NCBI GenBank assembly: GCA_965214705.1
Contig: OZ243972.1
Coordinates: 736,001 to 800,000, forward strand
Source: Alphaproteobacteria bacterium
GTDB taxonomy: Bacteria > Pseudomonadota > Alphaproteobacteria > UBA828
Length of the DNA stretch: 64,000 nt
Direction: 5' to 3'
Shown here: one piece after another, positions 1-64,000 of the stretch
Layout: each line of letters begins with the position of its first letter
How positions within the stretch are numbered: the first letter of the stretch is position 1
Notes under the pieces: model-generated
What the model was told of the DNA's origin: nothing
Database searches by the model: none
What the model saw: the letters and a program-made list of their open reading frames with translations, nothing else
Program-made: the position numbers and the translations under genes

Positions 1-192
1 GCGCTCAACATGCTGGCCAACACCTGCCCGTTCGACGCCACGGGGCATCCGGCCATGACGGTGCCCTGCGGTAAGGCGGACGAGTCGCCGATCGGCCTGA
101 TGCTGATCGGCAAGCGCTACGACGACGCGACCGTGATCCGGGCCGGCGGCGCCTTCGAGAGCCTCGGCGTCTACACGGTCTCGACCGTATAG
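1..192 (+). CDS. amidase family protein, C-terminal fragment (5' end outside window)
   Basis: NTCPFDATGHPAMTVPCG...PIGLMLIG resembles the amidase-signature C-terminus. Confidence 0.8.
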   Translation, partial: ALNMLANTCPFDATGHPAMTVPCGKADESPIGLMLIGKRYDDATVIRAGGAFESLGVYTVSTV

Positions 193-232
193 CCCGAACC
201 GGGCAGCCGGCTCCGCCGGCCGCGCTTCTCAA

Positions 233-271
233 GGGGCGCCTTCCAGCGCGGGCGGCGCCCCGCTTTCTTTT
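233..271 (+). terminator. probable rho-independent terminator
   Basis: GGGGCGCC (233-240) / GGCGCCCC (254-261) stem followed by a T-rich tract, downstream of the amidase. Confidence 0.55.
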
Positions 272-306
272 GGTGATTATATGGTTCGCATCACTAGGTG
301 GCGCGG

Positions 307-470
307 TCATTCGTCGGCCGACTGATCTTCGTTGGCTTCCTCAGTCGGCGCCTGGGGCTTCGCCAACTCACCAATGACGCGAGCGAATTCGTCCTTGCTC
401 ATGTCGGCGCCCGCCTCGCGGGCGGTTGCTGGAAGCGTTGAAGCTGAATGGGATCATTCGACTTCGCCAT
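307..470 (-). pseudogene. small IS1595-associated helical protein, frameshifted
   Basis: Adding one base near 428 gives MAKSNDPIQLQRFQQTAREAGADMSKDEFARVIGELAKPQ..., the type of small ORF often seen beside IS1595 transposases. Confidence 0.45.
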
Positions 471-701
471 CGAACCGAACCCTGTGAATTGTCACTCGTT
501 CATCGTCGTAAGAGTACAGCACCCACAATTCGCGGGTCTCCGCTACTTTGTTTTGAGGGAACACGTGCACCAGATACTTCGTAGCTTCGTGATGGTATCG
601 AGGAGGTAACTGCCCAGGTCTGATTCCGCCGAGCACTCACGCGTGATGGACTGATGCCTCTGGCCTGGTGCCGCTGACGTGGAGCGGAGCGGCGGGGGAT
701 T

Positions 702-2243
702 TCAGAAGCGCAGTACCGGGATTAGCTGCATGGGATCGGGGTGCGCCAGGGTTTCGAGGACATTCCAGCGCTGTTTTCGAGCGGTGGCGATGACGGACCG
801 CAGGTTGGCGAAGTCGCAGGCACCTTGCATCGAGCGGAAGCCGCCTGAGATTTTCTGACGCAGCTTGCCCATTCGCAGATCGCGCTCCGCCTCATTGTTC
901 GAGAACGGGGTTCGCGGGTCGGTGAGGAAGCGCAGGCACCCCTCCTTGTACTTCTGGAGCCGGAGCGCGAGGTTGTGACCGATGCGGCGCTTTTGTCGTC
1001 CGCGCTTTCCGGTCTGGAGCGGCGGCATCTCTTCGTGAGCGGCGATGGCACGTTCGAGGATGCGGTCCCAGGCTCGCGAGATGCGGGCGACCAGTGATGC
1101 GGGCACGTCGCGATCATTCTTGCGGGCGAAGCGGGCGGCTCTGTTGGCACGGGAGAGCAGCTGGTGCGTGCTCGTTGCCCAGTCTTCCTTCTCGATCTCG
1201 ATCAGGGCCTGGAGCTCACGCAGGTGATGGGCGTTGCAGGCCCCGTGGCGCACGCCCTCGAGAGCGAAGTAGGTGGCATAGTCGTCATGGATGACGATGC
1301 CGTTGAGCTTCTCGTCGAAATGGCCGCGCCCGCTGGCGACGCGCAGGATGGTCAGCAACGGGGTGCACAGCACGTGGAGCCAATGGGTCCGGGCGGCGAT
1401 GCGGATGCCGGTCTCGTCGAGGTGTTTGACCGGGGCTTCGGTGCGGATGATCTCTGCGACACGATCGAGGAAGCCCTCGAAGCGCCGGGCGGTGCGCCGG
1501 CCCATGGCGGCGATGGTGGCCGTTGAGATCTTGACCGCGAAGAGATCGCTCATGACCTCGGCGACGCGCTTCTCCGGAATGAACTGAGCGTGCAGCAGGT
1601 AGGTCACCCACGCGGTGATGCGCGGCCCGTACTGGACCGGGGCGCTCACGCCGTTCGGGAAGGCGGCTGTTGTCATGGTACCGCAGGCGGCGCAGAGGCA
1701 GCGATGGCCGCGATGCTCGGTGGCCTCGAGGGGCTGCGGCTCGGGCACATCGAAGACCTGCCGGCAGACGGGGGCTCCGTGACGGTCGGCGTCCGACAGC
1801 GGCGCGCCGCAGCCCTCACAGGCGGACGGATCATGATCCACGACGTGGTCCGGGTTCTCGGTCCGCTCCAGGGTGGTTCCCTTGTGGCCCGGCTGACCGC
1901 CGCTGGGCCTGTCGGATTTGCCGCGCCGGCTCCGGGTGCGCTTCTCCTGGTCTCCGCTCTTCTTCTTCAGGCCGTCGCTGGCCGGCGGCTTGGAGCTGGT
2001 GGTGCTGTCGAGCGCGGCGCTGCGCTCAAGTTCGGCGATCCGCTCGCGCAAGCGGGCGTTCTCCCGCTCCAGCGCGTCGTTCTCCTTGACCAGCGCCGCG
2101 CTCAGGCGAAGCAGCCCCTGGCCCCATTCCCGGATGGCTTTGACGGCGGTCATCGCGAAGGATTGTGGGGTGAAAAGGTCCTGCAGGCACGCGAAAGCCT
2201 CGTCGTGAGCGGCGAGGTCCGCGTGCCAGCGCGACACTGTCAC
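702..2243 (-). CDS. tnpC: IS66 family transposase (TnpC-like)
   Basis: SSKPPASDG leucine-zipper region, CxxC..CxxC zinc finger, HLDETG, CNAHHLREL, NNEAERDLR motifs. Confidence 0.95.
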   Translation of the reverse strand: MTVSRWHADLAAHDEAFACLQDLFTPQSFAMTAVKAIREWGQGLLRLSAALVKENDALERENARLRERIAELERSAALDSTTSSKPPASDGLKKKSGDQEKRTRSRRGKSDRPSGGQPGHKGTTLERTENPDHVVDHDPSACEGCGAPLSDADRHGAPVCRQVFDVPEPQPLEATEHRGHRCLCAACGTMTTAAFPNGVSAPVQYGPRITAWVTYLLHAQFIPEKRVAEVMSDLFAVKISTATIAAMGRRTARRFEGFLDRVAEIIRTEAPVKHLDETGIRIAARTHWLHVLCTPLLTILRVASGRGHFDEKLNGIVIHDDYATYFALEGVRHGACNAHHLRELQALIEIEKEDWATSTHQLLSRANRAARFARKNDRDVPASLVARISRAWDRILERAIAAHEEMPPLQTGKRGRQKRRIGHNLALRLQKYKEGCLRFLTDPRTPFSNNEAERDLRMGKLRQKISGGFRSMQGACDFANLRSVIATARKQRWNVLETLAHPDPMQLIPVLRF

Positions 2244-2908
2244 AAACCCTCGTCAGCCTCGACGGCCATGATCGCGGCCAGCACCGCCAGGCGTTCGCCC
2301 GCCGGCATGGCCTCGTAGCGCCGGCCCCAGTTGGCCGCCTTGCGCTTGATGCGCTGGCGGTCGGTGAAGTTGCGGCCCGCGCAGCTCGCCCAGTGCACCC
2401 GGTCGGGCGCGAAGTTGAACCACACCACCTCGGTCCGCACCTGGGCCTGGGTCGTCACCTGCAGCGCCAGCCGGCGCCAGCCCGCCAGCAACTCGTCATA
2501 GAGCGCAGACGGGTGGCCCGAGACCATCACCTGGCAGGGCAGACCCTTGAGCAGTTCGAGGAGCGCGACGTGGTCGGCCTCCTCGTACTCGAAGCGGTAG
2601 CGCTGCGACGAACGCCGGGTCGCGTGCAGATAGGGCGGATCGCTGTAGACCAGCTCCGGGCCCAGGAACGGGAACGAGGCCAGAAAGGAGTGGGCGCAGC
2701 CGTGCACCAACTCCACCGGGTAGCCACAGTCGAAGGACTCAAGCGCCCGCTCGTCGCGGTCAATCCCGATCGAGCGCACGGCCGCAGGCTTGCGCTTCAT
2801 CAGCGCCCCGCCCCCCAAGTGGCTCTCGATATAGACAGAGTGCGGGGGCATCAGCGCAATCAGCGCCTGGCTCAGACCGGTCGTCGCCTTCGATCCGAAA
2901 TACCCCAC
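2240..2908 (-). CDS. Dam-like (D12-class) N6-adenine DNA methyltransferase
   Basis: YFGSK motif X, ESHLGGGA SAM-binding motif I, DPPY catalytic motif IV; stop overlaps transposase start (GTGA). Confidence 0.85.
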   Translation of the reverse strand: MGYFGSKATTGLSQALIALMPPHSVYIESHLGGGALMKRKPAAVRSIGIDRDERALESFDCGYPVELVHGCAHSFLASFPFLGPELVYSDPPYLHATRRSSQRYRFEYEEADHVALLELLKGLPCQVMVSGHPSALYDELLAGWRRLALQVTTQAQVRTEVVWFNFAPDRVHWASCAGRNFTDRQRIKRKAANWGRRYEAMPAGERLAVLAAIMAVEADEGL

Positions 2909-3210
2909 CGGCTGCTCCTCTCATGCGAGAGAGCAACCCATAGGCGAGCGCGCCTATACAGTCAAGGGGCAGATCATCGATGCGCCGACGGCCAAACGGC
3001 ACCGGCGGCGACCAACATCAGCACGCACTCAGATCTGGCGGCGGGGTACCTGGGTAGTTACTCGAGGAGTTCCTTTTTCAGGACTTCTCGCAAGACGCCA
3101 TTCTATGCCGCGCCAGTGGTCATCGAAGCGCGGCGTCTGTGCAGTCGCCTCGTCGACAAAACATTGCGCTTGCGGGTCCAGCGCAACGTCCCGATATACG
3201 GACCACTGCA

Positions 3211-3846
3211 TTATCGGGCTGCGGCGCTCTCGATTTGCTCGACAGCAGCGTTGGCCCAGTCTCTGACTTCATCCGTTATGGCTCCCTTACCACTAGCAAG
3301 AGTGGCATATAGGGGAATTTCCTCGCCCTCAGCGGCTGCTTCCCAAATCTCTTCATGGGTAAGTTCGCTGATCTCGTTTGCAGAGTGGCTGCACACAAAA
3401 TCAAGTACGATCTTGGCCCATGCCTGTTCCGCTTCCGACAAAATCCCGGAATCCAGCCGCCCGCGGAAAATGTATTTCCGCGTGTCATAATGATGCTCCG
3501 GTTCCTGGATGATAATTTTCTCGTCAGCCTCGAGCTCTGCCAACGTAGCAAGTATCGTCTTTGGAACAGGACCCTTCTTCCTCTTGACGTACGTTTCTCC
3601 GGTAATCGATACGCCATTCGCTTGGTAAGCGAGCATATCGGCAAACCAGAGTGCCTTGTTCAGCCTTATAGCTCCGAGGCGCGATGGGTTATGCCGGCAT
3701 TCGTGCACCATAAAGTGCACTAGCGCCTTGAACTTTTCCCGTGACATGGGACGCTCCCTCGGTTGGTCAGGGTCTACATATGGCACTTGACACACCAAAT
3801 GTCTAGTGTTAGGCGCCATGTCCGAACGGCGATTCGTATGCTCCAT
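3211..3846 (-). CDS. Panacea domain (DUF4065/SocA-like) antitoxin
   Basis: RLNKALWFAD...SITGETY....GPVP...THEEIW pattern; start uncertain (possibly MSREKF). Confidence 0.8.
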   Translation of the reverse strand: MEHTNRRSDMAPNTRHLVCQVPYVDPDQPRERPMSREKFKALVHFMVHECRHNPSRLGAIRLNKALWFADMLAYQANGVSITGETYVKRKKGPVPKTILATLAELEADEKIIIQEPEHHYDTRKYIFRGRLDSGILSEAEQAWAKIVLDFVCSHSANEISELTHEEIWEAAAEGEEIPLYATLASGKGAITDEVRDWANAAVEQIESAAAR

Positions 3847-3865
3847 AAGGCTAAGTGCCTATCAA

Positions 3866-3940
3866 TCAAGCATATTTTAGGCGTTTTCCTCTCACGCCAC
3901 GAAGAACCTGAGGCGCTCGACCTTCATCCTCAGTATTCCT
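3866..3940 (-). pseudogene. IS1595 transposase C-terminal remnant
   Basis: Translates EDEGRAPQVLRGVRGKRLKYA*, like the G-x-x-GKRL-x-Y terminus of IS1595 transposases. Confidence 0.5.
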
Positions 3941-4158
3941 CGCGACTCGATGGCCCGCGTCGCGTGGGCGCATGAGACGGCTTCTCTTTCTCTTGGTGGG
4001 ATTCGCCGGGATTAAGTGGGACAAGTGGGATTTCACGGGCGGACGACGGGCGTCCGCCTATCCTGTCTCCGCCTCCTGGAGCGTGCTTACCTTTAACCAT
4101 CATCGTGCGATTGTGACGCGGGCGCCAAACGCTCTGCACCGCACTATGGTCCGGGGCG

Positions 4159-4563
4159 TCAGCCGATGACGGCGGTGGCCTCCACCTCGCAGCGGACATC
4201 GGGCGAATAGAGGGCCTGGACGCCCATCAGCGTCATCGAAGGCGGCGTGTGGCCCTCGAAGAGCTTCCTGTTGGCTTCGTTAACCACCTCGCCTTCCTCG
4301 AAACGGTAGTTGGCGACGTAGGTATTGAGCCGGACGATATCCGCCACCGTCCCGCCGGCCTCGGCGAGCACGCGCCGGATGTTCTCGTGCGCCTGGGCGA
4401 GCTGAGCCGCGAGGTCCGGTCCCACCGACTCGCTGTTCTCGTTCCAGCCGACCTGGCCCGAGAGATAGATGGTCTTGCCGCCCTCGGCCACCACCGCGTG
4501 GCTGAGACCGTAGGTCAGATAGTCCGGCACGTTGTCAGGGTTGATGTGGGTGAACTTGGCCAT
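4159..4563 (-). CDS. RidA/YjgF/UK114 family protein
   Basis: [24 protein letters not shown] motifs. Confidence 0.9.
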
Positions 4564-4602
4564 GGGGTCCTCCGTCGTTGCGGCCGGGCGCGCGGCGGCG
4601 CC

Positions 4603-6297
<1,695 letters not shown>

Positions 6298-6348
6298 TGT
6301 CCGTCCCTACCTCGTCCGGGCTGCCCGCCGCCGCGGGCAGGGAGCGCC

Positions 6349-6423
<75 letters not shown>

Positions 6424-6499
6424 TTAGGCCGGCACGCGGGCCTGTGTATAGGACACGGGGCGGCGGCTGTCTACGCGCCGGGCGCGGTCGTGGACAGGG

Positions 6500-7465
6500 T
6501 CAAACGGCGAGGTACTGCGCGGCGACGAAGGCGGCATAACCGAGCAGCAGGAGCACGCCGAAGAGCCGTCCCAGCCTGAGCCCTGAGAGCATCGTCGCGA
6601 TCACGAGGCCGGTGACCCCCGCAAGCACCCAGATGTCGAGATGCCTGATCTCGTCGGGCACCGGCAGCGGCGTCACCACGGTCACGACGCCCAGGATCGC
6701 AAGGATGTTGAACACGCTGGAGCCGATCACGTTGCCGATCGCGACTTCGGCGTGCTTGCGATAGGCCGCCACCACGGTGGTCGCGAGCTCCGGCAGCGAG
6801 GTGCCGACCGCCACCACCGTGATGCCGATCACGGTCTCGGTGATGCCGAGGCCGCGCGCGATGATCGTGGCGGCGCCGACCATCAGGTGGGCGCCGAAGC
6901 TGACGCCCGCGAGACCAAGCAACGCAGCGAGCACGGCGAGCCAGATGGGCTTGGGCAGGTGCAGGCGCTCCTCGGCCTCCTGGCTGTGGCGGCCGCCCGT
7001 CGCGTTGCCGAGCCGGCGCTCATGCCAATAGGAGGCGACGGTGAGCACCCCGAGCAGCACCAGCATCAGCGCGCCCTGCCAGGCAACAAGGGTGCCGAAC
7101 GAGACGAAGACCACGAGCAGCGCCGTCGCCCCGATCAGCGTCGCGCCGTCCCGCACCGCCGCCTGCCGCGACACCATGACCGGCGTGATCGCGACGGCGA
7201 GGCCGAAGATGAGAAGCAGGTTGGCGATGTTGCTGCCGATGACGTTGCCGAAGGCGATGCCGGTCGAGCCCCTGAGCGCGGCTTGCAGGGTGACCACCAG
7301 CTCCGGCATCGAGGTGCCGAAGGCCACGACCGTGGCCCCGATGAGCAACGGCGAGACGTTCAACCGCCGAGCGAGCGCGACCGAGCCCCGCACCAGCGCT
7401 TCACCGCCCACGAAGAGCAGAATGAACCCGCCGATGAGTTGGATATGGGTCAGCGGGTCGAGCAT
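6500..7465 (-). CDS. calcium/sodium antiporter (YrbG-like)
   Basis: Two GTSxPE...GNVIGS alpha repeats, hydrophobic. Confidence 0.92.
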   Translation of the reverse strand: MLDPLTHIQLIGGFILLFVGGEALVRGSVALARRLNVSPLLIGATVVAFGTSMPELVVTLQAALRGSTGIAFGNVIGSNIANLLLIFGLAVAITPVMVSRQAAVRDGATLIGATALLVVFVSFGTLVAWQGALMLVLLGVLTVASYWHERRLGNATGGRHSQEAEERLHLPKPIWLAVLAALLGLAGVSFGAHLMVGAATIIARGLGITETVIGITVVAVGTSLPELATTVVAAYRKHAEVAIGNVIGSSVFNILAILGVVTVVTPLPVPDEIRHLDIWVLAGVTGLVIATMLSGLRLGRLFGVLLLLGYAAFVAAQYLAV

Positions 7466-8856
7466 CTGCCTCTGTGGCTTGCGGCGGCCGGCGTGCCGCC
7501 CCGCTCTAGCACGAAACGACCATGCGGCTGGGCCGGATCGGAAACGAGCGTGACCGGAATCCCGAGCCAACGCGCCAACGCGTCCTCACCGGGCGCGGCG
7601 AGCGCTTCCAGCAGCACCGGTGCAGCGCGGAGCGTCAAGGCCCGCGCGCCGCTCGCCGCCTCGCGCCGGGCGGCACCCGCCGCCTCGTGCGCAATGGCTT
7701 CAAGCCGCAACCTGCGGCCGCCGAAGCCGCCCGCCGGTTTGGTCAGCGCCTGACGCAGGCTCGGGCCGAGGCGCTGGCGGTTCACCTCGACCACGCCGCC
7801 GGCGGTGACGCCGAGCACGCGGTGGGGAGTCCGGTCGGCCGCGAGGGCGTTCTTCAGCGCCCCGATCTGCGCCTCGCGCCGGCGGGTGCCGCCGCGGCCC
7901 GCGAAGTCGATGGCGATCAGCCCGCTCAGGTTGCGCAGCACGATTTCGCGGCCCGCCGCCTCGGCTGTCTCAGCCGCCGCGGCATCGGCGGCCTGGCTCG
8001 TGTCGACATCGATGGCGCAGAGCGCGCGGGTCTCCTCGATCGTGAGCCGGGCGCCACCAGGGAGAGTCACCTCGGACTCCAGCGCCGCCTGGAGCTGGCC
8101 GGCACAATCGTACCGCTCGAAGAGCGGCGCCGCGTCCCGGCACACACCTTCATACGCAAGCACCGGCGCAAGATCGGGCGCCTCTTCCGTTGTCAGCGCT
8201 CTTGCCCGCTCGAGCACCGCGCGGTCGTCGATGGCGATGCACGCGGGTCCGGGCGCCGCGTCCCGCAGCAGGCGCCCGAGCAGACCGCCCGCGTGCCAGA
8301 GGCGCCGGGGGGTCCGGTCGCGCCTGGCCGCTGTCTCGATCTCCTGCCAGCGCGCCGCCAGCGCCGCGACGTGGGCCGGCACCGCGTCCGGGCACGCAAC
8401 GGCGGCACCCCTGATCGTCAGCGCCCCGCCGTCCACCCCGGCCTCATCCAGCACCACGCCCAGCGCACGCTTGACCTGCAGATCGTGGAGACGGCGCGAG
8501 AAGGTGAGCCCGCTCCCGCCGGGGCGGAAGACGGCGTAGCGGCCGGCCAGCGCCGGCTTGCGCGTGACCCGCGCGCGCTTGCCTTCATAGGCATCGCAGA
8601 CCACCTGCACGATCGGCGGCGCGTCGTTGGCATCGAGGCCGCGCGCGCCTTGCAGAAACGCCTCCTTGCCCCCGCCGATATCGACAATGCAGGCTTCGAT
8701 GCCCGACATGCGGCCGAGCGGACGCGCCACGTGTACATCGCCGATGCGGCTCGGGCTCGCACTCCACTCGACGAAGAACGCGACCGGCCGCCCGCCCGCG
8801 ACCGCCGCCGCCTGCATGCCATAGGGGCTCGCGGTGATGAGTAACTCGTCGCCCAT
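7450..8856 (-). CDS. ribonuclease E/G family protein
   Basis: S1-like start, AIDVDT, LRNLSGLIAIDF; follows maf. Confidence 0.8.
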   Translation of the reverse strand: MGDELLITASPYGMQAAAVAGGRPVAFFVEWSASPSRIGDVHVARPLGRMSGIEACIVDIGGGKEAFLQGARGLDANDAPPIVQVVCDAYEGKRARVTRKPALAGRYAVFRPGGSGLTFSRRLHDLQVKRALGVVLDEAGVDGGALTIRGAAVACPDAVPAHVAALAARWQEIETAARRDRTPRRLWHAGGLLGRLLRDAAPGPACIAIDDRAVLERARALTTEEAPDLAPVLAYEGVCRDAAPLFERYDCAGQLQAALESEVTLPGGARLTIEETRALCAIDVDTSQAADAAAAETAEAAGREIVLRNLSGLIAIDFAGRGGTRRREAQIGALKNALAADRTPHRVLGVTAGGVVEVNRQRLGPSLRQALTKPAGGFGGRRLRLEAIAHEAAGAARREAASGARALTLRAAPVLLEALAAPGEDALARWLGIPVTLVSDPAQPHGRFVLERGGTPAAASHRGRCSTR

Positions 8857-8864
8857 CGCCTCGA

Positions 8865-9473
8865 TCACATGGGGCCGGGCGGCCGGGGCGGCAAGCCGAG
8901 GCCGACCAGCAGCCGGTAGGTCTCGTGCAGCGGCAGCCCCACCACGTTGGAATAGGAGCCGCCCACGAAGCGGACGAAGGCCGCCGCTCTCCCCTGGATC
9001 GCGTAGCCGCCGGCCTTGCCCCGCCACTCGCCGCCGGCGAGATAGGCCGCGATTTCCTCGTCGGAGAGCCGCTTGAAGGCCACGGCGGTGCGCGCCAACC
9101 GGCTCACTGCGCGGCCCATCGGGTCGATCACCGTAACCCCGCCGTAGACCCGGTGGCGCCGGCCCGAGAGCAGCGCGAGGCAGCGCCGCGCGCTCTCCTC
9201 GGTCTCCGCCTTCTCCAGGATGCGCCGGCCGCAGGCCACCACCGTATCGGCGCCGAGGATGAAGGCCCCCGGATGGCGCGTCGCGACCGCCTCCGCCTTT
9301 GCCCGCGCGAGCCGGGCCGCGTGCGCCTCCGGCCGCTCGCCGGGGAGCACGGTCTCGTCGAGCGCGGCAGGCTCGACCGTATCCGGCCCATAGCCGATCT
9401 GCTCCAGCAGCGCGCGTCGGCGGGGCGACGCCGAGGCAAGCACCAGGGGCGGGCGCGGCGAAGGGCCGGCCAT
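8865..9473 (-). CDS. maf: Maf family nucleotide pyrophosphatase
   Basis: LVLASASPRR, GADTVV, GKAGGYAIQG, SNVVGLP. Confidence 0.95.
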   Translation of the reverse strand: MAGPSPRPPLVLASASPRRRALLEQIGYGPDTVEPAALDETVLPGERPEAHAARLARAKAEAVATRHPGAFILGADTVVACGRRILEKAETEESARRCLALLSGRRHRVYGGVTVIDPMGRAVSRLARTAVAFKRLSDEEIAAYLAGGEWRGKAGGYAIQGRAAAFVRFVGGSYSNVVGLPLHETYRLLVGLGLPPRPPGPM

Positions 9474-9475
9474 GC

Positions 9476-9922
9476 TCAGACCACCGGCGGGCGGGGCGCG
9501 CCGAAGCGCTCCGTGAGCTTCGCCATGAGCCCGTCCCGCACCTCGCGGTAGGCGAACAGCCGAGTCTCGCGGTTGCCCTCGACGATGCTGGGATCGAGGG
9601 TGTGCCAAAACTCGAGCTCGCAGTGCGCGGTGCGGGTGAGCTCGATCGCCCTGTGCTGGGCCTCCGGCGAGAGCGACACCACCATGTCGAAGGAGTCGCT
9701 TTCGAGATCGTCGAAGGTCTTGGGCCGATGGCCGCCGATATCGATCCCGATCTCCGCCATGACGAGAACCGCGAAGGCGTCACGCCCGCCGCCGCCGCGC
9801 ACACCCGCCGAATCGACGAAGAGCCGGGTGCCGAAGAGGCTCTTCATGAGCCCTTCCGCCATGGGCGAGCGCACGGAGTTCCACGTGCAGGCGAAGAGGA
9901 TGCTGCCGGGGAGTATGCCCAT
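9476..9922 (-). CDS. low-molecular-weight phosphatase family protein
   Basis: FACTWNSVRSPMAE P-loop. Confidence 0.88.
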   Translation of the reverse strand: MGILPGSILFACTWNSVRSPMAEGLMKSLFGTRLFVDSAGVRGGGGRDAFAVLVMAEIGIDIGGHRPKTFDDLESDSFDMVVSLSPEAQHRAIELTRTAHCELEFWHTLDPSIVEGNRETRLFAYREVRDGLMAKLTERFGAPRPPVV

Positions 9923-9936
9923 GGCGAGCGAGCGGG

Positions 9937-10422
9937 CTAAAGCCGGACATGCAGCGCGTGGACGAGCGTGAACAGCCGCCGCGCCGTCGTCTCGTCGATA
10001 TCGATGGTGCCGGCGAGTTCGCGCCGGATGATCTCGGCGCCATCGTTGTGGCAAGACCGCCGGCCCATGTCGATCGCCTCGATCTGCGACCGCGGCGCGG
10101 TTCGGATCGCCTCGTGATAGGTGTCGCAGATTGTGGCGTAGTCGCGCAGCGTCTGGCGCAGCGCCGCAAGCAGCAGCACGGCCTGGACCTGCGGCACGCC
10201 CATGTCGTCCTCGACATCCAGCAGTAGTCGCCCTTCCTCGCGGCCAATGCGCAGCCGATAGGGGCCGCCCGACCCTTCGACCGGCGCGAAGCTGTTCTCC
10301 TCCAGCAGATCGTGGATGGCGATGCGGCGCTCGTGTTCGTAATCCGGGCCCCGGCGAAAGCCGGCGCTCGGGTCCAGTGCGACCTCCACCAGCCGGTCCG
10401 TCCCGGCCGGGTCCCCACCCAT
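9937..10422 (-). CDS. UPF0262 family protein
   Basis: EHERRIAIHDLLEENSF..IEAIDMGRR..HN; conserved position after hisD. Confidence 0.9.
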   Translation of the reverse strand: MGGDPAGTDRLVEVALDPSAGFRRGPDYEHERRIAIHDLLEENSFAPVEGSGGPYRLRIGREEGRLLLDVEDDMGVPQVQAVLLLAALRQTLRDYATICDTYHEAIRTAPRSQIEAIDMGRRSCHNDGAEIIRRELAGTIDIDETTARRLFTLVHALHVRL

Positions 10423-10426
10423 GTTC

Positions 10427-11728
10427 TCACTCCGAGCAGTCGCCGAGCCTGAGCGCCACCGAGAGGGCGTGGGCGTGAAGCCCTTCGGCTTCGGCGAGCG
10501 TGACGGCCGCCGGGCCGATTTGCGCGAGGCTCGCGGCGTCGCAGCCGACGAAGGTCGTGCGCTTGAGGAAATCTAGCGGCGAGAGGCCCGAGGAGAAGCG
10601 GGCGCTGCGGGCGGTCGGCAGCACGTGGTTGGGGCCGGCCACGTAGTCGCCGATGGCTTCCGGCGTGTGCCGGCCGAGGAAGATGGCACCGACGCTGGTC
10701 ACCGCCTCGGCCAGCCGGGCGGGCTCCTCCACCGCAAGCTCCAGGTGTTCGGGCGCCAGCCAGTTGACCAGCGGCGGCGCCTCGTCGAGGGTGCCGACCA
10801 CGATGACCGCGCCGTGGTCGCGCCAGCTCGCAGCCGCGATGTTGGCGCGCGGGAGCCGCGCCAGATGCGCCGCCACCGCCTCGGTTACCCGGTCCGCGAA
10901 CGCCCCGTCGTCGGTGATCAGGACGGCTTGTGCGTCGCCGTCGTGCTCGGCCTGGGAGAGCAGGTCCGCGGCGACCCATTCCGGCTCGTTGGCGCTATCC
11001 GCGACCACCAGGATCTCCGACGGGCCCGCGATCATGTCGATGCCGACGGTGCCGAAGACCAGGCGCTTGGCGGCGGCGACATAGGCGTTGCCGGGGCCCA
11101 CGATCTTGTCCACCGGCGCGATACTCTCGGTGCCGTAGGCGAGCGCGGCGACCGCCTGCGCCCCGCCGACCCGATAGATCTCGGTGACTCCGGCGATCTC
11201 GGCGGCGGCCATCACCGCCGCATCCAGCGCGCCATCCGGCGTCGGCACCACCATGGCGATGCGTCTGACACCGGCGACCCGTGCGGGGATCGCGTTCATC
11301 AGCACGGTGCTCGGATAGGCTGCGGTGCCGCCCGGCACGTAGAGCCCGACCGCATCCAGCGGGCGCCAGCGGGCGCCGAGTTGAACACCCGCCTCATCGC
11401 GGTAGTCGAGGTCGGTCGGCATCAGGCGGGCGTGAAAGGCCTCGATCCGTTCGGCCGCCTGCCTGAGCGCGTCGCGCACGGCCGCAGGTGCAGCGGCGGC
11501 CTGGCCGGCAGCCTCATCCGCCGAGAGCCGGATCGTCTCGGGCGTGAGCGCGATGCGGTCGAAACGCGCGGTGTAGTCGAGCAACGCCGCATCGCCGCCC
11601 TCGCGCACCCCTTCGACGATGGCAGCGGCCTCGCGGTCGACGTCCTCCGCCACGCCCCGCCGCGCAGCCAGCAGAGCGTCGAAGGCGGCGGCGAAGCCCG
11701 CGCCCGCGCTGTCGAGCCTATGCGCCAT
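10427..11728 (-). CDS. hisD: histidinol dehydrogenase
   Basis: [37 protein letters not shown]. Confidence 0.97.
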
Positions 11729-12374
11729 TCACCGCCTCGCCGAAGCGCTCGATCCAGGCCTGCAGCTCGCCGGCCCTAGTCTTGAGCGCAGTGCGGTTGA
11801 CCACGAGCCGCGCCGAGATATCGGCGATATGCTCCACCTCGACCAAGCCGTTGGCCCTGAGCGTCGCGCCGGTGCCCACCAGATCGACGATCCGCCGGCA
11901 GAGTCCCAGCCCCGGCGCGAGCTCCATCGCGCCGTTGAGCTTGATGCACTCGGCCTGAACCCCGCGGGCGGCGAAATGGCGGCGCGTCACTTGCGGATAC
12001 TTGGTGGCGACCCGCACGTGGCTCCAACGCGAGGGATCGTCCCCGGTCGCGAGTTCCGCCGGCTCCGCCACCACCATGCGGCAGAGGCCGATGCCAAGGT
12101 CGAGCGGCGCATAGATTTCGCGGTAGTCGAACTCCATCAGCACGTCGTTGCCGACCACGCCGAGCTGGGCCGCGCCGAAGGCGACGAAGGTGGCAACATC
12201 GAAGCTGCGCACCTGGATCAGGTCGAGCCCCGGATCCGAGGTGGCGAAGCGAAGCTGGCGCGCGTGCTCGTCCGCAAACGCGGCTTCCGGCTCGATGCCG
12301 GCGCGCGCAAGCACGGGCGCAAGCTCGCGGGAGATTCGGCCCTTGGGCAGCGCGAGCAGCAGGCCGGCGCTCAT
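11718..12374 (-). CDS. hisG: ATP phosphoribosyltransferase (short form)
   Basis: [28 protein letters not shown]. Confidence 0.95.
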
Positions 12375-12802
12375 GCCCGATCCTCCTCCCCCTGCACCGC
12401 AGCCAGCCGCGGCTCCTCCAGGTCCTGAAACAGGCAAGCCAGGTGCCCGGTCTCGATCCATACCTCGGCACCGTCCTGGAACAGGAGCCGCACCACGGTC
12501 GTGGACCGGCCGGGCTCGGCGACCATGCCCGCGAGCTTGAGCAGCCGCGCGGGCTCGGCGCGGTCGATCCCGCGCAGTTTGACCGCAGAGACCGCATCGA
12601 AGTGGATCGCGGCCCGTGCCTGGCCCGCGGGTCCGCCCGCGGCCTCGCGGCAGCGGCGCACGACGATCGCTGCGAAGCGGCTGTCGGCGGGCTCGAAAGC
12701 CATCTCGCCCACCGCGAAGACGGCATCCTCAAGGCATGCGGAGATCACGGCGAGATCGCCGGCATCCTCCGCCCGCAGCTTGAGACGCGTGCACGCGGTC
12801 AA
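12371..12802 (-). CDS. DUF2948 family protein
   Basis: [21 protein letters not shown]; position between murA and hisG; TTG start assumed. Confidence 0.8.
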
Positions 12803-14082
12803 TGATGGACCCGGTCGATCTCGGCGCCGCAGGCCGCGAGCTTGTCCTCGATCCGCTCGTAGCCGCGGTCCAGGTGATAGACCCGGTGCACCACCGTCTC
12901 GCCCTCGGCAGCGAGCCCCGCAAGGACCAGCGACGACGAGGCCCGGAGGTCGGTGGCCATCACCTGCGCGCCAGTGAGCGAGTCTACACCGCGCACCAGC
13001 GCGGTCGGGCCGCGCACGGCAATGTCCGCGCCCATGCGGCGCAGCTCCTGCACGTGCATGAAGCGGTTCTCGAAGATCGTCTCGGTGATCATCGCAGCGC
13101 CGTCGGCGACCGTCATGAGCGCCATCGCCTGCGCCTGCAGGTCGGTGGGAAAGCCGGGATAGGGCCGGGTCGTCACGTCCGTTGCGGTGGGCCGGCCGTT
13201 GCCGCGCACCCGGAGCCCGCGCGCCGTCACGGTGATGCTGACCCCGGTAGCCTCCAGATAATCGAGCAGCGAGCGCAGAAGGGCAGCCGGCGCACCGGCG
13301 AGCTCGACATCGCCGCCCACCATGGCAGCCGCCAACGCATAGGTGCCGGCCTCGATCCGGTCGCCCACCACGTGATGCTCGGCGCCGGAGAGCGCCTCCT
13401 TGCCGCGAATCAGAAGCTCGTCGGTGCCGATTCCCGTGATGTCGGCGCCCATCGCGTTCAGGCAAAGGGCGAGATCGGCGATCTCGGGCTCGCGCGCGGC
13501 GTTGCGGATGACCGTCTCACCGTCCGCCAGCGTCGCCGCCATCATCAGGTTCTCGGTCGCCCCCACCGAGGCGAAGGGCAGCCTGATCTCGGCCCCGCGC
13601 AGGCGCCCCCGCACATGCGCGTGGATGTCGCCGTCCTCGAGTACGACCTGGGCGCCGAGGCGGGTGAGCCCGTCGATGTGCAGGTCCACCGGGCGCGTGC
13701 CGATGGCGCAGCCGCCGGGGAGCGAGACGGTCGCGCGCCCCGTGCGAGCCAGCAGCGGGCCCAACACCAGGATGGAGGCGCGCATCCGGCTCACCAGCTC
13801 GTAGGGCGCCGTGGTGCTGGTGATCTGGCGGGCCCGGAGCGAGAGCACCCGCCCGGCGTTGCCGCCGCGCCGGGCGTGGCCGTCCATGCCGATCTCAACG
13901 CCGTGCTGGGCGAGCAGGTGCGCGAGCGTCGTGATATCGGTGAGGTGCGGGATGTTGGCGAGCGTGAGCGTTTCGTCGGTCAGGAGGCACGCCGCCATCA
14001 GCGGCAGGGCCGCGTTCTTGGCGCCAAAAATCTCGATCTCGCCCTCGAGCGGGCGGCCGCCCCTGATGCGAATACTGTCCAT
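12799..14082 (-). CDS. murA: UDP-N-acetylglucosamine 1-carboxyvinyltransferase
   Basis: [36 protein letters not shown]. Confidence 0.97.
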
Positions 14083-14211
14083 GAACCGCCCCTGGCGCCG
14101 GGGGCAGGGCGCCGCGCCGCCATGCGGCCGCACATGAGAATCGGCGCGGCCGCCCCGTCCGCTTTCGCGGCCGCACCATAGGCGAGCGGCGCCCGGCGGA
14201 CAAGCGGCTGC

Positions 14212-14805
14212 TCAAGCCGGGCGATACTCCGCCATGGCGTCGAGCAGCCAGGTGGCGAGGTATACCGAGAACGAGTTGCGCACCGTGATCTCGTAGGAAG
14301 GTGCGTCGTCGGTCTGGTGCAGGATGACGGTTGCCTTGGCCAGCGCCGTCTGCACGCAGGTGCCGGGCTCGAACGCGCGCGGATGCAGGTCGAGCCGGCA
14401 GCCCTTCATCAGCACCTCGCGTGCGCGCGGGCCCGAGAGCGCGAGCGTTGCATACATGGCGCTCACGTTGGTCAACGCGTGGTGGCGACCGTCAAGGCGC
14501 CCCCGCAGCGTGTCTTCGAGCTGAGCGCCTTCCTCCGCCGGCCCGGTCACCAGCCACTCGTCGGGACCGAGCCAGAGCAGGGTCTTGCCGTTGACGGTGG
14601 TGGCCGCGGTATTGGGCGTACGCGGCAGCGACCCGCCGAGGATCGCGCCTGCGGCGGTGAGCGCGTCGGCGTCCTTGGGATCGAGCCGGAGGTTGAAGCG
14701 CGCACGCGCCGATCCGTCAGTCAGCGTCACGCCCTCGGCGCTCGCCTCCGCGAGTGCATCGGCGAGGCCTGCGAGCGGGCTGCGGGGTGCCGGCGCCTCA
14801 GCCAT
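14212..14805 (-). CDS. soxG: sarcosine oxidase subunit gamma
   Basis: LWLGPDEWL, LDLHPRAF; operon order. Confidence 0.9.
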   Translation of the reverse strand: MAEAPAPRSPLAGLADALAEASAEGVTLTDGSARARFNLRLDPKDADALTAAGAILGGSLPRTPNTAATTVNGKTLLWLGPDEWLVTGPAEEGAQLEDTLRGRLDGRHHALTNVSAMYATLALSGPRAREVLMKGCRLDLHPRAFEPGTCVQTALAKATVILHQTDDAPSYEITVRNSFSVYLATWLLDAMAEYRPA

Positions 14806-17803
14806 CCCGCTTGGCTCCTTCCGGGTCGTAGAATACCGGCTCCGTGATCTTGCAGGGCAGGAAGCCGCTCTCGGGTGCCGCGTAGATGGTCTCGCCTTTG
14901 CGCGCGCGGCCGCCCTTCACCAGCGCGAGCGCGATGGAGCGGCCCAGCGCCGGGCTCTCGTAGCTGGAGGTGACGTGGCCGATCATCGGGATCGGCGGGC
15001 GCCCGCGCTTCTCCACGAGCTGCGTGCCCTCGGGCAGCACCTTCTTGGGGTCGTCGGTAAGGATGCCGACGAGCTGCTTGCGGTCCTCGCGCCGCGAGTC
15101 CTCGCGGCTCCAGGCGCGCTTGCCCAGGAAATCGGCTTTCTTCTTGGAGACGATCCAGTCCATGCCGAGGTCGTGCGGCGTGGTGGTGCCGTCGGTCTCC
15201 TGGCCCACGATGATGAAGCCCCGCTCCGCACGCAGCACGTGCATCGCCTCGGTGCCGTAGGGGGTGATGCCGTGCTCGGCGCCCGCCGCCATCAGCGCCT
15301 CCCACAGGTGACGTCCGTGGTGCCAGGGCACGTTGATCTCGAAGCTAAGCTCGCCGGTAAAGCTGATGCGGAAGACGCGGGAATCCACGCCGGCGACCGT
15401 GCCCTCCTTCACGCTCATGAAGGGGAAGGTGTCGGCATCCAGCGCCATCTCCGGCGCCAGCGCAGCCAGCACGTCGCGGGCCTTGGGGCCGGCCAGCGCA
15501 ACCGTCGCCCACTGCTCGGTGACCGAGGTGCAATAGACCCTGAGCTCCGGCCACTCGGTCTGCAGCCACTCCTCGAGCCACTCCAGCACGTGGGCCGCGT
15601 TGCCCGTGGTCGTCGTCATCAGATAGTGGTTCTCGCCGAGGCGCGCGGTGGTGCCGTCGTCGAAGACCATGCCGTCGTCGCCGCACATGAGCCCGTAGCG
15701 CACGCGGCCCGGCTTCAGCGTCGAGAAGGCGTTGGTGTAGACCATGTCGAGCAGGGTGGTTGCGTCCGGCCCCCTGATGTCGATCTTGCCGAGCGTCGAG
15801 GCGTCGAGAATGCCCACCGCGTCCCGCACCGCACGGCACTCGCGCGCGACCGCTGCGTGCTTGTCCTCGCCTTGCCGGGGATACCACCAGGGCCGGTGCC
15901 ACTGGCCCACCGGCTCGAACACCGCGCCCGCGGCCTCGTGCCATTCGTGCATCGCCGTGCGCCGCACCGGATCCATCAGCGCGCCGGTATCGCGCCCGGC
16001 GAGCGCGCCGAAGGTGACCGGCGTATAGGGCGGGCGATAGGTGGTAAAGCCCACCTCGGGCACGGTCTTGCCCAGCGCATCGGCGAGGATGGCGAGGCCG
16101 TTGACGTTCGCCGTCTTGCCCTGGTCGGTGCCCATCCCGACCGTGGTGTAGCGCTTGACGTGCTCGACCGAGCGGAACCCCTCGCGCGCGGCGAGCCGGA
16201 TGTCGGCCGCGGTCACGTCGTCCTGATGGTCAACCATGTGCTTGGCCTTGCCGTGGCCGAGCGGCTTCAGCCCCGGCGCGAGCCAGTAGGGCGCGATGGC
16301 GCCGGGCTCGGGCGCTTCGACCGGCGGTACCGGCGGCGGCGTGCCGTCGCCGAAGCCCGTTGCTTCCGCGGCGCGCGCGCCGGCGGCAGCGCCTTCTTCC
16401 AGGCAGGCGGCGAGGCCGAAGCTGCCGTTGGCGGCACCTGCGACCTCCAGCGCCTGCGTCGCCGTGCCGGGAATGAAGATGCCGCGCGCCTCTTCGTAGG
16501 TGAGCTTGCCGGCCGACTGGCTGAAGAGATGCACCGCCGGGTTCCAACCGCCGGAGACCAGCACGCTATCGCAGTGGATGCGGTATCGCTCGCTGCCGAG
16601 CCCGCCGTCCTTGCCGAGCTTCGCGACCGTGACCGAGCGCACCCGCTTCGCCCCGTGGGTGGCGGCGATAACCGATCCAGTGTGGAGCGCGACGCCGGCG
16701 CCCTTGAGCGCAGGCGCCAGCGGCGCCGCAGGGTCGGGCCGGCAATCGATCACCGCGCCGACCGTGCCACCCGCCTCGACGATATCGTGGGCTGCCTCGT
16801 AAGCCGCGTCGTTGTTGGTGAACAGCACCGCGCGCTCGCCCGGCAGCGCCGCGTAGTGGTTTAGGTAACGCTGCGCCGCCGAGGCCAGCAGGATTCCCGG
16901 GCGGTCGTTGTCGGCGAAGACCAACGGCCGCTCGTGGGCGCCGGTGGCGAGCACCACACGGCCCGCCTTGATGTTCCAGAGGCGCTGACGGCTCACGCCG
17001 TCCGGCGCGCGCGGCCCCAGATGGTCGGTGCGGCGCTCGAACGCGCTCAGCGAGTTGTGGTCGTAGTAGCCGAAGAGCGTGGTGCGGGTGACGACGCGCA
17101 CCTCCTCCATGGCGGCCAGCCGGCCCGCCGCCGCCTCGGCCCAGGCCACGCCGTCCACGCCATCGATCCGGCGGCGGTGGCCCAGCAGCGAACCGCCGAG
17201 CGCGGCCTCGTCGTCCACCAGCAACACCCGCGCGCCGGCCTCACCGGCGGCGAGCGCTGCAGCGATGCCGGCCGGCCCGCCGCCCACCACCAGCACGTCG
17301 CAGTGGACGTTCATCTTGTCGTAAGAATCCGGGTCGGGTACCTCGGGTGCGCGGCCGAGCCCGGCCATGCGCCGGATTGCGGGCTCGTAAAGCGACTTCC
17401 AGAACGACGCCGGCCAGAGGAAGGTCTTGTAGTAGAAGCCGGCGGGGAAGAGCGGCGCGAGCTTCCCGGTCCAGGCGGCGAGGTCGCAGTTGGCGCTCGG
17501 CCAGGCATTGACGCCGGCAGCGGTGAGCCCGTCGTAGAGCTCCACCTGGGTTGCGCGCAGGTTGGGCTCGGTGCGCGCGCCTTCGCCGAGCTGGACCAGT
17601 GCCGACGGCTCCTCCGCGCCTGCGGTCAGGATCCCGCGCGGCCGGTGGTACTTGAAGCTCCGGCTCGTGAGGTGGGTGCCGTTCGCGATCAGCGCGGATG
17701 CCAGCGTGTCGCCGGCGAAGCCCTCGTAGCTCTGCCCGTTGAAGGTGAAGCGCAGGCGCTTGGTCCGGTCGATCCGCCCGCCTTCCTTGAGACGAAAGCG
17801 CAC
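14798..17803 (-). CDS. soxA: sarcosine oxidase subunit alpha
   Basis: GDTLASAL, RSFKYHRPRG, GMGTDQGKT, GcvT-like C-terminus. Confidence 0.95.
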   Translation of the reverse strand: MRFRLKEGGRIDRTKRLRFTFNGQSYEGFAGDTLASALIANGTHLTSRSFKYHRPRGILTAGAEEPSALVQLGEGARTEPNLRATQVELYDGLTAAGVNAWPSANCDLAAWTGKLAPLFPAGFYYKTFLWPASFWKSLYEPAIRRMAGLGRAPEVPDPDSYDKMNVHCDVLVVGGGPAGIAAALAAGEAGARVLLVDDEAALGGSLLGHRRRIDGVDGVAWAEAAAGRLAAMEEVRVVTRTTLFGYYDHNSLSAFERRTDHLGPRAPDGVSRQRLWNIKAGRVVLATGAHERPLVFADNDRPGILLASAAQRYLNHYAALPGERAVLFTNNDAAYEAAHDIVEAGGTVGAVIDCRPDPAAPLAPALKGAGVALHTGSVIAATHGAKRVRSVTVAKLGKDGGLGSERYRIHCDSVLVSGGWNPAVHLFSQSAGKLTYEEARGIFIPGTATQALEVAGAANGSFGLAACLEEGAAAGARAAEATGFGDGTPPPVPPVEAPEPGAIAPYWLAPGLKPLGHGKAKHMVDHQDDVTAADIRLAAREGFRSVEHVKRYTTVGMGTDQGKTANVNGLAILADALGKTVPEVGFTTYRPPYTPVTFGALAGRDTGALMDPVRRTAMHEWHEAAGAVFEPVGQWHRPWWYPRQGEDKHAAVARECRAVRDAVGILDASTLGKIDIRGPDATTLLDMVYTNAFSTLKPGRVRYGLMCGDDGMVFDDGTTARLGENHYLMTTTTGNAAHVLEWLEEWLQTEWPELRVYCTSVTEQWATVALAGPKARDVLAALAPEMALDADTFPFMSVKEGTVAGVDSRVFRISFTGELSFEINVPWHHGRHLWEALMAAGAEHGITPYGTEAMHVLRAERGFIIVGQETDGTTTPHDLGMDWIVSKKKADFLGKRAWSREDSRREDRKQLVGILTDDPKKVLPEGTQLVEKRGRPPIPMIGHVTSSYESPALGRSIALALVKGGRARKGETIYAAPESGFLPCKITEPVFYDPEGAKRDG

Positions 17804-18099
17804 TATTCGCCCTCCGCCCCGTTGCCCGGCGGATCGGGCCGCGGCGTGCCCATGGGATAGATCGCGATCACGTCGTTGCTGACGGTATCGCGCAGCGCAT
17901 TGAACCAGCGCCGGCAGCCTTCCCTGTGCATCCAGCGCTCGGCGTGGACGCCCTTGGGGTTGGTCCGCATGAAGAGGTAGTCGGCCCAGCCCGCGTCGTC
18001 GGTCGCCGCCGGGTCGGGGCGCGCGATATGGGCCTCGCCGCCGTAGCGAAACTCGGATTCGGGCCGCGCGCCGCACCAGGGGCAGTCGATCCAGAGCAT
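17803..18099 (-). CDS. soxD: sarcosine oxidase subunit delta
   Basis: CPWCGARPESEF...HxxGCRRWFN zinc motif. Confidence 0.95.
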   Translation of the reverse strand: MLWIDCPWCGARPESEFRYGGEAHIARPDPAATDDAGWADYLFMRTNPKGVHAERWMHREGCRRWFNALRDTVSNDVIAIYPMGTPRPDPPGNGAEGE

Positions 18100-18111
18100 C
18101 CCCCGCGTCCT

Positions 18112-19362
18112 CTAGTGCGCCACGGCCGCCGCCGCGTGCTCGTCGATCAGCGCGCCGGAGGTGAAGCGGTCGAGCGCGAAGGGCGCGTTCAGCGGGTGCG
18201 GCTCGCCCGTCGCGATGGTATGCGCCAGCACCCAGCCCGAGCCCGGCGTCGCCTTGAAGCCGCCGGTGCCCCAGCCGCCGTTGATGAAGAGGCCGTCCAC
18301 CGGAGTCTTGCCAATGATGGGCGAGGCATCGGGGCACACGTCCACGATCCCGGCCCAGGAGCGCATCATGCGCACCCGGCTGAAGATCGGGATCAGCTCG
18401 ACGATCGCCCCCATCTGGTCCTCGATGGTGTGGAGCCCGCCCCGCTGGCTGTAAGAGTTGGGCGGGTCGAGGCCCGCGCCGATCACCAGTTCGCCCTTGT
18501 CGGACTGGCTGACGTAAACGTGCACGCCGTTCGACATGATGACGCAGTGCAGCACCGGCTTCAGCGGCTCCGAGACCAACGCCTGCAGCGGGTGGCTCTC
18601 GATTGGCAGCCTGAAACCCGCCATCGCAGCCAGCACCGAGCTGTGGCCAGCAACCACGATGCCGACCTTCTTCGCGGCAATCGCGCCTTGCGTGGTCTGC
18701 ACCCCGGTCACCCGGCCGGCCTCGACGTCGATGCCGGTGACCTCGCAGTTCTGGATGATGTCGACGCCGCGCGCGTCCGCCGCGCGCGCGTAGCCCCAGG
18801 CGACCGCGTCATGGCGTGCGTTGCCACCCCGCCGCTGCAGGGTGCCGCCCATGATCGGGTAGCGCGTCTTCGTCGAGGTGTTGAGGATCGGGCAGAACGC
18901 CTTGACGTCTTCCGTCGTCAGGAGCTCGGCGTCGACCGCGTTGAGCCGGTTGGCGTTGACCCGCCGGGTCGCCTCCTGCAGGTCGTGGACGTTGTGGATC
19001 AGGTTCAGCACGCCCCGCTGGCTGAACATCAGGTTGTAGTTCAGCTCCTGTGCGAGGCCTTCCCACAGCTTGAGCGCGTGCTCGTAGAGGGCGGCGCTCT
19101 CGTCCCACAGATAGTTGGAACGGATCACCGTGGTGTTGCGCCCGGTGTTGCCGCCCCCGAGCCAGCCCTTCTCCAGCACCGCCACATTGGTTATGCCGTG
19201 GAGGGCGGCGAGGTAGTAGGCGGTCGCCAGCCCATGCCCGCCTGCGCCGATGATGACCACGTCGTAAGCGGCCTTCGGCGCAGGGCTCCGCCACTGCTCC
19301 GGCCAGCGCTCATGATGACTCAGCGCGTTGCGCGCCAGGCTGAAGATCGAGAACTTTTTCAT
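18112..19362 (-). CDS. soxB: sarcosine oxidase subunit beta
   Basis: [35 protein letters not shown]. Confidence 0.96.
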
Positions 19363-19434
19363 CTGCGGATGCCCGAATACAGGAACCGCGCGGCCGTGTC
19401 ACTCGCTCCGGTTGGACGAATCCCCGTGCGCGTC

Positions 19435-19463
19435 TTGACGGGCTGCGGCCGGGGGGCTACTTG
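19435..19463 (+). promoter_or_regulatory. sigma70-like promoter
   Basis: TTGACG-17 bp-TACTTG upstream of the CoA-binding/metY genes. Confidence 0.4.
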
Positions 19464-19504
19464 TGCGCCTCACGCACCCCCGACAGCCGCACGGATCTCT
19501 CACG

Positions 19505-20056
19505 ATGGTCGATGTCGCGATCAAGTCGACGGACGGGCACCCGCTCGTCTTCCTGCCCGAGCACGACGGCTACGCCGACGATTACCTGCGCACCATCCTC
19601 CGAGGGGTGAAGACCTTCGCGATGGTGGGCGCCAGCACTCAGTGGCGCCGGCCCAGCTTCTACGCCATGAAGTACCTGACCAAGAAGGGTTATCGGGTGA
19701 TTCCCGTCAACCCGGGCCGGGCCGGCGAGACGATTCTGGGCGAGACGGTCTACGGCAGCCTCGCCGAATGTCCTCACAAGCTCGACATGGTGGATATCTT
19801 CCGCACCTCGGAGGAGGCGCTGGATATCACCAAGGACGTCATCGCGAACAAGGACGAGAAGGGCATCGGGGTGCTGTGGATGCAGCTCACGGTGCGCAAC
19901 GACCGCGCCGCGCAGCTCGCCGAAGAGGCCGGGCTCACGGTCGTCATGAACCGCTGCCCCAAGATCGAGTTCGCCCGGCTCTCGGGCGAGCTGAGCTATA
20001 GTGGCATCAACTCGCGGATCGTATCCGCCAAGCGGGCAAGGCCGCTCAACGCATGA
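19505..20056 (+). CDS. CoA-binding protein (YccU-like)
   Basis: AMVGAS, VIPVNPG, DMVDIFR, LWMQL, NRCPKIE. Confidence 0.9.
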   Translation: MVDVAIKSTDGHPLVFLPEHDGYADDYLRTILRGVKTFAMVGASTQWRRPSFYAMKYLTKKGYRVIPVNPGRAGETILGETVYGSLAECPHKLDMVDIFRTSEEALDITKDVIANKDEKGIGVLWMQLTVRNDRAAQLAEEAGLTVVMNRCPKIEFARLSGELSYSGINSRIVSAKRARPLNA

Positions 20057-21378
20057 ACGAGATGCAACCCCTCAAGGCGGAGGCCTCCAAGGCCGCGCCG
20101 CAACACGAGTACGGGATAGAGACACTGGCGGTCCACGCCGGCGCGCGGCCCGACCCGGTCACCGGCGCCCGGACGACGCCGATCTATCAGACCGCGGCCT
20201 ACGCTTTCGACGATGCCGACCATGCGGCCGAGCTCTTCAATCTGCAGACCTTCGGCTACATCTATTCGCGCATCACCAACCCCACCGTTGCCGTGCTCGA
20301 AGAGCGGGTCGCGGCGTTGGAGAACGGACGCGGCGCCGTGGCGGCTGCCACCGGCCACGCGGCGCAGTTCCTGGTGGGCGCGACGCTGCTGGAGAGCGGC
20401 GACGAGTTCATCTCGTCCAACAATCTCTACGGCGGCTCGGTCACCCAGTTCGGCCTGAGCTTCAAGAAGCTCGGCTGGACCTGCCACTTCGTTGACATGA
20501 CGGAGCCCGAGAACGTCGAGAAGGCGATGACCGACAAGGTCAAGTTCGTCTTCTGCGAGGGGCTGGCGAACCCCGGCGGCATCGTGCTCGATCTCGAAGC
20601 GATCGCCGAAGTCACGAAGCGCCACGGCGTGCCGCTCATTGTCGACAACACGATGGCCTCGCCCTATCTCTGCCGGCCCTTCGACCACGGCGCCGACCTC
20701 GTGGTCCACTCGACCACGAAGTTCATCGGCGGCCACGGCAATACCATGGGCGGCATAGTGGTCGAATCCGGCCGTTTCGACTGGTGGCAGAACGACAAGT
20801 TCCCGAGCATGACCAAGCCGGACCCGGCCTATCACGGCCTCACCTTCGCCGAGACCTTCGGCGATTTCGGCTTCACCATGAAGATGCGCGCCGTGGCGCT
20901 GCGGGACTATGGCCCGAGCATGGCCGCGCAGGCGGCCTGGAACCTGCTGCAAGGGGTGGAGACGTTGCCGCTCCGCATGGAGCGCCATTGCTCCAACGCG
21001 CTCGCGGTCGCCAAGTATCTGGAAGACCATCCCAAGGTCTCCTGGGTTTCCTACGCCGGGCTGAAATCGAACCGCTATTACAAGCTCGCCCAGAGATACC
21101 TGCCGCGCGGTGCCGGTGCGGTCTTCACCTTCGGCGTCAAGGGCGGCTACGAGGCCGGGCTCAAGGTGGTCGATACCGTCAACATGTTCTCGCACCTCGC
21201 CAATATCGGCGACACGCGGAGCCTGATCATCCACCCGGCGTCCACCACCCACCGGCAGCTCACCGACGAGCAGAAGACCAACGCCGGTGCCGGGCCGGAC
21301 GTGGTGCGGCTTTCGGTCGGCATCGAGAGTCTCGACGACATCATCGCCGACCTCGACCAGGCCCTCGATCAGGCCTGA
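20053..21378 (+). CDS. metY: O-acetylhomoserine aminocarboxypropyltransferase / sulfhydrylase
   Basis: YSRITNPT, HSTTKFIGGHG PLP lysine, HLANIGDTRSLIIHPASTTH. Confidence 0.92.
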   Translation: MNEMQPLKAEASKAAPQHEYGIETLAVHAGARPDPVTGARTTPIYQTAAYAFDDADHAAELFNLQTFGYIYSRITNPTVAVLEERVAALENGRGAVAAATGHAAQFLVGATLLESGDEFISSNNLYGGSVTQFGLSFKKLGWTCHFVDMTEPENVEKAMTDKVKFVFCEGLANPGGIVLDLEAIAEVTKRHGVPLIVDNTMASPYLCRPFDHGADLVVHSTTKFIGGHGNTMGGIVVESGRFDWWQNDKFPSMTKPDPAYHGLTFAETFGDFGFTMKMRAVALRDYGPSMAAQAAWNLLQGVETLPLRMERHCSNALAVAKYLEDHPKVSWVSYAGLKSNRYYKLAQRYLPRGAGAVFTFGVKGGYEAGLKVVDTVNMFSHLANIGDTRSLIIHPASTTHRQLTDEQKTNAGAGPDVVRLSVGIESLDDIIADLDQALDQA

Positions 21379-21401
21379 CGCATTGATCTAAGGGAAGATT
21401 T

Positions 21402-22178
21402 CTAAGGGCTTGGGGGCGCCTTGCCTTCGGGCTTCGTTGGCGCGCCTGCGCGGTCGCGGGCAGCGAGCAAACCGCGGCAGAGTGCGCCGTTGAATTCCAT
21501 GGCGATGCGGACGCTCGCGAGCGTGCGCAGATGCTCGTCGAAGCCCGCTTCGGTGAGCGGTGCGCCTTCTGCTGTGACGAAGGCGCTGTCGTCCGGCCCG
21601 GCCGGACCGCCGACGCGACCCCTCATCTCCAGGTAGCGGCGCTTCAGGTCGCCCCTCTCGCCCCCGGCGACGGCGGTGCGTGCCAGTGCTTCGACGGTCA
21701 TCGCCACCAATGCGGCCTTGCCGAAACCTTGGGCCAGCAGGGCGCGCAGCAGAGCCTCCTGCCGCCCCTGAAACGCCTTGCGCCGAAAGGTCGTACGCAA
21801 ATTCGCCAGAGAATCGTCGTCGCCTGCTTCTCCGAAAGCGTCACCGAAGGCGAGGCCCTCGGCGACCCCTCGATTGACCTCGTCCGCGCACATGTGCTCC
21901 CGCAGGCGCGGAACCACGCGAGTCACCCACGGCAGTGAGGCAACGGCATCGCGCATGTCCTCGGCCATCATGTAGGCGAAGTTCGCGGCACACCAAAAGG
22001 TCGGCAGGCGGAAGTCGATGGAAACCGCGCCGTCCATACCGACCGTCACCTCCTCCACGAAACCCAGATCGGTCACCGGCTCGTCGAGCTCGGGGTCGGT
22101 GACCGTGGCGAGCCGCGCCAGAACCTCGGCCTCGCGCCCGGCCTCGGCCGCGCCGTCACGCGTACTCATGGGCCGCAT
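21402..22178 (-). CDS. DUF59 / metal-sulfur cluster assembly protein
   Basis: VTDPELDEPVTDLGFV...RLPTFWCAANF. Confidence 0.85.
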   Translation of the reverse strand: MRPMSTRDGAAEAGREAEVLARLATVTDPELDEPVTDLGFVEEVTVGMDGAVSIDFRLPTFWCAANFAYMMAEDMRDAVASLPWVTRVVPRLREHMCADEVNRGVAEGLAFGDAFGEAGDDDSLANLRTTFRRKAFQGRQEALLRALLAQGFGKAALVAMTVEALARTAVAGGERGDLKRRYLEMRGRVGGPAGPDDSAFVTAEGAPLTEAGFDEHLRTLASVRIAMEFNGALCRGLLAARDRAGAPTKPEGKAPPSP

Positions 22179-22191
22179 CCGCCGCGCCGGC

Positions 22192-23190
22192 CTAGCTCCA
22201 GAGCTTCGCCTTGGCCGCGTCGATGTCGATGTCGTAGAGCCGGGCCGCGTTGAGCCCCAGAATCTTCCTCTTCACGTCGGGCGTCAGGTCGACGCCGCGC
22301 TCCTGCTTGATGTCCTCGGGCAGCTCGAAGGCCCAGAACTTCTCCACCAGCCACTTGGGCGTCCAGATGGCGTAGTCGCTCGCAAAAGTAAGCTTGTCCT
22401 CACCCACCCAGAAGAGGAGCTCGGCGATTACCTCCGCGAAATAGCGCGGGCGCGCGTGCATGAAGGGCATCACCACGGCGAGCCCGCCCCAGACGTTCTC
22501 CTCCTGCACGGCGATCCAGCAGAAGTCGTCGAGCCGCGGCAGGCCGACGTGCTCGACGATGAATTTGAGGTTGGGGAAGTCGGTCGCGGCGTAGTCCACG
22601 TCGTGGCAGTCGAAGGCGTCCTTAGCCAGCGGCGTGATGGTCGGCCCCTTGTGGACGTGCATGTTGGTGATGCCGAGCTTCTCGCAGAGCTCGAAGCAGC
22701 GATAGGCCTCGGTGTCGTTGAGCCGCCAGCCTCGCGAGGCGCCGCGCCATTCCGCCGTGTAGAGCTTCACGCCCCTGATGCCGTAGGCCTCCTTCAGCGC
22801 GTGAATGTGCTCCAGCGCAGCCGTGCCCTCGCGGGGGTCGAAGGAGCCGTTGAGGATGAAGCGGTCCGGGTGCGCCTGCGTGATGACGGCGTTCTGCTCG
22901 GTGGTGTTGAAGCCCTCGATATAGAACTCCTTGAGGTAGGTCGGCTGGATGATCGCCATGTCCACCGGCCCATCGACGAATAGGTCGCGGACCATCGTCT
23001 CCGCGTCGTACTTCTCGAACTTCTCCTTGGGCCAGACCTCCTGCTCGGGGCTGAGCGCGCTGTGGTAGGCGTAGAAGCAGTCGATGAACTGCTTGCCGTG
23101 GATGTTGCGCTGGTTGGCCGGCGCGGCATCCCAGAAATGGGTGTGCCCGTCGACGACGAACAGCTCCTCCCCGTCGCTGGTCCTGTACAT
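22192..23190 (-). CDS. amidohydrolase family protein (type found in propane monooxygenase clusters)
   Basis: DGHTHFWD, KLYTAEW, HVHKGPT, EHVGLPRLDDF, FASDY. Confidence 0.85.
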   Translation of the reverse strand: MYRTSDGEELFVVDGHTHFWDAAPANQRNIHGKQFIDCFYAYHSALSPEQEVWPKEKFEKYDAETMVRDLFVDGPVDMAIIQPTYLKEFYIEGFNTTEQNAVITQAHPDRFILNGSFDPREGTAALEHIHALKEAYGIRGVKLYTAEWRGASRGWRLNDTEAYRCFELCEKLGITNMHVHKGPTITPLAKDAFDCHDVDYAATDFPNLKFIVEHVGLPRLDDFCWIAVQEENVWGGLAVVMPFMHARPRYFAEVIAELLFWVGEDKLTFASDYAIWTPKWLVEKFWAFELPEDIKQERGVDLTPDVKRKILGLNAARLYDIDIDAAKAKLWS

Positions 23191-23332
23191 CTTGCCCCCC
23201 TTCAACTGCGACCGAGGGCGAGGGTAGCCGGGCCCGCGCCAAACACAAGCCGCGATGCGGGAGGCGATATGGCGCGTACACGGCGCCGCTGATAAGCTTG
23301 CGGGAGCGCGGAACGAGAGGGGAGATCCGGGG

Positions 23333-24037
23333 ATGGCTGAGCGGATGGTCGACCTGACGTTGACGCTGACCGACAACATGCCGGCGCACAAGCTCTTCCA
23401 GCGCCCGGTCATCGTGCCCCACTACACCCACGAGCAGACCCGCGAGCAGTTCTTCCTGGGCGTCGAGGACGACAGGCTCTCCTTCGCCACCACCTACATG
23501 GGCATGATCGACCACATCGGCACCCACGTGGACGCGTTCTATCACGTCAATCCCGAGGGCGCGCCGGTGGACCAGATGCCGCTCGACATGTTCATGGGCA
23601 AAGCGGTCTGCTGGGACCTGACCTACGTTCCCGATCTCGGCGACATCGACGTGGCGGACTTCGAGGAGGCGGAGGAGAAAGGCGGCGTGAAGGTGGATGG
23701 CCACATCGTGCTGCTCAACACCGGGCTCCACAATCGCCACTACCCGGACGTGAAGTCGGTATGGAGCAACCCCGGCATCACCGAAGCCGCGACCCACTGG
23801 CTGGCCGATCGCGGCTCAAAGCTCCACGGCGTCGAAGGCCCATCTACCGACAAGCCGTCGGATAACCTGTTTCCCAACCACCGCGTCTGCCGCGACCGCG
23901 GCATCGCCCACTACGAATGGTTGATCAACCTCGAAGAGCTGATCGGCAAGGGCGAGTTCATGTTCTACGGGCCGCCGATCAAGATCGGCAACGGCAGCGG
24001 CGCGCCGGTCCGCGCCTGGGCGATCCTCGACGAATAG
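23333..24037 (+). CDS. cyclase family metal-dependent hydrolase (KynB-like)
   Basis: HIGTHVDAFYH motif, GSGAPVRAWA terminus. Confidence 0.9.
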   Translation: MAERMVDLTLTLTDNMPAHKLFQRPVIVPHYTHEQTREQFFLGVEDDRLSFATTYMGMIDHIGTHVDAFYHVNPEGAPVDQMPLDMFMGKAVCWDLTYVPDLGDIDVADFEEAEEKGGVKVDGHIVLLNTGLHNRHYPDVKSVWSNPGITEAATHWLADRGSKLHGVEGPSTDKPSDNLFPNHRVCRDRGIAHYEWLINLEELIGKGEFMFYGPPIKIGNGSGAPVRAWAILDE

Positions 24038-24073
24038 ATCGCGCGCCTGCGCCTGGCGCCGGGTGAGGCGCCG

Positions 24074-25159
24074 ATGACCCGCATCGACGACCGCTCGGTC
24101 GACGCGCGCATCCCCATCACCCTGCTCACGGGTTTCTTGGGCGCCGGCAAGACCACGCTGGTCAACCGGCTGCTCAGCGCGCCGGACGCCGGCAAAATCG
24201 CGGTCATCGTCAACGAGTTCGGCGAAATCGGCATCGACGGCGACCTGATCGCCCGCGCCAACGAGGACATGCTGGAACTCACCAACGGCTGCATCTGCTG
24301 CGCGGCCCAAGGCGACCTGATGGACGGACTCAACCGGCTCTTCCTGCGCAAGATCGGCCTCGCCGAGCCCCAGGTGGACTTCGACAAGATCGTGATCGAG
24401 ACCACGGGAATCGCCGACCCCTCCCCGCTGGCCCGGCTCTTCTACACCGACATGAAGCTCGACCTCACCTTCCGCCTCGACGCGGTGCTGACGGTGGTCG
24501 ACCTGAAGCACGTGACCGGCCAGATCGCGCGCTCGCCGGAGGCGCAGAAGCAGATCGCCATCGCCGACAAGCTGATTTTCAACAAGCGCGACCTGGTGGA
24601 CGACGAAGAGTTCGCGCACGCCGTGGCAGCGGTCGAGAGACTCAACCCCTTCTCGGTGAAGGAGGTCACCACCCACGGCGCACTGCCGGTGGACCGGCTG
24701 CTCGACCTCGACCTGTTCGAGCCCAAGCGGCGGGACGACATGGTGGGCGCCTGGATCGGCGCCGACCGACCAGATACCGATCACGCAGCCGACGATCATG
24801 CCCACGACGATCCCGTCCACACACCGGGAGTCGGTGCCGTCTGCCTGCAAACCCGTGAACCGCTGGAGTGGAACGCGCTGCTCCGCTTCTTCCTGGAGCT
24901 CACTGAGGAGAAGGGCGAGGACCTTTTCCGCGTGAAAGGGATGGTGCACTTCCAGAACGTCGAGAAGCCGGTGATCATCCAGGGCGTGCAGGCCACCTTC
25001 AGCCCGCCGACCTATGCCGAGGCGTGGCCGCGCGGTGAGGCTGAGACGCGGATCGTGGTGATCGGCCGCGACCTCGACCGGGCGACGATGGAAGCGCGCT
25101 TCGCGGCTTGCGTGGCGAAGCGCGAGACCACCCTCGACCGCGGCCTCGGCGCCATCTGA
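24074..25159 (+). CDS. CobW/COG0523 GTP-binding metallochaperone
   Basis: GFLGAGKTT, NEFGE, GCICC, ETTG, His-rich linker. Confidence 0.93.
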   Translation: MTRIDDRSVDARIPITLLTGFLGAGKTTLVNRLLSAPDAGKIAVIVNEFGEIGIDGDLIARANEDMLELTNGCICCAAQGDLMDGLNRLFLRKIGLAEPQVDFDKIVIETTGIADPSPLARLFYTDMKLDLTFRLDAVLTVVDLKHVTGQIARSPEAQKQIAIADKLIFNKRDLVDDEEFAHAVAAVERLNPFSVKEVTTHGALPVDRLLDLDLFEPKRRDDMVGAWIGADRPDTDHAADDHAHDDPVHTPGVGAVCLQTREPLEWNALLRFFLELTEEKGEDLFRVKGMVHFQNVEKPVIIQGVQATFSPPTYAEAWPRGEAETRIVVIGRDLDRATMEARFAACVAKRETTLDRGLGAI

Positions 25160-25172
25160 GCAGGAGCCATCC

Positions 25173-26567
25173 ATGAGCTTTGCGTACATGACGGCGACCG
25201 AACTGACGGGCCTGCTGGCGGCGCGCGACATCTCGCCGGTGGAGCTGGTGGAGGACACGCTCAGTCGGCAGGAAGCGCTGGAGCCCGAGATCAACGCCTT
25301 CGTCACCCGCACGCCGGAAGTCGCGCTGGAAGCCGCACGCGCGCAGGAACGCGCGATTGCCGCAGGCGAAGCAGGCGCGATTGCCGGCCTCCCCACCTCG
25401 GTCAAGGACCTGGTGGCGATGGCTGGCGTGCCCTGGACCTTCGGCTCCCGGCCCTTCGCCGAAAACGTGGTGGACTTCGATGCGCCCGCTGTGGAGCGGG
25501 TCAGGGCGGCCGGCGGCTGCATCGTCGGCAAGTCCACCACCAGCGAGTTCGGCTGCAAGGCGGTCTGCGACAGCCCCCTCACCGGGATCACCCGCAATCC
25601 GTGGAACCTGGCGAAGACATCCGGCGGCTCCAGTGGCGGCGGGGCCGCGAGCGTCGCCGCCGGGCTCACGCCCTTTGCGGTCTGCACCGACGGCGGCGGC
25701 TCCGTGCGTATTCCCTCTGCGCTCTGCGGGCTCTTCGGCATCAAGGGGCAGTTCGCCCGGGTGCCGGTGCACCCGGTCTCGGCAGCGCCCACCCTCGCCC
25801 ACGTGGGCGCGATCGCGCGGACGGTGCGGGACGCCGCGTTGCTGCTTAGCGTGATGGCGGGCCACGACCGGCGCGATGCCTTCGGCGTCGCCGAGCCCGT
25901 ACCGGATTTCGTTGCCGCCTGCGAGGCGGGCGCAAAGGGAATGCGCATCGCCTGGAGCCCGACCCTCGGCTACGCCGAGCCCGAGCCCGAGATCGCGGCC
26001 CTTTGCGAGGTCGCTGCCCGGCGTTTCGAGGCGCTGGGGTGCGAGGTGGAGCTGGTCGAAGACGCGCTCGGCGAGGATCCGGTCGAGATCTGGATGGCGG
26101 AGTTTTACGGCGGCATCGGCACCAAGCTGAAGGGCGTGATGACGGAGCGGCCGGAGGAGCTGGACCCCGCCGTGGTTGCGACGCTGAGCGGCGGGCTCGA
26201 CCGCTCCATGGTGGACTATTTCGGCCAGCTCTTCGCCCGCTACGAGTTCCGCGAAAAGATGCGCCAGTTCTTCGAGCGCTACGACCTGCTGCTCTCGCCG
26301 ACGCTGCCGTGCGCCGCCTTCGACGTGGGCCACGACACGCCGCCGGGGCTGGAGGCGCGCAACATCGTCTCCTGGGTCTACTACACCTATCCCTTCAACC
26401 TGACCGGTCAGCCGGCGGCATCGATCCCGGCAGGCTTCACCGACGCCGGGCTCCCGGTCGGCCTGCAGATGGTGGCCGGCATTAACCGCGAGGTGGACAT
26501 TCTGCGCGCCGCCGCCGCGTTCGAGGAAGCGGCACCCTGGGCCGACCGCCGACCTCCCCTGACTTGA
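25173..26567 (+). CDS. amidase (amidase-signature family)
   Basis: VKD, GGSSGG, TDGGGSVRIP. Confidence 0.93.
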   Translation: MSFAYMTATELTGLLAARDISPVELVEDTLSRQEALEPEINAFVTRTPEVALEAARAQERAIAAGEAGAIAGLPTSVKDLVAMAGVPWTFGSRPFAENVVDFDAPAVERVRAAGGCIVGKSTTSEFGCKAVCDSPLTGITRNPWNLAKTSGGSSGGGAASVAAGLTPFAVCTDGGGSVRIPSALCGLFGIKGQFARVPVHPVSAAPTLAHVGAIARTVRDAALLLSVMAGHDRRDAFGVAEPVPDFVAACEAGAKGMRIAWSPTLGYAEPEPEIAALCEVAARRFEALGCEVELVEDALGEDPVEIWMAEFYGGIGTKLKGVMTERPEELDPAVVATLSGGLDRSMVDYFGQLFARYEFREKMRQFFERYDLLLSPTLPCAAFDVGHDTPPGLEARNIVSWVYYTYPFNLTGQPAASIPAGFTDAGLPVGLQMVAGINREVDILRAAAAFEEAAPWADRRPPLT

Positions 26568-26613
26568 CCTGCAACGCTGGCCCGCCGCACAGCGCACAAC
26601 GAGGGAGGCGGCG

Positions 26614-27300
26614 ATGCCGCTGGATGACAAGGTTCGCCAAGCGCTCGACACCATCTTCTCCGGCGACTCCGGCCTCTATAAGAATCGCGGCTGGAACCAG
26701 CGCTCGGGCTTCGGCACGCGGCCTGCGCTCCTCAACATCGACCTCGCCAACGCCTGGACCCGGCCGGGCTATCGTTTCTCCTGCGACGACATGGACGATC
26801 GCATCATCCCTGGCGTACAGCGCCTGCTCGAAGCCGCGCGCGCCAAGCGGATACCGATCGTCTACACCACCACCGCATTCTGCAGCCGCTTCGACATGGG
26901 CGCCTTCCCACTCAAGAAGCCCTTCGAGGACCTGATGCTGGGCTCGCCGGCGACCGAGATCGACGACCGCGTGCCCCTGGAGGAAGGCGTCGACACACTG
27001 ATTGTGAAGAAGCGGCCGAGCGCCTTCGCGGGTACCCATCTCGGCGGCATCCTGCGTGCCGGCGGCATCGACACGCTGATCTGCACCGGCGTCACCATGG
27101 CGAGCTGCGTCAGGCATACGGTGGAGGACGCGCTCGGCGAGGGCTTCCGCACCGTCCTGGTGCGCGAATGCGTAGGCGATCGCGTGCCCGCAGCCATCGA
27201 GTGGAACCTGTTCGACCTCGACATGAAGTATTGCGACGTCGAGCCGCTCGAACGTGTCCTCGCCTACCTCGCCGACCTGGAACCCTTCGAAGAGCGCTAA
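26614..27300 (+). CDS. isochorismatase family, N-carbamoylsarcosine amidase-like
   Basis: IDLANAWT..FSC, K..SAF, CVRHTVEDA, GDRVP..WNL match Arthrobacter CSHase motifs as recalled. Confidence 0.8.
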   Translation: MPLDDKVRQALDTIFSGDSGLYKNRGWNQRSGFGTRPALLNIDLANAWTRPGYRFSCDDMDDRIIPGVQRLLEAARAKRIPIVYTTTAFCSRFDMGAFPLKKPFEDLMLGSPATEIDDRVPLEEGVDTLIVKKRPSAFAGTHLGGILRAGGIDTLICTGVTMASCVRHTVEDALGEGFRTVLVRECVGDRVPAAIEWNLFDLDMKYCDVEPLERVLAYLADLEPFEER

Positions 27301-27977
27301 GCCGGCCCACGCGTGAGGGGGACGAAGGCCACCGGCAGCAGCGATTTCGCCTCGCTCGGGCCGTCCGAGCGCTTCTCGATGCGCTGCAACTGCTGGGTCG
27401 CGCCGGCGGGGCCGACGGGGATGACCAGACGGCCGCCGGGCCTGAGCTGAGCCACCAGCGCTGGCGGCACTGCGGGCGATGCCGCAGTCACGATGATGCC
27501 GTCGAACGGCGCCTCCTCCGGCCAGCCTGCATGGCCGTCCCCGGCGCGCACCGTGGCCTGCGCATGGCCCAGCGCCTCGAGGCGCGCCGCCGCCGCCGCC
27601 GCCAGCGGCTCGACGACCTCAACCGAGTGAACGATAGCTCCCAGCGCACAGAGGACGGCGGTCTGGTAGCCGCAGCCGGTGCCGACCTCCAGGATGCGCG
27701 CGCCCGGCTCGACATCGAGAAGCTCGGTCATCAGGGCGACGACGAAGGGTTGCGAGATGGTCTGGCCGTGGCCGATGGGAAGCGGCCTGTTCTCGTAGGC
27801 GAACGCCTTCTCCGTCTCGGGCACGAAGGCCGCGCGCGGCACGGTGCACATGGCCTCCATGACAGCATCGCCGAAGACCGGCCGTCCGGTCTTGTCGCCG
27901 GTCTCATACGCGTCGCGCGCAATCGCCTCCAGCATGGTGTCGGCGGTCGCGGTCGCTCCAAGCAAATTGCGCAGCAT
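27297..27977 (-). CDS. pcm: protein-L-isoaspartate O-methyltransferase
   Basis: GQTISQP, LEVGTGCGYQTA, APFDGIIVTA. Confidence 0.92.
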   Translation of the reverse strand: MLRNLLGATATADTMLEAIARDAYETGDKTGRPVFGDAVMEAMCTVPRAAFVPETEKAFAYENRPLPIGHGQTISQPFVVALMTELLDVEPGARILEVGTGCGYQTAVLCALGAIVHSVEVVEPLAAAAAARLEALGHAQATVRAGDGHAGWPEEAPFDGIIVTAASPAVPPALVAQLRPGGRLVIPVGPAGATQQLQRIEKRSDGPSEAKSLLPVAFVPLTRGPA

Positions 27978-28000
27978 CGTCCGCGTGCGCCTTCGCTCCG

Positions 28001-29020
28001 CTAGCGGAGGTGAGGGATCACCTTGGTCGCGTACTCGGCGACCATTCGTTCCTGGTCTTCCGTCATCAGGTAGAGCGCGAACTGCGTGACCCCGGCCGCT
28101 TCCAGCGCCTTGATCTTTTCAATGTGGGCCTCGGCCGGGCCGATCAGGCAGAAGGATTCGGTGATGGCGTCGGTGACGTAGTGCACGTTGTCGGAGCCCG
28201 CGACCGCGTGCTTCTGATAGTCGTAACCCTCGTCGGCGCCGCGCCCTTGGCGCGCGGCGATGAACGCGGTCAGGCTCTCCGGCACTAGGTCCGTATCCGC
28301 ACCGTGGCGCTCCACGATGTCGGCGACATGGTTGCCGACCACGGCGGGGAACCAGCTGGTCTGGGCGATGGCGGTCTCGCGGTCGCCGATCCAGGCCGGC
28401 GCGCAGGAGAGCACCCGGTATCCGGCCGCATCCAGGCCCGCCGCCTTGCGCGCCGCGAGCGCTTGGCCAGCCATCCACTGGCAGAGCCCCGGATCGGCCA
28501 GCTGGATCACCAGCCCGTCCCCGTGCGTGCCGGCGGCGGCGAGCGCGCGCGGCCCGTAGGCCGCGATCCAGATGGGCAGGTCGTAGGGGTCGGCCCAGTC
28601 GAGCTGGACCGGCCCGCTGGCGCCGTCGTATTCGCACGCCTCGCCCCGCAACATGGTGCGAAGCGCGTCGCAGTATTCAGTAAGCGTCTCGACCGTCGCG
28701 GGCCGGTGCCCCATGACGCGCACCGAGCTGTCGCCGCGGCCGACCGCCACGTCGACCCGGCCGTCGCCAAGCTGAACCAGCCGCGCGAAGATGCTGGCGG
28801 CCACCGACCAGTCGCGCACCCTGGGGTTAGTGACCAGCGGCCCGACCCGGATGCGCTTCGTGTGGTCCAGGCAGACCGCCATCTGGGTGTAAACGTCGGA
28901 CCACAGGATGTGCGAATCCGCGAACCACATGTAGTCGAAGCCGGCGGCCTCGGCCTGGTGGGCGAGCGCGACGGTGCGGCGCACGTCGAGGTCGCCCTTG
29001 ATACTGATGCCCAGCTCCAT
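28001..29020 (-). CDS. LLM-class oxidoreductase (TIGR03842-like)
   Basis: FADSHILW, GPLVTNP, GRGDSS, AAYGP, LQLADP-like motifs. Confidence 0.75.
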   Translation of the reverse strand: MELGISIKGDLDVRRTVALAHQAEAAGFDYMWFADSHILWSDVYTQMAVCLDHTKRIRVGPLVTNPRVRDWSVAASIFARLVQLGDGRVDVAVGRGDSSVRVMGHRPATVETLTEYCDALRTMLRGEACEYDGASGPVQLDWADPYDLPIWIAAYGPRALAAAGTHGDGLVIQLADPGLCQWMAGQALAARKAAGLDAAGYRVLSCAPAWIGDRETAIAQTSWFPAVVGNHVADIVERHGADTDLVPESLTAFIAARQGRGADEGYDYQKHAVAGSDNVHYVTDAITESFCLIGPAEAHIEKIKALEAAGVTQFALYLMTEDQERMVAEYATKVIPHLR

Positions 29021-29184
29021 GATGCCCTCCCCGGCCAAGCCGGCAGGATGGCACAGTCGTGGTCGGCCCGCCACGCGCCGGGCCGGCGCGCCTGCCAAAC
29101 GCCCGCCCGCCGTGCTAAACCCCGCGCAGGCGGCGCCCGGCGCCGCCCTCCCGCCCCGGTGAGCGACGACAGGCGACGGCGAGC

Positions 29185-30522
29185 ATGAGCAAGCGGCAGA
29201 TGGTCCTGGTGGGCTTCCTCCAGGCGCAGAACTGCTCCAACTACCCGGCGTCCTGGCGCCACCCGGAGTCTGCCACGGACTTCCTCACCGCCGACTACTA
29301 CCAGCGCATCGCGCGCATCCTCGAGGCCGGCAAGTTCCATCTCGCGTTCTTCGACGACCGCCTCGCACTGCCGGACATCTACGGCGGCGACCATGCCGAA
29401 GCGGTGCGCAACGGGGTGCGGGTGGTCAAGATGGACCCGATCCCGATCCTCACCCTGATGGGGGCCGCAACCACGCGGCTCGGGCTGGGCGCGACCTGCT
29501 CGACCACCTACTACCAGCCGTTCCACGTGGCGCGCATGTTCTCCACCCTCGATCACATGAGCGGCGGCCGGGCGGCCTGGAACGTGGTGACGTCGCTCAA
29601 CGATTCCGAGGCCGCGAACTACGGCGCGGACAGGGTGATCGAGCATAACGAGCGCTACGACCGTGCCGACGAGTTCATGGAGGTGGTCCTCGGCCACTGG
29701 GGTGCGTGGGACGAGGACGCCATCGTCCTCGACAAGGAGCAGGGCCTTTTCGCCGACCCGGCGGGGGTGCATCGCCTCGACCACGCGGGCCGCTTCCTGC
29801 GCTCGCGCGGGCCGTTCACCGTGCCGCGCACGCCTCAAGGGCGTCCCATCGTGATCCAGGCCGGCCAGAGTGGGCGGGGGCGCCAGTTCGCGGCGCGCTG
29901 GGCCGATGTGATCTTCGCGATCTACCCCACCCTGGAGTTCGGCCAGAAGGCCTACGCGGCGACGCGTGAGGCGGCCATCGCCGCCGGCCGCGACCCGGAC
30001 TCCTGCCGCGTGGCGCCGGCGGCCTACGTCACGGTCGGCGAAACCCAGGGGGAGGCGGAGGAGAAGGCCGCCTTCATCGCCGGTCTCGCGCGGCCCATCG
30101 ACACGCTGGCGCTGCTCTCCGAAGCGCTCAACTACGACTTCGCGACCAAGCCTGCGGGCGAGCCCTTCACCGACGAGGAGATGGCCTCCATCAGTGGCCT
30201 CCAGGCGATCCGCGACCGGGTGGTGACGCTGAGCGGCAATCCGCACCCGACGGTCGAGGACTTCGTGACCTACAGCAGGCGCGGCACGGTGAACGAGATG
30301 CCCCATTTCGTGGGCACGCCAGCGGCGGTCGCCGATCAGATGGCGGAATGGTTCGAGGGCGAAGCCTGCGACGGCTTCGTGCTCGCCGCGACCCACATGC
30401 CGGGCGCCTACGAGGATGTAGCCCGCCTCGTGGTGCCCGAGCTGCAGCGGCGCGGCCTCTACCACGAGGACTATGCCGGGCCGACGCTCAGGGAGAATCT
30501 GGGGCTGGGAAACACGCTATGA
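29185..30522 (+). CDS. NtaA/DszA family flavin-dependent monooxygenase (LLM class)
   Basis: TLDHMSGGRAAWNVVTS, PQGRPIVIQAGQS, VPELQRRG..TLRENLGL. Confidence 0.9.
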   Translation: MSKRQMVLVGFLQAQNCSNYPASWRHPESATDFLTADYYQRIARILEAGKFHLAFFDDRLALPDIYGGDHAEAVRNGVRVVKMDPIPILTLMGAATTRLGLGATCSTTYYQPFHVARMFSTLDHMSGGRAAWNVVTSLNDSEAANYGADRVIEHNERYDRADEFMEVVLGHWGAWDEDAIVLDKEQGLFADPAGVHRLDHAGRFLRSRGPFTVPRTPQGRPIVIQAGQSGRGRQFAARWADVIFAIYPTLEFGQKAYAATREAAIAAGRDPDSCRVAPAAYVTVGETQGEAEEKAAFIAGLARPIDTLALLSEALNYDFATKPAGEPFTDEEMASISGLQAIRDRVVTLSGNPHPTVEDFVTYSRRGTVNEMPHFVGTPAAVADQMAEWFEGEACDGFVLAATHMPGAYEDVARLVVPELQRRGLYHEDYAGPTLRENLGLGNTL

Positions 30523-30529
30523 TCGCCCG

Positions 30530-31996
30530 ATGAATGTCAAAGATGGGGCCGCCCACCTGCGCGCGCTCGATAAGGACCGGGCGGTCTATCTCGACGGCGA
30601 GTTGATCACGCGCGTCGCCGACCATCCGGCCTTCGCTTCTGCCTGCCGCTCTGCGGCCGCCCTCTACGACTTCCAGGCGGCCGCAGAGAACGTCGAGCGT
30701 ATGACCTTCGAGACCAAGACTGGGCGCCGCGCGAACCGCGCCTGGCAGATGCCGCGCAGCTACACCGAGCTGGTCGCGAGGCGCGAAGCGCTCACCGCCT
30801 GGGCCGAGCTTCATGCGGGCTTCCTCGGCCGCTCGCCCGATCACCTCGCCTCCTCCATCGCGGGCCAAGCGATGGGGATCGAGGTCTTCGAGCGCCACGG
30901 TGCGCGCCACGCCCATGCGCTCCGCGACTACTACGCCTACGCGCGCGACAACGACCTCTACCTCACCTACGTCATCATCAACCCGCAGGGTGATCGCTCC
31001 AAGTCGTGGGGCGAGCAGGCGAGCGAAGAGATGACCATGCGGGTCGTCGACGAGGACGCGGAAGGCGTGACCGTGCGCGGCGCCAAGATGCTCGGCACCG
31101 GCTCGGTCATGGCCGAGGAAATCCTGGTCGCGAACCTGCAGCCGTTGCAGCCGGGCGAGGAGCGCTTCGCCATCTCCTTCGCGCTGCCGCTCGATACCCG
31201 CGGCCTCAAGGTGCTCTCGCGCAAGAGCTACGAGGCAAGCGCCGTCAGCGCCTGGGACAACCCACTCTCCCACCGCTTCGACGAGAACGATTCCGTCGTC
31301 TATTTCGATGACGTCAAGGTGCCGTGGGAGCGGATCTTCGTCTTCGGCGATACAGACATGTGCCGGGCGCAGTTCCACGACACGCCGGGCCACGTCTTCC
31401 AGAACTACCAGTCGCAGATCCGCCTGGTGGTGAAGCTCAAATTCCTGCTGGCGGTCGCGCGCCGCATCGCCGAGACCATTGGCACCGCCAAGATGCCGCC
31501 GGTGATGGGGCAGCTCGGCGAGATGGCGTCCGAGGTCGCAGCCGTGGAAGGGCTGCTCTACGGCATGGAGAGCGCGGGCGGCATGGTGGGCGAGCACTAC
31601 GTGCCGAATGCGAGCATGATGTACGCCGCACAGGTCCAGACCCAGGCCCTCTACCCACGCCTGATCGACGGGATCCGCTCTCTCGCCGGCGGCAGCCTGA
31701 TCATGCTGCCGTCGTCTGTGGCGGACCTGGGCAACCCGGACATCGCGCCCCTGATTGAGCGCACCCAGGTCTCCTCGCGACCCGGCGAGGGTGCTGCCGA
31801 GCGGATGGCGCTGATGAAGCTTGCCTGGGATGCGGTGGGCTCCGAGTTCGCCGGCCGCCACACCCAGTACGAGATGTTTTACGCAGGCGCCAAGTTCGTC
31901 ACCACCGCGCACTGCTTCAGGCGCTACGACTGGGCCGGCGCCGATCGCATCCTGGAGGGGCTGATGGCCGGCAACGAGGGCCCCGGCGCGCCGTGA
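30530..31996 (+). CDS. 4-hydroxyphenylacetate 3-hydroxylase (HpaB) family oxygenase
   Basis: GRSPDH, INPQGDRS, GAKMLGT, RFDEND, FAGRHTQYEMFYAG. Confidence 0.88.
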   Translation: MNVKDGAAHLRALDKDRAVYLDGELITRVADHPAFASACRSAAALYDFQAAAENVERMTFETKTGRRANRAWQMPRSYTELVARREALTAWAELHAGFLGRSPDHLASSIAGQAMGIEVFERHGARHAHALRDYYAYARDNDLYLTYVIINPQGDRSKSWGEQASEEMTMRVVDEDAEGVTVRGAKMLGTGSVMAEEILVANLQPLQPGEERFAISFALPLDTRGLKVLSRKSYEASAVSAWDNPLSHRFDENDSVVYFDDVKVPWERIFVFGDTDMCRAQFHDTPGHVFQNYQSQIRLVVKLKFLLAVARRIAETIGTAKMPPVMGQLGEMASEVAAVEGLLYGMESAGGMVGEHYVPNASMMYAAQVQTQALYPRLIDGIRSLAGGSLIMLPSSVADLGNPDIAPLIERTQVSSRPGEGAAERMALMKLAWDAVGSEFAGRHTQYEMFYAGAKFVTTAHCFRRYDWAGADRILEGLMAGNEGPGAP

Positions 31997-33180
31997 GGGT
32001 CGGGGTCGTCAATCTCGGCACCATCGTCTCCGGCGACTGGCGCGAGCCCTTCGTCGAAGGCGACGCCCTCGTCGCCGCCGACGGCATACTGGAAGCCGTC
32101 GGCCAGGTGCCGCCGGCCGCCCTCGACGCCTGCGAGATCGTGATCGACGCCGGTGGAGCCACAGCGATTCCGGGGCTGATCGATTCCCAGGTCCACGTCA
32201 CCTTCGGCGACTTCACGCCGCGCCAGAACACCGTGGGCTACCTCACCAGCTACGTTCACGGTGGCACCACCACGGCGATCTCCGCCTCGGAGGTGCACGT
32301 GCCGGGCCGGCCGAAAGACCCCGCCGGGGTCAAGGCGCTGGCGGTGGCGGCCTTCAAGTGCTTCGAGCATTACCGGCCGGGCGGCATGCGCGTGCACGGC
32401 GGCTCCATCATCCTGGAGCCCGGCCTCACCCGCGCCGATTTCGACGACGTGCACCGCGACGGCGTCTGGCTCGCAAAGGCGGGTTTCGGCGCGGTTGAGA
32501 CGGCGCGGGATTACGTGGCACTGGTACGCCACGCCAGGGACGCCGGCCTGCTCACGACTCTGCACACCGGCGGCGCCTCGATCCCCGGCTCCTTCCCGAT
32601 TACCGGCGCGGACCTGATCGCCATCGACCCCACGGTCTCCTTCCACATCAACGGCGGGCCGGTCGCCATCGAGGACCGTTACTTCGAGCAGGTGGCGGCG
32701 GAGACCGGGATCGCCATGCAGGTCTGCACCGCCGGCAACCTGCGGACCACGCTGCTCTGCGCCGAGATGGCGCGCAAGCACGACGCCTTCGACCGCTTCC
32801 TGATCGCGACCGACACGCCCACCGGAAGCGGTGTCATGCCGCTCGGCATGATCTACACCATGGTCCACATCGCCTCGCTCGCGGGCTTCGATCCGACCTG
32901 GATGATCGCCGCCTCCACGGGGAACGTGGCCGAGACCTACGGGCTGAACAGCGGTTTCTTGCGACCGGGGCGGGATGCGGACGTGGTCATCGTCGACGCC
33001 CCGCTCGGCGCTACCAGGCCGGATGCGCTTTCGACCATGAGTAACGGCGACCCGGTCGCCATCGGCGCCGTGATCACCGACGGCATCCCCCGCTTCGTCG
33101 GCCGCAGCCGCAACACCCCGCCGACCACGCGCAAGGTCGCCGTCGCCCGCTGCGAGATCCCGGCCTTCGATCCGGCTTAG
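31993..33180 (+). CDS. enamidase-like amidohydrolase
   Basis: PRQ, HGGTTT, PGRPKD, HTGGASIPGS, HINGGP, SRNTPP shared with enamidase. Confidence 0.8.
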   Translation: MRVGVVNLGTIVSGDWREPFVEGDALVAADGILEAVGQVPPAALDACEIVIDAGGATAIPGLIDSQVHVTFGDFTPRQNTVGYLTSYVHGGTTTAISASEVHVPGRPKDPAGVKALAVAAFKCFEHYRPGGMRVHGGSIILEPGLTRADFDDVHRDGVWLAKAGFGAVETARDYVALVRHARDAGLLTTLHTGGASIPGSFPITGADLIAIDPTVSFHINGGPVAIEDRYFEQVAAETGIAMQVCTAGNLRTTLLCAEMARKHDAFDRFLIATDTPTGSGVMPLGMIYTMVHIASLAGFDPTWMIAASTGNVAETYGLNSGFLRPGRDADVVIVDAPLGATRPDALSTMSNGDPVAIGAVITDGIPRFVGRSRNTPPTTRKVAVARCEIPAFDPA

Positions 33181-33192
33181 GCCGAATTCTCC

Positions 33193-33852
33193 TCAGTCGA
33201 TCTCGTCTTCGGGGACGATCCAGGGTTCTTGAAGCGCCGCGTCGCGCCATTCGACGAAGGCCGGGAGGGTGAGCACGGCGCGGCTGTAGGCAGCGCAGGT
33301 CTCGTCGAGATCGACCCCGTAGGTATCGAGCCGGGTGACGACCGGCGCATACATGGCGTCGGCCGCGCAGAAGGCGCCGAACAAGAAGTCGCCGCCGGCG
33401 CCGTAGCGGCTGCGGCAGTCCCGCCAGATCTCGCAGATGCGGGCGATATCGTCGTCGACCCCCGGCCCGCGGCCCCTCCCCTTGAGGTCGAGGCGACGCA
33501 GGTTCATGGGCATGTGGTTGCGGAGCGCGGTGAAGCCCGCGTGCATCTCATTGGAAATCGCGCGGGCCGTAGCGCGCGCATCACGGTCCTCGGGCCAGAG
33601 CCCCACGTCCGGGAACAGCTCGTTGACGTATTCGATGATCGCCAGGGTCTCCCAGATCGTGTGCTCGCCGTGCTGGAGAACGGGGACGCGCCCGGACGGC
33701 GAGACAGCGGCGATGGCCTCCTTCCAGTTGTCGTCGAACAGCAAGAGCAGCCGCTCCTCGAACGGGATTCCGGCGTGGCGCAGCGCAAGCCAGGGCCTGA
33801 GCGACCAGGACGAGTAGTTCTTGTTGCCGATGATCAGGGTGAGATCGCTCAT
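33193..33852 (-). CDS. glutathione S-transferase family protein
   Basis: GNKNYSSWSLRPWL, VPVL, ADAMYAPV. Confidence 0.9.
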   Translation of the reverse strand: MSDLTLIIGNKNYSSWSLRPWLALRHAGIPFEERLLLLFDDNWKEAIAAVSPSGRVPVLQHGEHTIWETLAIIEYVNELFPDVGLWPEDRDARATARAISNEMHAGFTALRNHMPMNLRRLDLKGRGRGPGVDDDIARICEIWRDCRSRYGAGGDFLFGAFCAADAMYAPVVTRLDTYGVDLDETCAAYSRAVLTLPAFVEWRDAALQEPWIVPEDEID

Positions 33853-33931
33853 GGTGTTACGCACCTGCGCTCCACGTCGCTCCGGGCGGCGAACTATAGC
33901 GCCGCCTTATGCGCCGGCAATGCCAGGCGGT

Positions 33932-34345
33932 CTAACGCGTAGCGTCGATGGTCTGAACGTGGCCGCCGGCGGCGTAGGAGAGGATGGCGAAATCGGCCGT
34001 GAGCAGCGGCGCACCGCACTGACGGGCGGTCGCGATAATGAGGCGATCAGCGGGATCGGCGCGAAACACCCCGGGCAGCCGCACGCTGTCGGCGGCGATC
34101 GCAGGCTCGATGGGCAGCAGCTTGATGCCAGGCAGGGCGAGCACCGCCCTGATCCACGCGCCGACCTCCTGCGCGAGCCGGAGGCGGCCCCGCTCCGCCA
34201 ACAGAGCGATTTCCCACAGCGTGATGGCGGAAACGCCGATGTCGTCCGACTGCCCTGCCCCGGCGATGGCAGCGCGCGCCTCGGGTCCCAGCCGACGCTC
34301 GTCTTCGATGGCCCAGAGCAACACGTGCGTGTCGAGTACGATCAC
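33932..34345 (-). CDS. vapC: VapC/PIN domain toxin
   Basis: LDTHVLLW, SAITLWEI, DPADRLIIATA. Confidence 0.92.
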   Translation of the reverse strand: MIVLDTHVLLWAIEDERRLGPEARAAIAGAGQSDDIGVSAITLWEIALLAERGRLRLAQEVGAWIRAVLALPGIKLLPIEPAIAADSVRLPGVFRADPADRLIIATARQCGAPLLTADFAILSYAAGGHVQTIDATR

Positions 34346-34584
34346 CGTGCGGCGTTCCAGTCGGCGGGATCGAGTGCCGGCAGGAAGGGATCGTCGTAGG
34401 ACAACACCGATCCCTTCATGGCGCCGATGATGGATCGATCCTCGCCTTCGGGCCGCACCGGCGCGAGCACAGCGACCGGCCGGCCGCGATTGGTGATGGT
34501 CACCGGCTCGCCGTCTTCGCCCATCTCATTGATAATACGGAGACATTTCGCCTGAAATTCAGACGCCGCAATCGTCTTGCCCAT
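34342..34584 (-). CDS. Phd/YefM family antitoxin
   Basis: ASEFQAKCLRI...VTITNRGRPVA; overlaps the toxin start. Confidence 0.9.
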   Translation of the reverse strand: MGKTIAASEFQAKCLRIINEMGEDGEPVTITNRGRPVAVLAPVRPEGEDRSIIGAMKGSVLSYDDPFLPALDPADWNAAR

Positions 34585-34603
34585 GATTTCTGCCTGAAAA
34601 AAT

Positions 34604-34644
34604 ACACGTACGTGTTATATATACGTATTATCAAAGAACGTCAA
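34604..34644 (-). promoter_or_regulatory. TA promoter with palindromic operator
   Basis: TTGACG-17-TATATA on the minus strand; perfect palindrome ACACGTACGTGT at 34604-34615. Confidence 0.6.
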
Positions 34645-34674
34645 TCCGGCGAGGCCGGTCTGATCCCGAAGGGC

Positions 34675-35379
34675 TCAGTCGCCGGAATCGTCCTCGTCGG
34701 CGCCGCTCATCAGCTGGGAGAAGCGCACCGGCAGGATTTCCTCGGTCTCGAACCGACCGTCCCCGTCCTTGGTGACGAGCAACAGGCGCTGATCATCCTC
34801 CAGCCCGGCGGGGATCACCATGCGCCCGCCGGGCTTGAGCTGTTGCAAGAGTGCCGGCGGGAGCAGGTCGGGCGCAGCGGTCGCGATGATGCGATCGTAG
34901 GGCGCATGGTCGGGCCAGCCCAGGCTGCCGTCGCCGATGCGGAACTGGACGTTGCCGTAGCCCTGCTCGTCGAGCCGGCGGCGGCCGCTCTGGGCCAGCT
35001 CCTCGATCAGCTCGACCGTATAGACCTCGGCCGCGAGCTCCGCCAGCAGCGCCGCCTGATAGCCGAGCCCGGTGCCGATTTCGAGCACCCGGTGCTCCCC
35101 GCCGATCTCCAGCAGGTCGGTCATCAGCGCGACGATGAAGGGCTGCGAGATGGTCTTGCCGCAGCCGATGGGGAGCGGTGAATCGAGGTAGGCGTAGAGC
35201 GCCATCTCCACCGGCACGAATGCGTGGCGCGGCACCCGGCCGATCGCCTCCATGACATCGCCCGCGATAGCGTCGCGGCCGGTCTTGCCGCTGGCATGGT
35301 CGGCGTGAAGCGCCACCTGTTCGACCATGGTCCGGCGCAGGATCGCGAATTGGTCTTCGTTGGTATTCGCCGCCGTCAT
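34675..35379 (-). CDS. pcm: protein-L-isoaspartate O-methyltransferase (second paralog)
   Basis: GKTISQP, LEIGTGLGYQAA, APYDRII. Confidence 0.9.
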   Translation of the reverse strand: MTAANTNEDQFAILRRTMVEQVALHADHASGKTGRDAIAGDVMEAIGRVPRHAFVPVEMALYAYLDSPLPIGCGKTISQPFIVALMTDLLEIGGEHRVLEIGTGLGYQAALLAELAAEVYTVELIEELAQSGRRRLDEQGYGNVQFRIGDGSLGWPDHAPYDRIIATAAPDLLPPALLQQLKPGGRMVIPAGLEDDQRLLLVTKDGDGRFETEEILPVRFSQLMSGADEDDSGD

Positions 35380-35599
35380 GGCTCGTTCCTGCGCCTCGGC
35401 GTACGCGTGCTCGCGGGCACCGCGCCCGCCCGTCGCCCCGAAGGGGCGCCACAGAGTGTCACCCCGATTGCTGCTATAAGTAACGCATCTACGCGACAGC
35501 CGCGAGCCCACCGGTGACGATCCTCTGCCCCGTCCGCCCTTGCGCGGGGAGACCGCCCCGCTCTGATGCAACCCGCCCAGCCGGGCGTCCGGCCCGCGC

Positions 35600-37021
35600 A
35601 TGACCGGCTCGCTCGCGCTGCCGCTCTGGATTCTCGCGGTGGTCGGTGCACTCGCGCTCTGGGCCGCGCTTGACCGGATCCTGATGCCGAGCGCGCGCTG
35701 GTTCCTGCGCCGCCGCCTCAACCGCATGATCGAGGAGGTCAACACGCGGCTCGAGCTGCAGATCCCGGCGTTCCAGCAGACCAAGCGCCGGGTGCTGATC
35801 GACCAGCTCGCCTGCGACCCGCACGTGATGGAGGCGATCGAGGCCGAGGCCGAGGCCACCGGCACACCGCGCGAGGTGCTGAGCCGGCAGGTGGAGCGCT
35901 ACGCCCGCGAGATTGTGCCTTCCTTCAACGCCTACGCCTACTTCCGCATCGGCTATCACCTCGCGCGACGGGCGGTGGAAAGCCTCTACCGCGTGCGCCT
36001 CGGCTATTCCGACGACGAAGCGCTGGCCCGCATCGAGCCCGGCGCCAGCGTCGTCTTCGTGATGAACCACCGCAGCAACATGGACTACGTGATCGTCGCC
36101 TACATGGCGGCGCATCGCTCCGCGCTCAGCTACGCCGTGGGCGAATGGGCGCGGGTCTGGCCGCTCAGGATGCTGGTGCGCTCGCTCGGCGCCTACTTCG
36201 TGCGCCGCGGCTCGGGCAGCCGCCTCTACCGCCAGGTGCTGGCCCGCTACGTGCAGGCGGCGACGGCCGGCGGCGTGGTCCAGGCGGTCTATCCCGAGGG
36301 CGGCCTCAGCCGCGACGGCCGCCTGCGCAAGCCCAAGCTCGGGCTCATCAACTACATGGTCACGTCCTTCGACCCGGAGGGGACCCGCGATCTGGTCTTC
36401 GTCCCCGTCGGAATCAATTACGACCGGGTGTTGGAGGACCGCATGCTGGTCCGCGCACCGGGCCCCGGCGAGCCCCGGCGCAGCCGGGCGCGGGTGCTCG
36501 CCACCGCGCTCCGCTTCGCCGCGCATAACGTGAGCCTGATGATCCGGCGGCGCTGGTACCGTTTCGGCTACGCCTGCGTGAACTTCGCCGCACCGATCTC
36601 CATGCGGGACTACGCCAAGGCGAACGGGCTCGATTTCCGCACGCTGGAGCTGGAGGCCCGCCACGAGGCCGTCGAAAAACTCGGCGGCGAGCTATTGGAG
36701 GCGATCGCCGCAGCGATCCCGGTGCTTCCGGTGTCCCTGGTGGCGACGGTGTTCGTGCGTGCGGACGGGGCCCTTGATTTGCTGGAAATCAAGGGGCGCA
36801 CCCAGGCGCTGATCGACCGGCTGGAGCGCGAGGGCGCCTACGTCCACATCCCGCGCGCCGACCGCGACTACGCCGTTACCGTGGGGCTCCGCATGCTGAC
36901 GCTCCGCCACTTCGTGACCGAAGCGGACGGACTCTATCGCGCCAACGAAGGCGAGCGCGACATGCTGCGCTATTACGCCAACGCCATCGAGCACTTCCTG
37001 CCCGAGCGGACGGACGACTAA
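35600..37021 (+). CDS. PlsB-like glycerol-3-phosphate acyltransferase
   Basis: NHRSNMD (HxxxxD), GAYFVRR, YPEGGLSRDG. Confidence 0.85.
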   Translation: MTGSLALPLWILAVVGALALWAALDRILMPSARWFLRRRLNRMIEEVNTRLELQIPAFQQTKRRVLIDQLACDPHVMEAIEAEAEATGTPREVLSRQVERYAREIVPSFNAYAYFRIGYHLARRAVESLYRVRLGYSDDEALARIEPGASVVFVMNHRSNMDYVIVAYMAAHRSALSYAVGEWARVWPLRMLVRSLGAYFVRRGSGSRLYRQVLARYVQAATAGGVVQAVYPEGGLSRDGRLRKPKLGLINYMVTSFDPEGTRDLVFVPVGINYDRVLEDRMLVRAPGPGEPRRSRARVLATALRFAAHNVSLMIRRRWYRFGYACVNFAAPISMRDYAKANGLDFRTLELEARHEAVEKLGGELLEAIAAAIPVLPVSLVATVFVRADGALDLLEIKGRTQALIDRLEREGAYVHIPRADRDYAVTVGLRMLTLRHFVTEADGLYRANEGERDMLRYYANAIEHFLPERTDD

Positions 37022-37034
37022 GCGGGGGAGGGGA

Positions 37035-37062
37035 CGCGCCGGCGCCAGGAGCCGCCGGCGCG
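37035..37062. terminator. hairpin between convergent genes
   Basis: 10-bp stem CGCGCCGGCG with 8-nt loop. Confidence 0.45.
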
Positions 37063-37364
37063 CTGGATTACTCGATTACTCCACGCCTTCGACGAAGTAG
37101 ACGCTGCTGTTGGAGGCCCGGAAGCGCATCGGCAGCACCGCCTGATATTCGGCGCAGTTGTACCACTCCTTCGCCCTTTCCATGCTCTCGAAGCGGATGA
37201 TCACGATTCTGGGCGGCTTCGACATGCCGTCCATGTGAGCGACGTTGGTGGTGGCGGCGACCAGCTCCCCGCCGTAGGCCGCGACCGAGGGGCCGGCCTT
37301 CTCGGCGTATTCGTCCATGAGCGCTTGGTCAGTCACTTGCGATTCGGAAATCAGATAGGCAGCA

Positions 37365-38866
37365 GAGCCACTTGCAAAATTCCGCATTTGAGCGGGATTT
37401 TGCCGCCGTGGCGGTCAGATTGTCCTGGAAATCGGGACCGCTCTCTGTTCCTGTCGGGTTTCGGACAACGTCGACGGAGAGGGCGGCCCCATGTCGCTGG
37501 GACAGACACTATCCGGATTCTGGCATCACATTCAAGCGGATCTTTTCCCGTGGCTTGAGGAGGAGCTCGGGCCGCTCGGCGAGAGGTACCGGCGCTTCGT
37601 CACCGTGCTTGAGCTTGCGCGGGTCGAGAGCTTCCTTCCCCATTTCCATGGCCTGCCCGGTCGGCCGGTCGAGGATCGGGCGGCCTTGGCCCGCGCCTTC
37701 ATCGCCAAGGCGGTGTTCGACGTACCCACGACGCGCGCCCTGATCGAGCGCCTTGAGAACGACAAGACGCTACGCCGTCTCTGCGGCTGGACCTATGCCG
37801 CAGAGATCCCGAGCGAGGCGACGTTTTCGCGGGCGTTTGCGGAGTTCTCCGAGAGTGCGTTGCCCGCTCGCGTGCATGAGGCGCTGATCAAGCAGACCCT
37901 CGGAGACCATCTGGTCGGGCACGTCTCGCGCGACTCGACGGCGATCGAGGCGCGCGAGAAGCCTCAGCCCAAGCCCAAGGCGGAGAAGCCGAAGCGCAAG
38001 CGCGGCCGCCCGCGCAAGGGCGAGGAGCGGCCCAAGGAGGAGCGCCGCGTGAAACGCCAGCTCACGATGAGCTTGCCCCAGATGCTCGACGACCTGCCGA
38101 AAGCCTGCGACGTCGGCACCAAGCGCAACGCCAGGGGCCATACCACATCGTGGATCGGTTACAAGCTGCACATCGACGCCGCCGATGGCGGCATTCCGAT
38201 CAGTTGCATCCTGACGTCCGCCTCGCTGCACGACAGCCAGGCCGCGATCCCGCTGGCGAGTATGACCGCCGACCGCGTCACCAATCTGTACGACCTCATG
38301 GACTCAGCCTATGACGCGCCCGAGATCGGCTGGCACAGCTACCTGCTGGGCCACGTCCCGATCATCGACGTCAACCCTCGCGACAAGGAGTACAAGGAGG
38401 AGCTGGCGCGCGAGGCCAGGGCGCAGAGAGGCGTCGGTCACCGCCACCCGGCGGACGAGCGCTACAACGAGCGCTCGAACATCGAGCGCATCAACGGTGG
38501 GCTGAAGGACAACTGCGGGGGCCGCCATGTCCGCGTGCGCGGCCATGCCAAGGTTCATTGCCACCTGATGTTCGGCATCCTGGTGCTGACGGTCGACCAG
38601 CTGATGCGCCTCCTGGCCTGAGCGGCGCCTCCGTCGCTGTCACGCCGGCACGCCTCCCTCCGCGGAGGCGCAAAAAGCCATGTCCGCATCGCGACGGCGG
38701 GTCCAAAATGCGCCCGCATGGGCATCGGTTTGCGGCGAATCGGCGCCCCGGCGGCAGCCAGCGACGTCCGCTCGTCCCGAAGTTCATGTTACGTTCCGAC
38801 CGTCAATGTCCTCACGCCGGGCTCTCGGGAAAAGCAGACCGCGCCTGGGAGTTTTGCAAGTGGCTC
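37365..38866 (+). mobile_element. IS5/IS1182-type insertion sequence
   Basis: 15-bp IRs GAGCCACTTGCAAAA; 4-bp duplication AGCA at 37361-37364 and 38867-38870. Confidence 0.9.
37491..38621 (+). CDS. DDE transposase (DUF772 + DDE_Tnp_1 type)
   Basis: PSEATFSRAF, RDSTAI, GYKLH, DSAYD, RYNERSNIER. Confidence 0.9.
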   Translation: MSLGQTLSGFWHHIQADLFPWLEEELGPLGERYRRFVTVLELARVESFLPHFHGLPGRPVEDRAALARAFIAKAVFDVPTTRALIERLENDKTLRRLCGWTYAAEIPSEATFSRAFAEFSESALPARVHEALIKQTLGDHLVGHVSRDSTAIEAREKPQPKPKAEKPKRKRGRPRKGEERPKEERRVKRQLTMSLPQMLDDLPKACDVGTKRNARGHTTSWIGYKLHIDAADGGIPISCILTSASLHDSQAAIPLASMTADRVTNLYDLMDSAYDAPEIGWHSYLLGHVPIIDVNPRDKEYKEELAREARAQRGVGHRHPADERYNERSNIERINGGLKDNCGGRHVRVRGHAKVHCHLMFGILVLTVDQLMRLLA

Positions 38867-38911
38867 AGCAGGCATGAAAGGTCTCCTTGGGTTGTGTCGT
38901 TTCGGGGAGGA

Positions 38912-40939
38912 TCAGAGCTTGCGGGCCTGGCGGTGGCCTTCGTAGACCGCCTCGTAAGCCGAGCGCGGCGCGTTGGCGTCGCCGATGGTCTCGACCGAGA
39001 CGCCTCGCGCGGCGACCGCATTGTGCAGCGCGTTCTCGGAGCGCCGGCCGGTTGCCATGACGATCCAGTCGGCCTCGATCGTCCGCTCCGCCTCTTCGTG
39101 GTGGACATTGTAGAGCGTCACCTTGTCGCCCTCGATGCGGCGGACGAAGTGATCGACGCAAACCGTCACCCCGGTCTGGTAGAGCTTGGGCAGGATCCAG
39201 TCGAGATAGACGTCGAGGATGGTCTCCATGCCCACCATGGGCCAGCGAGTGACCAGCGTCACCTCGTCGGCCCCACCCTCCTTGCAGGCGACGGCGGTGA
39301 GCGGCGCCACCACGTCACAGAGGTCGTCCAACACCATTACCTTGCCGCGCGGCCGGGCCTGGCCCTGGGCGACCGTATCCCAGCCGACGCAGTTGCCGGT
39401 CTCCCAGCCTGGGAGCCCCTCGCTGGTCCAGCCCTGGAAGCCATCGACCGCGATTGAAGACCCTGTGGCCACGACCACGTGGTCGGGCTTCACCGTCTCC
39501 AGCGCCTGATCCAGATCTTCCTCCGTCACCGGTGCGCCGGTGACGATGCGGGTGCCGTTCTTCTCGGCCTGCGCCGCGAGCCAGCGGCCAATCTCGCCGT
39601 ATTCGGCCCGGGTCGGCAGCAGCGACTGCACCCGCACGTGGCCGCCGGTCTCGCCCTCGGCCTCGTAGAGCGTCACGTTGTGGCCGCGGGCCGAGGCGAC
39701 GCGCGCGTATTCCAGCCCGGCCGGGCCGCCGCCGATGACCAGCACCGACTTGGGATCGGCCACCTTGACCAGCGTGCCCTCGCCCCACTTTCCCTCTCGG
39801 CCCACGGTGGGGTTGTAGATGCACTGCACCCGGCCGCCCCGGCTCACGCTCTTCCAGCAGAAGTTCGCGGCAACGCAAGCGCGAATGTCGTCGGTGCGGC
39901 CCTCCTGCGCCTTCTTGGCCCAGTGGGGGTCGGTGAAGAGCTGGCGGGCGAGGCAGATGGCATCGCCGTCGCCGGCTTCCAGCAGCCGCTCGGCCACGTC
40001 CGGCGTGGTGATGCGGCCCACCAGCAGCACCGGCTTGGATGATATCTCACGGATCTTGCGGGCGTAGCCGCGCTCCCAGCCGGCCTCGAACTCCATCGGC
40101 GTGTGGATGAAGGCGTGATGCACGCCGGCCGAGACGTTGACGTAGTCGATGTCCGCCCGCTTCTCGATCTCGGCGACGATGTCCCGCACCTCGTCGATTT
40201 CCAAATCGCCCGGCCAGAACGAGGTCGAGTTGATGCGGTAGCCGACGAACCTGTCGTCGCCGGCGGCAGCGCGCATCCGCTTCAATGCTTCGAGGGGGAA
40301 GCGCAGGCGGTTGTCCAGCGAGCCGCCCCAGCGGTCGGTGCGCTTGTTGTAGAGCGGCGAGATGAACTGCCAGGGCAGGTAGCCGTGGCTGAGATGGAGT
40401 TCAACCCCGTCGAGCCCCGCCGCGAACGCACGGACTGCAGCGCTGCCGAAGGCCTCTAGCAGCTCCTCGATCTCGTCCTCGTCGAGCTCCTTGGGCGTGG
40501 ACGCGCCGGGGAACTCGCCCAGGGGCACCTGGCTCGGCGAGACGGAGTACCAGGTCTCATCGGGGTCGTAGGTGGCCTCCTGCTTGAAGGTGGGGAAGCC
40601 CCGCACGCCCGAGTGCCAGAGCTGGATCGCGAGCTTGCAGCCTTCGGCGTGGACCGCGTCCGCGATTTTCGACAGCGGCTCGATCTGCCGGTCGTCGAAG
40701 AGCTGCGGCATGAGCAATGGCGCCATGAGTGAGCTCCGGTGGACATGGGTCCCGCCGATGATGATGAGGCCGACCCCTCCCTCGGCGCGTTCCCGGTAGT
40801 AATGGGTCGCCATGTCGATGAAGAGCCCGTTCCACGGGTCGGAGACCCAGCTCGGGCAGGTTGGCGGGAACACCACGCGGTTCTTGATCGTGGTGTTACG
40901 GATCTTCCATTCCGAGAAAAGCCGTGGATAAGCCGCCAT
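38912..40939 (-). CDS. NADH:flavin oxidoreductase (OYE/TMADH-like, FMN + FAD)
   Basis: ELHLSHGYL, RTDRWGGSLDNR, CxxxxxC..C, GGGPAGLE. Confidence 0.88.
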   Translation of the reverse strand: MAAYPRLFSEWKIRNTTIKNRVVFPPTCPSWVSDPWNGLFIDMATHYYRERAEGGVGLIIIGGTHVHRSSLMAPLLMPQLFDDRQIEPLSKIADAVHAEGCKLAIQLWHSGVRGFPTFKQEATYDPDETWYSVSPSQVPLGEFPGASTPKELDEDEIEELLEAFGSAAVRAFAAGLDGVELHLSHGYLPWQFISPLYNKRTDRWGGSLDNRLRFPLEALKRMRAAAGDDRFVGYRINSTSFWPGDLEIDEVRDIVAEIEKRADIDYVNVSAGVHHAFIHTPMEFEAGWERGYARKIREISSKPVLLVGRITTPDVAERLLEAGDGDAICLARQLFTDPHWAKKAQEGRTDDIRACVAANFCWKSVSRGGRVQCIYNPTVGREGKWGEGTLVKVADPKSVLVIGGGPAGLEYARVASARGHNVTLYEAEGETGGHVRVQSLLPTRAEYGEIGRWLAAQAEKNGTRIVTGAPVTEEDLDQALETVKPDHVVVATGSSIAVDGFQGWTSEGLPGWETGNCVGWDTVAQGQARPRGKVMVLDDLCDVVAPLTAVACKEGGADEVTLVTRWPMVGMETILDVYLDWILPKLYQTGVTVCVDHFVRRIEGDKVTLYNVHHEEAERTIEADWIVMATGRRSENALHNAVAARGVSVETIGDANAPRSAYEAVYEGHRQARKL

Positions 40940-41074
40940 GTCGCATTCCCCCCTGTCGCGGGCACCCCGCCGGCCGGGTGCCCTGTGCACAAACGCCACG
41001 GTCCATTACACTCGGCTTGGCGCGGGAATGCCAGTTTCGCGGCCTCGGGCCTGCTCAAACACGGGAGGGCGGCG

Positions 41075-42490
41075 ATGTCCGACACCTATCTCGCGGTGAT
41101 CCCCTACGAATCCCTCGATCCGTTGACCATAGGCTCGGCCGACGATCCGGCCATGGTCTATCGGGAGACCCTGACCCTCGACATTCCAGAGGCGAACCTG
41201 CTGGCGGCGCTCTACCCGGACGAACCCGCGCCCGTCGCGAACCCCACCGAGGCCTGCGCCGCCGCGCTGGAAGCGCCGCACTCTGGGCCTCGGTTCTCGG
41301 AGATGATCGGGCCGGACAAGAGCCTCGCCATCATCATCGACAACCAGTTTCGCCCGACGCCCACGTCAAAGCTGCTGCCGGCGGTGCTCGATGCCATCGA
41401 GACCCACGGCGTAAAGGACGCGCGCGTGGTCTGCGCCAACGGCAAGGTCTTCCCCATGTCGGAGCGCGACACCGAGCTCAAGCTCGGGCGGGAGAACCTC
41501 GCGCGCATGGAGCGGCTCGGCATTCCCTTCTTCCAGAACGAGCCGCGCGATCCTGAGCAATACGTCTTCATCGGCATGACCACGGGTGGCACGCCGGTCT
41601 GGCTGCACAAGGAGGTCGCGAAGTCCGACGTGACGCTCTCCATGGGCCAGGCGCAGTCCAACCACTGGGGCGCCGGCGGGGGCGGCAAGCTGATCCTGCC
41701 GGGCGTGGTCTCGGACGAGACCATCGAATCGAACCACTGCGCCTTCGTGATGTCGCCGAAGACCCATTACGGCGCCTTGGCCGGGCCGATGCGGACCGAT
41801 ATCGACGAGGCCGCCACCATGTGCGGGCTCTCGGCGACGCTCAACAGCGTGCTGGATACGCGGGGGCGGCTCTGCTTCATCAACTTCGGCGCGCACCCGG
41901 ACGCGCACCGCGAGGCGATCCGCTACTTCAATGGCATCTACGCCTATGACCGCCCCGCCGGTGGGCCGGCCGACATCGCCATCTGCGGCGTCTTCGCGCC
42001 GACCGATCATCTGTTCTTCCACACCGGCTGGGGCTGCATGTCCTCCGACCTGCTGGTGAAGGACGGCGGCACGCTGATCTATTGCAGCCCGTCCCCCGGC
42101 GTGAGCACGCATCTCGGCGACTTCCCCGGCCTCGCGCTCATGGACCTGATGAAGCCCTACATGCCGCCCTCGCCGGCGAACCTGGAACGCGTCTACCGCG
42201 ACATCCACAGCCGCACCATCGAGATGTGGGCGGGCTGCATCTGGGTGCCGATCTATGAGGTCATGGTGCGCAAGCACCTCCATGTGGTGACGCTGGAGGA
42301 GAACCTGGAGATGGCCGCCGATATCGGGATCGAGGCCGGCACGTCGCTGGAGAATGCCTTCGCCGCCGCGATGGCGCGTCACGGCTCGGCCGCCAAGGTC
42401 GCGGTGCTGCCCTTCGCGCGCTACCAGCTGCCGCGCGACGCGATCCGCATGCCGGCTGAGGTCGAGCCCATGGCGCAGGCGGCGGAGTAG
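41075..42490 (+). CDS. lactate racemase (LarA/DUF2088) domain protein
   Basis: IIIDNQFRPTP, HWGAGGGGKLILPG, ESNH. Confidence 0.75.
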   Translation: MSDTYLAVIPYESLDPLTIGSADDPAMVYRETLTLDIPEANLLAALYPDEPAPVANPTEACAAALEAPHSGPRFSEMIGPDKSLAIIIDNQFRPTPTSKLLPAVLDAIETHGVKDARVVCANGKVFPMSERDTELKLGRENLARMERLGIPFFQNEPRDPEQYVFIGMTTGGTPVWLHKEVAKSDVTLSMGQAQSNHWGAGGGGKLILPGVVSDETIESNHCAFVMSPKTHYGALAGPMRTDIDEAATMCGLSATLNSVLDTRGRLCFINFGAHPDAHREAIRYFNGIYAYDRPAGGPADIAICGVFAPTDHLFFHTGWGCMSSDLLVKDGGTLIYCSPSPGVSTHLGDFPGLALMDLMKPYMPPSPANLERVYRDIHSRTIEMWAGCIWVPIYEVMVRKHLHVVTLEENLEMAADIGIEAGTSLENAFAAAMARHGSAAKVAVLPFARYQLPRDAIRMPAEVEPMAQAAE

Positions 42491-42501
42491 GGCCCGTTTC
42501 C

Positions 42502-42816
42502 ATGTCGTCCCCCGGCGCTTCGGCCGCGCCGATCACGGGATCGACCACCGTGGTCGAGTTGCTAGAGCGCTATCCCGGTGGCGAGGCGGCCGAGTTGATG
42601 GCAAGGCTCGCCTGGCCCTGCGCCCATTGCTCGGGCGCGCTGCACGAGCCCATCAGCATGGCCGCCAAGCGCCATGCGAACCGCGCTGGCCCCGTGGTTC
42701 GCGCCTTCCAGGCGCTCGCGCACGGCGGCCCGAGCGAGGCCGAGATCGCCGAGGCCGCGGCCAAGCACGAGAAGCGCGCCGACCCGGCGGCGCTCTGGGC
42801 CCGCTACACGCGTTAG
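42502..42816 (+). CDS. small CxxC protein, DUF1858-like
   Basis: TTVVELLERYP...CAHCSGALHEPISMAAKRH. Confidence 0.6.
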   Translation: MSSPGASAAPITGSTTVVELLERYPGGEAAELMARLAWPCAHCSGALHEPISMAAKRHANRAGPVVRAFQALAHGGPSEAEIAEAAAKHEKRADPAALWARYTR

Positions 42817-42845
42817 ACCGCGCCCGGCTGCGCGGCCGCGTGGCG

Positions 42846-42905
42846 CAGGTTATGACCTTGGTTCGAAAGCAAAATTAACCTCTCGTGACAATCTGTCATA
42901 ACCTG
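42846..42905. repeat. 60-bp miniature inverted-repeat element
   Basis: 11-bp IR CAGGTTATGAC / GTCATAACCTG, flanked by GCG on both sides. Confidence 0.45.
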
Positions 42906-43047
42906 GCGGATCGCGCACGATATCAAAGGACGTGCGCGACAACCTTTGAGTTATTATCACACTAACGCGCGACTTATCGTTTACACTCGATACGCTTTAT
43001 TATAAGTTCTATACTCTCGATTTAATTTTGTGAGAGGCACGCGTTCT

Positions 43048-43758
43048 ATGGCGCGGTGTAACGTATGCGGTCGCTCGAGGTTCAAGGCGGGTCCTGGAGG
43101 ACGGATGGGCCGAGGCGGCAAGCGACCCGCCTGCGCATCCTGTGGGTCCTTGGAGCGGCATCGCACGGTTCGCGCCGTCTGGCAGCCGCTGGTCGGGACA
43201 GAGCTACGCCGCCTCAAAGCGATTCAGTTCAGTCTCGATCCGTCCGTAAACAAGGACTGGTTCGATTACTTGGAAGTCTCGATCTATGAAAGGAGAAACT
43301 CTCTTGACTTGGAGGACATATACCGCTTGTCCGGAAGTTATGACATTGTCATATGCAATCATGTTCTGGAGCATATCGAAGACGATCGTCGCGCGTTTCG
43401 GGAAATTATGCGCGTTCTAACGCCCTCGGGACTCTTCCAATTCACGGTGCCGCTTCCTTGTACACGCGCCGTCACGGAGGAGTGGGGTTATCCGGACCGT
43501 CCCCACGGGCACTACCGGTTGTATGGGAGAGACGTGATCGATCGTTTCGCCGAGGCCAGGCCGGGAACGCGGTTCCTGTGCGTTCCATGCGGCGATCCCG
43601 TTACCGGAGAACCCGATTTCGTGTACTTCGCATTTCCCAAAGAGCGCCGGCTGAGCGGAATTCACCGGGTGCTCGGTCAGGCGTTCCCGTCGCTGACGGT
43701 GGACGGGCACGGTGGGTCGAGTGCTTCGGCCAGGGTCCGTCACGCCGCAGATCGCTGA
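43048..43758 (+). CDS. SAM-dependent methyltransferase (type 11-like) with N-terminal Cys motifs
   Basis: CNVC..CASCGSLERHR, YDIVICNHVLEHIEDD, HYRLYG. Confidence 0.75.
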   Translation: MARCNVCGRSRFKAGPGGRMGRGGKRPACASCGSLERHRTVRAVWQPLVGTELRRLKAIQFSLDPSVNKDWFDYLEVSIYERRNSLDLEDIYRLSGSYDIVICNHVLEHIEDDRRAFREIMRVLTPSGLFQFTVPLPCTRAVTEEWGYPDRPHGHYRLYGRDVIDRFAEARPGTRFLCVPCGDPVTGEPDFVYFAFPKERRLSGIHRVLGQAFPSLTVDGHGGSSASARVRHAADR

Positions 43759-44608
43759 ACGCTTGCAGTGTAGGCCCGCGGGGCGGATCGCCGCGGTGCA
43801 GCGGGATCGTATCGAAGCGCGGTCTCAGGCGACTTTGGCCTTGCTCGATCTCGCCGAAGGCGCGCGAGCGTATCATCTCTGGTACCTGCTCGCCTGGCAG
43901 GACATCCGTCGGCTCTACCGGCGATCGGTCCTGGGGCCCTTCTGGCTCAGCCTCAGCATGGGCGCGCTGGTGGGCGCGCTGGGAAGCCTCTACGGCATGC
44001 TGTTCGAGGTGGAGAGCGCGGACTACGTGCCCTTCCTTGCGCTCGGCTTCATCGTCTGGACGCTGATCTCCGGCGTCATCACCGACGGCTGCAAGGCCTT
44101 CATCACGGCGGAAAGCATCATCAAGCACGTGGGCTTGCCGCTCTCGATCCACGTGTATCGGCTGCTTTGGCGCCACCTCATCATCCTCTTTCACAATGCC
44201 GCGGTGTTCGTCGTTGTGGCCGCGGTCTTTGCCGTCTGGCCGGGCTGGACGGGCCTTCTCGCCCTGCCCGGCCTCCTGCTGCTCTGCTTGAACGGCATCT
44301 GGGCGGGCCTGCTGCTGGGCATCGTCTCGGCCCGATTCCGAGACGTGCCGCCGATCGTGACGAGCGTTGTGCGGATCTGCTTCTTCGTGACCCCGATCAT
44401 CTGGATGCCGGAGCTCTTGCCGGCGCGCACCCTGGTGCTGGACGCCAACCCCTTCTTCCACCTGGTGGAGGTGGTGCGGGCGCCGCTGCTGGGTCAGATG
44501 CCGGGGCTGGCTTCCTGGATCGCGGTGCTGGTCATGACGGCCGCAGGCTGGCTCGTGACCTTCGCGTTCTTCCGCCGTTATCGGCGGCGGATCGCCTACT
44601 GGGTCTGA
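43712..44608 (+). CDS. wzm: polysaccharide ABC transporter permease (start uncertain)
   Basis: DIRRLYRRSVLGPFW, ARFRDV, FFVTPIIW, NPFFH. Confidence 0.9.
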   Translation: MGRVLRPGSVTPQIAERLQCRPAGRIAAVQRDRIEARSQATLALLDLAEGARAYHLWYLLAWQDIRRLYRRSVLGPFWLSLSMGALVGALGSLYGMLFEVESADYVPFLALGFIVWTLISGVITDGCKAFITAESIIKHVGLPLSIHVYRLLWRHLIILFHNAAVFVVVAAVFAVWPGWTGLLALPGLLLLCLNGIWAGLLLGIVSARFRDVPPIVTSVVRICFFVTPIIWMPELLPARTLVLDANPFFHLVEVVRAPLLGQMPGLASWIAVLVMTAAGWLVTFAFFRRYRRRIAYWV

Positions 44609-44613
44609 GCGCC

Positions 44614-45360
44614 GTGGTCAGCCTCCGAATCGAAGCGGTCACAGTCGACTTTCCCGTCTACAGCGCCGGCGCGCGATCTCTGAAGAAACGCTTGCTCCAT
44701 CGCGGCACCGGCGGGCGCATCGTGCATGGTGCCGCCAATCGGATGCGAGTGCGCGCTCTTGAGGATGTGAGTCTCGCCATGAAACGAGGCGATCGGATCG
44801 GTCTTGTCGGCTCCAACGGCGCGGGCAAGACGACGCTGCTGCGCGTGCTCGCCGGCGCATACGAGCCCACGCAGGGTCGCATCGAGCGACGCGGACGGAC
44901 TGCATCGCTGCTCAACGTCTCCCTCGGTATCGATTCCGAAGCGACAGGCTACGAGAACATCATGACCCGAGGGCTCCTCCTGGGCCTTCGGCCGGATCAA
45001 GTCCGCGTGCGCGTGGATGAGATCGCGGCATTTACCGAGCTCGGTGATTACCTGGCGCTGCCGGTGCACACCTATTCGGCGGGCATGCGGCTGCGGCTCG
45101 CCTTTGCGGTGTGCACCAGTTTCGATCCCGAAATCCTGCTCATGGACGAGTGGTTGGGCATCGGCGATCGGACGTTCGTTGAAAAGGCGAAACACCGGCT
45201 CGAACAGTTCGTGGAACGTGCGGGCATATTGGTGCTCGCCTCGCAGAATACCTCCCTGCTCCAGCGGATTTGTTCCAGAGGCGTTTTGCTCGACGAGGGA
45301 AGGGTCACGTGTTTCGGATCGATCGATGAAGTGCTACGCATGTATCGGGAGATCGCCTGA
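44614..45360 (+). CDS. wzt: polysaccharide ABC transporter ATP-binding protein
   Basis: GSNGAGKTT, YSAGMRLRL, LLMDE; no C-terminal extension. Confidence 0.92.
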   Translation: MVSLRIEAVTVDFPVYSAGARSLKKRLLHRGTGGRIVHGAANRMRVRALEDVSLAMKRGDRIGLVGSNGAGKTTLLRVLAGAYEPTQGRIERRGRTASLLNVSLGIDSEATGYENIMTRGLLLGLRPDQVRVRVDEIAAFTELGDYLALPVHTYSAGMRLRLAFAVCTSFDPEILLMDEWLGIGDRTFVEKAKHRLEQFVERAGILVLASQNTSLLQRICSRGVLLDEGRVTCFGSIDEVLRMYREIA

Positions 45361-45425
45361 TTGTAATGTTCTGAATTGCCGCGACTAATCGGACATATGA
45401 TGCAAGTTTCCCAACTTAATATCTA

Positions 45426-45453
45426 TTGACGATGCACTCCTATATCGTACACT
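45426..45453 (+). promoter_or_regulatory. sigma70-like promoter
   Basis: TTGACG-16-TACACT in the AT-rich spacer before the glycosyltransferase. Confidence 0.45.
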
Positions 45454-46055
45454 GTCCGCGCTATATAACGTTTCTTCAGTCCTCGGAATAACATACCGTG
45501 AGTCCCCCCAGAAACGTTGAACACACCCTGGATGAGACTGGCTCCTGGTCCGCACTTCTTGCATTCGAAGCGCATCGATCCAGAGTCGGCGCCATTAGCG
45601 CTGCGCGGCCACGAGGGCGGAACGAGGGACAGGTGACGTGCGATGGCCATGAGGAGACGATCCATGCCCTTCGAGCGACAATCGAGTCTCACGAAGCCAC
45701 CATCGAGGCTCGAGAGGCGACCATAAGAGCCCGTGATGCCACCATTCACGACCTTCTAAGTTCCACCAGTTGGAAAGCCACCGCTCCACTTCGCTCCGTG
45801 TCCCGAACCTTCAGATGGTATCGGCGCGCACTCCGCAGAGCCCCCAGACACCTGTATCGGCAGGGCAAGGAGCAATTCTCACGCGTCACAAGTTCCATGC
45901 GTTGTAACTACCCAGGTACCCCGCCGCCAGATCTGAGTGCGTGCTGATGTTGGTCGCCGCCGGTGCCGTTTGTCCGTCGGCGCGTCGATGATCTGCCCTT
46001 GACTGTATAGGCACGCTCGCCTATGGGTTGCTCTCTCGCATGAGAGGAGCAGCCG

Positions 46056-46725
46056 GTGGGGTATTTCGGATCGAAGGCGACGACCGGTCTGAGCCAGGCG
46101 CTGATTGCGCTGATGCCCCCGCACTCTGTCTATATCGAGAGCCACTTGGGGGGGCGGGGCGCTGATGAAGCGCAAGCCTGCGGCCGTGCGCTCGATCGGG
46201 ATTGACCGCGACGAGCGGGCGCTTGAGTCCTTCGACTGTGGCTACCCGGTGGAGTTGGTGCACGGCTGCGCCCACTCCTTCCTGGCCTCGTTCCCGTTCC
46301 TGGGCCCGGAGCTGGTCTACAGCGATCCGCCCTATCTGCACGCGACCCGGCGTTCGTCGCAGCGCTACCGCTTCGAGTACGAGGAGGCCGACCACGTCGC
46401 GCTCCTCGAACTGCTCAAGGGTCTGCCCTGCCAGGTGATGGTCTCGGGCCACCCGTCTGCGCTCTATGACGAGTTGCTGGCGGGCTGGCGCCGGCTGGCG
46501 CTGCAGGTGACGACCCAGGCCCAGGTGCGGACCGAGGCGGTGTGGTTCAACTTCGCGCCCGACCGGGTGCACTGGGCGAGCTACGCGGGCCGCAACTTCA
46601 CCGACCGCCAGCGCATCAAGCGCAAGGCGGCCAACTGGGGCCGGCGCTACGAGGCCATGCCGGCGGGCGAACGCCTGGCGGTGCTGGCCGCGATCATGGC
46701 CGTCGAGGCTGACGAGGGTTTGTGA
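46056..46725 (+). pseudogene. Dam-like methyltransferase, frameshifted in a G run
   Basis: G7 at 46148-46154 versus G6 in copy 1. Confidence 0.8.
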
Positions 46726-48263
46726 CAGTGTCGCGCTGGCACGCGGACCTCGCCGCTCACGACGAGGCTTTCGCGTGCCTGCAGGACCTTTTCACCCCAC
46801 AATCCTTCGCGATGACCGCCGTCAAAGCCATCCGGGAATGGGGCCAGGGGCTGCTTCGCCTGAGCGCGGCGCTGGTCAAGGAGAACGACGCGCTGGAGCG
46901 GGAGAACGCCCGCTTGCGCGAGCGGATCGCCGAACTTGAGCGCAGCGCCGCGCTCGACAGCACCACCAGCTCCAGGCCGCCGGCCAGCGACGGCCTGAAG
47001 AAGAAGAGCGCAGACCAGGAGAAGCGCACCCGGAGCCGGCGCGGCAAATCCGACAGGCCCAGCGGCGGTCAGCCGGGCCACAAGGGAACCACCCTGGAGC
47101 GGACCGAGAACCCGGACCACGTCGTGGATCATGATCCGTCCGCCTGTGAGGGCTGCGGCGCGCCGCTGTCGGACGCCGACCGTCACGGAGCCCCCGTCTG
47201 CCGGCAGGTCTTCGATGTGCCCGAGCCGCAGCCCCTCGAGGCCACCGAGCATCGCGGCCATCGCTGCCTCTGCGCCGCCTGCGGCACCATGACAACAGCC
47301 GCCTTCCCGAACGGCGTGAGCGCCCCGGTCCAGTACGGGCCGCGCATCACCGCGTGGGTGACCTACCTGCTGCACGCTCAGTTCATTCCGGAGAAGCGCG
47401 TCGCCGAGGTCATGAGCGATCTCTTCGCGGTCAAGATCTCAACGGCCACCATCGCCGCCATGGGCAGGCGCACCGCCCGGCGCTTCGAGGGCTTCCTCGA
47501 TCGTGTCGCAGAGATCATCCGCACCGAAGCCCCGGTCAAACACCTCGACGAGACCGGCATCCGCATCGCCGCCCGGACCCATTGGCTCCACGTGCTGTGC
47601 ACCCCGTTGCTGACCATCCTGCGCGTCGCCAGCGGGCGCGGCCATTTCGACGAGAAGCTCAACGGCATCGTCATCCATGACGACTATGCCACCTACTTCG
47701 CTCTCGAGGGCGTGCGCCACGGGGCCTGCAACGCCCATCACCTGCGTGAGCTCCAGGCCCTGATCGAGATCGAGAAGGAAGACTGGGCAACGAGCATGCA
47801 CCAGCTGCTCTCCCGTGCCAACAGAGCCGCCCGCTTCGCCCGCAAGAATGATCGCGACGTGCCCGCATCGCTGGTCGCCCGCATCTCGCGAGCCTGGGAC
47901 CGCATCCTCGAACGTGCCATCGCCGCTCACGAAGAGATGCCGCCGCTCCAGACCGGAAAGCGCGGACGACAAAAGCGCCGCATCGGTCACAACCTCGCGC
48001 TCCGGCTCCAGAAGTACAAGGAGGGCTGCCTGCGCTTCCTCACCGACCCGCGAACCCCGTTCTCGAACAATGAGGCGGAGCGCGATCTGCGAATGGGCAA
48101 GCTGCGTCAGAAAATCTCAGGCGGCTTCCGCTCGATGCAAGGTGCCTGCGACTTCGCCAACCTGCGGTCCGTCATCGCCACCGCTCGAAAACAGCGCTGG
48201 AATGTCCTCGAAACCCTGGCGCACCCCGATCCCATGCAGCTAATCCCGGTACTGCGCTTCTGA
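46722..48263 (+). CDS. tnpC: IS66 family transposase
   Basis: 513 aa, near-identical to 702..2243. Confidence 0.95.
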   Translation: MTVSRWHADLAAHDEAFACLQDLFTPQSFAMTAVKAIREWGQGLLRLSAALVKENDALERENARLRERIAELERSAALDSTTSSRPPASDGLKKKSADQEKRTRSRRGKSDRPSGGQPGHKGTTLERTENPDHVVDHDPSACEGCGAPLSDADRHGAPVCRQVFDVPEPQPLEATEHRGHRCLCAACGTMTTAAFPNGVSAPVQYGPRITAWVTYLLHAQFIPEKRVAEVMSDLFAVKISTATIAAMGRRTARRFEGFLDRVAEIIRTEAPVKHLDETGIRIAARTHWLHVLCTPLLTILRVASGRGHFDEKLNGIVIHDDYATYFALEGVRHGACNAHHLRELQALIEIEKEDWATSMHQLLSRANRAARFARKNDRDVPASLVARISRAWDRILERAIAAHEEMPPLQTGKRGRQKRRIGHNLALRLQKYKEGCLRFLTDPRTPFSNNEAERDLRMGKLRQKISGGFRSMQGACDFANLRSVIATARKQRWNVLETLAHPDPMQLIPVLRF

Positions 48264-51090
48264 AATCCCCCGCCGCTCCGCTCCACGTCAGCGGCACCAG
48301 GCCAGAGGCATCAGTCCATCACGCGTGAGTGCTCGGCGGAATCAGACCTGGGCAGTTACCATGCGTTTTGCTCTTGCAGAATCACCCGCAGGAGTTCACT
48401 CGAAGCGAAGCGCCTGGCCGATTGAAATCTCGAACTCTGTTTCGGAGATTATTCGCGAAAGCAGAATACAACATGTCGAAGGAACATCCCGAAATACTCA
48501 ACGACGACCTGACAGGAAAGCCCTCAAGATAACGGTCATTGCGTGGGACTTGGCACACAATCCCTTGGGACGCGCGTACCTGCTAGCGGATGCGTTGCGA
48601 CACGAATACGACGTCGAGCTTATTGGGGCGACCTTCCCCGACTTCGGCAACGACATTTGGAAGCCGCTACGCGATTGTAAGCGCGTCAAGATCAAGCACG
48701 TACCGGGCGCCTATTTCCCAGAATATTTCAGGACCATGAAAGCGATGGTCGAACACGTTGAGGGAGACGTCCTTTACGTGTCCAAGCCGAGGTTTCCGAG
48801 TTTGGGGTTGGCTGTTCTTGCCAAGATGAAAAGAAACAGACCAGTCATTCTCGACATAGATGACCATGAGCTCAGCTTCTTCGGTGCTCGAGAGCCCCTA
48901 AGTCTAGAGGAGTTGAGAGCCGAGCGAGGCATTCTGGATGTCGACGTGCCTTTTGGCGAGGCCTGGACCCGCCACTGTGAAACGCTGATTCCGCTCGTTG
49001 ACCAAATCACCGTGTCGAATGAGACGCTCAAGGGAAGGTACGGAGGCATCGTTCTGCCCCATGTCCGTGACGAGTCGGAATTCGACCCGACCATATATCC
49101 TCGCGAGGAGATTCGGCGTGAGCTCGGCTTCGTACCGGAAGACAGAGTCATTCTGTTTGCGGGAACCCCACGCAAGCACAAGGGGCTCTCGCGGCTTATC
49201 GCCGCGCTGAGAGAGCTGGATCGACCGACGTACAAGCTCCTGGTTGTCGGTTCGCCGGCTGATGGTACCGTGACCAGACTGCTGCGGCGCGTCGACCCGA
49301 GCCGCGCAACGCTGGTTCCGGACGTACCGTACTCGGATCTACCCGGCTATCTTTGCGCCGCCGACCTCGTTCCTCTGCTTCAAGACGAGGCTGAACCTAC
49401 GTCGGCATTTCAAATGCCCGCCAAATTTACCGATGCACTCGCCATGGGCATCCCCATCGTCGCGAGCAATGTCCCGCCCTTGGTCGATGCCGCGAACGAC
49501 GGCCTTGTGGAATTGCTGGGAAACGCAACGCCGGCGCAAAAGATCAACGAAATCTTCTCCAACTACGCAATTCATAAGAAGCGAGCCACTGAAAACCGTG
49601 AGAATTTTCTCGGCAAATTCAGCTACGCAAGCAATTTGCCTAAAATAAAGCAAGTGGTGGAACGGCATGCCGACCACCCTAAGCCCGTCCCGCATGCCTT
49701 CCACGATCTCGTCGAGTATCAGGAGAGTATCTATTCCCAGACGGGAAAGCTGCGCATAACCGCTCCCAAGGTCATCATACCAAGCAAAGTCATAACAGCT
49801 CCATCCGTTGCTACCGCAGCATTGGCGCAGCGCAAGACTGAGAGGGCGCGGCTGCGCGCGCAGCGATCGTACGTCGACGACAAATTGGATGTGGTCTTTT
49901 TTTGGAAGCAAAACGACAGCGGGATTTACGGCAGGCGTCAGGACATGTTCGTCAAGTACCTGGCGCGCGATCCAAGGGTCAACCGCATCTTCCACTTCGA
50001 CGCTCCGATGAATTTCTTTCGCTCTGTGGGCCTGGCGGCCAGAGCGGATTCCATGGGGCGGTGCAGCCATTCGCGACTGGTTGGACGCCAGACGCTGAAC
50101 AGGAGGCTCGGACTCGCCAACAGGGGTAAGGTCAGATTCGACACCTTCATCCACGTCTCAAACCGTCGCGGCCCGAGGGTGCTCAAGCATATTCTTCCGG
50201 GGAAAGACGACTATCTCGAATTCCTAAGCCGCGTCATCAGACGTCATGAGATCGGGCAGCGGAGGACCGTTCTCTGGGCGTGCCCCGTCAACTTTCATTT
50301 CTTGAACATAGAGGATCATTTGCAGGCAGACCTCGTGGTCGCCGATGTCATCGACGACGAGCGAAAATGGCCGGTGAGTGAGGCATATAGAGATAAGCTG
50401 AGTCGCAATTATGAAGAGGTATTGGGGATTAGCGATCTCGTCATAACAAACTGTGAGAGTGTTTCCCAGAGCATGAGCGCCCTATCCGACAGCATCCATC
50501 TGCTGCCGAATGCCGTGGAACCCCTGGAAGAGGAGGCGAGGCACTGGCCTAAGCCGCGCGACCTCAAGCGTCTCTCGGGGCCGGTGATCGGATACGTCGG
50601 CAACTTGGATATCGCGCGCATAGACCTGGATCTGTTGAGGAGCGTGGTGAGTAAACGCCCTGGCTGGAATTTCGTCTTTATCGGCTCCATGCATAAGGGT
50701 GATGAGATCAGAGAGTTGGAAATATACGGCAATGTTCATTTCTTGGGAGTTCGAGTCTACGAGCAAGCGCTGCGCTATATCCGGCATTTCGATGTGGCCA
50801 TTATACCGCATTTAGATAACGAACTGACGAGAAGCATGAATCCCCTTAAGTTGTACGTTTATTTTTCTCTGCTGGTGCCTGTTGTGTCGACAGAGATACA
50901 GAATATCGGGGATTTCAGCGAGTTCGTTCGCCGCAAGAGTTCGTGCGCACAATCGACGAATGTCTCTGCAACGATCCACTAGAAAATGAACTGCCGCGTC
51001 TTCGAGAGTTACTAAAGGAGAATTCATGGCCTGAGCGCGTGAAGTACGTGCTTGAGTTGATCGAGCGGAAATTCGCAGTGTGCTAGCAGC

Positions 51091-51660
51091 TTGGAGTGCA
51101 TAGCAGTGAATTTCGCCAATGTATCGCTGTCTGAAGTAAAGATCATGAACCTAAAGAAGAACGAAGACAGTCGAGGTTTTCTGTCGGAGGTATACACCAG
51201 AAGAGCGTTTGAAGCAGAGGGGGACGAAATCGACTTCGTGCAAGACAACCACTCGTTTTCCGCCAAGAAGGGAACGGTGCGAGGATTGCACTTTCAGACG
51301 CCACCGGTTGCTCAGCATAAGCTAGTCCGTGTTGTGCGGGGATCGGTGTTCGATGTCGTGGTTGATTTGCGACGGTCGGCATTCAGCTATAGCCGGCATG
51401 TGAGTGTCGTTCTTTCGGCTGCAGCATGGAACCAAGTTCTCGTTCCCATCGGCTTTGCCCACGGGTTCATGACGTTGGAAGAGGATACCGAGGTTATCTA
51501 CAAGGTAAGCGATTACTATTCGCCGGACCACGACAAGGGCCTTCTGTGGAACGATCCGGCCCTGGGTATTCAATGGCCAGTTCCCGCGAAGGAGGCCCTA
51601 CTCTCCGAAAGGGATCGGGCACACCCAAGACTGGCGGAACTCGAGAGTCCGTTCGCATAG
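51091..51660 (+). CDS. rfbC: dTDP-4-dehydrorhamnose 3,5-epimerase
   Basis: DSRGF, VQDNHS, RGLHFQ, GFAHGF. Confidence 0.95.
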   Translation: MECIAVNFANVSLSEVKIMNLKKNEDSRGFLSEVYTRRAFEAEGDEIDFVQDNHSFSAKKGTVRGLHFQTPPVAQHKLVRVVRGSVFDVVVDLRRSAFSYSRHVSVVLSAAAWNQVLVPIGFAHGFMTLEEDTEVIYKVSDYYSPDHDKGLLWNDPALGIQWPVPAKEALLSERDRAHPRLAELESPFA

Positions 51661-51702
51661 CGCGAACGGCCGCTGCCAGACTTCTGCGGAATTGGAGGAG
51701 GC

Positions 51703-52764
51703 GTGGAACGAATACTGGTGACCGGCGGGGCGGGCTTCATCGGCTCCTGTGCGGTGCGGCGGTTGGTGGAAGCCGGCAAGGAGGTCGTGACCCTGGACCT
51801 GCTGACCTATGCGGGTCACGCCGAGACCATCGGTGCGCCGCTGGATGCGCCGAACCACCGCTTGGAACACGCCGATATCCGCGACCGCCGCGCGGTACGT
51901 CGGGTCTTTGCCGTAGCGCGGCCGCATGCGGTGATCCATCTCGCCGCCGAATCCCATGTCGACCGCTCGATCGACAGTCCCATGGACTTCGTCACCACCA
52001 ACGTGCAGGGGACGGTGACGCTGCTCGAGGCCGCGACCGATTACTGGAGCGGTCTGGACGGCGCGGCGCGACAACGCTTCCGCTTCCTGCACGTGTCGAC
52101 CGATGAGGTCTACGGCTCACTCGGCGCCGAGGGCGCGTTCACCGAGACGACGCCGTACCTGCCAAACTCGCCCTACGCTGCGAGCAAGGCGGCCTCCGAC
52201 CATTTCGCGAGAGCATGGCACCGGACCTTCGGCCTGCCGGTGCTGATCAGTCACTGCTCCAACAATTATGGCCCCTATCAGTTGCCGGAGAAGTTAGTCC
52301 CCGTCGTCATCCTCGCCGCCCTGGAGGGAAGACCGATCCCCGTTTACGGCGACGGCGCAAACGTTCGCGACTGGCTCTTCGTCGAAGACCACGCGCGCGC
52401 CCTGGAGCTGATCCTGGAGAATGGAACGCCCGGCGATCTCTACAACATCGGCGCGGACGCGGAGATGGCCAACTTGGACCTCGTGCGGGCGATCTGCGCT
52501 CGGATGGACGCGCTGATGCCCGGGAGCCCCCATCGTCCTCACGCCGAACTCATCGAGTTCGTTGCGGATCGCCCGGGACATGACCGCCGTTACGCCATCG
52601 ATTCCAGCCGCGTGCGCCGGGAATTGGGGTGGCAGCCCACCGTCGATCTGTACGAAGGCTTGGATCTTACCGTGCGCTGGTATGTGGAAAACCGCTGGTG
52701 GTGGCAAGGGATCCGCGACGGGGGCTTCGAAGACCGCCGGCGTCAGGGTTTGCGGTTCGGGTGA
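51703..52764 (+). CDS. rfbB: dTDP-glucose 4,6-dehydratase
   Basis: GGAGFIG, AAESHVDRSI, STDEVYG, YAASK. Confidence 0.96.
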   Translation: MERILVTGGAGFIGSCAVRRLVEAGKEVVTLDLLTYAGHAETIGAPLDAPNHRLEHADIRDRRAVRRVFAVARPHAVIHLAAESHVDRSIDSPMDFVTTNVQGTVTLLEAATDYWSGLDGAARQRFRFLHVSTDEVYGSLGAEGAFTETTPYLPNSPYAASKAASDHFARAWHRTFGLPVLISHCSNNYGPYQLPEKLVPVVILAALEGRPIPVYGDGANVRDWLFVEDHARALELILENGTPGDLYNIGADAEMANLDLVRAICARMDALMPGSPHRPHAELIEFVADRPGHDRRYAIDSSRVRRELGWQPTVDLYEGLDLTVRWYVENRWWWQGIRDGGFEDRRRQGLRFG

Positions 52765-52773
52765 CCTGAAACG

Positions 52774-53661
52774 ATGCGTTCGAGAGTGCTGCTGCTCGGG
52801 CCCTATGGTCAGCTCGGGCACGACGTTCGTCACGTGCACGCGCAATTGGGAGAGCCCTTCGACCTGGTTCCCATCCCGCGCGAGACGCTGGATCTGGCCG
52901 CAGCGGGGTCGATCGATCGTCTCCTCGGCAGCCTGCGCTTCGACGCTCTGGTCAACTGTGCGGCCTACACCCAGGTGGACCTGGCCGAGGTCGACGCCAC
53001 AGGCGCGTTCGCGGTCAATACGCACGCAGTGCAAGCGATGGCGCGAGTCTGCACCGCCAAGCGAGCACGGCTCCTTCATATCAGCTCCGATTACGTGTTC
53101 GGTGGCGACGCGGCGCGGCGGCGCCCGCTCCGGGAGGACGATCCCGCCGCGCCGGTCAACGTCTACGGTGCCTCCAAGGTGATGGGAGAGAGGCGCGCGA
53201 GCCTCGCGGCCGACGATGTCGTCATCCTGCGCACCGCTTCCCTGTTCGGAGTGGCGGGAGCGGGAGGCAAGGGCGACAACGTCGTGGAGACCATGATTCG
53301 CACCGCCCAAGAGAAGGAGACCCTCCGCGTCGTTGACGATCAGAGGATGTCCCCGACCGCGACCATTGATGTCGCCCGCGTCGCGGTGCGGATGTTGAAG
53401 GACGGTTGCGCGCCCGGGACCTATCACGTCGTCAGCGCCGGCTCGGCGACCTGGTTCGAGTTTGCTTGCGAGATCGTCCGTCGTGCGGGGTTGGCAGCGG
53501 ATGTTACGCCTTGCGCCTCCGAGGAATACTTGGTGCGAGCGCCTCGTCCGCGCTACAGCGTGCTCGACGGCGCCAAGGTCTCGGCAGCGTTCGGCGCCAT
53601 GCCGGCCTGGCAGGAGGCGTTGGAACGCTACCTGCGCACCATGCAGCGGTTGATGCGGTAG
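52774..53661 (+). CDS. rfbD: dTDP-4-dehydrorhamnose reductase
   Basis: GQLG, NCAAYTQVD, SSDYVF, YGASK. Confidence 0.95.
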   Translation: MRSRVLLLGPYGQLGHDVRHVHAQLGEPFDLVPIPRETLDLAAAGSIDRLLGSLRFDALVNCAAYTQVDLAEVDATGAFAVNTHAVQAMARVCTAKRARLLHISSDYVFGGDAARRRPLREDDPAAPVNVYGASKVMGERRASLAADDVVILRTASLFGVAGAGGKGDNVVETMIRTAQEKETLRVVDDQRMSPTATIDVARVAVRMLKDGCAPGTYHVVSAGSATWFEFACEIVRRAGLAADVTPCASEEYLVRAPRPRYSVLDGAKVSAAFGAMPAWQEALERYLRTMQRLMR

Positions 53662-54344
53662 GTGCGTAGGGCCGAGCAGTGGGATGCGCGAAACAAGAGT
53701 GAGGCGTTGGGAGGCGGAATGAAGGGCATCATCCTCGCCGGGGGCGACGGCACGCGGCTCTTCCCGATCACCAGTGTGGTCAGCAAGCAGCTCCTGCCCG
53801 TTTACGACAAGCCGATGATCTACTACCCCCTCAGCGTCCTGATGCTGGCGGGAATCCGAGACATCCTGGTGATCACGACGCCACAGCAGAGCCGAAACTT
53901 CCGAGACTTGCTGGGCGACGGCAATCAATGGGGCCTTGCGCTGCGTCATGCCGTGCAGCCGAGCCCCGACGGGCTCGCTCAAGCCTTCCTCATCGGCAAG
54001 GCCTTCATCGGGGACGATACCTGTGCCCTCGCACTCGGCGACAATATCTTTTACGGCTACGGATTGGGGAGGATGCTTCGCCGCGCGGCCTACCGGCAAA
54101 AGGGCGCTACGGTTTGAACGAAGCCGCTACGCGGAGTTAGCGGCGTAGAGTTCATTCATTTCCGAGGCGTCGCGGGTGCCGTTTGTTCTGTGCGTTCGCT
54201 TCCCGGTTGCGTCAGTGGCGCTCCGCCCGTCGGGTGGCGGATCCCCAGCAGCCTCCCGATCACCAGTGGTTAGCATCGACCCCTGCGACGGACCGTCGCC
54301 GGATCGGTCCGGCGGCGCGCCGTCGCGATCCAGGGAGATCGATA

Positions 54345-55223
54345 ATGACCGGGACCGCGTGCGACACGAACACCGTCACCCCTCTTCGCCAGCGCATGGA
54401 GGAGCAGCTCCGCATCGCCAATCTGGCCGCGAGCACGTCCAAGGCCTACATCTGCGAGATCAAGAACCTGGCCAGGTACTACGACGCCTCGCCGGACGAG
54501 CTCGACGCCGAGCAGGTGCGCCAGTGGTACCTGGGGCGGATCGACAAGGGGCTCAGTCCGGGCACGACCAACGTCTCCTTCGCCGCGCTGAACTTCCTCT
54601 ACATCGACACACTCGGCTGGCCTGACCATGTCGCCGGCCTGCGCTCCCGCAAGAAGCCCGGCAAGCTGCCGCGCTACATGTCGGAGCAGGAGGTCGAGCA
54701 CCTCATCCTTGCGACACCCGACCTCCGCCACCGTGCTGCCATTGTCACCGGCTATGGCGGCGGGCTCCGCATCTCCGAGACCTTGGCCATCAAGGTCGGC
54801 GACATCCTGTCGGAGAAGAAGCTGCTGCACATCCCCTCCGGCAAAGGCGGCACCGAGAGAATGGCACCGTTGCCGGACATCGTCATCCACTACTTGCGCG
54901 TCTACTACAGGAACATCTGGCCGCGTCCGACGAGCTGGCTCTTCTACGGCGTCTCGCTCGACAGGCCCATCGCAACGGAGACCTTGCAGGCCGCCTTCAG
55001 GAGGGCGCGCGACATTGCCGAGCTCGACCGCAGCTACACCTTCCATTGCCTGCGCCATTCGGCGGCGACCCATCTCCTCGAGCGCGGCGGCGATATCGAG
55101 GTGATCCGGGACATGCTCGGCCATCGAAGCGCGAACACGACCCGTCACTACGCCCGCGTCACCGGCAAGATGTTCGAGGGCCTCGACCACCCGATCTCAG
55201 GCTTCGCAGCGTTGCGCAACTGA
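54345..55223 (+). CDS. XerD-like tyrosine recombinase/integrase
   Basis: GLRISE, GKGG, HCLRH, LGH, ..HY catalytic residues. Confidence 0.93.
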   Translation: MTGTACDTNTVTPLRQRMEEQLRIANLAASTSKAYICEIKNLARYYDASPDELDAEQVRQWYLGRIDKGLSPGTTNVSFAALNFLYIDTLGWPDHVAGLRSRKKPGKLPRYMSEQEVEHLILATPDLRHRAAIVTGYGGGLRISETLAIKVGDILSEKKLLHIPSGKGGTERMAPLPDIVIHYLRVYYRNIWPRPTSWLFYGVSLDRPIATETLQAAFRRARDIAELDRSYTFHCLRHSAATHLLERGGDIEVIRDMLGHRSANTTRHYARVTGKMFEGLDHPISGFAALRN

Positions 55224-57028
55224 CGGCGCGTGGAGGCCGAACGCGCGGGCGTGGCGGAGATCTTCCGCCGCGCCGGCGCCGCTTTCCGTGAGCGCCACAA
55301 AGGGCGCATCGACGCCGCCCGGCTCAAGGTCATGGGCGCCATCGAGGCGTGCCGCACCGCCGTGCTCGGCGGCCACATGTACGCCTGCGAGGGCTGCGGG
55401 CGCGAGCAATCGCGGTAGGGAAGCGGGTTGCCCCGCTCCCCCCGCGCAGATCCGGACGTGCCCGCTAAGGCATCCGGCTCCTCCCTCAGGTCGAACTGAC
55501 GGCTAGTCGTTGATCCGGCCACGGGTGTCGGATTCTCAGCTTGGGCCAGTGTCGAGCTTTAAGTTTGTCGATGTCGGCCCATGTAAATCGGTCCTTTTGC
55601 GATCTGCGGCGTATAATGGCGAGCCACACCCGCTTTAGGCGGACGAGGAAGCGTTGTAAGTACCGGCTGCTGGTCGGGACGGCATAGTAGTTCAGCCATC
55701 CGTCCACCACTTTGCCCAGCCACCTGGCCGTATCCTCGATGTTGTCATGCATCCGCCTGCGTAGCACCTCTTTGATCCGCTTCAGGGTGCGGGCCATCCT
55801 CTTCGCCATCGGCCTGCGCCCCAGCATGAAGTACCCCCGTCTGGTCTTCGCGCAGTAGTGTGTGAAGCCCAGAAAATCGAAGGTCTCCGGTCTACCCTGC
55901 CCTCGGCCTTGGCGGCGCTCTATGGCGTGCCGCCCGAACTCGATGAGCCGGGTCTTGTCGGGATGCAGTTCCAGGTCGAAGCGTCCGAGCCGCTCCTTTA
56001 CGGCCTCCAGAAAGCACTCCGCGTCCTGCTCGTGCTGAAAACCCACCACAGAGTCGTCGGCGTAGCGAACGATGATCGAGTCGCCGTTGACCTCGTGGCT
56101 GCGCCACTTCTTCTGGAACCAAAGATCGAGGACGTAGTGCAGATAAACGTTCGCCAAGATCGGCGAAATCACCGAACCCTGCGGAGTTCCCCGCAGGTCG
56201 TCACGCCACTCTCCAGCTTCCATGACGCCAGCGTTCAACCACTTGATAATCAGCCTGATAACCCGCCTGTCCCCTATCCGGTGCTCTAGAAACCGGACCA
56301 GCCAGTCCCTCGAAACCGTGTCGAAAAACTTGCGGATGTCACAGTCCACTATCCAGTTGATCTTGCGCCTTTCGATCCCGACCGCCAGCGCATCGAGCGC
56401 ATTGTGCGCCCCACGCTCGGGTCGGAACCCGTAGCTAAACCCCAGAAACTCCGCCTCGTAGATCGGCGTCAGGATTATCTCCGCCACAGCCTTCTGGACG
56501 ATCTTGTCCTCTATGGCCGCGACGCCGAGCGGTCGTGTGCCGCCATCCGGCTTCGGGATGTTCACCCGCCGTGATGGCGTCGCCCGGTACGCCCCCGAGT
56601 GCACTCGGTCGTGCAGGTCGGCGAGACGGCCTTCCAGCCCTTCCTTGTACATCCGCCACGTCAGGCCATCGACACCCGCCGCAGCGTCCTTCTTCAACTC
56701 GAAGAACGCCCAGCGCAGCGCAGCGCAGCGACCGTGACGTGATGGAGGAGCGTCGTGAGACGCACCCCAGGTTCCCTTTGTACAAACTGCCGTATCCGGT
56801 CAGCCGCTTGTGACACGCTCTCCCGGTCCTGCGTCCGGCGCGTGCTTTGGCCTTCCAGATTCCCCTTGGGCTCGGCCCTTGGCTCCACCGGCTCCGCCGG
56901 GGCAGGTGCCCCATTGTTCGCCGGCTTCATCGCTGTCGGGTCGGAGGAGGCGCCCCGCGAGGCTAGCCTCCGTCCGCCGCTCAAACGGCCCGTACGGTTT
57001 TCCCGTAAGCCGCTTTCACAAAGGTGTC

Positions 57029-58514
57029 TCAACGAAGGTTCAAGGACGGAACCAGTGAGATCAGGCGAACAAGCCCGTATTCGTCGATCAGCTTGCGCTC
57101 CGGCAACTGTTTCCAGCCAGCGTTGCGCCAGCGCTTGCGACGATGCGACCAGAGCCGCCGCACGATCCAGCCGTCAAGCTGGTGGAAGAGCCCGCGGACG
57201 TGGGCCTTGCAATAGTATTGGCCCCATCCCCGAATGATCGGGAAGGCTTATCCCCTTACATCCGGCTTCTCCATATGTGGGGTGCCGGATCGCTGGGCAC
57301 TTTACGGGCAACCCATTGAGACACGGAAGGAACTGCGACCGTGTCGGATACCGCCGCCGAGGTGATCGGTACAACATGTTGGGGAACCGGAGCCAGAGGG
57401 ATAAGCCTTTGATCGGGTTGATCTCGTCAATCAGCTCCTGCGTGCTGACAGGAGCCTTGCGCCGGGTACGCTGGCGAATCTGGTCCTTGAAGTGCCGGAT
57501 GGATTTCTCACGCGGAACCGCGTAGCGCGCTCCCCCGCGAACCCCGCTCTTGATCTTGGAGGACGACAGCCGGAGAGGCCGCTCGCCCTGCTTGATCTTG
57601 TAGCCGAGGAACTCAAACCCGTGCCTGACATGGACAATGCGGGTCTTCCCGGCGTTGAGGGACACACCCAGCTTTGCCAGAATCCGCCTGGCCGTCTCCA
57701 GTGCTGCGCGGGCTTCCCCGCGTGTGCGGCACGTGATCAGCCAATCATCGGCGTATCGCGTTAGTCGATAGCCGCGACGACGCATTTCCCAATCGAACGG
57801 GGTCAGCAAGATATTGCTGAGCAGCGGTGAAACGATGCCGCCCTGCGGAGTGCCCTGTTCGGTCGGCAGCCTCTTACCGTCGGCCACCACCCCGGCCGTG
57901 AGCATCTGCCTGAGCAGACCTAATACCCGGCCATCCGAGACTCGCTGGTTGACGAGTTCGAGGAGCTTTTCGTGGTCCACGGACCCGAAAAAGTCTTTCA
58001 AATCCGCATCGAGAACCCACTCGTTGCCCTCGTCCAGTTCCCTCCATATCTTGCGTAACGCTCCATGGGCAGACCTTCCTTGCCGGTACCCGTAGTTGGC
58101 ATCGTCGAACACCGGCTCGAAGATCGGTTCCAGCCGGTTCAGCAGCGCCTGCTGGCACACCCGGTCGTAGATTGTCGGGATGCCGAGCGGGCGGAACTTC
58201 CCCGGCTGGCCCGCCTTGGGGATCAGGCATTGGAGAACCGGCTGCGGGTGATACTCACCGTCCCGCAACTCCCGGTGCAGGCGATCGAGATTTGCATCCA
58301 GCGATGCCTCGAACGCCGCTAAATCCTCTCCGTCCACGCCACCGGCACCCCGGTTGCGCTTCACCTTTTCCCAGGCCACCTCAAGGTTCTTCCGCTTGTA
58401 CACCTTGTCCACCAGTGAGTGGACCTTCCTGTCACCCGCCGGGTTGATCCAGTCGATGAGTCTCCTCGGGCCATGATGTCCGGGTCTTTCGCTCAAGGAA
58501 CTTGTCCGCGTCAT
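57029..58514 (-). pseudogene. inner intron RT/maturase disrupted by a MITE
   Basis: KVHSLVDKVY, GTPQGG, YADD; ..INPI|IRGWGQYY.. resumes after the insert. Confidence 0.9.
57243..57409. mobile_element. 167-bp MITE (IS1595 ISSod11-like ends)
   Basis: 12-bp IR AAGGCTTATCCC; 8-bp duplication TGATCGGG at 57235-57242 and 57410-57417. Confidence 0.88.
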
Positions 58515-61416
58515 GGTCCTTACTCACTCATCGCTGTCTCTCGCCGACCACCTCTGCCAACCGCCTTCCCCGGCCCACACGGCCGCCGCTCGCGCGGTCA
58601 CCCGGCTTTCGCCGGGCTTCAGGTACTATTCGGTTGTCCGATTGCTCGCCGCGCATCCTTTCCCATTTCGCCTTTCGGCTTATAGGGTCCGTTATCCCGG
58701 TGCCACCCGGGAACGCGGCGAGCCCTCCTGGGGTCACGTCCAGATCTTCCGTACCGTGCCGCTCGCAAACACCTTGGTGCGACGGGTGGGTAAGAACGCC
58801 TTCGCCGCCATAGTGCCGGCTCGACCTTGCCCCGTCTTTGGCCGACCGATTCATCATGGGGTGGCCCCCTCGATTACGGCCCGGTACTTCTCCGCAAGCC
58901 CTTCAGATTCCACCTCGCGGTGGACACCCTGCCTTCCGGTTGTCTTTCGACAGTGGACCAACTTAGCTCCTCCCTTGGCTGTCTCCGCCGTTTCCGGCTT
59001 CGTGCCCGTTTAGAGTTTCGCTTATCGGCTCACTCCGGCCAGTGAGGAATTACCCCCACTTTTGGATATGGCGCCCCTTACCCGAGCGCCAGTGGGACTT
59101 GAACCCACCTGATCTGGGCGCTGCCCAGCACACACTATGGCCGAGTCTGATTTCTCCATGTCGTTCATCTTCGGTTACGGACTCCTCCTTTCCTCAGCGT
59201 TCCCGCCACGACTCAGCGGGATGACATGGAGACCTCCCAGGTCCCGGTGCAGTGCGTACGTACGTGCGTGGGTTCTCTGACACCGCGGGATTCAGACCCC
59301 CCTCGCCATATCGGTGGGCCAGATGCGACCTTCGGCCAACGAAAGAGCCTCGGCATCCCGGATGATGTTTCTTTCGGTGCTCAATAGCCCCGCCCACACG
59401 CGCCCCTGTCAACGCTTGACCCTCGCCCTCGCGAGCGACGGCCCATGACTCGGGGTGGAAGTGGTGGCTCACCTTCTCCTTCCTGTTGGACTTTCACCAA
59501 CTGCACTCGCACCAGTTCGCCTGGCGCACTCCGCTCTTCAACTCCTGCCGCAACCGCCACTGCCCCACCTGCCAGGGTCTCGCCGCCAACCTCTGGAGCG
59601 AGGAGCGCGCCGGGGACATCCTGCCGGTGCCCTACTTCCATGTGGTCTTCACCCTGCCCAAGGAGGTTGCCGCCATTGCCTTCTGCAACCGCAGGGTGGT
59701 GTTCGACATCCTCTTCCGGGCCGTCGCCGAGACCCTGCGCACCATCGCCGCCGATCCCCGCCACGGCGGCATGCGCATCGGCGGCACCGCGGTCCTCCAT
59801 ACCTGGGATCAGAAGCTCCGCTTCCACCCGCACCTGCACGTGGTCGTGCCCAACGCGGGCTTCGACGTAGACAGTGGCGAGTGGAAGACGGGGAGCACCA
59901 CCTTCCTCGCCCCCGTCAAGGTCCTCGGCAGCCTGTTCCGCCGCCTCTTCCTCGAGGAGCTCGCCCGCGCCCACGGCCGGGGGGACCTGGAGTTCCACGG
60001 CACCCTCGCCCACCTCGCCAATCCCGGCGAGTTCCACGCCACGCTTGCCGCCGCCCGGGCCAGGGACTGGGTGGTCTACGCCAAGCGGCCCTTCCGCGGG
60101 CCTGAGCAGGTCTTCCGGTACCTCTCGCACTACACGCACAGGATCGCCATCTCCGACAGCCGCATCGTCTCCTTCGACGGCGAGACGGTCTCCTTCCGCC
60201 ACCGAAAGCCCAAGGCGCCGGGGCAGAGAAAGCCGCGCTACGGCATCGCCACCGTGAGCGCCGACGAGTTCATCCGCCGCTTCCTGAGGCACGTCCTGCC
60301 GGACGGCATGCACCGCATTCGCTACTTCGGCATCCTCGCCAACGGCTGCCGCGCCAGCACGCTGGAGAGAGCACGCCAGGCTCTCGGCGCCCTCGGCTGC
60401 GCCGCCCCCGAGGGAAGCGTGGACGGCGCTCGGGCCGAGCCCGACGAAGAGCCCGAGATCGGCACCGCGCCCGTGGCCTGCCCCCACTGCGGCGGCGTCA
60501 TGCGCCTCGTCCGCGAAATCCGCCGCCGCCATGAGCCCCGCTCGACGCGCGGCCCGCCGGCGCTGCCGCCGACCCACAGGGGGAAACCGTGAGACGCCCG
60601 CTCGCTTCGGCCCCGCGCAACGGCGCCAAAGCGCCGACGCACGACCGAACCTGTCTCCGCTTGAGCCGGGCTGACAGCCCTCGGCTCACACCCCGCTCAG
60701 TCCTCGCAGCGTGCGCCCGCATGCCTGCCGAAAGACCGGCGCGAGCGTCGATTTTATGCGCAACTCTGCTGCCGGTGGATGCCGCCTGACGCTGACATCA
60801 GCGCACTTTCCACATAGCTCAACTTCGCCTCTCGTGGCCCGCGGCTTCGTTCAAAAGGGTTGGGCAGGCTCTCGAGAGAGAGCCTGCCCAACCCTTAACC
60901 TTTCGCGTACCCGGTTCGCGATCCGGAGCGTTACGGCGTCGTCGCCTTCGACGCGAGTGGCCGCGCGACCGCCATCGAGGAGAAGCCCCGGCAACCGCGC
61001 TCCCGATGGGCGGTTACGGGGCTCTATTTTTACGACAACGACGTCATCCGCATCGCCGAAGAGATCGAACCGAGCGCCCGCGGAGAATTGGAGATCACCG
61101 ACGTCAACCGGCGCTATCTCGATCGCGGCGACTTGCGAGTCGAGCAGTTGGGCCGAGGATTCACCTGGTTCGACACCGGGACGCACGACAGCCTGGTGGA
61201 GGCTTCGAGCTTCGTCCACACCATCGGGAAGCGCCAGAACCAGTGCATCGGCGTTCCGGAGGAGATCGCATACCAAAACGGCTGGATCGACCATACGGAG
61301 CTCGCCGCGCTCGGACATCGTCTGCGCCGGAGCAGCTACGGCCAACACCTGTTGCGGCTTGCCGGCGAGCTCGACGGGAGCGATGCCGCTGTCCCAGAGC
61401 CGTATTCCAACGCTCG

Positions 61417-62430
61417 ATGACGGACCGGAGCCAGACTCCGCAAGAGGCTGCCGCCCCCTGCCATGACGATCCGCCCGGCGAGGTCAGCGTCATCATGGTC
61501 TCATACAGGACCGGGCCCGTGCTCGCGCCTGCCGTCGACGCGGTGCTTGCGCCCGATCAAGAGGGCGTTGGCGAACTGATCCTCGTCGACAATGGCAACC
61601 CGCCAACGGTGACGGCGACGCTCGCCAGCCGGACGGACGCGGACCCGCGGCTGCGCATTGTCAGCGGTCATGGCAACGTGGGCTACGCGCGCGGCTGCAA
61701 CCTCGGCGCGCGAGAGGCGCGGGGACGCCACCTGCTGCTACTGAACCCGGACTGCTGCCTCAGGCCCGGCGCGGTTCCGGCGCTGCTGACGGAAGCTGCC
61801 GCGCTCGGCGACGAATGGATGCTGGGCTGGCGTGTGCGCAATCCCGACGGCACCGACCAGCGCGGGTCGCGGCGGGCGTTGCTCACCCCGCTCACCGCGC
61901 TTGTCGAGGCGTTCCGGCTCGACAGGCTCTCTCCCACGCTGTTTCAGCAACATCGGCTTAGCCAACACGAGACCGCGCTTCCCGAGGTTACGGCCCGCGT
62001 GCCTGCCATCAGCGGCGCCTGCATGATGCTGCCGGCCACCACCTATCGCGCCGCCGGCGGCCTGGACGAGGGCTACTTTCTGCACGTCGAAGATCTCGAC
62101 CTCTGCCTGCGCCTGCACCGGGCCGGGATCCCCATCTACTTCGCACCCCACGTGGAGGCGGTTCATCACGCGAGCACCAGCCGCACGCACCCGCTTCTGA
62201 TCGAGTGGTACAAGACCCGCGGCTTTCTCCGCTACTTCGGGCTGCACTACGGCAGGCTTCATTGGCTGCCCGTTCTGGTGCCGTTGGCGGCAGCGACCCT
62301 CGGCCGTTTGGGCCTCCGGGCCATGCTGACGTTTTCCGTCCTGCCGGGCAGCGCGCTGAAAGTCGTCGTCCGCCTCGCTTATTCCACCAAGCGCCCTGGA
62401 TGGAGGCTTGACGGGCCGCGGTCGTGGTAA
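61417..62430 (+). CDS. GT2 glycosyltransferase (rhamnosyltransferase-like)
   Basis: LVDN, NVGYARGCN, LLNPD, SGACM, GLDEGYFLHVEDLDLC. Confidence 0.88.
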   Translation: MTDRSQTPQEAAAPCHDDPPGEVSVIMVSYRTGPVLAPAVDAVLAPDQEGVGELILVDNGNPPTVTATLASRTDADPRLRIVSGHGNVGYARGCNLGAREARGRHLLLLNPDCCLRPGAVPALLTEAAALGDEWMLGWRVRNPDGTDQRGSRRALLTPLTALVEAFRLDRLSPTLFQQHRLSQHETALPEVTARVPAISGACMMLPATTYRAAGGLDEGYFLHVEDLDLCLRLHRAGIPIYFAPHVEAVHHASTSRTHPLLIEWYKTRGFLRYFGLHYGRLHWLPVLVPLAAATLGRLGLRAMLTFSVLPGSALKVVVRLAYSTKRPGWRLDGPRSW

Positions 62431-62488
62431 GAACTCCCGGCTAGAGGATCGACTGATCCATCGGTGCCTGGAAGCGCGGGGGAGTGCG

Positions 62489-63217
62489 ATGAACGACCGG
62501 ATCATCCTGATTACCAACGTGGAGCATTTCGTGGGCCGGCCGGTCGCCGCCGAGCTCGTCGCCCAGGGGGCGACAGTGGTCTGCCACGACAGGAGCTTCG
62601 CGGATTCCGCCGCAGCACGCGAATTCGAAGCAGGCAATCCCGCTCTTAGCGTCGTCCGGCCGCAATCGCCGGCGGAGATCGTCGCGGCCGCAACGGAGGC
62701 CTGCGGGCGAATTGACGTTGTCGTCTGCAACGACGCCGGCGCTGCGATCCGCGCGCCCATCGAGCAGGCGCGTCCGGGGGACTTGCGATCCGCGCTCGAG
62801 GAGATGGTGGTCTTTCCCTTCGAGATGGCGAGTGCCGTCGTGCCGCAGATGAAGGCCCGCAAGCGGGGCAAGATCCTGTTCATCACCTCAGCGACGCCGC
62901 TCAGGGGGCTGCCAAACTACTCGATGTACGTGACCGCGCGCGGTGCCACCAACGCGCTCACCGTGTCACTCGCGCAGGAGCTCGGTCGGGACAACATTCA
63001 GGTCAACGCGATCGCGCCCAACTACGTCGAGAGCCCGACCTATTTCCCGCCCGAGCTGGTCGAGGATCCCGAAACCCTGGCCAAAATGACCCGAAACATC
63101 CCCCTGAAGCGCCTCGGAAAGCCCGAGGAGGTCGCTGCTCTGGTGGCCTTCTATGCCTCGGACAAGAGCGATTTCATCACCGGCCACGTCATGCCGTTCG
63201 CCGGCGGCTGGGCTTGA
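62489..63217 (+). CDS. halohydrin dehalogenase (SDR fold)
   Basis: T-x4-F-x-G (TNVEHFVG) and S-x12-Y-x3-R (S-ATPLRGLPNYSM-Y-VTA-R) diagnostic motifs. Confidence 0.85.
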   Translation: MNDRIILITNVEHFVGRPVAAELVAQGATVVCHDRSFADSAAAREFEAGNPALSVVRPQSPAEIVAAATEACGRIDVVVCNDAGAAIRAPIEQARPGDLRSALEEMVVFPFEMASAVVPQMKARKRGKILFITSATPLRGLPNYSMYVTARGATNALTVSLAQELGRDNIQVNAIAPNYVESPTYFPPELVEDPETLAKMTRNIPLKRLGKPEEVAALVAFYASDKSDFITGHVMPFAGGWA

Positions 63218-63431
63218 GGACACCGCGAGCTGCAGCGTCGAGGACGCTTTGACTGCCTCGGCCCATGCTATGTTGAAGACGCACCGGGCGAGGAGGAGGC
63301 GCGTTCCGAGATTCGCGATCCCCCTAACGCCTCGTTGGCCGCCGTCGTTGGATGCAGCCCAGGAGCCGGCACAATCCAACGTCTGCGGCGGGCCACCGAA
63401 CGGGCGCAAGCCACGAGCGAGGGCATGCACC

Positions 63432-64000
63432 ATGAGCGACTACACCGTGAAGACGTTGCCCGATGTCGCGCTGACCGATCACTTGCGCTCGGTTCTCGAC
63501 CGGCTCGACGCATCGACCGCCGACATCGAAACCTGCATCACACTGCCGAGAGAGGTCTACACCTCGGAGGCCTGGTTCGAATTCGAAAAGCGCGCCGTGT
63601 GGGATCCCGAGTGGGTGTGCCTGGGCCACATCGGACAAATCCCGGAGGTTGGCGATTACTTCTCAATCACCATCAACGACGACCCCTTGCTGGTGTTGCG
63701 GGACGAGACGGGCGAGGTCCGCGTCATGACGGCGGTGTGCCAGCACCGCGGCCACATCCTCGGCGAGCACGCCGGAAACGCGAAGGTATTCACCTGTCCC
63801 CATCACGGCTGGTCCTACGATCTCAGCGGCGCTCTGATCAGTGCACCAATGATGGACGCGCACGCCTCGCTGGATGAGCTGCGCCGGACCAGCTGCCTGC
63901 CGACGCTGCGCTCGGACATCTGGAACGGCTTCGTCTTCATCAACATGGACGGCAATGCGCCGCCGCTGAATTCCCGCCTCAGGCGGCTGACGGAGGAGAT
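63432..64000 (+). CDS. Rieske non-heme iron oxygenase alpha subunit (partial, runs off window)
   Basis: TLPREVYTS, GDYF, CQHRG...CPHHGWSY Rieske motif. Confidence 0.88.
   Translation, partial: MSDYTVKTLPDVALTDHLRSVLDRLDASTADIETCITLPREVYTSEAWFEFEKRAVWDPEWVCLGHIGQIPEVGDYFSITINDDPLLVLRDETGEVRVMTAVCQHRGHILGEHAGNAKVFTCPHHGWSYDLSGALISAPMMDAHASLDELRRTSCLPTLRSDIWNGFVFINMDGNAPPLNSRLRRLTEE

Follow-up and report, generated by a model that had tools for sequence, protein, structure and literature searches.

We argue that an IS66-family insertion sequence in an alphaproteobacterial genome probably carries its own regulator: the 222-aa protein encoded upstream of the transposase gene, which has a predicted Dam-like methyltransferase fold, would be an autoregulator of the transposase operon (probability roughly 0.55, in our estimate). 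The element lies in a window, that is, the whole stretch of DNA analysed, of 64,000 nt from Alphaproteobacteria bacterium UBA828 (GCA_965214705.1, OZ243972.1, positions 736,001-800,000, forward strand). In searches confined to the published literature, we came across no account of a methyltransferase gene in an IS66 element.

A single-transposase IS66 element and its relatives

The element is 2,456 bp long (606-3061), with ends GTAAC...GTTAC; its 14-bp terminal inverted repeats contain a single mismatch (13 of 14 bp paired, GTAACTGCCCAGGT vs GTAACTACCCAGGT), and the same 8 bp, TCGAGGAG, are found on both sides (Table 1). It contains only two real ORFs, both on the minus strand and overlapping by GTGA, namely, those of the DPPY-containing 222-aa protein and of the transposase. 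An ORF survey and profile searches revealed no tnpA/tnpB-like ORF or nuclease in the element, the length of which is filled by the two ORFs, so that no space is left for such genes. In all these respects, that is, the ends, the duplications, the coupled pair of ORFs and the lack of tnpA/tnpB and of a restriction enzyme, the first-pass annotation was accurate.

Table 1. Features of the two element copies in the window
Feature	Position	Strand	Remarks
Target-site duplication, left, 8 bp	598..605	.	TCGAGGAG; same 8 bp at 3062-3069
Terminal inverted repeat, transposase-distal end	606..619	+	GTAACTGCCCAGGT; same 14 bp in methylase-less 1,666-bp IS66
IS66-family DDE transposase, 513 aa	702..2243	-	GTG start within GTGA overlap; Pfam, NCBIfam
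Dam-fold (predicted) Upf31-family protein, 222 aa	2240..2908	-	GTG start; motif I hlGGG 30-34, DPPY 90-93, C-terminal helical hairpin 181-220
5' leader, predicted hairpin	2903..2942	-	includes Shine-Dalgarno GGAG (2915-2918)
Promoter-like site	2937..2965	-	-35 TTGACT 2960-2965, 17-nt spacer, -10 TATGGG 2937-2942
Candidate operator	2940..2957	.	inverted repeat ATAG-N10-CTAT over spacer and -10
Terminal inverted repeat, methylase-proximal end	3048..3061	-	GTAACTACCCAGGT on minus strand
Target-site duplication, right, 8 bp	3062..3069	.	TCGAGGAG
Second copy (lineage C), inverted relative to the first	45904..48359	+	duplication CATGCGTT at 45896-45903 and 48360-48367
Methylase gene of copy 2, frameshifted	46056-46205 and 46165-46725	+	two ORFs
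Transposase of copy 2	46722-48263	+	intact

The transposase matches Pfam DDE_Tnp_IS66 (PF03050, 1.3e-38), together with DUF6444, and NCBIfam NF033517 (3.1e-84, 283 bits, cut-off 180). The IS66-type DDE transposase, the repeats starting with GTAA and the 8-bp duplication place the element in the IS66 family; however, where canonical IS66 has tnpA and tnpB upstream of tnpC, the upstream gene here codes for a methyltransferase fold. The element thus fits the single-transposase IS66 subgroup, which we take to be ISBst12-like, and not canonical IS66. With this subgroup it shares the NF033517/PF03050 transposase with its DUF6444 N-terminus, the GTAA ends, the 8-bp duplication and the lack of tnpA/tnpB, whereas the gene in front of the transposase is an addition that brings along a promoter and a candidate operator. 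The nearest named plasmid relatives of the transposase belong to the ISGst1/ISGka4 family (34-36% identity).

The genome contains 12 full copies of the element, all 12 flanked by perfect, individually distinct 8-bp duplications. The second copy in the window had been taken as proof that the methylase gene moves with the element. The copy and its distinct duplication are real, but its methylase gene is frameshifted, which had been overlooked: a run of G is longer by one base (G7 vs G6), which splits the gene into ORFs of 49 aa and 186 aa. The same frameshift is common to 5 of the 12 full copies, the most numerous lineage in the genome, and the spread of this lineage indicates that an intact methylase gene is dispensable in cis. 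Between the two window copies, which are oppositely oriented, lie about 42.8 kb; a composite transposon was considered and rejected, since each copy has its own matching duplication, so that the two are separate insertions. The same genome also harbors multiple copies of methylase-less IS66 relatives of 1,666 bp with identical 14-bp ends, the transposase of which is a 496-aa ORF (1456-2946 of L021) that fits the tblastn frame. In contigs of four metatranscriptome libraries, which come from three studies, 24-28 of 30 bins are covered with a likeness of at least 85% but, given possible DNA carry-over and the lack of transcript starts in these contigs, this coverage is uninformative on expression. 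Near-identical copies of the element occur in MAGs labelled as different phyla.

The survey of methylase-transposase co-occurrence that the first-pass annotation had called for shows that the gene travels with IS66 transposases. Such a transposase directly follows the methylase-like gene in 80 of 80 MAG loci and in 62 of the 71 metagenome loci in which a downstream ORF could be scanned (80 loci, 9 of them without a usable one); the 62 comprise 60 NF033517 matches, L182 (by tblastn) and L200 (Pfam LZ_Tnp_IS66). At L140, L142 and L156, an IS1634 transposase lies downstream; a partnership with IS1634 was dismissed, an ORF of 156-179 aa intervening in two of these three loci, which makes a nested insertion likelier. 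The downstream ORF of L199 weakly matches IS701, and the profile scan found no downstream transposase at L147, L154, L169, L176 and L204. The GTGA junction of the window element is seen in 64 of 124 extracted elements, all of the window type, with spacers of 2-30 nt in most of the others.

The transposases linked to the gene represent at least five IS66 lineages that are mutually no more than 38% identical, and their methylase-like proteins show 63-83% identity (53 representatives). In a quick tree, the methylase-like proteins of lineages T2-T4 nest inside T1, which is suggestive only, the SH-aLRT support being just 82-90. In all 17 pairs compared, the dN/dS of the methylase-like gene is 0.06-0.25, against 0.14-0.80 for the transposase, purifying selection on the former being at least as strong as on the latter in 14 of the 17.

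A Dam-like fold without the recognition domain, and the relation to Upf31

The structure predicted for the 222-aa protein (pLDDT 91, pTM 0.84) is a class I methyltransferase fold closest to Dam: Dam, T4 Dam and DpnM are matched with Z 17.5-18.3, and generic methyltransferases with Z of only 13-14. Specifically, 147 residues of the model superimpose on E. coli Dam (Z 18.3, rmsd 2.0 A), such that positions 1-167 of the former correspond to Dam 8-270. With these D12-class, GATC-specific enzymes, the protein shares the predicted catalytic-domain fold and the aligned motifs X, I, II and IV (DPPY); motif I and DPPY are invariant in 54 of 54 aligned relatives, and the motif II aspartate is invariant or nearly so. 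Unlike them, it lacks the target-recognition domain, which is located between motifs II/III and IV (approximately residues 65-160 in Dam), as the profile matches Dam 12-64 with its positions 5-60 and resumes, at positions 73-145, with Dam 162-240, and it has an extra C-terminal hairpin of two predicted helices (residues 181-200 and 203-220). It also stays below the Pfam threshold: a Pfam search of the protein returned no family, with PF02086 under its cut-off, and a PF02086 search of the genome did not recover the IS copies. Nevertheless, 46 of the 54 relatives match the Pfam D12 methyltransferase family at E<=0.01, and other profile matches include PADLOC Type II MTase (2.5e-21) and PHROG 56 DNA methyltransferase (7e-21). 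Relatives at 71% identity or more to the window protein form over 120 protein clusters (at 90% identity), and those at 40-55% identity are ordinary plasmid genes.

A full-length relative is Upf31, a backbone protein of IncP-1beta plasmids: the 222-aa protein is 44% identical to pB8 Upf31, C-terminal helices included, and tblastn yields 43% identity in many IncP-1 records. In a preprint, Upf31 of IncP-1beta is reported to lack Dam activity in a restriction digest and to produce no methylation detectable by SMRT in methylation-free E. coli, whereas a hybrid full-length Upf31 decreased the activity of the upf31 promoter from 4.76 to 0.09 XylE units; as the operator, its authors proposed inverted 5'-CAGCATCG-3' repeats (10.1101/2024.02.05.579024). 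Autorepression is thus demonstrated for Upf31 (10.1101/2024.02.05.579024) and proposed here, by analogy, for the IS66-encoded protein. These data concern a plasmid protein that shares 44% identity with the one studied here and was assayed in E. coli; as the methylation test made use of an expression vector, it could have overlooked a modification restricted to the native operator. For the IS66-encoded protein, the label of a Dam-like N6-methyltransferase therefore holds as far as the predicted fold, motif I and DPPY are concerned, but the Dam recognition domain is missing and the Upf31 homologue showed no detectable methylation, so that methyl transfer is in doubt.

The promoter and the candidate operator

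The upstream sequences of Upf31 and of the IS66 gene have the same apparent layout, TTGAC followed by a half-site, N10 and a second half-site, and in both cases the inverted repeat appears to cover the gene's own promoter. Upstream of upf31 in pB8 the sequence is TTGACAGCATCG-N10-CGATGCTG, and upstream of a Xanthomonas plasmid homologue it is AACATAG-N10-CTATGCTG. The half-site is CATCG in upf31 but CATAG in the IS66 element, the gene of which, unlike upf31, belongs to a mobile element and drives a transposase; the predicted KorB partner of Upf31 has no counterpart in the element.

In all element lineages examined (46 anchored upstream segments), the consensus reads CTTGACa.cATAG-N10-CTAtgctg, the arms carrying about 1.4-2 bits per position and N10 0.1-0.6 bits. 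Within the window, ATAG-N10-CTAT occurs twice, once per IS copy, on each occasion at the promoter and away from the element ends. Since the right arm falls on the -10 box, its conservation can be put down to the promoter, so that the left arm (CATAG) alone remains to be accounted for. An automatic sigma-70 scan of positions 500-3200 returned no sites; the proposed promoter was missed because its -10 TATGGG breaks the last-base rule of the scan. This -10 is a weak match in the window element. The leader is predicted to fold into a hairpin in 10 of 10 related elements, with raw folding energies between -16.5 and -22.6 kcal/mol.

In IS10 and IS50, host Dam methylation of GATC at the transposase promoter or ends times transposition, and a similar control had been envisaged for this element. 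The underlying observation is correct: in copy 2, GATC precedes TTGACT (45999-46004) by five bases. However, GATC occurs 18 times in the 2,456-bp element and 461 times in the 64,000 bp, i.e., about once per 137 bp in both, the GATC beside the -35 box is kept in only 4 of 10 related elements, and neither the transposase promoter nor the ends contain the conserved GATC typical of Dam-regulated insertion sequences. Given the background density, the non-conservation and the missing Dam recognition domain, there is no sign of control of the Dam/GATC type, and this possibility was discarded. The resemblance to IS10 and IS50 is limited to the idea that adenine methylation at the promoter or ends times transposition: those elements use host Dam and GATC, whereas the window element encodes its own protein, GATC has no visible part, and methylation is putative. 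The broader suggestion of self-regulation remains plausible, since a conserved inverted repeat overlaps the promoter of the methylase-like gene itself.

What the Dam-fold protein may do

The scenario that we favor can be envisaged as follows. A single-transposase IS66 element would have gained, in front of its transposase gene, a module consisting of a promoter with an inverted-repeat operator and an Upf31-family Dam-fold gene, the transposase being translated from the same transcript, via the GTGA stop/start overlap or after a short spacer. The Dam-fold protein would dimerise through its C-terminal helical hairpin, and the dimer would bind (C)ATAG-N10-CTAT(G); since this operator spans the -35/-10 spacer and the -10 box, binding would silence the protein's own promoter. 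The resulting negative feedback would cap the transposase level, acting in trans on all copies in the cell. There is a precedent for such a dual nature: M.SsoII-type methyltransferases of restriction-modification systems repress their own promoters and, as we propose here, a methyltransferase-fold protein would similarly control transcription from an inverted repeat close to its promoter. The M.SsoII-type proteins, however, methylate cytosine, bear an additional DNA-binding region at the N-terminus and function in restriction systems, whereas the IS66 element encodes no nuclease.

What speaks against the autoregulator is the retention, under purifying selection, of motif I, the motif II aspartate and DPPY, as such SAM/DPPY motifs are unexpected in a pure DNA-binding repressor. 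These motifs, along with the Dam-family catalytic fold and the D12, PADLOC and PHROG matches, could instead point to an active orphan N6-adenine methyltransferase, which was the view of the first-pass annotation except for the GATC aspect. Such an enzyme would modify many sites in host and element DNA and thereby protect the element, or whatever replicon carries it, against restriction, or reshape the host methylome. Anti-restriction genes are common in the transfer and partition regions of conjugative plasmids, and it is among transfer and partition genes that the plasmid relatives reside in the two contexts inspected, conjugative plasmids accounting for 134 of the 198 matching plasmid records. 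Yet an enzyme of this kind would have lost the entire Dam DNA-recognition domain, its Upf31 homologue gave no SMRT signal in methylation-free E. coli, the lineage with the broken gene has the most copies, and shielding explains neither the coupling to the transposase nor the conserved operator; we therefore consider this reading possible but rather unlikely. A combination of both activities, whereby the protein would repress the operon and also methylate the adenine of its own operator half-site at the -10 box, appears unlikely.

The position of the gene, in the place of tnpA/tnpB, its translational coupling to the transposase and its retention across five transposase lineages would also suit a transposition cofactor that replaces TnpA/TnpB by binding the ends or the transposase and helping transpososome assembly. 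But the methylase-less 1,666-bp relatives with identical ends are multicopy in the same genome, the frameshifted lineage has spread nonetheless, and ATAG-N10-CTAT is confined to the promoter; moreover, the transposase N-termini vary between lineages, most tblastn matches beginning at query residues 72-142, which argues against a specific protein contact. We consider the cofactor quite improbable. Least probable of all seems a passenger that is useless to the element, acquired from a plasmid or phage and retained by chance or because it benefits the host. Some insertion sequences do carry passenger genes, and the more distant relatives are indeed plasmid genes, but one would not expect a passenger to keep a fixed, coupled position, to be under such strong purifying selection and to occur with five deeply divergent lineages of transposases.

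IS66 is a large family, the accessory proteins of which are poorly understood. The present data define a widespread IS66 subgroup, with at least five transposase lineages, in which a single Dam-fold protein, accompanied by a conserved candidate operator, takes the place of the accessories, and link this protein to the plasmid regulator Upf31, providing a testable DNA target for both. The near-identical copies in MAGs of differently labelled phyla make the element a marker of recent gene flow. As a compact system, it lends itself to the question of how transcription factors can arise from a methyltransferase fold, or whether the protein functions as an epigenetic switch. If the protein were both repressor and enzyme, the transposase operon would fire briefly on hemimethylated DNA just after replication; this would be a self-contained, portable version of the Dam control of IS10, usable in Dam-less hosts, and a control module swapped among IS66 transposase lineages, across phyla.

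Anatomy and mobility of the element

The IS66 element near the start of the window (see the table) contains only two real ORFs, both on the minus strand, which have the four bases GTGA in common, and no space is left within its 2,456 bp for tnpA, tnpB or a nuclease; the first-pass annotation, which reported two coupled genes without tnpA, tnpB or a restriction enzyme, is thus borne out by the ORF map. It also described perfect GTAAC..GTTAC ends and 8-bp duplications: the duplication is indeed perfect, and the full 14-bp inverted repeat has one mismatch. The larger protein is an IS66 transposase (NF033517, 283 bits, cut-off 180; Pfam DDE_Tnp_IS66, 1.3e-38, and DUF6444).

Features of IS66 element copy 1 (window coordinates)
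Feature	Position	Strand	Details
Whole element	606-3061		2,456 bp
Terminal inverted repeats			GTAACTGCCCAGGT vs GTAACTACCCAGGT (other strand); 13/14 match
Flanking direct repeat	598-605 and 3062-3069		TCGAGGAG
222-aa ORF (methylase-like)	2908..2240	minus	GTG start; GGAG seven bases upstream
513-aa ORF (transposase)	2243..702	minus	

Copy 1 interrupts a small ORF, 60-aa remnants of which persist on each side on the minus strand (454-636 and 3029-3211). Immediately upstream of this ORF is a gene (3211-3846) whose product has a SocA/Panacea antitoxin domain (Pfam, 1.8e-15), so that the insertion may have disrupted the partner toxin gene of a toxin-antitoxin system.

The element is mobile. A search of the 7.9-Mb genome (3 contigs) gave 33 DNA matches to it, among them 12 full-length copies at 98-100% identity, every one of which is bordered by a perfect 8-bp duplication of its own. 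One more copy is truncated at the 5' end, and a relative with both genes (82% DNA identity) occurs twice, as L014 and L015; these two are identical and lie inverted, less than 2 kb apart, within a larger inverted duplication (contig C1, ~1.55 Mb). A composite transposon made of the two window copies was rejected, since each is flanked by its own duplication.

Four sublineages can be distinguished. The five copies of lineage C, window copy 2 (45904-48359) among them, have in common 13 substitutions and, upstream, a deletion of 1 bp; in all of them the methylase-like gene has an additional G within a G-run at codon 33-34 and is thereby broken into ORFs of 49 and 186 aa. Copy 2 had been taken to show that the methylase moves with the element; its own duplication agrees with this, but its methylase gene is frameshifted. 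Since lineage C spread in this state, the element can do without an intact gene in cis, although seven intact copies could provide the protein in trans. In lineage B (L003, L004, L005 and L012), the transposase has a 21-bp in-frame insertion; in L012, a further 32-bp insertion breaks the frame.

The genome also harbors at least 11 copies (L018-L028) of methylase-less IS66 elements of ~1.6-1.7 kb. Those of 1,666 bp share the 14-bp ends of the window element, so that cross-mobilisation is conceivable; their transposase has 58-59% identity to that of the window, and no space is left for a second gene. Hence, the methylase module is an add-on, not a mechanical necessity.

Linkage and conservation of the two genes

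In public MAGs, a transposase like that of the window directly follows the methylase-like gene at 80 of 80 loci (14 assemblies, as counted from record titles), with identities of 88-96% for the methylase-like protein and mostly 75-96% for the transposase (lowest full-length match, 70%). The hosts are mostly Alphaproteobacteria but include Dehalococcoidia, Candidatus Binatia and Candidatus Tectimicrobiota (loci from these four groups include L034, L046, L048, L049, L078, L088 and L090). Mis-binning is unlikely for one Dehalococcoidia locus, on a 442-kb contig, and one Binatia locus, on a 6.0-Mb chromosome; the sequence identities suggest recent transfer between phyla. Among 400 other genomes sampled from the window's phylum, no match exceeded 48% identity, so the distribution is patchy.

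A profile of more distant members yielded 80 metagenome contigs, nine without a usable downstream ORF. In 60 of the other 71, this ORF matched NF033517, and in two more it was assigned to IS66 by tblastn or Pfam, so that the proposed co-occurrence holds for 62 of 71 loci here as well. The remainder comprises three IS1634 genes (L140, L142, L156), probably nested insertions into elements of the window kind, one weak IS701 match, and five with other matches or none. Both ends could be located in 34 elements (2,238-2,471 bp; ends GTAACTACTCACCCC or similar), and perfect 8-bp duplications flank six of these; the remainder may have been assembled as chimeras of repeats.

The transposases of 53 non-redundant elements fall into five groups no more than 38% identical to one another, whereas the methylase-like proteins are 63-83% identical between these groups. 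Divergence within the largest group is about the same for both proteins (mean identity 79% vs 75%; dN 0.154-0.167 vs 0.154-0.193); between groups, transposase dN is about four times higher (e.g. 0.79 vs 0.19). In each of 17 pairs, the methylase-like gene has a dN/dS of 0.06-0.25, and a quick tree places the methylase-like proteins of three transposase groups inside the largest one, with moderate support only. Either the module has been passed from one transposase lineage to another or the constraint on it is unusually tight; in both cases, it matters to the element.

A Dam-fold protein and its plasmid homologues

The 222-aa protein has no Pfam match and scores only 25.7 bits with NCBIfam dam, far under the cut-off of 114.85. 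A profile of 54 relatives, 46 of which match the Pfam D12 methyltransferase family at E<=0.01, finds DpnM (1.1e-8), E. coli Dam (6.8e-6) and, weakly, T4 Dam (0.035). Profile positions 5-60 and 73-145 align with Dam 12-64 and 162-240; the intervening Dam segment, its DNA-binding domain, has no counterpart. The confident AlphaFold model (pLDDT 91.2, pTM 0.84) places two long helices (181-200 and 203-220) after a methyltransferase core of seven strands (residues 25-164). Its residues 1-167 superimpose on E. coli Dam 8-270 (Z 18.3, rmsd 2.0 A, 147 residues), with Z 18.2 for T4 Dam and 17.5 for DpnM, as compared to ~13-14 for generic class I methyltransferases. Invariant in the 54 sequences are G5, H23, DPP (90-92), H113, G178 and R184; near-invariance extends to Y93, the glycines of motif I and a basic stretch at the C-terminus.

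Plasmids contributed 198 homologue records, all below 60% identity and 134 of them conjugative, including upf31.0 of IncP-1beta plasmids. Upf31 of pB8 is 44% identical over the full length and retains motif I, DPPY and the C-terminal helices. According to a preprint (10.1101/2024.02.05.579024), Upf31 of pBP136 did not methylate GATC, and Upf31 gave no SMRT base-modification signal in methylation-free E. coli; the 68-bp region upstream of upf31 is a promoter, the activity of which fell from 4.76 to 0.09 XylE units with a full-length hybrid Upf31, the likely operator being an inverted 5'-CAGCATCG-3' repeat, and a C-terminal dimerisation domain is predicted. Another homologue (44% identity), on a Methylorubrum plasmid (L130), overlaps the start of a cysteine desulfurase gene, with a DUF4007 gene next, a context unlike an insertion sequence and unlike conjugative plasmid backbones.

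A candidate operator and the role of the protein

Alignment of 46 sufficiently long upstream segments on TTGAC gave the consensus CTTGACa.cATAG-N10-CTAtgctg, in which each position of CATAG and CTA carries ~1.4-2 bits of information, as against 0.1-0.6 bits for those of the N10 core. The layout is promoter-like: a 17-nt spacer separates the -35 box from the -10 box, which reads TATGCT in most elements and TATGGG in the window; the left half-site falls within the spacer, where the promoter alone imposes no constraint. Four of the five transposase groups have the operator-like site, the remaining one being represented without upstream sequence, and ATAG-N10-CTAT is found in the window only at 2940 and 46007, once per copy. 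Upstream of pB8 upf31, TTGACAGCATCG-N10-CGATGCTG has the same layout with one base different in each half-site; for a homologue on a Xanthomonas plasmid, the sequence is AACATAG-N10-CTATGCTG. Downstream of the candidate operator, the leader (window 2903-2942) is predicted to form a stable hairpin that includes the ribosome-binding site, as in 10 of 10 window-type elements folded without a shuffled control. In the second transposase lineage, the leader differs in sequence and has its own inverted arms, CTGATCC...GGATCAG, so that structure rather than sequence may be conserved.

With these data, we favor, at a probability of roughly 0.55, the reading that the Dam-fold protein is a repressor of the promoter from which its own gene and the transposase are both expressed. 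Methylation of many sites, in keeping with the Dam fold and the DPPY motif, is a distinctly less probable function, given the Upf31 results. GATC sites, those in the left end having been noted in connection with epigenetic control, occur at background density (18 in the element, 461 in the window, ~one per 137 bp in both), with a GATC beside the -35 box in only four of ten related elements, and Dam-type control was rejected. The conserved pocket may bind a flipped adenine without transfer or may methylate the operator only; by our own inference, the latter activity could escape the Upf31 test because an expression vector was used. A role as transposition cofactor is improbable, and that of a mere passenger slightly more so; both fit the data less well than autorepression.

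We found no description of an IS66 element with this organisation in the literature searched; ISfinder may well hold named examples, given the more than 120 clusters of related proteins at 71% identity or above. Repression of the common promoter by the Dam-fold protein would lower expression of both its own gene and the transposase, and this negative feedback would reach every copy of the element in trans.

Follow-up and report, generated by a model that had tools for sequence, protein, structure and literature searches.

Within the window (the whole stretch of 64,000 nucleotides that was analysed), the gene rfbA, which specifies a glucose-1-phosphate thymidylyltransferase, is split into two halves (53719-61420) by a 6.79 kb nest of mobile DNA consisting of four layers, with boundaries defined to within 1-2 nt at the ends of the outermost element, an insertion sequence (IS). 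The region is very probably a dead rfbA that holds a Russian-doll stack of four unrelated elements, each with a mechanism of its own, all of them multi-copy and recently active in this genome. An earlier note on this DNA had proposed the hierarchy rfbA, IS91-type element, intron, intron and MITE, and this is present in the sequence at every coordinate that was claimed. From the left, the parts are:

53719-54113, plus strand: 5' part of rfbA, residues 1-132, ending in GATV; the last codon borrows the T at 54114
54114-55408, plus strand: left arm of the IS, with a tyrosine recombinase CDS (probable ATG 54345, stop 55223) and the first 60 transposase codons (55230-55408)
55409-56934, minus strand: 3' segment of group II intron A, with its reverse transcriptase/maturase ORF from beyond codon 12 onward, and with domains V/VI at 55409-55482
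56715-56729, minus strand: tandem pentamer GCTGC x3, the extra unit of which frameshifts the intron A ORF in this copy only
56935-57242, minus strand: 3' segment of group II intron B, where the maturase ORF ends, with hairpins that resemble domains V and VI
57243-57409, no strand assigned: MITE of IS1595 type, 167 bp long; its terminal inverted repeats AAGGCTTATCCC are perfect over 12 bp
57410-59133, minus strand: 5' segment of intron B, with putative ribozyme domains I-III and the greater part of the reverse transcriptase ORF; GUGUG start at 59133
59134-59529, minus strand: 5' segment of intron A, with domains I-IV and the first 12 ORF codons (ATG 59168)
59530-60902, plus strand: right arm of the IS, with the remaining transposase (to 60592; Zn_Tnp_IS91 positions 50-90 and Y2_Tnp) and a 19-bp perfect subterminal hairpin at 60855-60896
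60903-61420, plus strand: 3' part of rfbA, in frame from 60902, beginning FAYP; Pfam NTP_transferase positions 136-243 of 245

The N-terminal half of the host gene covers positions 1-129 of 245 of Pfam NTP_transferase and positions 1-131 of 286 of NCBIfam TIGR01207, the latter with 221.9 bits, which is under the whole-protein cut-off of 360.65, as expected with half a protein scored. Aligned to a paralogue, the two fragments occupy residues 21-152 and 153-299 and abut exactly, and they are contiguous in all five orthologous congener loci (L035-L039), the three closest of which read ...ACGGTT/TTCGCG... at the insertion point (slash). Removal of an element at about 54114-60901 had been said to join GATV to FAYP, and the span that restores the frame, 54115-60901, indeed equals the net insert, the two halves adjoining in the paralogue and in every one of the orthologues. 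The genes upstream of rfbA, rfbB and rfbD, pass their profile cut-offs. For the host, the result is the inactivation of one of three rfbA copies, in a dTDP-rhamnose cluster, and its surface polysaccharide may or may not change.

The outermost layer belongs to the IS91 family. It extends by BLAST from 54114 to 60902 and has a TT at each end, the net insert being 2 nt shorter, and its arms are abundant in the genome, matches covering at least 90% of their length numbering 97 for the left arm and 89 for the right. The left arm matches Pfam Phage_integrase, Phage_int_SAM_4 and positions 1-48 of Zn_Tnp_IS91, and the window transposase gene, tnpA, is split at position 48/50 of the last of these models. 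The two arms abut in 73 genome copies exactly where the outer intron, 55409-59529, had been delimited; 66 of these copies are complete, and the joint of an intact copy reads CEGCGREHPLFNSC. An intact tnpA scores 382.5 bits against NCBIfam NF033538 for IS91 (cut-off 125), and in Pfam it is matched by Y2_Tnp and by the whole of Zn_Tnp_IS91 (1-90); its frame is open in 62 of the 66 complete copies elsewhere. The window copy keeps both ends and an open recombinase frame. The hairpin at the right end (19 bp, perfect, 6 nt from the end) has a fold z of -8.3, that at the left end is weak (z = -0.35), and the ends as read from the sequence (TTGAACG... and ...AACCTT) carry no terminal inverted repeats. 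A TT stands on both sides of the IS core and a single TT in empty sites, as seen in rfbA orthologues and in intron B, a pattern that fits either a 2-bp duplication or a 2666-bp element beside a TT-containing target. Among the flanks of the 66 complete copies, a pyrimidine precedes the left TT in 56 and a G follows the right TT in 32, the commonest context being C-TT-G (16/66). A tyrosine recombinase gene lies directly upstream of tnpA in 65 of 67 related loci examined. When the IS was sought at near-identity in 20 congeneric genomes, the matches were limited to about 80% identity in two of them and fragments of 70-75% in three more.

Intron A (55409-59529, minus strand, start GUGCG at 59529) is a group II intron by both its RNA and its protein. 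Its domains I-IV match Rfam group-II-D1D4-6 (RF02005) at 59271-59494 with 172.1 bits against a gathering score of 49, the full RF00029 model for domains V/VI gives 36.1 bits at 55409-55482, below the gathering score of 40, and the protein scores 359.6 bits against TIGR04416 (cut-off 300) with further matches to Pfam RVT_1 and GIIM. By Pfam, no HNH/En domain occurs in the protein of either intron. Inspection of intron A by eye revealed no convincing EBS1 that would pair with the 5' exon ...GAGCGGA. One related tnpA locus (L109), whose match is over-long, was inspected for an intron at the corresponding position, and Rfam matched nothing there. Intron A lies antisense in tnpA and thus disables it in cis, since it is not spliceable from tnpA mRNA in this orientation. 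Its own ORF is broken twice in the window, by intron B and by the extra pentamer. This fifth lesion, the private GCTGC expansion, was absent from the earlier note; the other three A copies carry GCTGC x2, and in one the frame stays open for 480 codons.

Intron B (56935-59133, minus strand) lies at codon 12 of the reverse transcriptase ORF of A, on the same strand. In Rfam nothing reaches gathering level, the best match in the window being RF02001 with E = 0.56, and an intact copy gives no match at E <= 0.1. The intact B protein scores 383.8 bits against TIGR04416 (cut-off 300) and 69.7 bits against GIIM, and the 3' end folds into a 34-nt hairpin like domain V, with an AGC triad, followed by a stem like domain VI. 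The ends are flush at 21 5' junctions and 20 3' junctions, each 5' junction being preceded by YRTAGT, and a candidate EBS1 read from the sequence, ACTATGG, complements the 5' exon CCATAGT. As to site specificity, of the 20 3' junctions 12 are in A-type ORF starts, and three of the other eight precede a different group II reverse transcriptase ORF. The twintron layout, B in A, is found in all five A copies and in 7 of 11 A-like relatives in which the site is present; four A-type introns without B were found. Such empty relatives read SAIVAMK or SPIVAMKP across the site, in accord with the limits given earlier for the inner intron, 56935-59133.

The two group II layers are site-specific homing events and not chance insertions. 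The landing of a MITE in some B copy has a likelihood of about 1 in 7 by our own estimate (30 MITEs, B DNA making up about 0.5% of the genome). The full-length MITE is present 30 times in the genome, with a perfect 8-bp duplication in 26 of these; in the window the duplication TGATCGGG occupies 57235-57242 and 57410-57417. An element of 1473 bp (C1:3176396-3177868) has the same ends as the MITE, an 8-bp duplication, and the domains DDE_Tnp_IS1595 and Zn_ribbon_IS1595, and is its putative parent. Another pair of MITE ends, 1675 bp in extent (C1:386746-388420), was considered as a parent and rejected, as it is a MITE with another IS of about 1.5 kb inside. In the window the MITE breaks the maturase domain of B in cis, Pfam GIIM being found in intact B and absent from the window copy. 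MITE-free B is represented by 15 matches to the 1724-bp 5' part at 98% identity or more, which overlap the 3' part by the 8-bp duplication, and the intact intron reads INPIIRGW, as had been predicted for removal of the MITE (57243-57409) together with one copy of the duplication.

The restoration of a reading frame beneath all four layers, a central point of the earlier note, is thus matched by natural uninterrupted copies, with which the layers were tested without any in-silico joining. The simpler intermediates were searched for and are at hand: the IS without introns (66 complete copies), intron B without the MITE (about 14 copies), relatives of A with an empty site, and a contiguous rfbA in five congeners. 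Less general is the statement that every parasite knocks out its host's mobility gene, which stands in cis for A in tnpA and for the MITE in B but not for B in A. Since B lies in sense and just upstream (4 nt) of the second in-frame ATG of the A ORF (SAIV/AMKP), it need not disable A, and it is predicted that B could be spliced. In Thermosynechococcus twintrons of the same layout, proteins expressed from the second ATG are active, according to PMC2882425.

The anatomy, the boundaries, the copy families, the empty sites and the target motifs are seen directly in the sequences. The mechanisms of insertion we infer from the families of the elements; the order of events, and whether A(B), the twintron, came as one unit, are matters of inference as well. 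A two-gene IS91-family element, with a tyrosine recombinase and an HUH Y2 transposase, would have inserted at TT in rfbA. The endonuclease-less group II intron A would enter the zinc-finger site of tnpA by reverse splicing and reverse transcription. Intron B, also endonuclease-less, would recognise YRTAGT/A at the starts of the protein ORFs of other introns and home in sense into codon 12 of A, giving the twintron. A non-autonomous MITE of IS1595 type may then have transposed into the maturase region of B, with duplication of 8 bp, and replication slippage probably added the GCTGC unit to the intron A ORF at a later time.

The spatial nesting is resolved, as had been claimed, but the order of events is not, since the combination IS::A::B is found elsewhere: C3:1608235-1616530 and C1:4022019-4038504, whose flanks are unrelated, each carry it whole, and C3:2982884-2993820 carries a hybrid form. 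With three more such loci, nesting alone leaves the order at rfbA unsettled. It could be that the IS already carrying A(B) entered rfbA as a 6.6-kb unit, with transposase supplied in trans, and that only the MITE and the pentamer were added in place. This is a serious alternative, if the less probable one. Besides the recurrence of the composite, it is favoured by the lack in this genome of any IS::A without B, by the intact IS ends in the window together with the many open tnpA frames elsewhere, and by the fact that the B introns of all four composites have allele C at window position 58564, where B copies as a whole are split 9:10. The IS right arms tell against it: at positions 425, 476, 789 and 903 the three complete composites read G,C,T,G, A,C,C,A and G,G,T,A, each minor allele being common to 5-23 other IS copies, a pattern consistent with the intron or introns having entered different IS copies already in place, unless gene conversion among the roughly 90 copies has reshuffled the alleles. 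A(B) also occupies a site outside any IS (C1:2012891-2015463), which argues that the twintron moves without the IS.

A repeat-induced chimera of the assembly, in which the true insert is a plain IS or IS::A::B and the MITE-bearing B, the third pentamer or both are misplaced or long-read errors, is very improbable. Four near-identical composites and about 90 IS copies would allow misplacement, and the evidence from reads, which consists of short-read contigs only, includes no piece spanning the whole 6.8-kb nest, either read or contig. The intron-free IS joint (a skip of 4121) and the MITE-free B joint (a skip of 175, with 8 nt shared) are both present in contigs of the same four runs from two studies. 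Among the contigs listed, those passing from rfbA into the IS, in runs X1, X16 and X18, extend 26-28 nt into it, short of the 31-letter rule for bridging, and none bridges the MITE-B junctions or the right IS-rfbA junction; none of those listed for the four runs has the empty-rfbA joint, which is not evidence of its absence. The contigs also show consensus letters of the MITE at 57365-57366 only, and the pentamer, found in three runs, as x2 only, so that the third unit is without independent confirmation. With no spanning piece, and with three near-identical IS::A::B copies present, the placement of the MITE-bearing B and of GCTGC x3 at this locus is that of the assembly alone. Against an artefact, however, the nest is perfectly symmetrical, its halves are in the right order and on the right strand, the 8-bp duplication matches, and the halves of one gene lie outside; the genome is assembled in three contigs without N; and the x2 contig is accounted for by the other three A copies. 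Contigs drop rare variants, and their silence on single-copy variants is therefore expected. In X1, contig depths were about 7 for the single-copy flanks, 27 for intron A, 95 for B and 465-530 for the IS, values that run roughly parallel to copy number but are not copy numbers.

Several known systems resemble parts of this nest. RmInt1 homes into ISRm2011-2 of Sinorhizobium meliloti (PMC1802570), and as two papers describe it (PMC1802570, PMC8914252), it too is an endonuclease-less bacterial group II intron with a natural homing site inside an IS, only some copies of which are occupied, as with intron A. Its host IS, by the published descriptions on which the comparison is based, is of another family; intron A lies antisense in an IS91-type tnpA and always carries a second intron. 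In Thermosynechococcus elongatus, the inner intron TeI3 lies between the first two in-frame ATGs of the ORF of TeI4, at the very start of the outer protein ORF as here, and the inner copies are near-identical while the outer introns have diverged; an IS disrupts one intron ORF (TeI4g::ISEL2f), and the authors weigh composite retromobility against separate mobility (PMC2882425). Those inner introns are ORF-less and rely on the protein of the outer intron, whereas B has a reverse transcriptase/maturase gene of its own and is found in several lineages of intron, and the twintron here lies inside an IS inside a gene. In Methanosarcina acetivorans, up to five introns are nested, likewise by repeated site-specific homing into the ORF regions of other introns (PMC4424553). 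That system is archaeal, is made of introns only, and has no coding exons at its flanks. In contrast, three kinds of element make up the present stack, and what it interrupts is a sugar gene of housekeeping type. The primary paper on the Methanosarcina introns is reportedly that of Dai & Zimmerly (2003).

Like IS91, IS801 and IS1294, the IS itself has a Y2 HUH transposase whose N-terminus carries a zinc domain, and a palindrome that lies subterminally, downstream of tnpA. Its C-TT-G context resembles the CTTG of IS91, and PMC13181058 describes the studied IS91 members as making no target duplication and requiring a specific tetranucleotide next to oriIS. It differs from all three in the tyrosine recombinase gene directly upstream and in the TT found at each of its ends, where an empty site has a single TT.

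Intron homing into an IS and twintrons have both been published, and the finding is real but of low novelty: a tidy, ordinary outcome of a genome crowded with active mobile DNA, which changes no current concept. What it offers is a clean, fully resolvable, four-deep nesting of three classes of mobile DNA, and since every intermediate is kept in the same genome, it can be used in teaching and to benchmark software for annotation and assembly. It adds another bacterium in which introns survive by homing into selfish elements, and in which a twintron may move as a unit. A more far-reaching combination is tentative and, taken as a whole, rather doubtful: that B is a hyperparasite on the starts of group II protein genes (at least five lineages here), that A(B) is a retromobile composite, and that a two-gene IS91 subgroup may integrate at TT by its tyrosine recombinase and not by classical duplication-free rolling circle. 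The second of these is suggested by A never occurring without B, by the one allele shared among the B introns of the composites, and by the different IS haplotypes and the non-IS site. Small shares of the window's words were also found in sponge, coral and marine metagenome runs.

The nest of mobile elements that interrupts rfbA is real and neatly resolved, and is a commonplace outcome of a burst of mobile elements. From the outside inwards it consists of an IS91-family element (the IS, carrying a recombinase gene and the transposase gene tnpA), intron A, intron B and a MITE. Published precedents include introns that home into an IS (RmInt1 in ISRm2011-2), inner introns placed where the ORF of the outer intron begins, together with an IS that interrupts an intron ORF (PMC2882425), and up to five introns nested in one another (PMC4424553). 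Bacterial twintrons have been termed rare (PMC4649490).

The neighbours of rfbA are, to one side, rfbB and rfbD, which exceed their cut-offs with 450.6 bits (TIGR01181) and 261.1 bits (TIGR01214), respectively, and to the other a gene for a family-2 glycosyltransferase. The gene itself is in two pieces, placed here on the Pfam NTP_transferase model.

53719-54114, N piece, residues 1-132 up to GATV, model positions 1-129 of 245
60902-61420, C piece from FAYP, model positions 136-243 of 245

In five congeners the orthologous gene is unbroken, and the nearest three read ...GGCGCTACGGTT|TTCGCG... across the insertion point, and residues 21-152 and 153-299 of a paralogue match the N and C pieces. 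Judging from these alignments, the insert is the sole gain in rfbA, with no loss. Two further rfbA copies on another contig of the assembly (C3:436535-437403 and C3:461560-462428) gave identical BLAST matches, with about 80% nucleotide identity to the window gene; lying 25 kb apart, they suggest a segmental duplication, and because of them the broken rfbA may be dispensable.

Nine sub-segments served as genome BLAST queries. The left and right arms of the IS have 97 and 89 genome matches, respectively, at a coverage of at least 90%, the window's own copy being counted in both; in 73 IS copies the arms meet at precisely the join expected from the window (55408|59530). Both outer ends are present in 66 of the 73; the recombinase frame is open in all 66, and a 413-codon transposase frame in 62. 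An intact copy (2668 bp; ...CEGCGREHPLFNSCRNRHCP...) encodes a transposase scoring 382.5 bits on NCBIfam IS91 (cut-off 125), with Zn_Tnp_IS91 (positions 1-90) and Y2_Tnp domains. The ORF upstream is a tyrosine recombinase (Phage_integrase). Since a same-strand recombinase lies directly upstream in 65 of 67 related transposase loci of public genomes (those with enough upstream DNA), the two-gene layout represents a common IS91 subgroup; two-gene IS91-type elements are listed in ISfinder. Near the right end, at a distance of 6 nt, lies a perfect 19-bp hairpin (z = -8.3). Of 21 genomes from the genus, this one (7.92 Mb in three contigs) alone yielded near-identical IS copies. At 7.9 Mb it exceeds in size each of 20 listed congeners (2.8-6.3 Mb), and the IS family by itself makes up roughly 0.24 Mb.

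By BLAST, the IS extends over 54114-60902 with TT at each end, against a single TT in the unoccupied site; where an IS lies within a copy of intron B, the 2-nt overlap is the same as at rfbA. The interval 54115-60901, whose removal restores the rfbA frame, is therefore equivalent. Every IS copy has TT at both ends (54114-54115 and 60901-60902 in the window), and empty sites have one. The reconstructed target is most often C-TT-G (16/66), and Y precedes the left TT in 56 of 66 copies. This resembles the CTTG target of IS91, but differs in the apparent 2-bp duplication.

Intron A lies on the minus strand, from a GUGCG start at 59529 to 55409. It is antisense to tnpA, so the transposase mRNA cannot lose it by splicing. 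Rfam group-II-D1D4-6 matches at 59271-59494 with 172 bits (gathering 49), D5/D6 matches at full length at 55409-55482 with 36.1 bits, just under the gathering score of 40, and the ORF scores 359.6 bits on TIGR04416 (cut-off 300). Within this ORF, a GCTGC repeat has three units in the window (56715-56729) and two in three other copies; in one of these the frame stays open for 480 codons, counted from the B junction. The triple repeat is an as yet unconfirmed fifth lesion, overlooked in the earlier note: short-read contigs of three sequencing runs show only the double form, as expected because other A copies carry it.

Intron A, whole or truncated, also occupies a second kind of site (C1:365870-366059, C1:2012891-2015463 and C3:1780162-1780418; C1 is the window's contig, on which the window occupies 736001-800000). 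This site, ...GGAGTGGGAGCGG|, resembles the IS site, ...GGAGTTGAAGAGCGGA|, and the insertions look as if A had retrotransposed ectopically under the guidance of the same exon-binding motifs. Five elements of about 576 bp consist of 300 nt resembling the 5' part of A (69% identity) and 83 nt resembling its 3' part (92%). They lack an ORF between the two parts and probably derive from a group II intron.

C1:421655-422230, one copy
C1:1859939-1861185, two copies in tandem
C1:2635899-2636474, one copy
C3:1789282-1789857, one copy

Intact intron B (2024 bp, GUGUG start) encodes a 436-aa reverse transcriptase/maturase (383.8 bits on TIGR04416; GIIM match). The same ends recur at 21 5' and 20 3' junctions, in every case with YRTAGT before and A after. 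Rfam did not recognise a ribozyme in the window copy or an intact copy; hairpins resembling D5 and D6 form in the fold of the 3' end. The window junction falls within a valine codon (gt|a), with SAI before it and AMKP after, and empty A-like relatives read SDSAIVAMK and SDSPIVAMKP across the site. B is present in all five copies of A and in 7 of 11 site-containing A-like relatives (about 70% identity), and other group II reverse-transcriptase ORFs (42-45% identity) follow three of the eight remaining B 3' flanks. Given this distribution over A, its relatives and other intron ORFs, B is apparently an intron that homes into introns. It had been proposed that B disables its host, but this need not be so: B is in sense with A, and a second in-frame ATG follows 4 nt downstream of it. 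An inner intron before a second ATG has likewise been reported for Thermosynechococcus twintrons (PMC2882425).

The nest in the window is not unique, and A with B recurs at four further loci, all with different flanks.

C3:1608235-1616530, complete IS with A and B
C1:4022019-4038504, complete IS with A and B
C3:2982884-2993820, hybrid IS with A and B
C1:2012891-2015463, truncated A with B, non-IS site

The three further IS composites span 8.3-16.5 kb and lack the MITE, but hold other multi-copy inserts within A, B or an IS arm (1.66, 1.68, 2.03, 1.97, 3.7 and 4.5 kb, with 18, 25, 22, 4, 2 and 1 full-length genome matches, respectively, self included), so their nesting is no shallower than that in the window. 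As to the order of events, the layers may have been stacked in place within rfbA, with A and B possibly arriving together, or a pre-assembled composite of IS, A and B may have transposed into the gene. A was never found without B in this genome, and allele C at 58564, which splits 9:10 among all B copies, is common to all four composite B copies; this favours joint movement, either of A with B or of the entire composite. Against a pre-assembled composite, the right arm of the IS differs between the composites at four variable sites, a pattern that speaks for the intron(s) having entered different resident IS copies. Both readings are tenable, and in-place layering is ranked somewhat above transposition of a pre-assembled composite.

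That the nest is a chimeric assembly is argued against by its perfect symmetry. The run evidence consists of short-read contigs, none of which spans the whole nest. Listed contigs of runs X1, X16 and X18 (three of four runs; two studies) read from rfbA into the IS by 26-28 nt, which is under the 31-letter bridging rule, and all four runs have contigs with the IS joint free of introns and with the B joint free of the MITE. The assignment of the MITE to one of the four composites rests on the assembly.

The MITE (57243-57409, 167 bp) has perfect 12-bp inverted ends and is flanked on either side by TGATCGGG; at the corresponding place an intact B has EINPIIRGWGQYY. Full-length copies of the MITE number 30 in the genome, and for 26 of them the 8-bp duplication is perfect. 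The same ends are found on a 1473-bp element that codes for an IS1595-type transposase. The window copy departs from most others at two adjacent bases (57365-57366), and one other copy, C1:2835929-2836095, is identical to it. The copy at C1:386746-388420 is broken by an IS of about 1.5 kb (about 25 genome copies), its 8-bp duplication intact, and is another small nest.

Follow-up and report, generated by a model that had tools for sequence, protein, structure and literature searches.

Within the window, the 64,000-nucleotide stretch of DNA analysed here, positions 54114–60900 are occupied by an IS91-family insertion sequence. The element is one of a two-gene subgroup in which a tyrosine recombinase accompanies a Y2 HUH transposase; the representative of this subgroup in databases is ISMno24, and the element is assigned there. 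In the source genome, a recent expansion has brought the element to about 94 near-identical copies, inserted without target duplication, in a single orientation, directly 5′ of TT and sometimes of AT or CT. By analogy with studied members of the family, it probably moves by IS91-like rolling-circle, single-strand transposition driven by the HUH enzyme, with the intact recombinase in a helper role, a reading to which we give a probability of about 0.55. The window copy and its surroundings are composed as follows.

53719–54113, plus strand: rmlA/rfbA, 5′ part (TIGR01207 profile positions 1–130, 219.8 bits)
54114–60900, plus strand: insertion sequence, window copy, 6,787 bp, delimited by contigs of runs X4 and X7 and by paralogous empty sites
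54114–54127, plus strand: left terminal inverted repeat, 14 bp; the bottom strand ends …GTTCAA-3′ and is terIS-like
54123–54144, plus strand: left subterminal palindrome with 7-bp arms and an 8-nt loop, from a fold of 54114–54160
54345–55223, plus strand: tyrosine recombinase gene, 292 aa, Xer/integron-like, with six catalytic residues present
55230–55408, plus strand: transposase gene, 5′ piece (first 60 codons), covering Zn_Tnp_IS91 profile positions 1–48 of 90
55409–59529, minus strand: group II intron composite, 4,121 nt, antisense to the transposase gene, with two RT ORFs
59530–60592, plus strand: transposase gene, 3′ piece, with HUH and two-tyrosine motifs (Y2_Tnp)
60841–60854, plus strand: right copy of the inverted repeat, subterminal, 46 nt inside the right end in all copies
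60855–60896, plus strand: perfect 19-bp hairpin, oriIS-like (arms 60855–60873 and 60878–60896, 4-nt loop)
60897–60900, plus strand: terminal AACC, a 4-nt bulge once the ends are joined
60901–61417, plus strand: rmlA/rfbA, 3′ part (TIGR01207 profile positions 132–285, 228.8 bits)

Interrupted by the insertion is rmlA/rfbA, identified by comparing both flanks with TIGR01207. The empty site is found in contigs of two other runs, X4 and X7, each from a different study, which join 54113 to 60901 and skip 6,787 nt with TT at the start and CC at the end, with a 2-nt ambiguity at the joint. The initial annotation had placed the element correctly, with each of its boundaries (54113 and 60901) one base too wide. 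Because about 94 copies reside in one genome, the ends and the target could be fixed exactly. BLAST of the ends against the source genome gave 94 left and 93 right ends, with 89 copies having both ends paired. The intact form is 2,666 bp long (5′-TTGAAC…AACC-3′), and 61 pairs have exactly that end spacing; these counts are in excess of chance.

Beside the hairpin end, the flank reads TT in 70 of the 89 copies, AT in 8, CT in 5 and GA in 3. A logo over 88 unique sites has T at +1 in 71, T at +2 in 85, C at +6 in 64 and G at −1 in only 2, so that the target faintly resembles the element's own left end (TTGnnCG). At the left dinucleotide, T occupies −2 in 91 and −1 in 93 of the 94 ends; four ends do not start with TT. 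Where TT/TT copies have a paralog of 95% identity or more, a single TT was found in 17 of 22 paralogs, and the remaining five comparisons are off by 1–2 bases. In all five informative cases of AT or CT on the right, the paralog contains that dinucleotide once and lacks TT; the left TT is thus part of the element, without any duplication. The same paralogs exclude both a 2-bp TT duplication and an element of the form GAAC…AACCTT placed 3′ of TT, although one CT/TT copy, the paralog of which has CT, would agree with a cut lying two bases further along. The TT/AT copies do not fit an insertion between two Ts.

Apart from the almost constant TT, the flanks contain no carried-over coupling sequence, and of the 89 paired copies no two have just the left flank in common, as read-through past the left end would produce. 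Right-flank transduction was considered for nine copies with a common ‘CGAACTTCC...’ after AACC and was rejected, as this sequence belongs to a separate 2,098-bp insertion sequence that is inserted in the CTTAACC at the element's end. In an independent relative (genome G001, 78% transposase identity), the left TT is present in five of six copies and the right-flank TT also in five of six. Relative to local GC skew the orientations are 65 against 29, and by replichore they are 32:14 on contig 1 and 13:17 on contig 3.

The element's ends differ from the textbook description of IS91, as the initial annotation had stated, in having a 14-bp repeat that is terminal on the left and subterminal on the right. 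Read from the window, the perfect inverted repeat has arms of 15 nt (54113–54127 and 60841–60855), the length first reported; its fifteenth pair arises by chance from the rmlA flank and does not belong to the element. The perfect 19-bp hairpin followed by AACC is present on the right as described earlier. Folding of the right end alone gives −28.5 kcal/mol, and folding of the joined ends gives −46.8 kcal/mol (z = −10.5). With the AACC end aligned, the hairpin tail is present throughout the 89 paired copies, and none of 92 tails lacks an adjacent repeat-like (GTTCAA-type) sequence; one odd tail, at C1:3505992, abuts the end of a related element. Among right-end bodies, the canonical tail directly follows the repeat in all except one, which is a symmetrised tandem junction. 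With no repeat-less tails and a single body without the canonical tail, there is no sign that the inner repeat is cut. Inversion between the repeats by the recombinase was likewise rejected, since no right-end BLAST match breaks at the repeat and the canonical tail follows all bodies except that one. Flipped hairpin loops and the tandem junction are also present among the genomic copies.

Pfam domain matches confirm the proposed pairing of a tyrosine recombinase with a Y2 HUH transposase, and the GTG start of the transposase (55230) lies 6 nt past the recombinase stop, the distance given in the initial annotation. The recombinase matches Phage_integrase (114.9 bits) and SAM_4 (46.5 bits) but falls below the NCBIfam equivalog cut-offs for XerC (134.4 against 335.15) and XerD (118 against 329.6), as well as the IntI cut-off of TIGR02249 (130.2 bits against 265, in two stretches). 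Among proteins of solved structure, the closest to it in sequence are XerA and XerD, with a match to IntI4 confined to residues 213–285. All six catalytic residues are kept, and in 69 relatives at about 35% identity they are retained in 67–69; a catalytic role of some kind is thus likely, judging from sequence. A preprint groups recombinases ‘found in IS91’ with IntI in an integron-like subgroup and describes the extra IntI helices and insertion as absent from the IS91 recombinases.

The transposase contains Y2_Tnp (PF04986, 184.8 bits) and, at its N terminus, Zn_Tnp_IS91 (PF14319), which is split over the two pieces at profile positions 1–48 and 50–90 and is continuous in a copy with an intact 413-aa gene (L002). 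The intact protein scores 382.5 bits against NF033538 (cut-off 125), and residues H159, H161, H163, Y257 and Y261 are invariant in the transposase alignment (A1). No solved structure is related to it by sequence at E values up to 0.01. Separating the two pieces in the window copy is the group II intron composite, recognized on the minus strand by RF02005 (172.1 bits, 59271–59494) and by RF00029 (55409–55482) at 36.1 bits, below the gathering score of 40. The joint of 55408 to 59530 is present in four of four sequencing runs. As the antisense intron splits its gene, the window copy is unable to make transposase, and could be movable only in trans.

Related elements share this organization. A scan gave 595 related stretches. 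Of 84 related loci, 80 (plus one truncated remnant) have the recombinase gene directly upstream of the transposase gene on the same strand. By motif, the left box and its inverted copy at the right are found in 52 of the 80 loci, and 47 of those 52 have a hairpin at the same place (z below −2) with differing sequences; the termini are exact only for genome G001 and are placed by motif elsewhere. The repeat and hairpin are thus conserved in relatives, contrary to an outcome that had been named in advance as refuting the first interpretation. A small CCGC…GCGG palindrome occupies the corresponding left-end place in relatives, and a sister family in the source genome has compensatory stem changes in the hairpin. 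NCBI annotation lists an ‘IS91-like element ISMno24 family transposase’ adjoining a tyrosine recombinase. ISWz1 and ISShvi3, candidate two-gene members, are confirmed in the literature as IS91-family names. One survey counts 245 ‘IS91 - XerD’ gene couples in 15 phyla. In the literature searched, the link between IS91 and recombinases receives passing mentions only, with no experimental study and no mechanism found. The initial description of a poorly characterized class holds for experiment but not for cataloguing, the class being represented in the ISMno24 family, the preprint and the survey.

The element inserts in a fixed orientation and without duplication, with a short target adjoining its hairpin end, and this is the signature of IS91/HUH insertion. 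According to PMC13181058, IS91-family elements have a palindrome-bearing oriIS downstream of tnpA, adjoining the target, and a terIS upstream of tnpA, with a subterminal palindrome and, in IS801 and IS1294, GTTC at the cleavage site; they cause no duplication, and their functional intermediate is a bottom-strand circle. By analogy with IS91, IS801 and IS1294, the HUH transposase would nick the bottom strand at the oriIS-like hairpin end on the right, the nicked strand would be displaced toward the left end, and transfer would stop after the terIS-like …GTTCAA. The junction of the resulting single-stranded circle would then fold into the 14-bp repeat stem, a 4-nt bulge abutting the joint and the 19-bp hairpin, and the transposase would reopen the joint and put the strand 3′ of AA in the target strand. 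The recombinase, catalytically intact and always present, may assist when ends are joined or copies are in tandem, for instance by resolving tandem or double-stranded by-products or by securing accurate termination; we do not think that it is the main integrase. Sitting less easily with this rolling-circle reading are the target TT instead of the GTTC, CTTG or GTCC of studied members, a left-end cut two bases beyond GTTC, and the exceptions among the copies (4 of 94 left ends without a TT start, the CT/TT copy that fits the other cut and the 5 of 22 TT/TT comparisons off by 1–2 bases). Retention of the recombinase catalytic residues argues, moreover, for a DNA-breaking role that this reading leaves vague.

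The recombinase could instead take over once the HUH enzyme has made a single-stranded circle, recognizing the folded repeat–bulge–hairpin junction as IntI reads a folded attC and carrying out strand exchange into the target (or the reverse), to be resolved by replication. We regard such a relay between two enzymes as unlikely. It would account for the orientation-specific insertion 5′ of TT without duplication, for joined ends that fold into two stems with a bulge, for the conserved catalytic residues and for a layout like that of a gene cassette, with TT and a purine-rich start and a repeat–hairpin module at the end; a match to the integron integrase family, at 130.2 bits though below the cut-off, also speaks for it. 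Integron sites are cut after G, whereas G precedes the insertion point in only 2 of 88 sites here, and the best solved relatives of the recombinase are XerA and XerD, not IntI4. The preprint bears on both sides, grouping the IS91-associated recombinases with IntI yet reporting them to lack the extra IntI helices, and in the studied IS91 members the transposase alone suffices for insertion of circles, as stated in PMC13181058. If true, the relay would make these elements self-mobilizing units resembling cassettes, and might connect HUH transposons in evolution with the integron-type recombination of folded single strands.

Conservation of the inverted repeats together with an intact recombinase, and the existence of one tandem dimer, would also fit the mechanism first suggested, in which the recombinase acts at the repeats to excise and integrate a double-stranded circle in the manner of Tn916 while the HUH protein replicates the circle from the hairpin. 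This we consider very unlikely, and the proposed action at the repeats went unsupported: although the right repeat lies 46 nt inside the element, the hairpin tail is kept in every one of the 89 paired copies and no tail lacks an adjacent repeat-like sequence; the repeats would be 46 bp apart in the circle, whereas the core sites of tyrosine recombinases have spacers of 6–8 bp; and the flanks lack a coupling sequence beyond the almost constant TT. Unlikely, to the same degree as the relay, is a role as a fidelity or control factor resembling Orf121 of IS91, by which the recombinase would bind the repeats and secure exact left-end termination or resolve tandems, with catalysis serving only for resolution. 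Orf121 is encoded at the same place, upstream of tnpA, and improves terIS cleavage, and one-ended events make up 1–14% for IS91 and IS1294 (both from PMC13181058), in contrast to the lack of any left-flank-only pair among the 89 copies, which leaves no trace of read-through past the left end, and to the single tandem dimer among about 94 copies. Fixed copies are, however, a filtered sample, and missing read-through is for that reason weak evidence; Orf121 is unrelated to recombinases, and repeat binding is only putative here.

With IS91, IS801, IS1294 and IS1294b the element shares a Y2 HUH transposase with a zinc-binding N terminus, the lack of target duplication and unlike ends, of which the one downstream of tnpA is rich in palindromes and adjoins the short target, and the upstream one has a subterminal palindrome and GTTC. 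It differs from them in its added recombinase gene and 14-bp inverted repeat, in its dinucleotide TT target where theirs is a tetranucleotide (GTTC, CTTG or GTCC), and in a left end two bases beyond GTTC, with no read-through products seen among the paired copies. ISMno24, from plasmid pMNOD01 of Methylobacterium nodulans, and gene pairs on alphaproteobacterial plasmids have the recombinase gene directly upstream of the transposase, and the left-end box, right repeat and hairpin at the same places; identity is only about 51% for the transposase and about 37% for the recombinase, and the end sequences differ. IS200/IS605 elements such as IS608 are also HUH elements with subterminal hairpins and no duplication, and IS608 has a target resembling its end sequence, as the present element does; the latter is Y2, not Y1, and much larger, and a replication orientation bias could not be shown from its copies. 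Integron cassettes resemble it in the recombinase subgroup (according to the preprint), in joined ends that fold into two stems with a bulge and in the lack of duplication, and differ in that the element's recombinase falls below the IntI cut-off, G is avoided before the insertion point and an HUH transposase is carried. Helitrons, as described in PMC10288648, have a hairpin a few bases from the end and insert in one orientation, without duplication, at dinucleotides that include TT. In contrast to them, the element is bacterial, carries a recombinase and lacks a helicase, its 413-aa transposase holding only Zn_Tnp_IS91 and Y2_Tnp, and the functional circle of IS91 is the bottom strand, antisense to tnpA.

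The IS91 family mobilizes neighbouring genes, and only four of its members have been shown to transpose, by the count in PMC13181058; none of these four carries a recombinase gene. The subgroup that does is widespread, with the 245 couples in 15 phyla reported in the survey and the 595 related stretches of our scan. This subgroup is already catalogued. The source genome of the element is an unusually clean natural data set, with about 94 copies that have near-identical end regions, 61 of them of intact length, base-exact ends, paired empty sites and a clear logo. Through these copies, the tandem junction and the flipped loops, the source genome makes the question of what the recombinase does directly testable.

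Interrupted by an insertion at 54114–60900 of the window is rmlA (rfbA), encoding glucose-1-phosphate thymidylyltransferase, the flanking frames of which match positions 1–130 (219.8 bits) and 132–285 (228.8 bits) of the NCBIfam profile TIGR01207. Two paralogous matches to the broken gene (53719–54113 and 60901–61417), at ~80% identity, lie elsewhere in the genome, so its loss may be buffered. The insertion contains the following features:

54345–55223: tyrosine recombinase gene, 292 aa (Phage_integrase, 114.9 bits; SAM-like N-domain, 46.5 bits)
55230–55408 and 59530–60592: IS91-type transposase gene (tnpA) in two pieces (Y2 domain, 184.8 bits)
55409–59529, minus strand: group II intron composite, 4,121 nt, interrupting the transposase gene

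Six bases separate the recombinase stop from the start of the transposase gene, and the zinc-binding domain of the transposase is broken between profile positions 48 and 50. The composite comprises a match to the group II intron 5' domain (RF02005, 172.1 bits, 59271–59494), a domain V/VI match falling just under the gathering score of 40 (RF00029, 36.1 bits, 55409–55482) and two reverse-transcriptase (RT) ORFs. Being antisense, it cannot be spliced from the transposase message, and, judged from its sequence, the window copy would make no transposase.

The composite is itself layered. In the public sequencing run X7, one contig passes from 56928 straight to 59134, leaving out 2,205 nt and carrying six other letters between, and a second RT-bearing segment is therefore nested inside the outer group II intron. 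Opening the nested segment is a tRNA-like stretch (59085–59132) with a T-arm-like GGTTCAAGTCC, for which Rfam gives weak matches only (18.7 bits, E = 1.7). An extra GCGCA unit at 56711 alters the reading frame of the RT ORF downstream of it; these 5 nt are absent from contigs of X7 and of a further run, X1. Inside the first RT ORF (57235–57409) is a 167-bp element with inverted ends (arms 57243–57278 and 57374–57409) and an apparent 8-bp duplication, resembling a miniature transposable element; it is missing from contigs of three runs and has ~25–30 partial matches in the genome. The same composite also occurs, at this very position, in a further IS91-family copy (contig 3, position 1616528).

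The genome (7.92 Mb, three contigs) holds 94 left and 93 right ends, as found by BLAST with 400 nt from either terminus of the element as query. Pairing within 9 kb gives 89 copies, spanning exactly 2,666 bp in 61 cases, 2,663–2,670 bp in 5 and more in 23, the last because of secondary insertions. An intact copy encodes a 413-aa transposase (NF033538, 'IS91 family transposase', 382.5 bits against a cut-off of 125). Ahead of the left GAAC is T at −2 in 91 of 94 ends and at −1 in 93 of 94. Once a secondary insertion sequence in the right end of nine copies had been set aside, the dinucleotide 3' of AACC in the 89 copies was TT in 72, AT in 9, CT in 5 and GA in 3; as left/right pairs, these are TT/TT (70), TT/AT (8), TT/CT (4), TT/GA (3), CT/TT (2), TA/CT (1) and AT/AT (1). 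Of the four left ends other than TT, two (the AT/AT and TA/CT copies) come from a divergent subfamily of five copies whose right repeat is a variant, and for one CT/TT copy the paralog holds CT, as though the cut had been made two bases further on.

Because many copies lie in sequence repeated elsewhere in the genome, they can be compared with empty sites, of which exact matching yields 22 cases among the 89 copies (including two self-matches at the tandem pair) and BLAST 43. Among TT/TT copies whose paralog reaches 95% identity, that paralog has a single TT in 17 of 22 and is one or two bases off in 5. Where AT or CT stands at the right, the paralog has that dinucleotide once and no TT in 5/5 (one such site is inside the element's own recombinase gene, the reference there being ~100 copies); the left TT is therefore the element's. 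The element is 5'-TTGAAC...AACC-3', and goes in immediately 5' of TT, AT or CT without duplication. Contigs of two other public runs, from two studies, join 54113 directly to 60901, skipping 6,787 nt with TT at the start, CC at the end and two ambiguous bases, and repeat contigs start at 54114 in three runs. The insertion reported in the initial annotation is thus borne out, its limits of 54113 and 60901 being corrected to 54114 and 60900 by the bridging contigs and paralogs; the inverted repeat (15 nt, perfect) and the hairpin (19 bp, perfect, 4-nt loop), followed by AACC, lie exactly where that annotation had put them.

A target profile built on 88 unique sites has T at +2 in 85 and at +1 in 71, followed by G at +3 (42), C at +6 (64) and G at +7 (50). 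On the left, a pyrimidine (C or T) stands at −1 in 74 sites, against just 2 with G, and A is over-represented at −8 and −7 (42 each). The right half, TTGnnCG, is similar to the left end of the element itself, and 4 of the 88 sites are themselves left ends, belonging either to further copies or to a sister element.

The element is a new entry in a catalogued, mechanistically unstudied subgroup of the IS91 family. On plasmid pMNOD01 of Methylobacterium nodulans, NCBI annotates an 'IS91-like element ISMno24 family transposase' 16 bp past a tyrosine recombinase gene, and plasmids of Magnetospirillum and Dinoroseobacter have the pair annotated too. When one genome was scanned for each species, at least 595 stretches encoding a relative emerged; in a set of 84 loci, made of the best 80 of these and four plasmid loci, the recombinase gene lies directly upstream of tnpA in 80, the others being two without upstream DNA, one with a truncated gene remnant and one truncated. 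Identity in the relatives is ~50% for the transposase and ~35% for the recombinase. The left box G-N-A-C-G/T-A-A-N-CCGC, with an inverted copy downstream of tnpA, occurs in 52 of 80 loci, and the sequence 3' of that copy folds at z < −2 in 47 of the 52 (median −3.8). Repeat and hairpin, on whose conservation the initial annotation had staked its reading, are thus kept in relatives. In an independent genome with six copies (transposase 78% identical), TT is present at the left in 5/6 and in the right flank in 5/6.

Stem sequences vary between lineages, with compensatory stem changes in a sister family in the same genome. These sister elements (for example, contig 3 positions 432487, 2500026, 2577151 and 2915202, strand-specific coordinates) have the right repeat in common with the main element and a different hairpin, and end in ...CTAAAGA, as does the relative at locus L025. 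Two main-element copies lie directly upstream of a sister element's left end.

Other copies carry insertions and variants of their own. A 1,649-bp element (18 full-length copies in the genome) encodes a 433-aa protein that we take, by its appearance, to be an IS110-family transposase; it sits at one fixed position in the transposase gene, element position 1306 (for example, contig 1 position 3514777), in 16 or more copies, whether by itself or accompanied by other inserts, and appears to target the IS91-family insertion sequence. Another insertion sequence, of 2,098 bp and with inverted ends of the CGAACTTCC type, lies, in both orientations and with apparent duplication of the site, in the terminal CTTAACC (for example, contig 3 position 1555947); 9 of its 15 full copies are in right ends of the element. 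The hairpin loop reads TCTC instead of GAGA in 6 of 85 canonical right ends, the rest being unchanged (equivalent of 60855–60896), a flip-flop reminiscent of the hairpin termini in elements whose replication depends on nicking enzymes. In the sole tandem dimer, L105 (contig 2, 646480–646720), an extra GGTT precedes the hairpin at the junction, making repeat-GGTT-hairpin-AACC-repeat a palindrome, perfect bar the loop; its 50-nt unit also adjoins a sister element's left end (contig 1, near 3505992).

According to a 2026 paper on IS91 (PMC13181058), four IS91-family members are proven active; oriIS, downstream of tnpA, has one or two palindromes, and terIS, upstream, has one subterminal palindrome at a cleavage site that is GTTC in IS801 and IS1294. 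The tetranucleotide target adjoins oriIS and is not duplicated, 1–14% of events are one-ended, and the functional intermediate is a bottom-strand single-stranded circle (PMC13181058). The bottom strand of our element opens with GGTT and then a hairpin, and finishes ...GTTCAA-3', the flank 5' of it being AA in most copies. The arrangement is that of IS91, save that the target is shorter and the left end extends two bases further. On the strength of this layout, the HUH transposase most likely moves the element by rolling-circle, single-strand transposition.

When the ends are joined in silico, the two repeats form a 14-bp stem, followed by a 4-nt bulge (AACC on the top strand) adjoining the joint and by the 19-bp hairpin (−46.8 kcal/mol with DNA parameters, z = −10.5 against shuffles). 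A joint adjoining a bulge is a typical HUH substrate. The fold offers a plausible job for the repeats, which would hold the two termini of the circle together by pairing and place the joint beside the bulge.

All 69 recombinase sequences compared among relatives have the catalytic R, K, H and R, and 67 of them also have the last two residues, H and Y, which argues for genuine DNA breakage and rejoining. That the recombinase does so at the repeats, as the initial annotation proposed in leaving the hairpin to the HUH protein, finds no support; nothing in the genome marks where it acts. We saw no inversion between the repeats in the genome's copies, and no right end there had a hairpin tail without adjacent repeat-like sequence; the canonical tail is missing directly after the repeat in one of 85 right-end bodies, a symmetrised tandem junction. 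No two of the 89 paired copies have only the left flank in common, so that no sign of transposition running on beyond the left end is seen, which weakly supports the recombinase as a helper in termination or resolution. We consider it unlikely that its substrate is the single strand in folded form, in the manner of IntI and attC. The words integrase, recombinase and tyrosine are absent from PMC13181058, and the literature searched yielded no experimental work on recombinase-bearing IS91 elements. The class is known, yet the genome offers a highly suitable natural system in which to probe the role of the recombinase.

Follow-up and report, generated by a model that had tools for sequence, protein, structure and literature searches.

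The genome of an alphaproteobacterium of the UBA828 lineage carries a group II intron that is very probably an autonomous element, comprising a ribozyme and a 436-aa RT/maturase without an endonuclease (En), whose natural target for homing is a motif conserved in other group II introns. We analysed a 64,000-nucleotide stretch of this genome, termed the window (assembly GCA_965214705.1, contig OZ243972.1, positions 736,001 to 800,000), in which one copy of this inner intron sits in sense within an outer group II intron. The features of this locus, in window coordinates, are as follows:

54114..55408, plus strand: left part of an IS91-family element, with a tyrosine recombinase (54183-55223) and Y2 transposase codons 1 to 59 (55230-55406)
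55409..59529, minus strand: outer (host) group II intron, with GUGCG at 59529 and ..CGCGAU at 55409
55409..55482, minus strand: outer domains V-VI (RF00029, sub-threshold at 36.1 bits, E = 1.6e-4; gathering score 40)
55486..56697, minus strand: body of the outer RT/maturase ORF (RVT_1, GIIM), in a different frame from its leader, whose ATG is at 59168
56935..59133, minus strand: inner group II intron, 2,199 nt here and 2,024 nt in its intact form
56935..56980, minus strand: inner domain VI, in which an A lying 7 nt from the 3′ end is unpaired
56984..57014, minus strand: inner domain V, with covariation at 5 stem pairs in 34 sequences
57029..58514, minus strand: inner RT/maturase ORF with RVT_1 and GIIM and no endonuclease domain; 436 aa in intact copies, split by a MITE in the window copy
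57243..57409, no strand assigned: MITE of 167 nt with terminal inverted repeats, breaking the inner RT in its X domain
58624..58630, minus strand: the intron's own copy of the target-type motif, AAUAGUA, about 110 nt upstream of the inner ATG; pairs 5/7 with its own EBS1
58808..58814, minus strand: EBS1, ACUAUGG, in a 9-nt hairpin loop in domain I; pairs 7/7 with the 5′ exon
58903..58910, minus strand: candidate EBS2, GAAUCUGA, 7/8 with 59143-59150; conserved core of RF02001
59134..59140, minus strand: IBS1, CCAUAGU, the 7 nt with which the 5′ exon ends, within the outer intron
59143..59150, minus strand: candidate IBS2, UCAGACUC, part of the conserved host motif
59271..59494, minus strand: outer ribozyme segment (RF02005, group-II-D1D4-6, 172 bits)
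59530..60902, plus strand: right part of the IS91-family element, with the remainder of the Y2 transposase to 60592

The segment at 56935..59133 is a complete group II intron, as established by covariation in domains V and VI together with its RT/maturase ORF. Its ends agree with those given by the original prediction: on the minus strand it begins with GUGUG at 59133 and finishes with ..CCCGAC at 56935, in keeping with the boundary rule of 5′ GUGYG and 3′ AY, and its homologs end alike. RNAalifold on 34 sequences finds a bulged A and, among the 31 pairs predicted for domains V and VI, 10 with compensatory changes. The only Rfam match of the window’s inner intron is a sub-threshold one to RF02001 (21.4 bits versus a gathering score of 32); RF00029 stays below its gathering score in this copy and reaches it in the homologous domain V-VI of three relatives (L037, L040 and L068; 40.8-42.1 bits). 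The inner ORF contains RVT_1 (E = 3.4e-40) and GIIM (E = 8.4e-10) and no other Pfam domain, and stops shortly past GIIM, which marks the encoded enzyme as En-minus. In a search of solved structures, both the inner and the outer RT are group II RTs nearest to IIC-type enzymes, with the group II intron RTs 6ar1 and 7uim nearest to the inner one.

In the window the nest is five deep: rfbA holds an IS91-type element, the Y2 transposase gene of this element holds the outer intron in antisense, the outer intron holds the inner one, and the inner intron holds the MITE. The MITE, present in 30 full-length copies in the genome, is flanked by an 8-bp target duplication, CCCGATCA, at 57235-57242 and 57410-57417. 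The outer intron, which would measure about 1,917 nt with the inner intron and a 5-nt duplication removed, is frameshifted by this tandem duplication (GCTGC, within 56710-56729), found in the window copy only. Judged from these lesions, the window copy is dead, with the MITE splitting the inner RT and the 5-nt duplication frameshifting the outer RT.

Site recognition by the inner intron is chiefly a matter of a 7-bp EBS1-IBS1 pairing plus an A at position +1. EBS1 is carried by the hairpin GCCG-GCACUAUGG-CGGC at 58799-58818. A perfect match of EBS1 to the host intron had been predicted over eight pairs; seven of these stand, and the eighth (G59141 with C58807) is not counted because C58807 closes the hairpin stem, making 7 bp the safe count. 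In the bacterium’s own genome, 19 of 21 copies pair 7/7 and the other two 6/7, versus a 7/7 match to the window’s EBS1 in 0.064% of 200,000 random genomic 7-mers with wobble allowed, so the match is above chance. Moreover, EBS1 covaries with its target across homologs: 33 homologous introns of other genomes average 6.64 of 7 pairs, a value reached by none of 10,000 permutations in which targets were shuffled between introns. The pair that closes the hairpin stem also covaries in the homolog alignment (G-C, U-A and C-G). A variant EBS1 is found in 12 of these 33 introns; the variant beats the consensus in Watson-Crick pairs in seven (L025, L026, L035, L039, L043, L050 and L051), gains one wobble pair in L023, is equal to the consensus in L041 and L045, and does less well in L033 and L063. 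In one genome, two site/EBS1 combinations are present together, CCAUAGU/ACUAUGG and CCAAAGU/ACUUUGG. At position +1, 47 of the 51 3′ exons of loci in other genomes start with A.

The candidate EBS2 did not hold up in the same way. GAAUCUGA does pair with UCAGACUC at 7 of 8 positions, as had been claimed, and its role as EBS2 is unsupported: it lies within the invariant RF02001 core, the same letters are found in an unrelated host intron, and distant homologs show no covariation between it and the target. This pairing reaches at least 7/8 at 10 of the 21 own-genome sites and only 3-4/8 in most distant homologs. A search by eye for another D1 segment complementary to target positions -8 to -14 gave none that was convincing.

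Across the genome, 21 5′ ends and 20 3′ ends mark 21 copies of the inner intron. No more than 3 of 2,024 nt separate the ten uninterrupted ones, each of which has an intact ORF. Seventeen of the 21 copies occupy one shared motif in other group II introns of diverged sequence, where host calls rest on a host RT downstream, an Rfam match upstream and the flanking frames; RF02005 or RF02003 lies directly upstream in 10 of 19 own-genome loci scanned. Overall, the inner intron thus lies in sense, at the same site, in several diverged hosts. The other four copies are outside introns, and the ectopic sites include a hydantoinase-B-like gene (antisense), a transposon and a repeat, at which IBS1 pairing is good and upstream matches are poor. 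The 21 near-identical copies at matching sites suggest that the inner intron splices and is retromobile. No joint skipping 56935-59133 was seen among contigs assembled from three RNA-type libraries and from one DNA-type run; the RNA-library contigs were short and only 90-95% alike.

Relatives of the inner intron are found in 63 loci of many phyla, with RTs 50-93% identical to it, and public data hold at least 120 protein clusters of this lineage at 74% identity or more. The original prediction had proposed a lineage specialised on other introns, a view that mostly non-intron targets among homologs would contradict. Tabulated flanks point the other way and uphold habitual homing into group II introns. 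Beyond the 17 of 21 sites in the own genome, a host RT on the same strand starts within 900 nt downstream at 25 of 51 external 3′ junctions; these 25 represent 22 genomes labelled with at least eight phyla, since several external loci share a genome. Ten more 3′ flanks are host-like: nine are 62-95% identical to a confirmed host flank, against a null maximum of 60% in 3,000 draws, and one equals that maximum. The remaining junctions, about 16 of 51, are not demonstrably intronic, and in one relative (L043) a rewritten EBS1 perfectly matches a non-intron site, which indicates that the lineage can leave introns. Directly upstream, Rfam D1-D4 matches were found in 13 of 16 external loci scanned. 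The hosts, originally proposed to be class E-like, are not one intron type, as they fall into four Rfam D1-D4 motif families (D1D4-6, D1D4-3 with D1D4-1, D1D4-4, and D1D4-2) and their RTs are only 30-45% identical among themselves.

As originally predicted, the target in the window lies in sense within the KSDSAIVA codons at the start of the outer ORF. The insertion point falls at KSDSAIV^AMK (^ marks the junction), 10 codons past the ATG, and exon ligation in silico restores the frame. In some host families, the reading frame through the site closes ahead of the RT, and a conserved RNA stem with an internal loop, placed where domain IV begins, describes the target better than a coding segment does. 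This element lies just before or at the start of the host ORF and within the Rfam RF01998 consensus (..AGAAgUCAGCAGAgGcCAUAGUAgccg..cggcGAAGGgC), where insertion falls between U55 and A56; in four interrupted hosts (L024, L035, L047 and L068), RF01998 matches extend to the insertion point. In a strict MFE test the helix-and-loop fold is predicted at 12 of 41 ligated sites versus 29 of 820 shuffles, a result that supports the host motif without proving it. Its position and a hand reading of the sequence suggest that the motif is the base of subdomain IVa. The lineage’s own copy of the motif makes on average 4.7 of 7 pairs with its own EBS1 (n = 24), consistent with self-avoidance.

These data lead us to propose how the inner intron moves. 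Its homing motif would be ..UC(A/G)GA..(C/U)C(A/G)UAGU^A..GAAG.., a helix with an internal loop before or at the start of the host RT ORF. The inner intron would reverse-splice into the sense strand of the host intron, and its own RT would copy the inserted intron; as the inner intron is without an endonuclease, priming is probably from the replication fork, as described for En-minus introns (PMC4424553). Because this element is conserved across host introns, the site would be kept across several intron families, giving a landing pad that is harmless and ever-renewed. Once transcribed, the inner intron would on excision leave the host motif rejoined and, in hosts of the D1D4-6 type, the host RT frame as well.

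We considered whether nests might instead spread as units, with the twintron or its carrier IS91 element copied whole, so that shared ancestry rather than repeated homing accounts for the copies. Three type-A copies (the window copy, C3:1610004 and C1:4025438) do share identical outer flanks in the same IS91-type element, and some of the copies may have arisen when whole nests were duplicated; an earlier study names retromobility of the composite as a possible route (PMC2882425). Against this, inner copies at most 3 nt apart occupy at least nine host types with RTs 30-78% identical to the window’s outer RT. The full range of host RTs runs from 100% down to about 30% identity to that RT, and this divergence, set against near-identical inner copies, argues for independent insertions. 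Identical unoccupied sites are present for host types B, C and J, and in other genomes inner RTs that are 88-93% identical reside in hosts with D1D4-6, D1D4-3, D1D4-4 or D1D4-2. We regard spread of whole nests as a very improbable account of the pattern.

It is very improbable, in our judgement, that the element is unspecialised, inserting at any 7-nt IBS1 followed by A and found mostly in introns through living in an intron-crowded genome. The ectopic copies, with their good IBS1 pairing and poor upstream matches, are what such a model would lead one to expect. However, the random rate of 0.064% corresponds to thousands of 7-mer sites across the 7.9 Mb, whereas 17 of 21 copies are intronic; the same site is used in 22 other genomes of at least eight phyla; and changes in EBS1 follow changes in the host site. 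Finally, near-identical elements in many copies are a setting in which assemblers err, and repeat joining could in principle produce a nested layout. This is scarcely credible here: the genome is in three contigs, the same junctions recur at 21 places with a coherent target-site logic and frames intact after ligation, and independent assemblies of other organisms carry the same junctions.

Homing of an autonomous En-less intron into a conserved motif of other group II introns thus remains our preferred reading. On a broader proposal we are evenly divided: that the En-less clade across phyla is chiefly an “intron of introns”, recognising a structured motif at the start of domain IV that is conserved in at least four families and probably hard to change. 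Such a clade would be immune to itself by two mismatches within the version of the motif that it carries, and its EBS1 would track host escape through compensatory changes, in an arms race between ribozymes.

Nested introns in Methanosarcina acetivorans, reportedly described by Dai and Zimmerly in 2003, are archaeal, involve related introns of one genome and are said to lie up to five deep. The nests described here differ in being bacterial, in having diverged hosts and in spanning many phyla. A review describes nesting in M. acetivorans as giving a perpetual homing site (PMC4424553). A close bacterial parallel is in Thermosynechococcus elongatus, where F3 introns (TeI3a-e) lie inside TeI4 introns (Mohr, Ghanem & Lambowitz 2010, PMC2882425). 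The two systems are alike in using a single conserved site right where the host RT ORF begins, in domain IV, and in having identical inner copies in diverged hosts, and the authors of that paper see an evolved strategy of homing into another mobile intron. The F3 inner introns are ORF-less and need the host RT, whereas the UBA828 inner intron has its own En-less RT, intact in all ten uninterrupted copies; they are also close kin of their hosts, within one CL/IIB1 family, and are on record from one genome, in contrast to the four Rfam D1-D4 families and many phyla found here. The Trichodesmium twintron Tr.e.I7/I8 is likewise a bacterial group II intron inside a group II intron, with sequential splicing shown experimentally (Pfreundt & Hess 2015, PMC4649490). 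It is a single case in a protein-coding gene rather than lineage-wide targeting, and that report calls bacterial twintrons extremely rare. The RF01998 entry (group-II-D1D4-1) holds the homing site letter for letter, as an internal loop between two helices, but describes a conserved intron segment only; the link to a homing site is absent from the texts examined, and we found no description of a bacterial intron lineage targeting this motif in the literature searched.

Until now, homing of introns into introns had been recorded in one cyanobacterium and one archaeon. In the present case, an entire RT-encoding lineage spread over many phyla is defined by this habit, and the target is a conserved ribozyme element common to several intron families. 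Intron-finding pipelines drop nested introns (PMC4028801, PMC8919778), so both the inner lineage and its hosts are probably under-counted. The 7-bp EBS1 code, with its naturally retargeted variants, is a test bed for the target-site rules of En-less introns. The intron-targeting habit offers an explanation for the deep nests of introns and insertion sequences seen in some genomes, and the lineage offers a natural system for studying mobile elements that parasitise each other.

The inner element is, by anatomy, a complete RT-encoding group II intron. Its ORF matches RVT_1 (E = 3.4e-40) and, past an interruption, the GIIM maturase domain (E = 8.4e-10); a domain search found no endonuclease domain in it. 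Alignment of its last 100 nt with those of 33 homologs yields a consensus fold in which a typical domain V, made up of a stem, a 2-nt bulge and a 5-nt loop, precedes a domain VI whose A 7 nt before the end is unpaired, and compensatory changes occur at 10 of 31 predicted pairs. In the window the inner intron falls below the Rfam gathering level, with the D1-D4 family RF02001 as its top match (21.4 bits, gathering score 32); homologous domain V-VI sequences reach the gathering score of RF00029, the domain V-VI family, in three relatives.

Features of the nest and its surroundings in the window
6351-6423, minus: tRNA gene (RF00005, 72 bits)
53662-54113 and 60903-61420: glucose-1-phosphate thymidylyltransferase gene, called from ORFs and presumably rfbA-like, split by the IS91 element
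54114-55408 and 59530-60902: IS91-family element (tyrosine recombinase and Y2 transposase), 2,668 nt without cargo
59529..55409, minus: outer (host) group II intron, enclosing the inner intron in the same orientation
59494..59271, minus: RF02005 (group-II-D1D4-6) match in the outer intron, 172 bits
59140..59134, minus: IBS1 CCAUAGU, 7/7 pairs with EBS1
59133..56935, minus: inner group II intron, 5' GUGUG, 3' ..CCCGAC
58814..58808, minus: EBS1 ACUAUGG, within a 9-nt hairpin loop
58630..58624, minus: AAUAGUA, the inner intron's own motif homologous to its target, some 110 nt before the inner ORF's ATG
57243-57409: MITE of 167 nt with terminal inverted repeats, splitting the inner ORF
56710-56729: 5-nt GCTGC tandem duplication that frameshifts the outer RT
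56697..55486, minus: outer RT ORF
55482..55409, minus: outer domains V-VI (RF00029, 36.1 bits, under gathering)

The outer intron begins with GUGCG, placed where similarity among five copies ends, and lies antisense in the IS91 Y2 transposase at codons 59/60, between CGRE and HPLFNSCRNRHC. The inner intron interrupts it at KSDSAIV|AMK, 10 codons past the outer ORF's ATG (59168). Both RTs of this nest are broken, since the MITE splits the inner one and the 5-nt duplication frameshifts the outer one. The MITE is bounded by an 8-bp target duplication (CCCGATCA; 57235-57417 with the duplications), and occurs genome-wide in 30 full-length copies that are 96-100% identical, besides a few of about 73% identity. 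The GCTGC duplication is confined to the window's host copy; three other copies of this host type (type A) lack it, as does a contig of one DNA-type run.

Across the 7.9-Mb genome we found 21 inner-intron 5' ends and 20 3' ends. The ten uninterrupted copies (2,024 nt, with a 436-aa ORF) show at most three differences per 2,024 nt and all retain an intact RT ORF: the inner intron has recently multiplied. Of the 21 copies, seventeen sit within other group II introns, at one and the same motif: type A hosts five, type C three, types B and F two each, and types D, E, H, J and L a single copy each. These placements rest on a same-strand RT downstream, a D1-D4 match upstream, and flanks and reading frames, except that a 292-nt fragment at C1:511638 was placed by flank similarity to type F alone. 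Among 19 loci scanned, RF02005 lies upstream in nine and RF02003 in one. By tblastn, host RTs share 100%, 66-78% or about 30% identity with the RT of the window's host, the last value being taken from host-family rows. The remaining four copies lie outside introns: two in a repeat adjoining a DDE transposase and a NikA-like ORF, one inside a transposon with rve and AAA_22 genes, and one antisense within an ORF that we take to be hydantoinase-B-like. Near-identical inner copies in diverged hosts would point to independent insertions, by the same argument as that made for T. elongatus (PMC2882425).

Identical sites lacking the inner intron occur in types B (two), C (two) and J (six), and a further RF02005-type site is unoccupied in six copies. 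At locus L087 (G000:C1:420900-424400) and five similar places in this genome, 5' parts of RF02005-type introns carry a well-matching empty site (..GAATCTGACTCGGTCGTAGT|A..); no RT was seen downstream at these places, where an IS66-family transposase on the opposite strand is followed by a second, inverted RF02005 fragment. In-silico ligation of type A-D hosts left at least 481 codons open past the junction in 8 of 11. Two type-A hosts (G000:C1:2013060 and C1:4033654) carry an extra insertion about 168 nt past the inner 3' junction, on its downstream side and after ..GGGAACCTGG.

Target choice is accounted for by EBS1 plus an A at position +1. The original prediction extended EBS1-IBS1 over eight nucleotides; seven pairs stand, and the eighth would have to use the C of the hairpin stem's closing pair, which covaries among homologs (G-C, U-A, C-G). 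With wobble allowed, 19 of the 21 own copies form 7/7 pairs and two form 6/7, against 0.064% of random 7-mers forming 7/7. In 33 homologous introns of other genomes, mean EBS1 pairing is 6.64/7, a value matched by none of 10,000 permutations. EBS1 is variant in 12 of these 33: the variant surpasses the consensus in number of Watson-Crick pairs to its own target in L025, L026, L035, L039, L043, L050 and L051, gains a wobble pair in L023, is equal in L041 and L045, and is worse in L033 and L063. L043 (3452-5402), with five of seven EBS1 positions changed (CCACCGU), pairs 7/7 with a new site, ACGGUGG, at which no host-intron features were seen, and is a natural retargeting out of introns. One Longimicrobiales MAG contig holds two inner-intron variants (L024 and L035), one with EBS1 ACUAUGG and site CCAUAGU, the other with ACUUUGG and CCAAAGU; a host copy there without the inner intron (L024:6019-6101) has the site CCAAAGU. 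In sequence, target and EBS1 look to be changing in step in this genome. The first 3'-exon base is A at 20/20 own and 47/51 external junctions, as expected for a single-base EBS3-IBS3 contact.

A second pairing, EBS2-IBS2, had also been proposed. Its count of seven pairs in eight is correct, and in the same register at least 7/8 pairs form at 10 of the 21 own sites, compared with 0.165% of random 8-mers. Three points speak against it: the candidate segment is the invariant core that the RF02001 consensus prints in upper case, identical letters occur in the unrelated host intron of L024, and in more distant homologs its pairing drops to 3-4/8 and its U/C difference does not follow the A/G in the target. 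We therefore left EBS2 unassigned.

A scan of one genome per species returned 63 loci with an RT 50-93% identical to the inner RT. Their record labels include Nitrospirales, Alpha-, Beta- and Gammaproteobacteria, Thermodesulfobacteriota, 'delta', Longimicrobiales/Gemmatimonadales, Entotheonella, Acidobacteriota, Planctomycetota, Chloroflexi, Ignavibacteriae and others. We could place 51 3' and 36 5' junctions. At 25 of the 51 (22 genomes) a group II RT starts on the same strand within 900 nt downstream, and at nine others the 40-nt 3' flank shares 62-95% identity with that of a confirmed host; 3,000 random draws gave a maximum of 60%, which one further junction equals. The other 16 could not be shown to lie in introns; six of them have flanks of at most 478 nt, shorter than the 900-nt search range. 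In 13 of 16 relative loci scanned with Rfam, a D1-D4 family matches immediately upstream: RF02005 at five loci, RF02001 at five (four also RF01998), RF02003 at two and RF01999 at one. Host introns are of more than one class, and one host motif is used repeatedly across many genomes. The originally proposed homing of this lineage into group II introns is borne out by 17/21 own copies and by the 25/51 external junctions with an RT; over the 51 junctions and 16 scanned loci, homologs do not lie mostly in non-intron targets.

The target coincides with a conserved RNA motif. The RF01998 (group-II-D1D4-1) consensus contains the insertion site (..AGAAgUCAGCAGAgGcCAUAGUAgccg...cggcGAAGGgC), between U55 and A56, and its structure line sets AUAGUA opposite GAAG in an internal loop flanked by two helices, which we liken to a loop-E type motif. 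In the interrupted hosts L024, L035, L047 and L068, the RF01998 match begins about 55 nt ahead of the first inner base. Ligated sites of other host types adopt the same fold in 12/41 cases versus 29/820 shuffles; the flanking helix covaries (GCC/GGC, CCC/GGG, GGC/GCC, UUC/GGA), and 8 of the 12 carry GAAG on the 3' strand. RF02005-type hosts translate the motif as an N-terminal leader of the RT. In hosts of types F, H and J the reading frame that crosses the motif ends 7-32 codons on, ahead of the RT, which argues for conservation at least partly at the RNA level. A hand reading shows the inner intron's own AAUAGUA closing a small multi-hairpin unit downstream of a domain-III-like hairpin, and on this ground the motif would be the base of subdomain IVa. 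This own motif forms 4-5/7 pairs with the lineage's own EBS1 (mean 4.7, n=24), and such poor self-pairing would spare the lineage from self-invasion.

Another inner-intron copy (L088, G000:C1:3493300-3496100) contains, at nt 441/442, a 99.9% identical IS91 element with an intact 413-aa transposase; the IS91 element, outer intron and inner intron therefore invade each other in a ring. Three inner copies, one of them L089 (G000:C3:54400-56150), are broken at three different positions by a 1.69-kb insertion, whose 518-aa product matches UPF0236 weakly and presumably belongs to the ISLre2-type transposase family.

Two earlier cases come closest: the F3 introns of T. elongatus and the nested introns that reviews describe for M. 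acetivorans. In PMC2882425, F3 introns have no ORF, and five of seven lie in TeI4 RT ORFs, between the first ATG and the second. What differs here is that the inner intron has an autonomous En-less RT, its hosts span four Rfam motif families, its intron-homing habit is conserved across phyla, and its target coincides with a curated conserved RNA motif. Within the openly readable papers that it covered, our literature search found no account of such a lineage.

We infer the splicing and retromobility steps as follows. The inner intron would reverse splice into host intron DNA, where its own RT would then copy it. Since this RT lacks an endonuclease, the primer would probably be supplied by replication forks, the route that PMC4424553 reviews for En-minus introns. 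Excising the inner intron from the host transcript would rejoin the two strands of the host motif, parted by 2 kb through the insertion, so that expression or binding of the host RT may depend on inner splicing.
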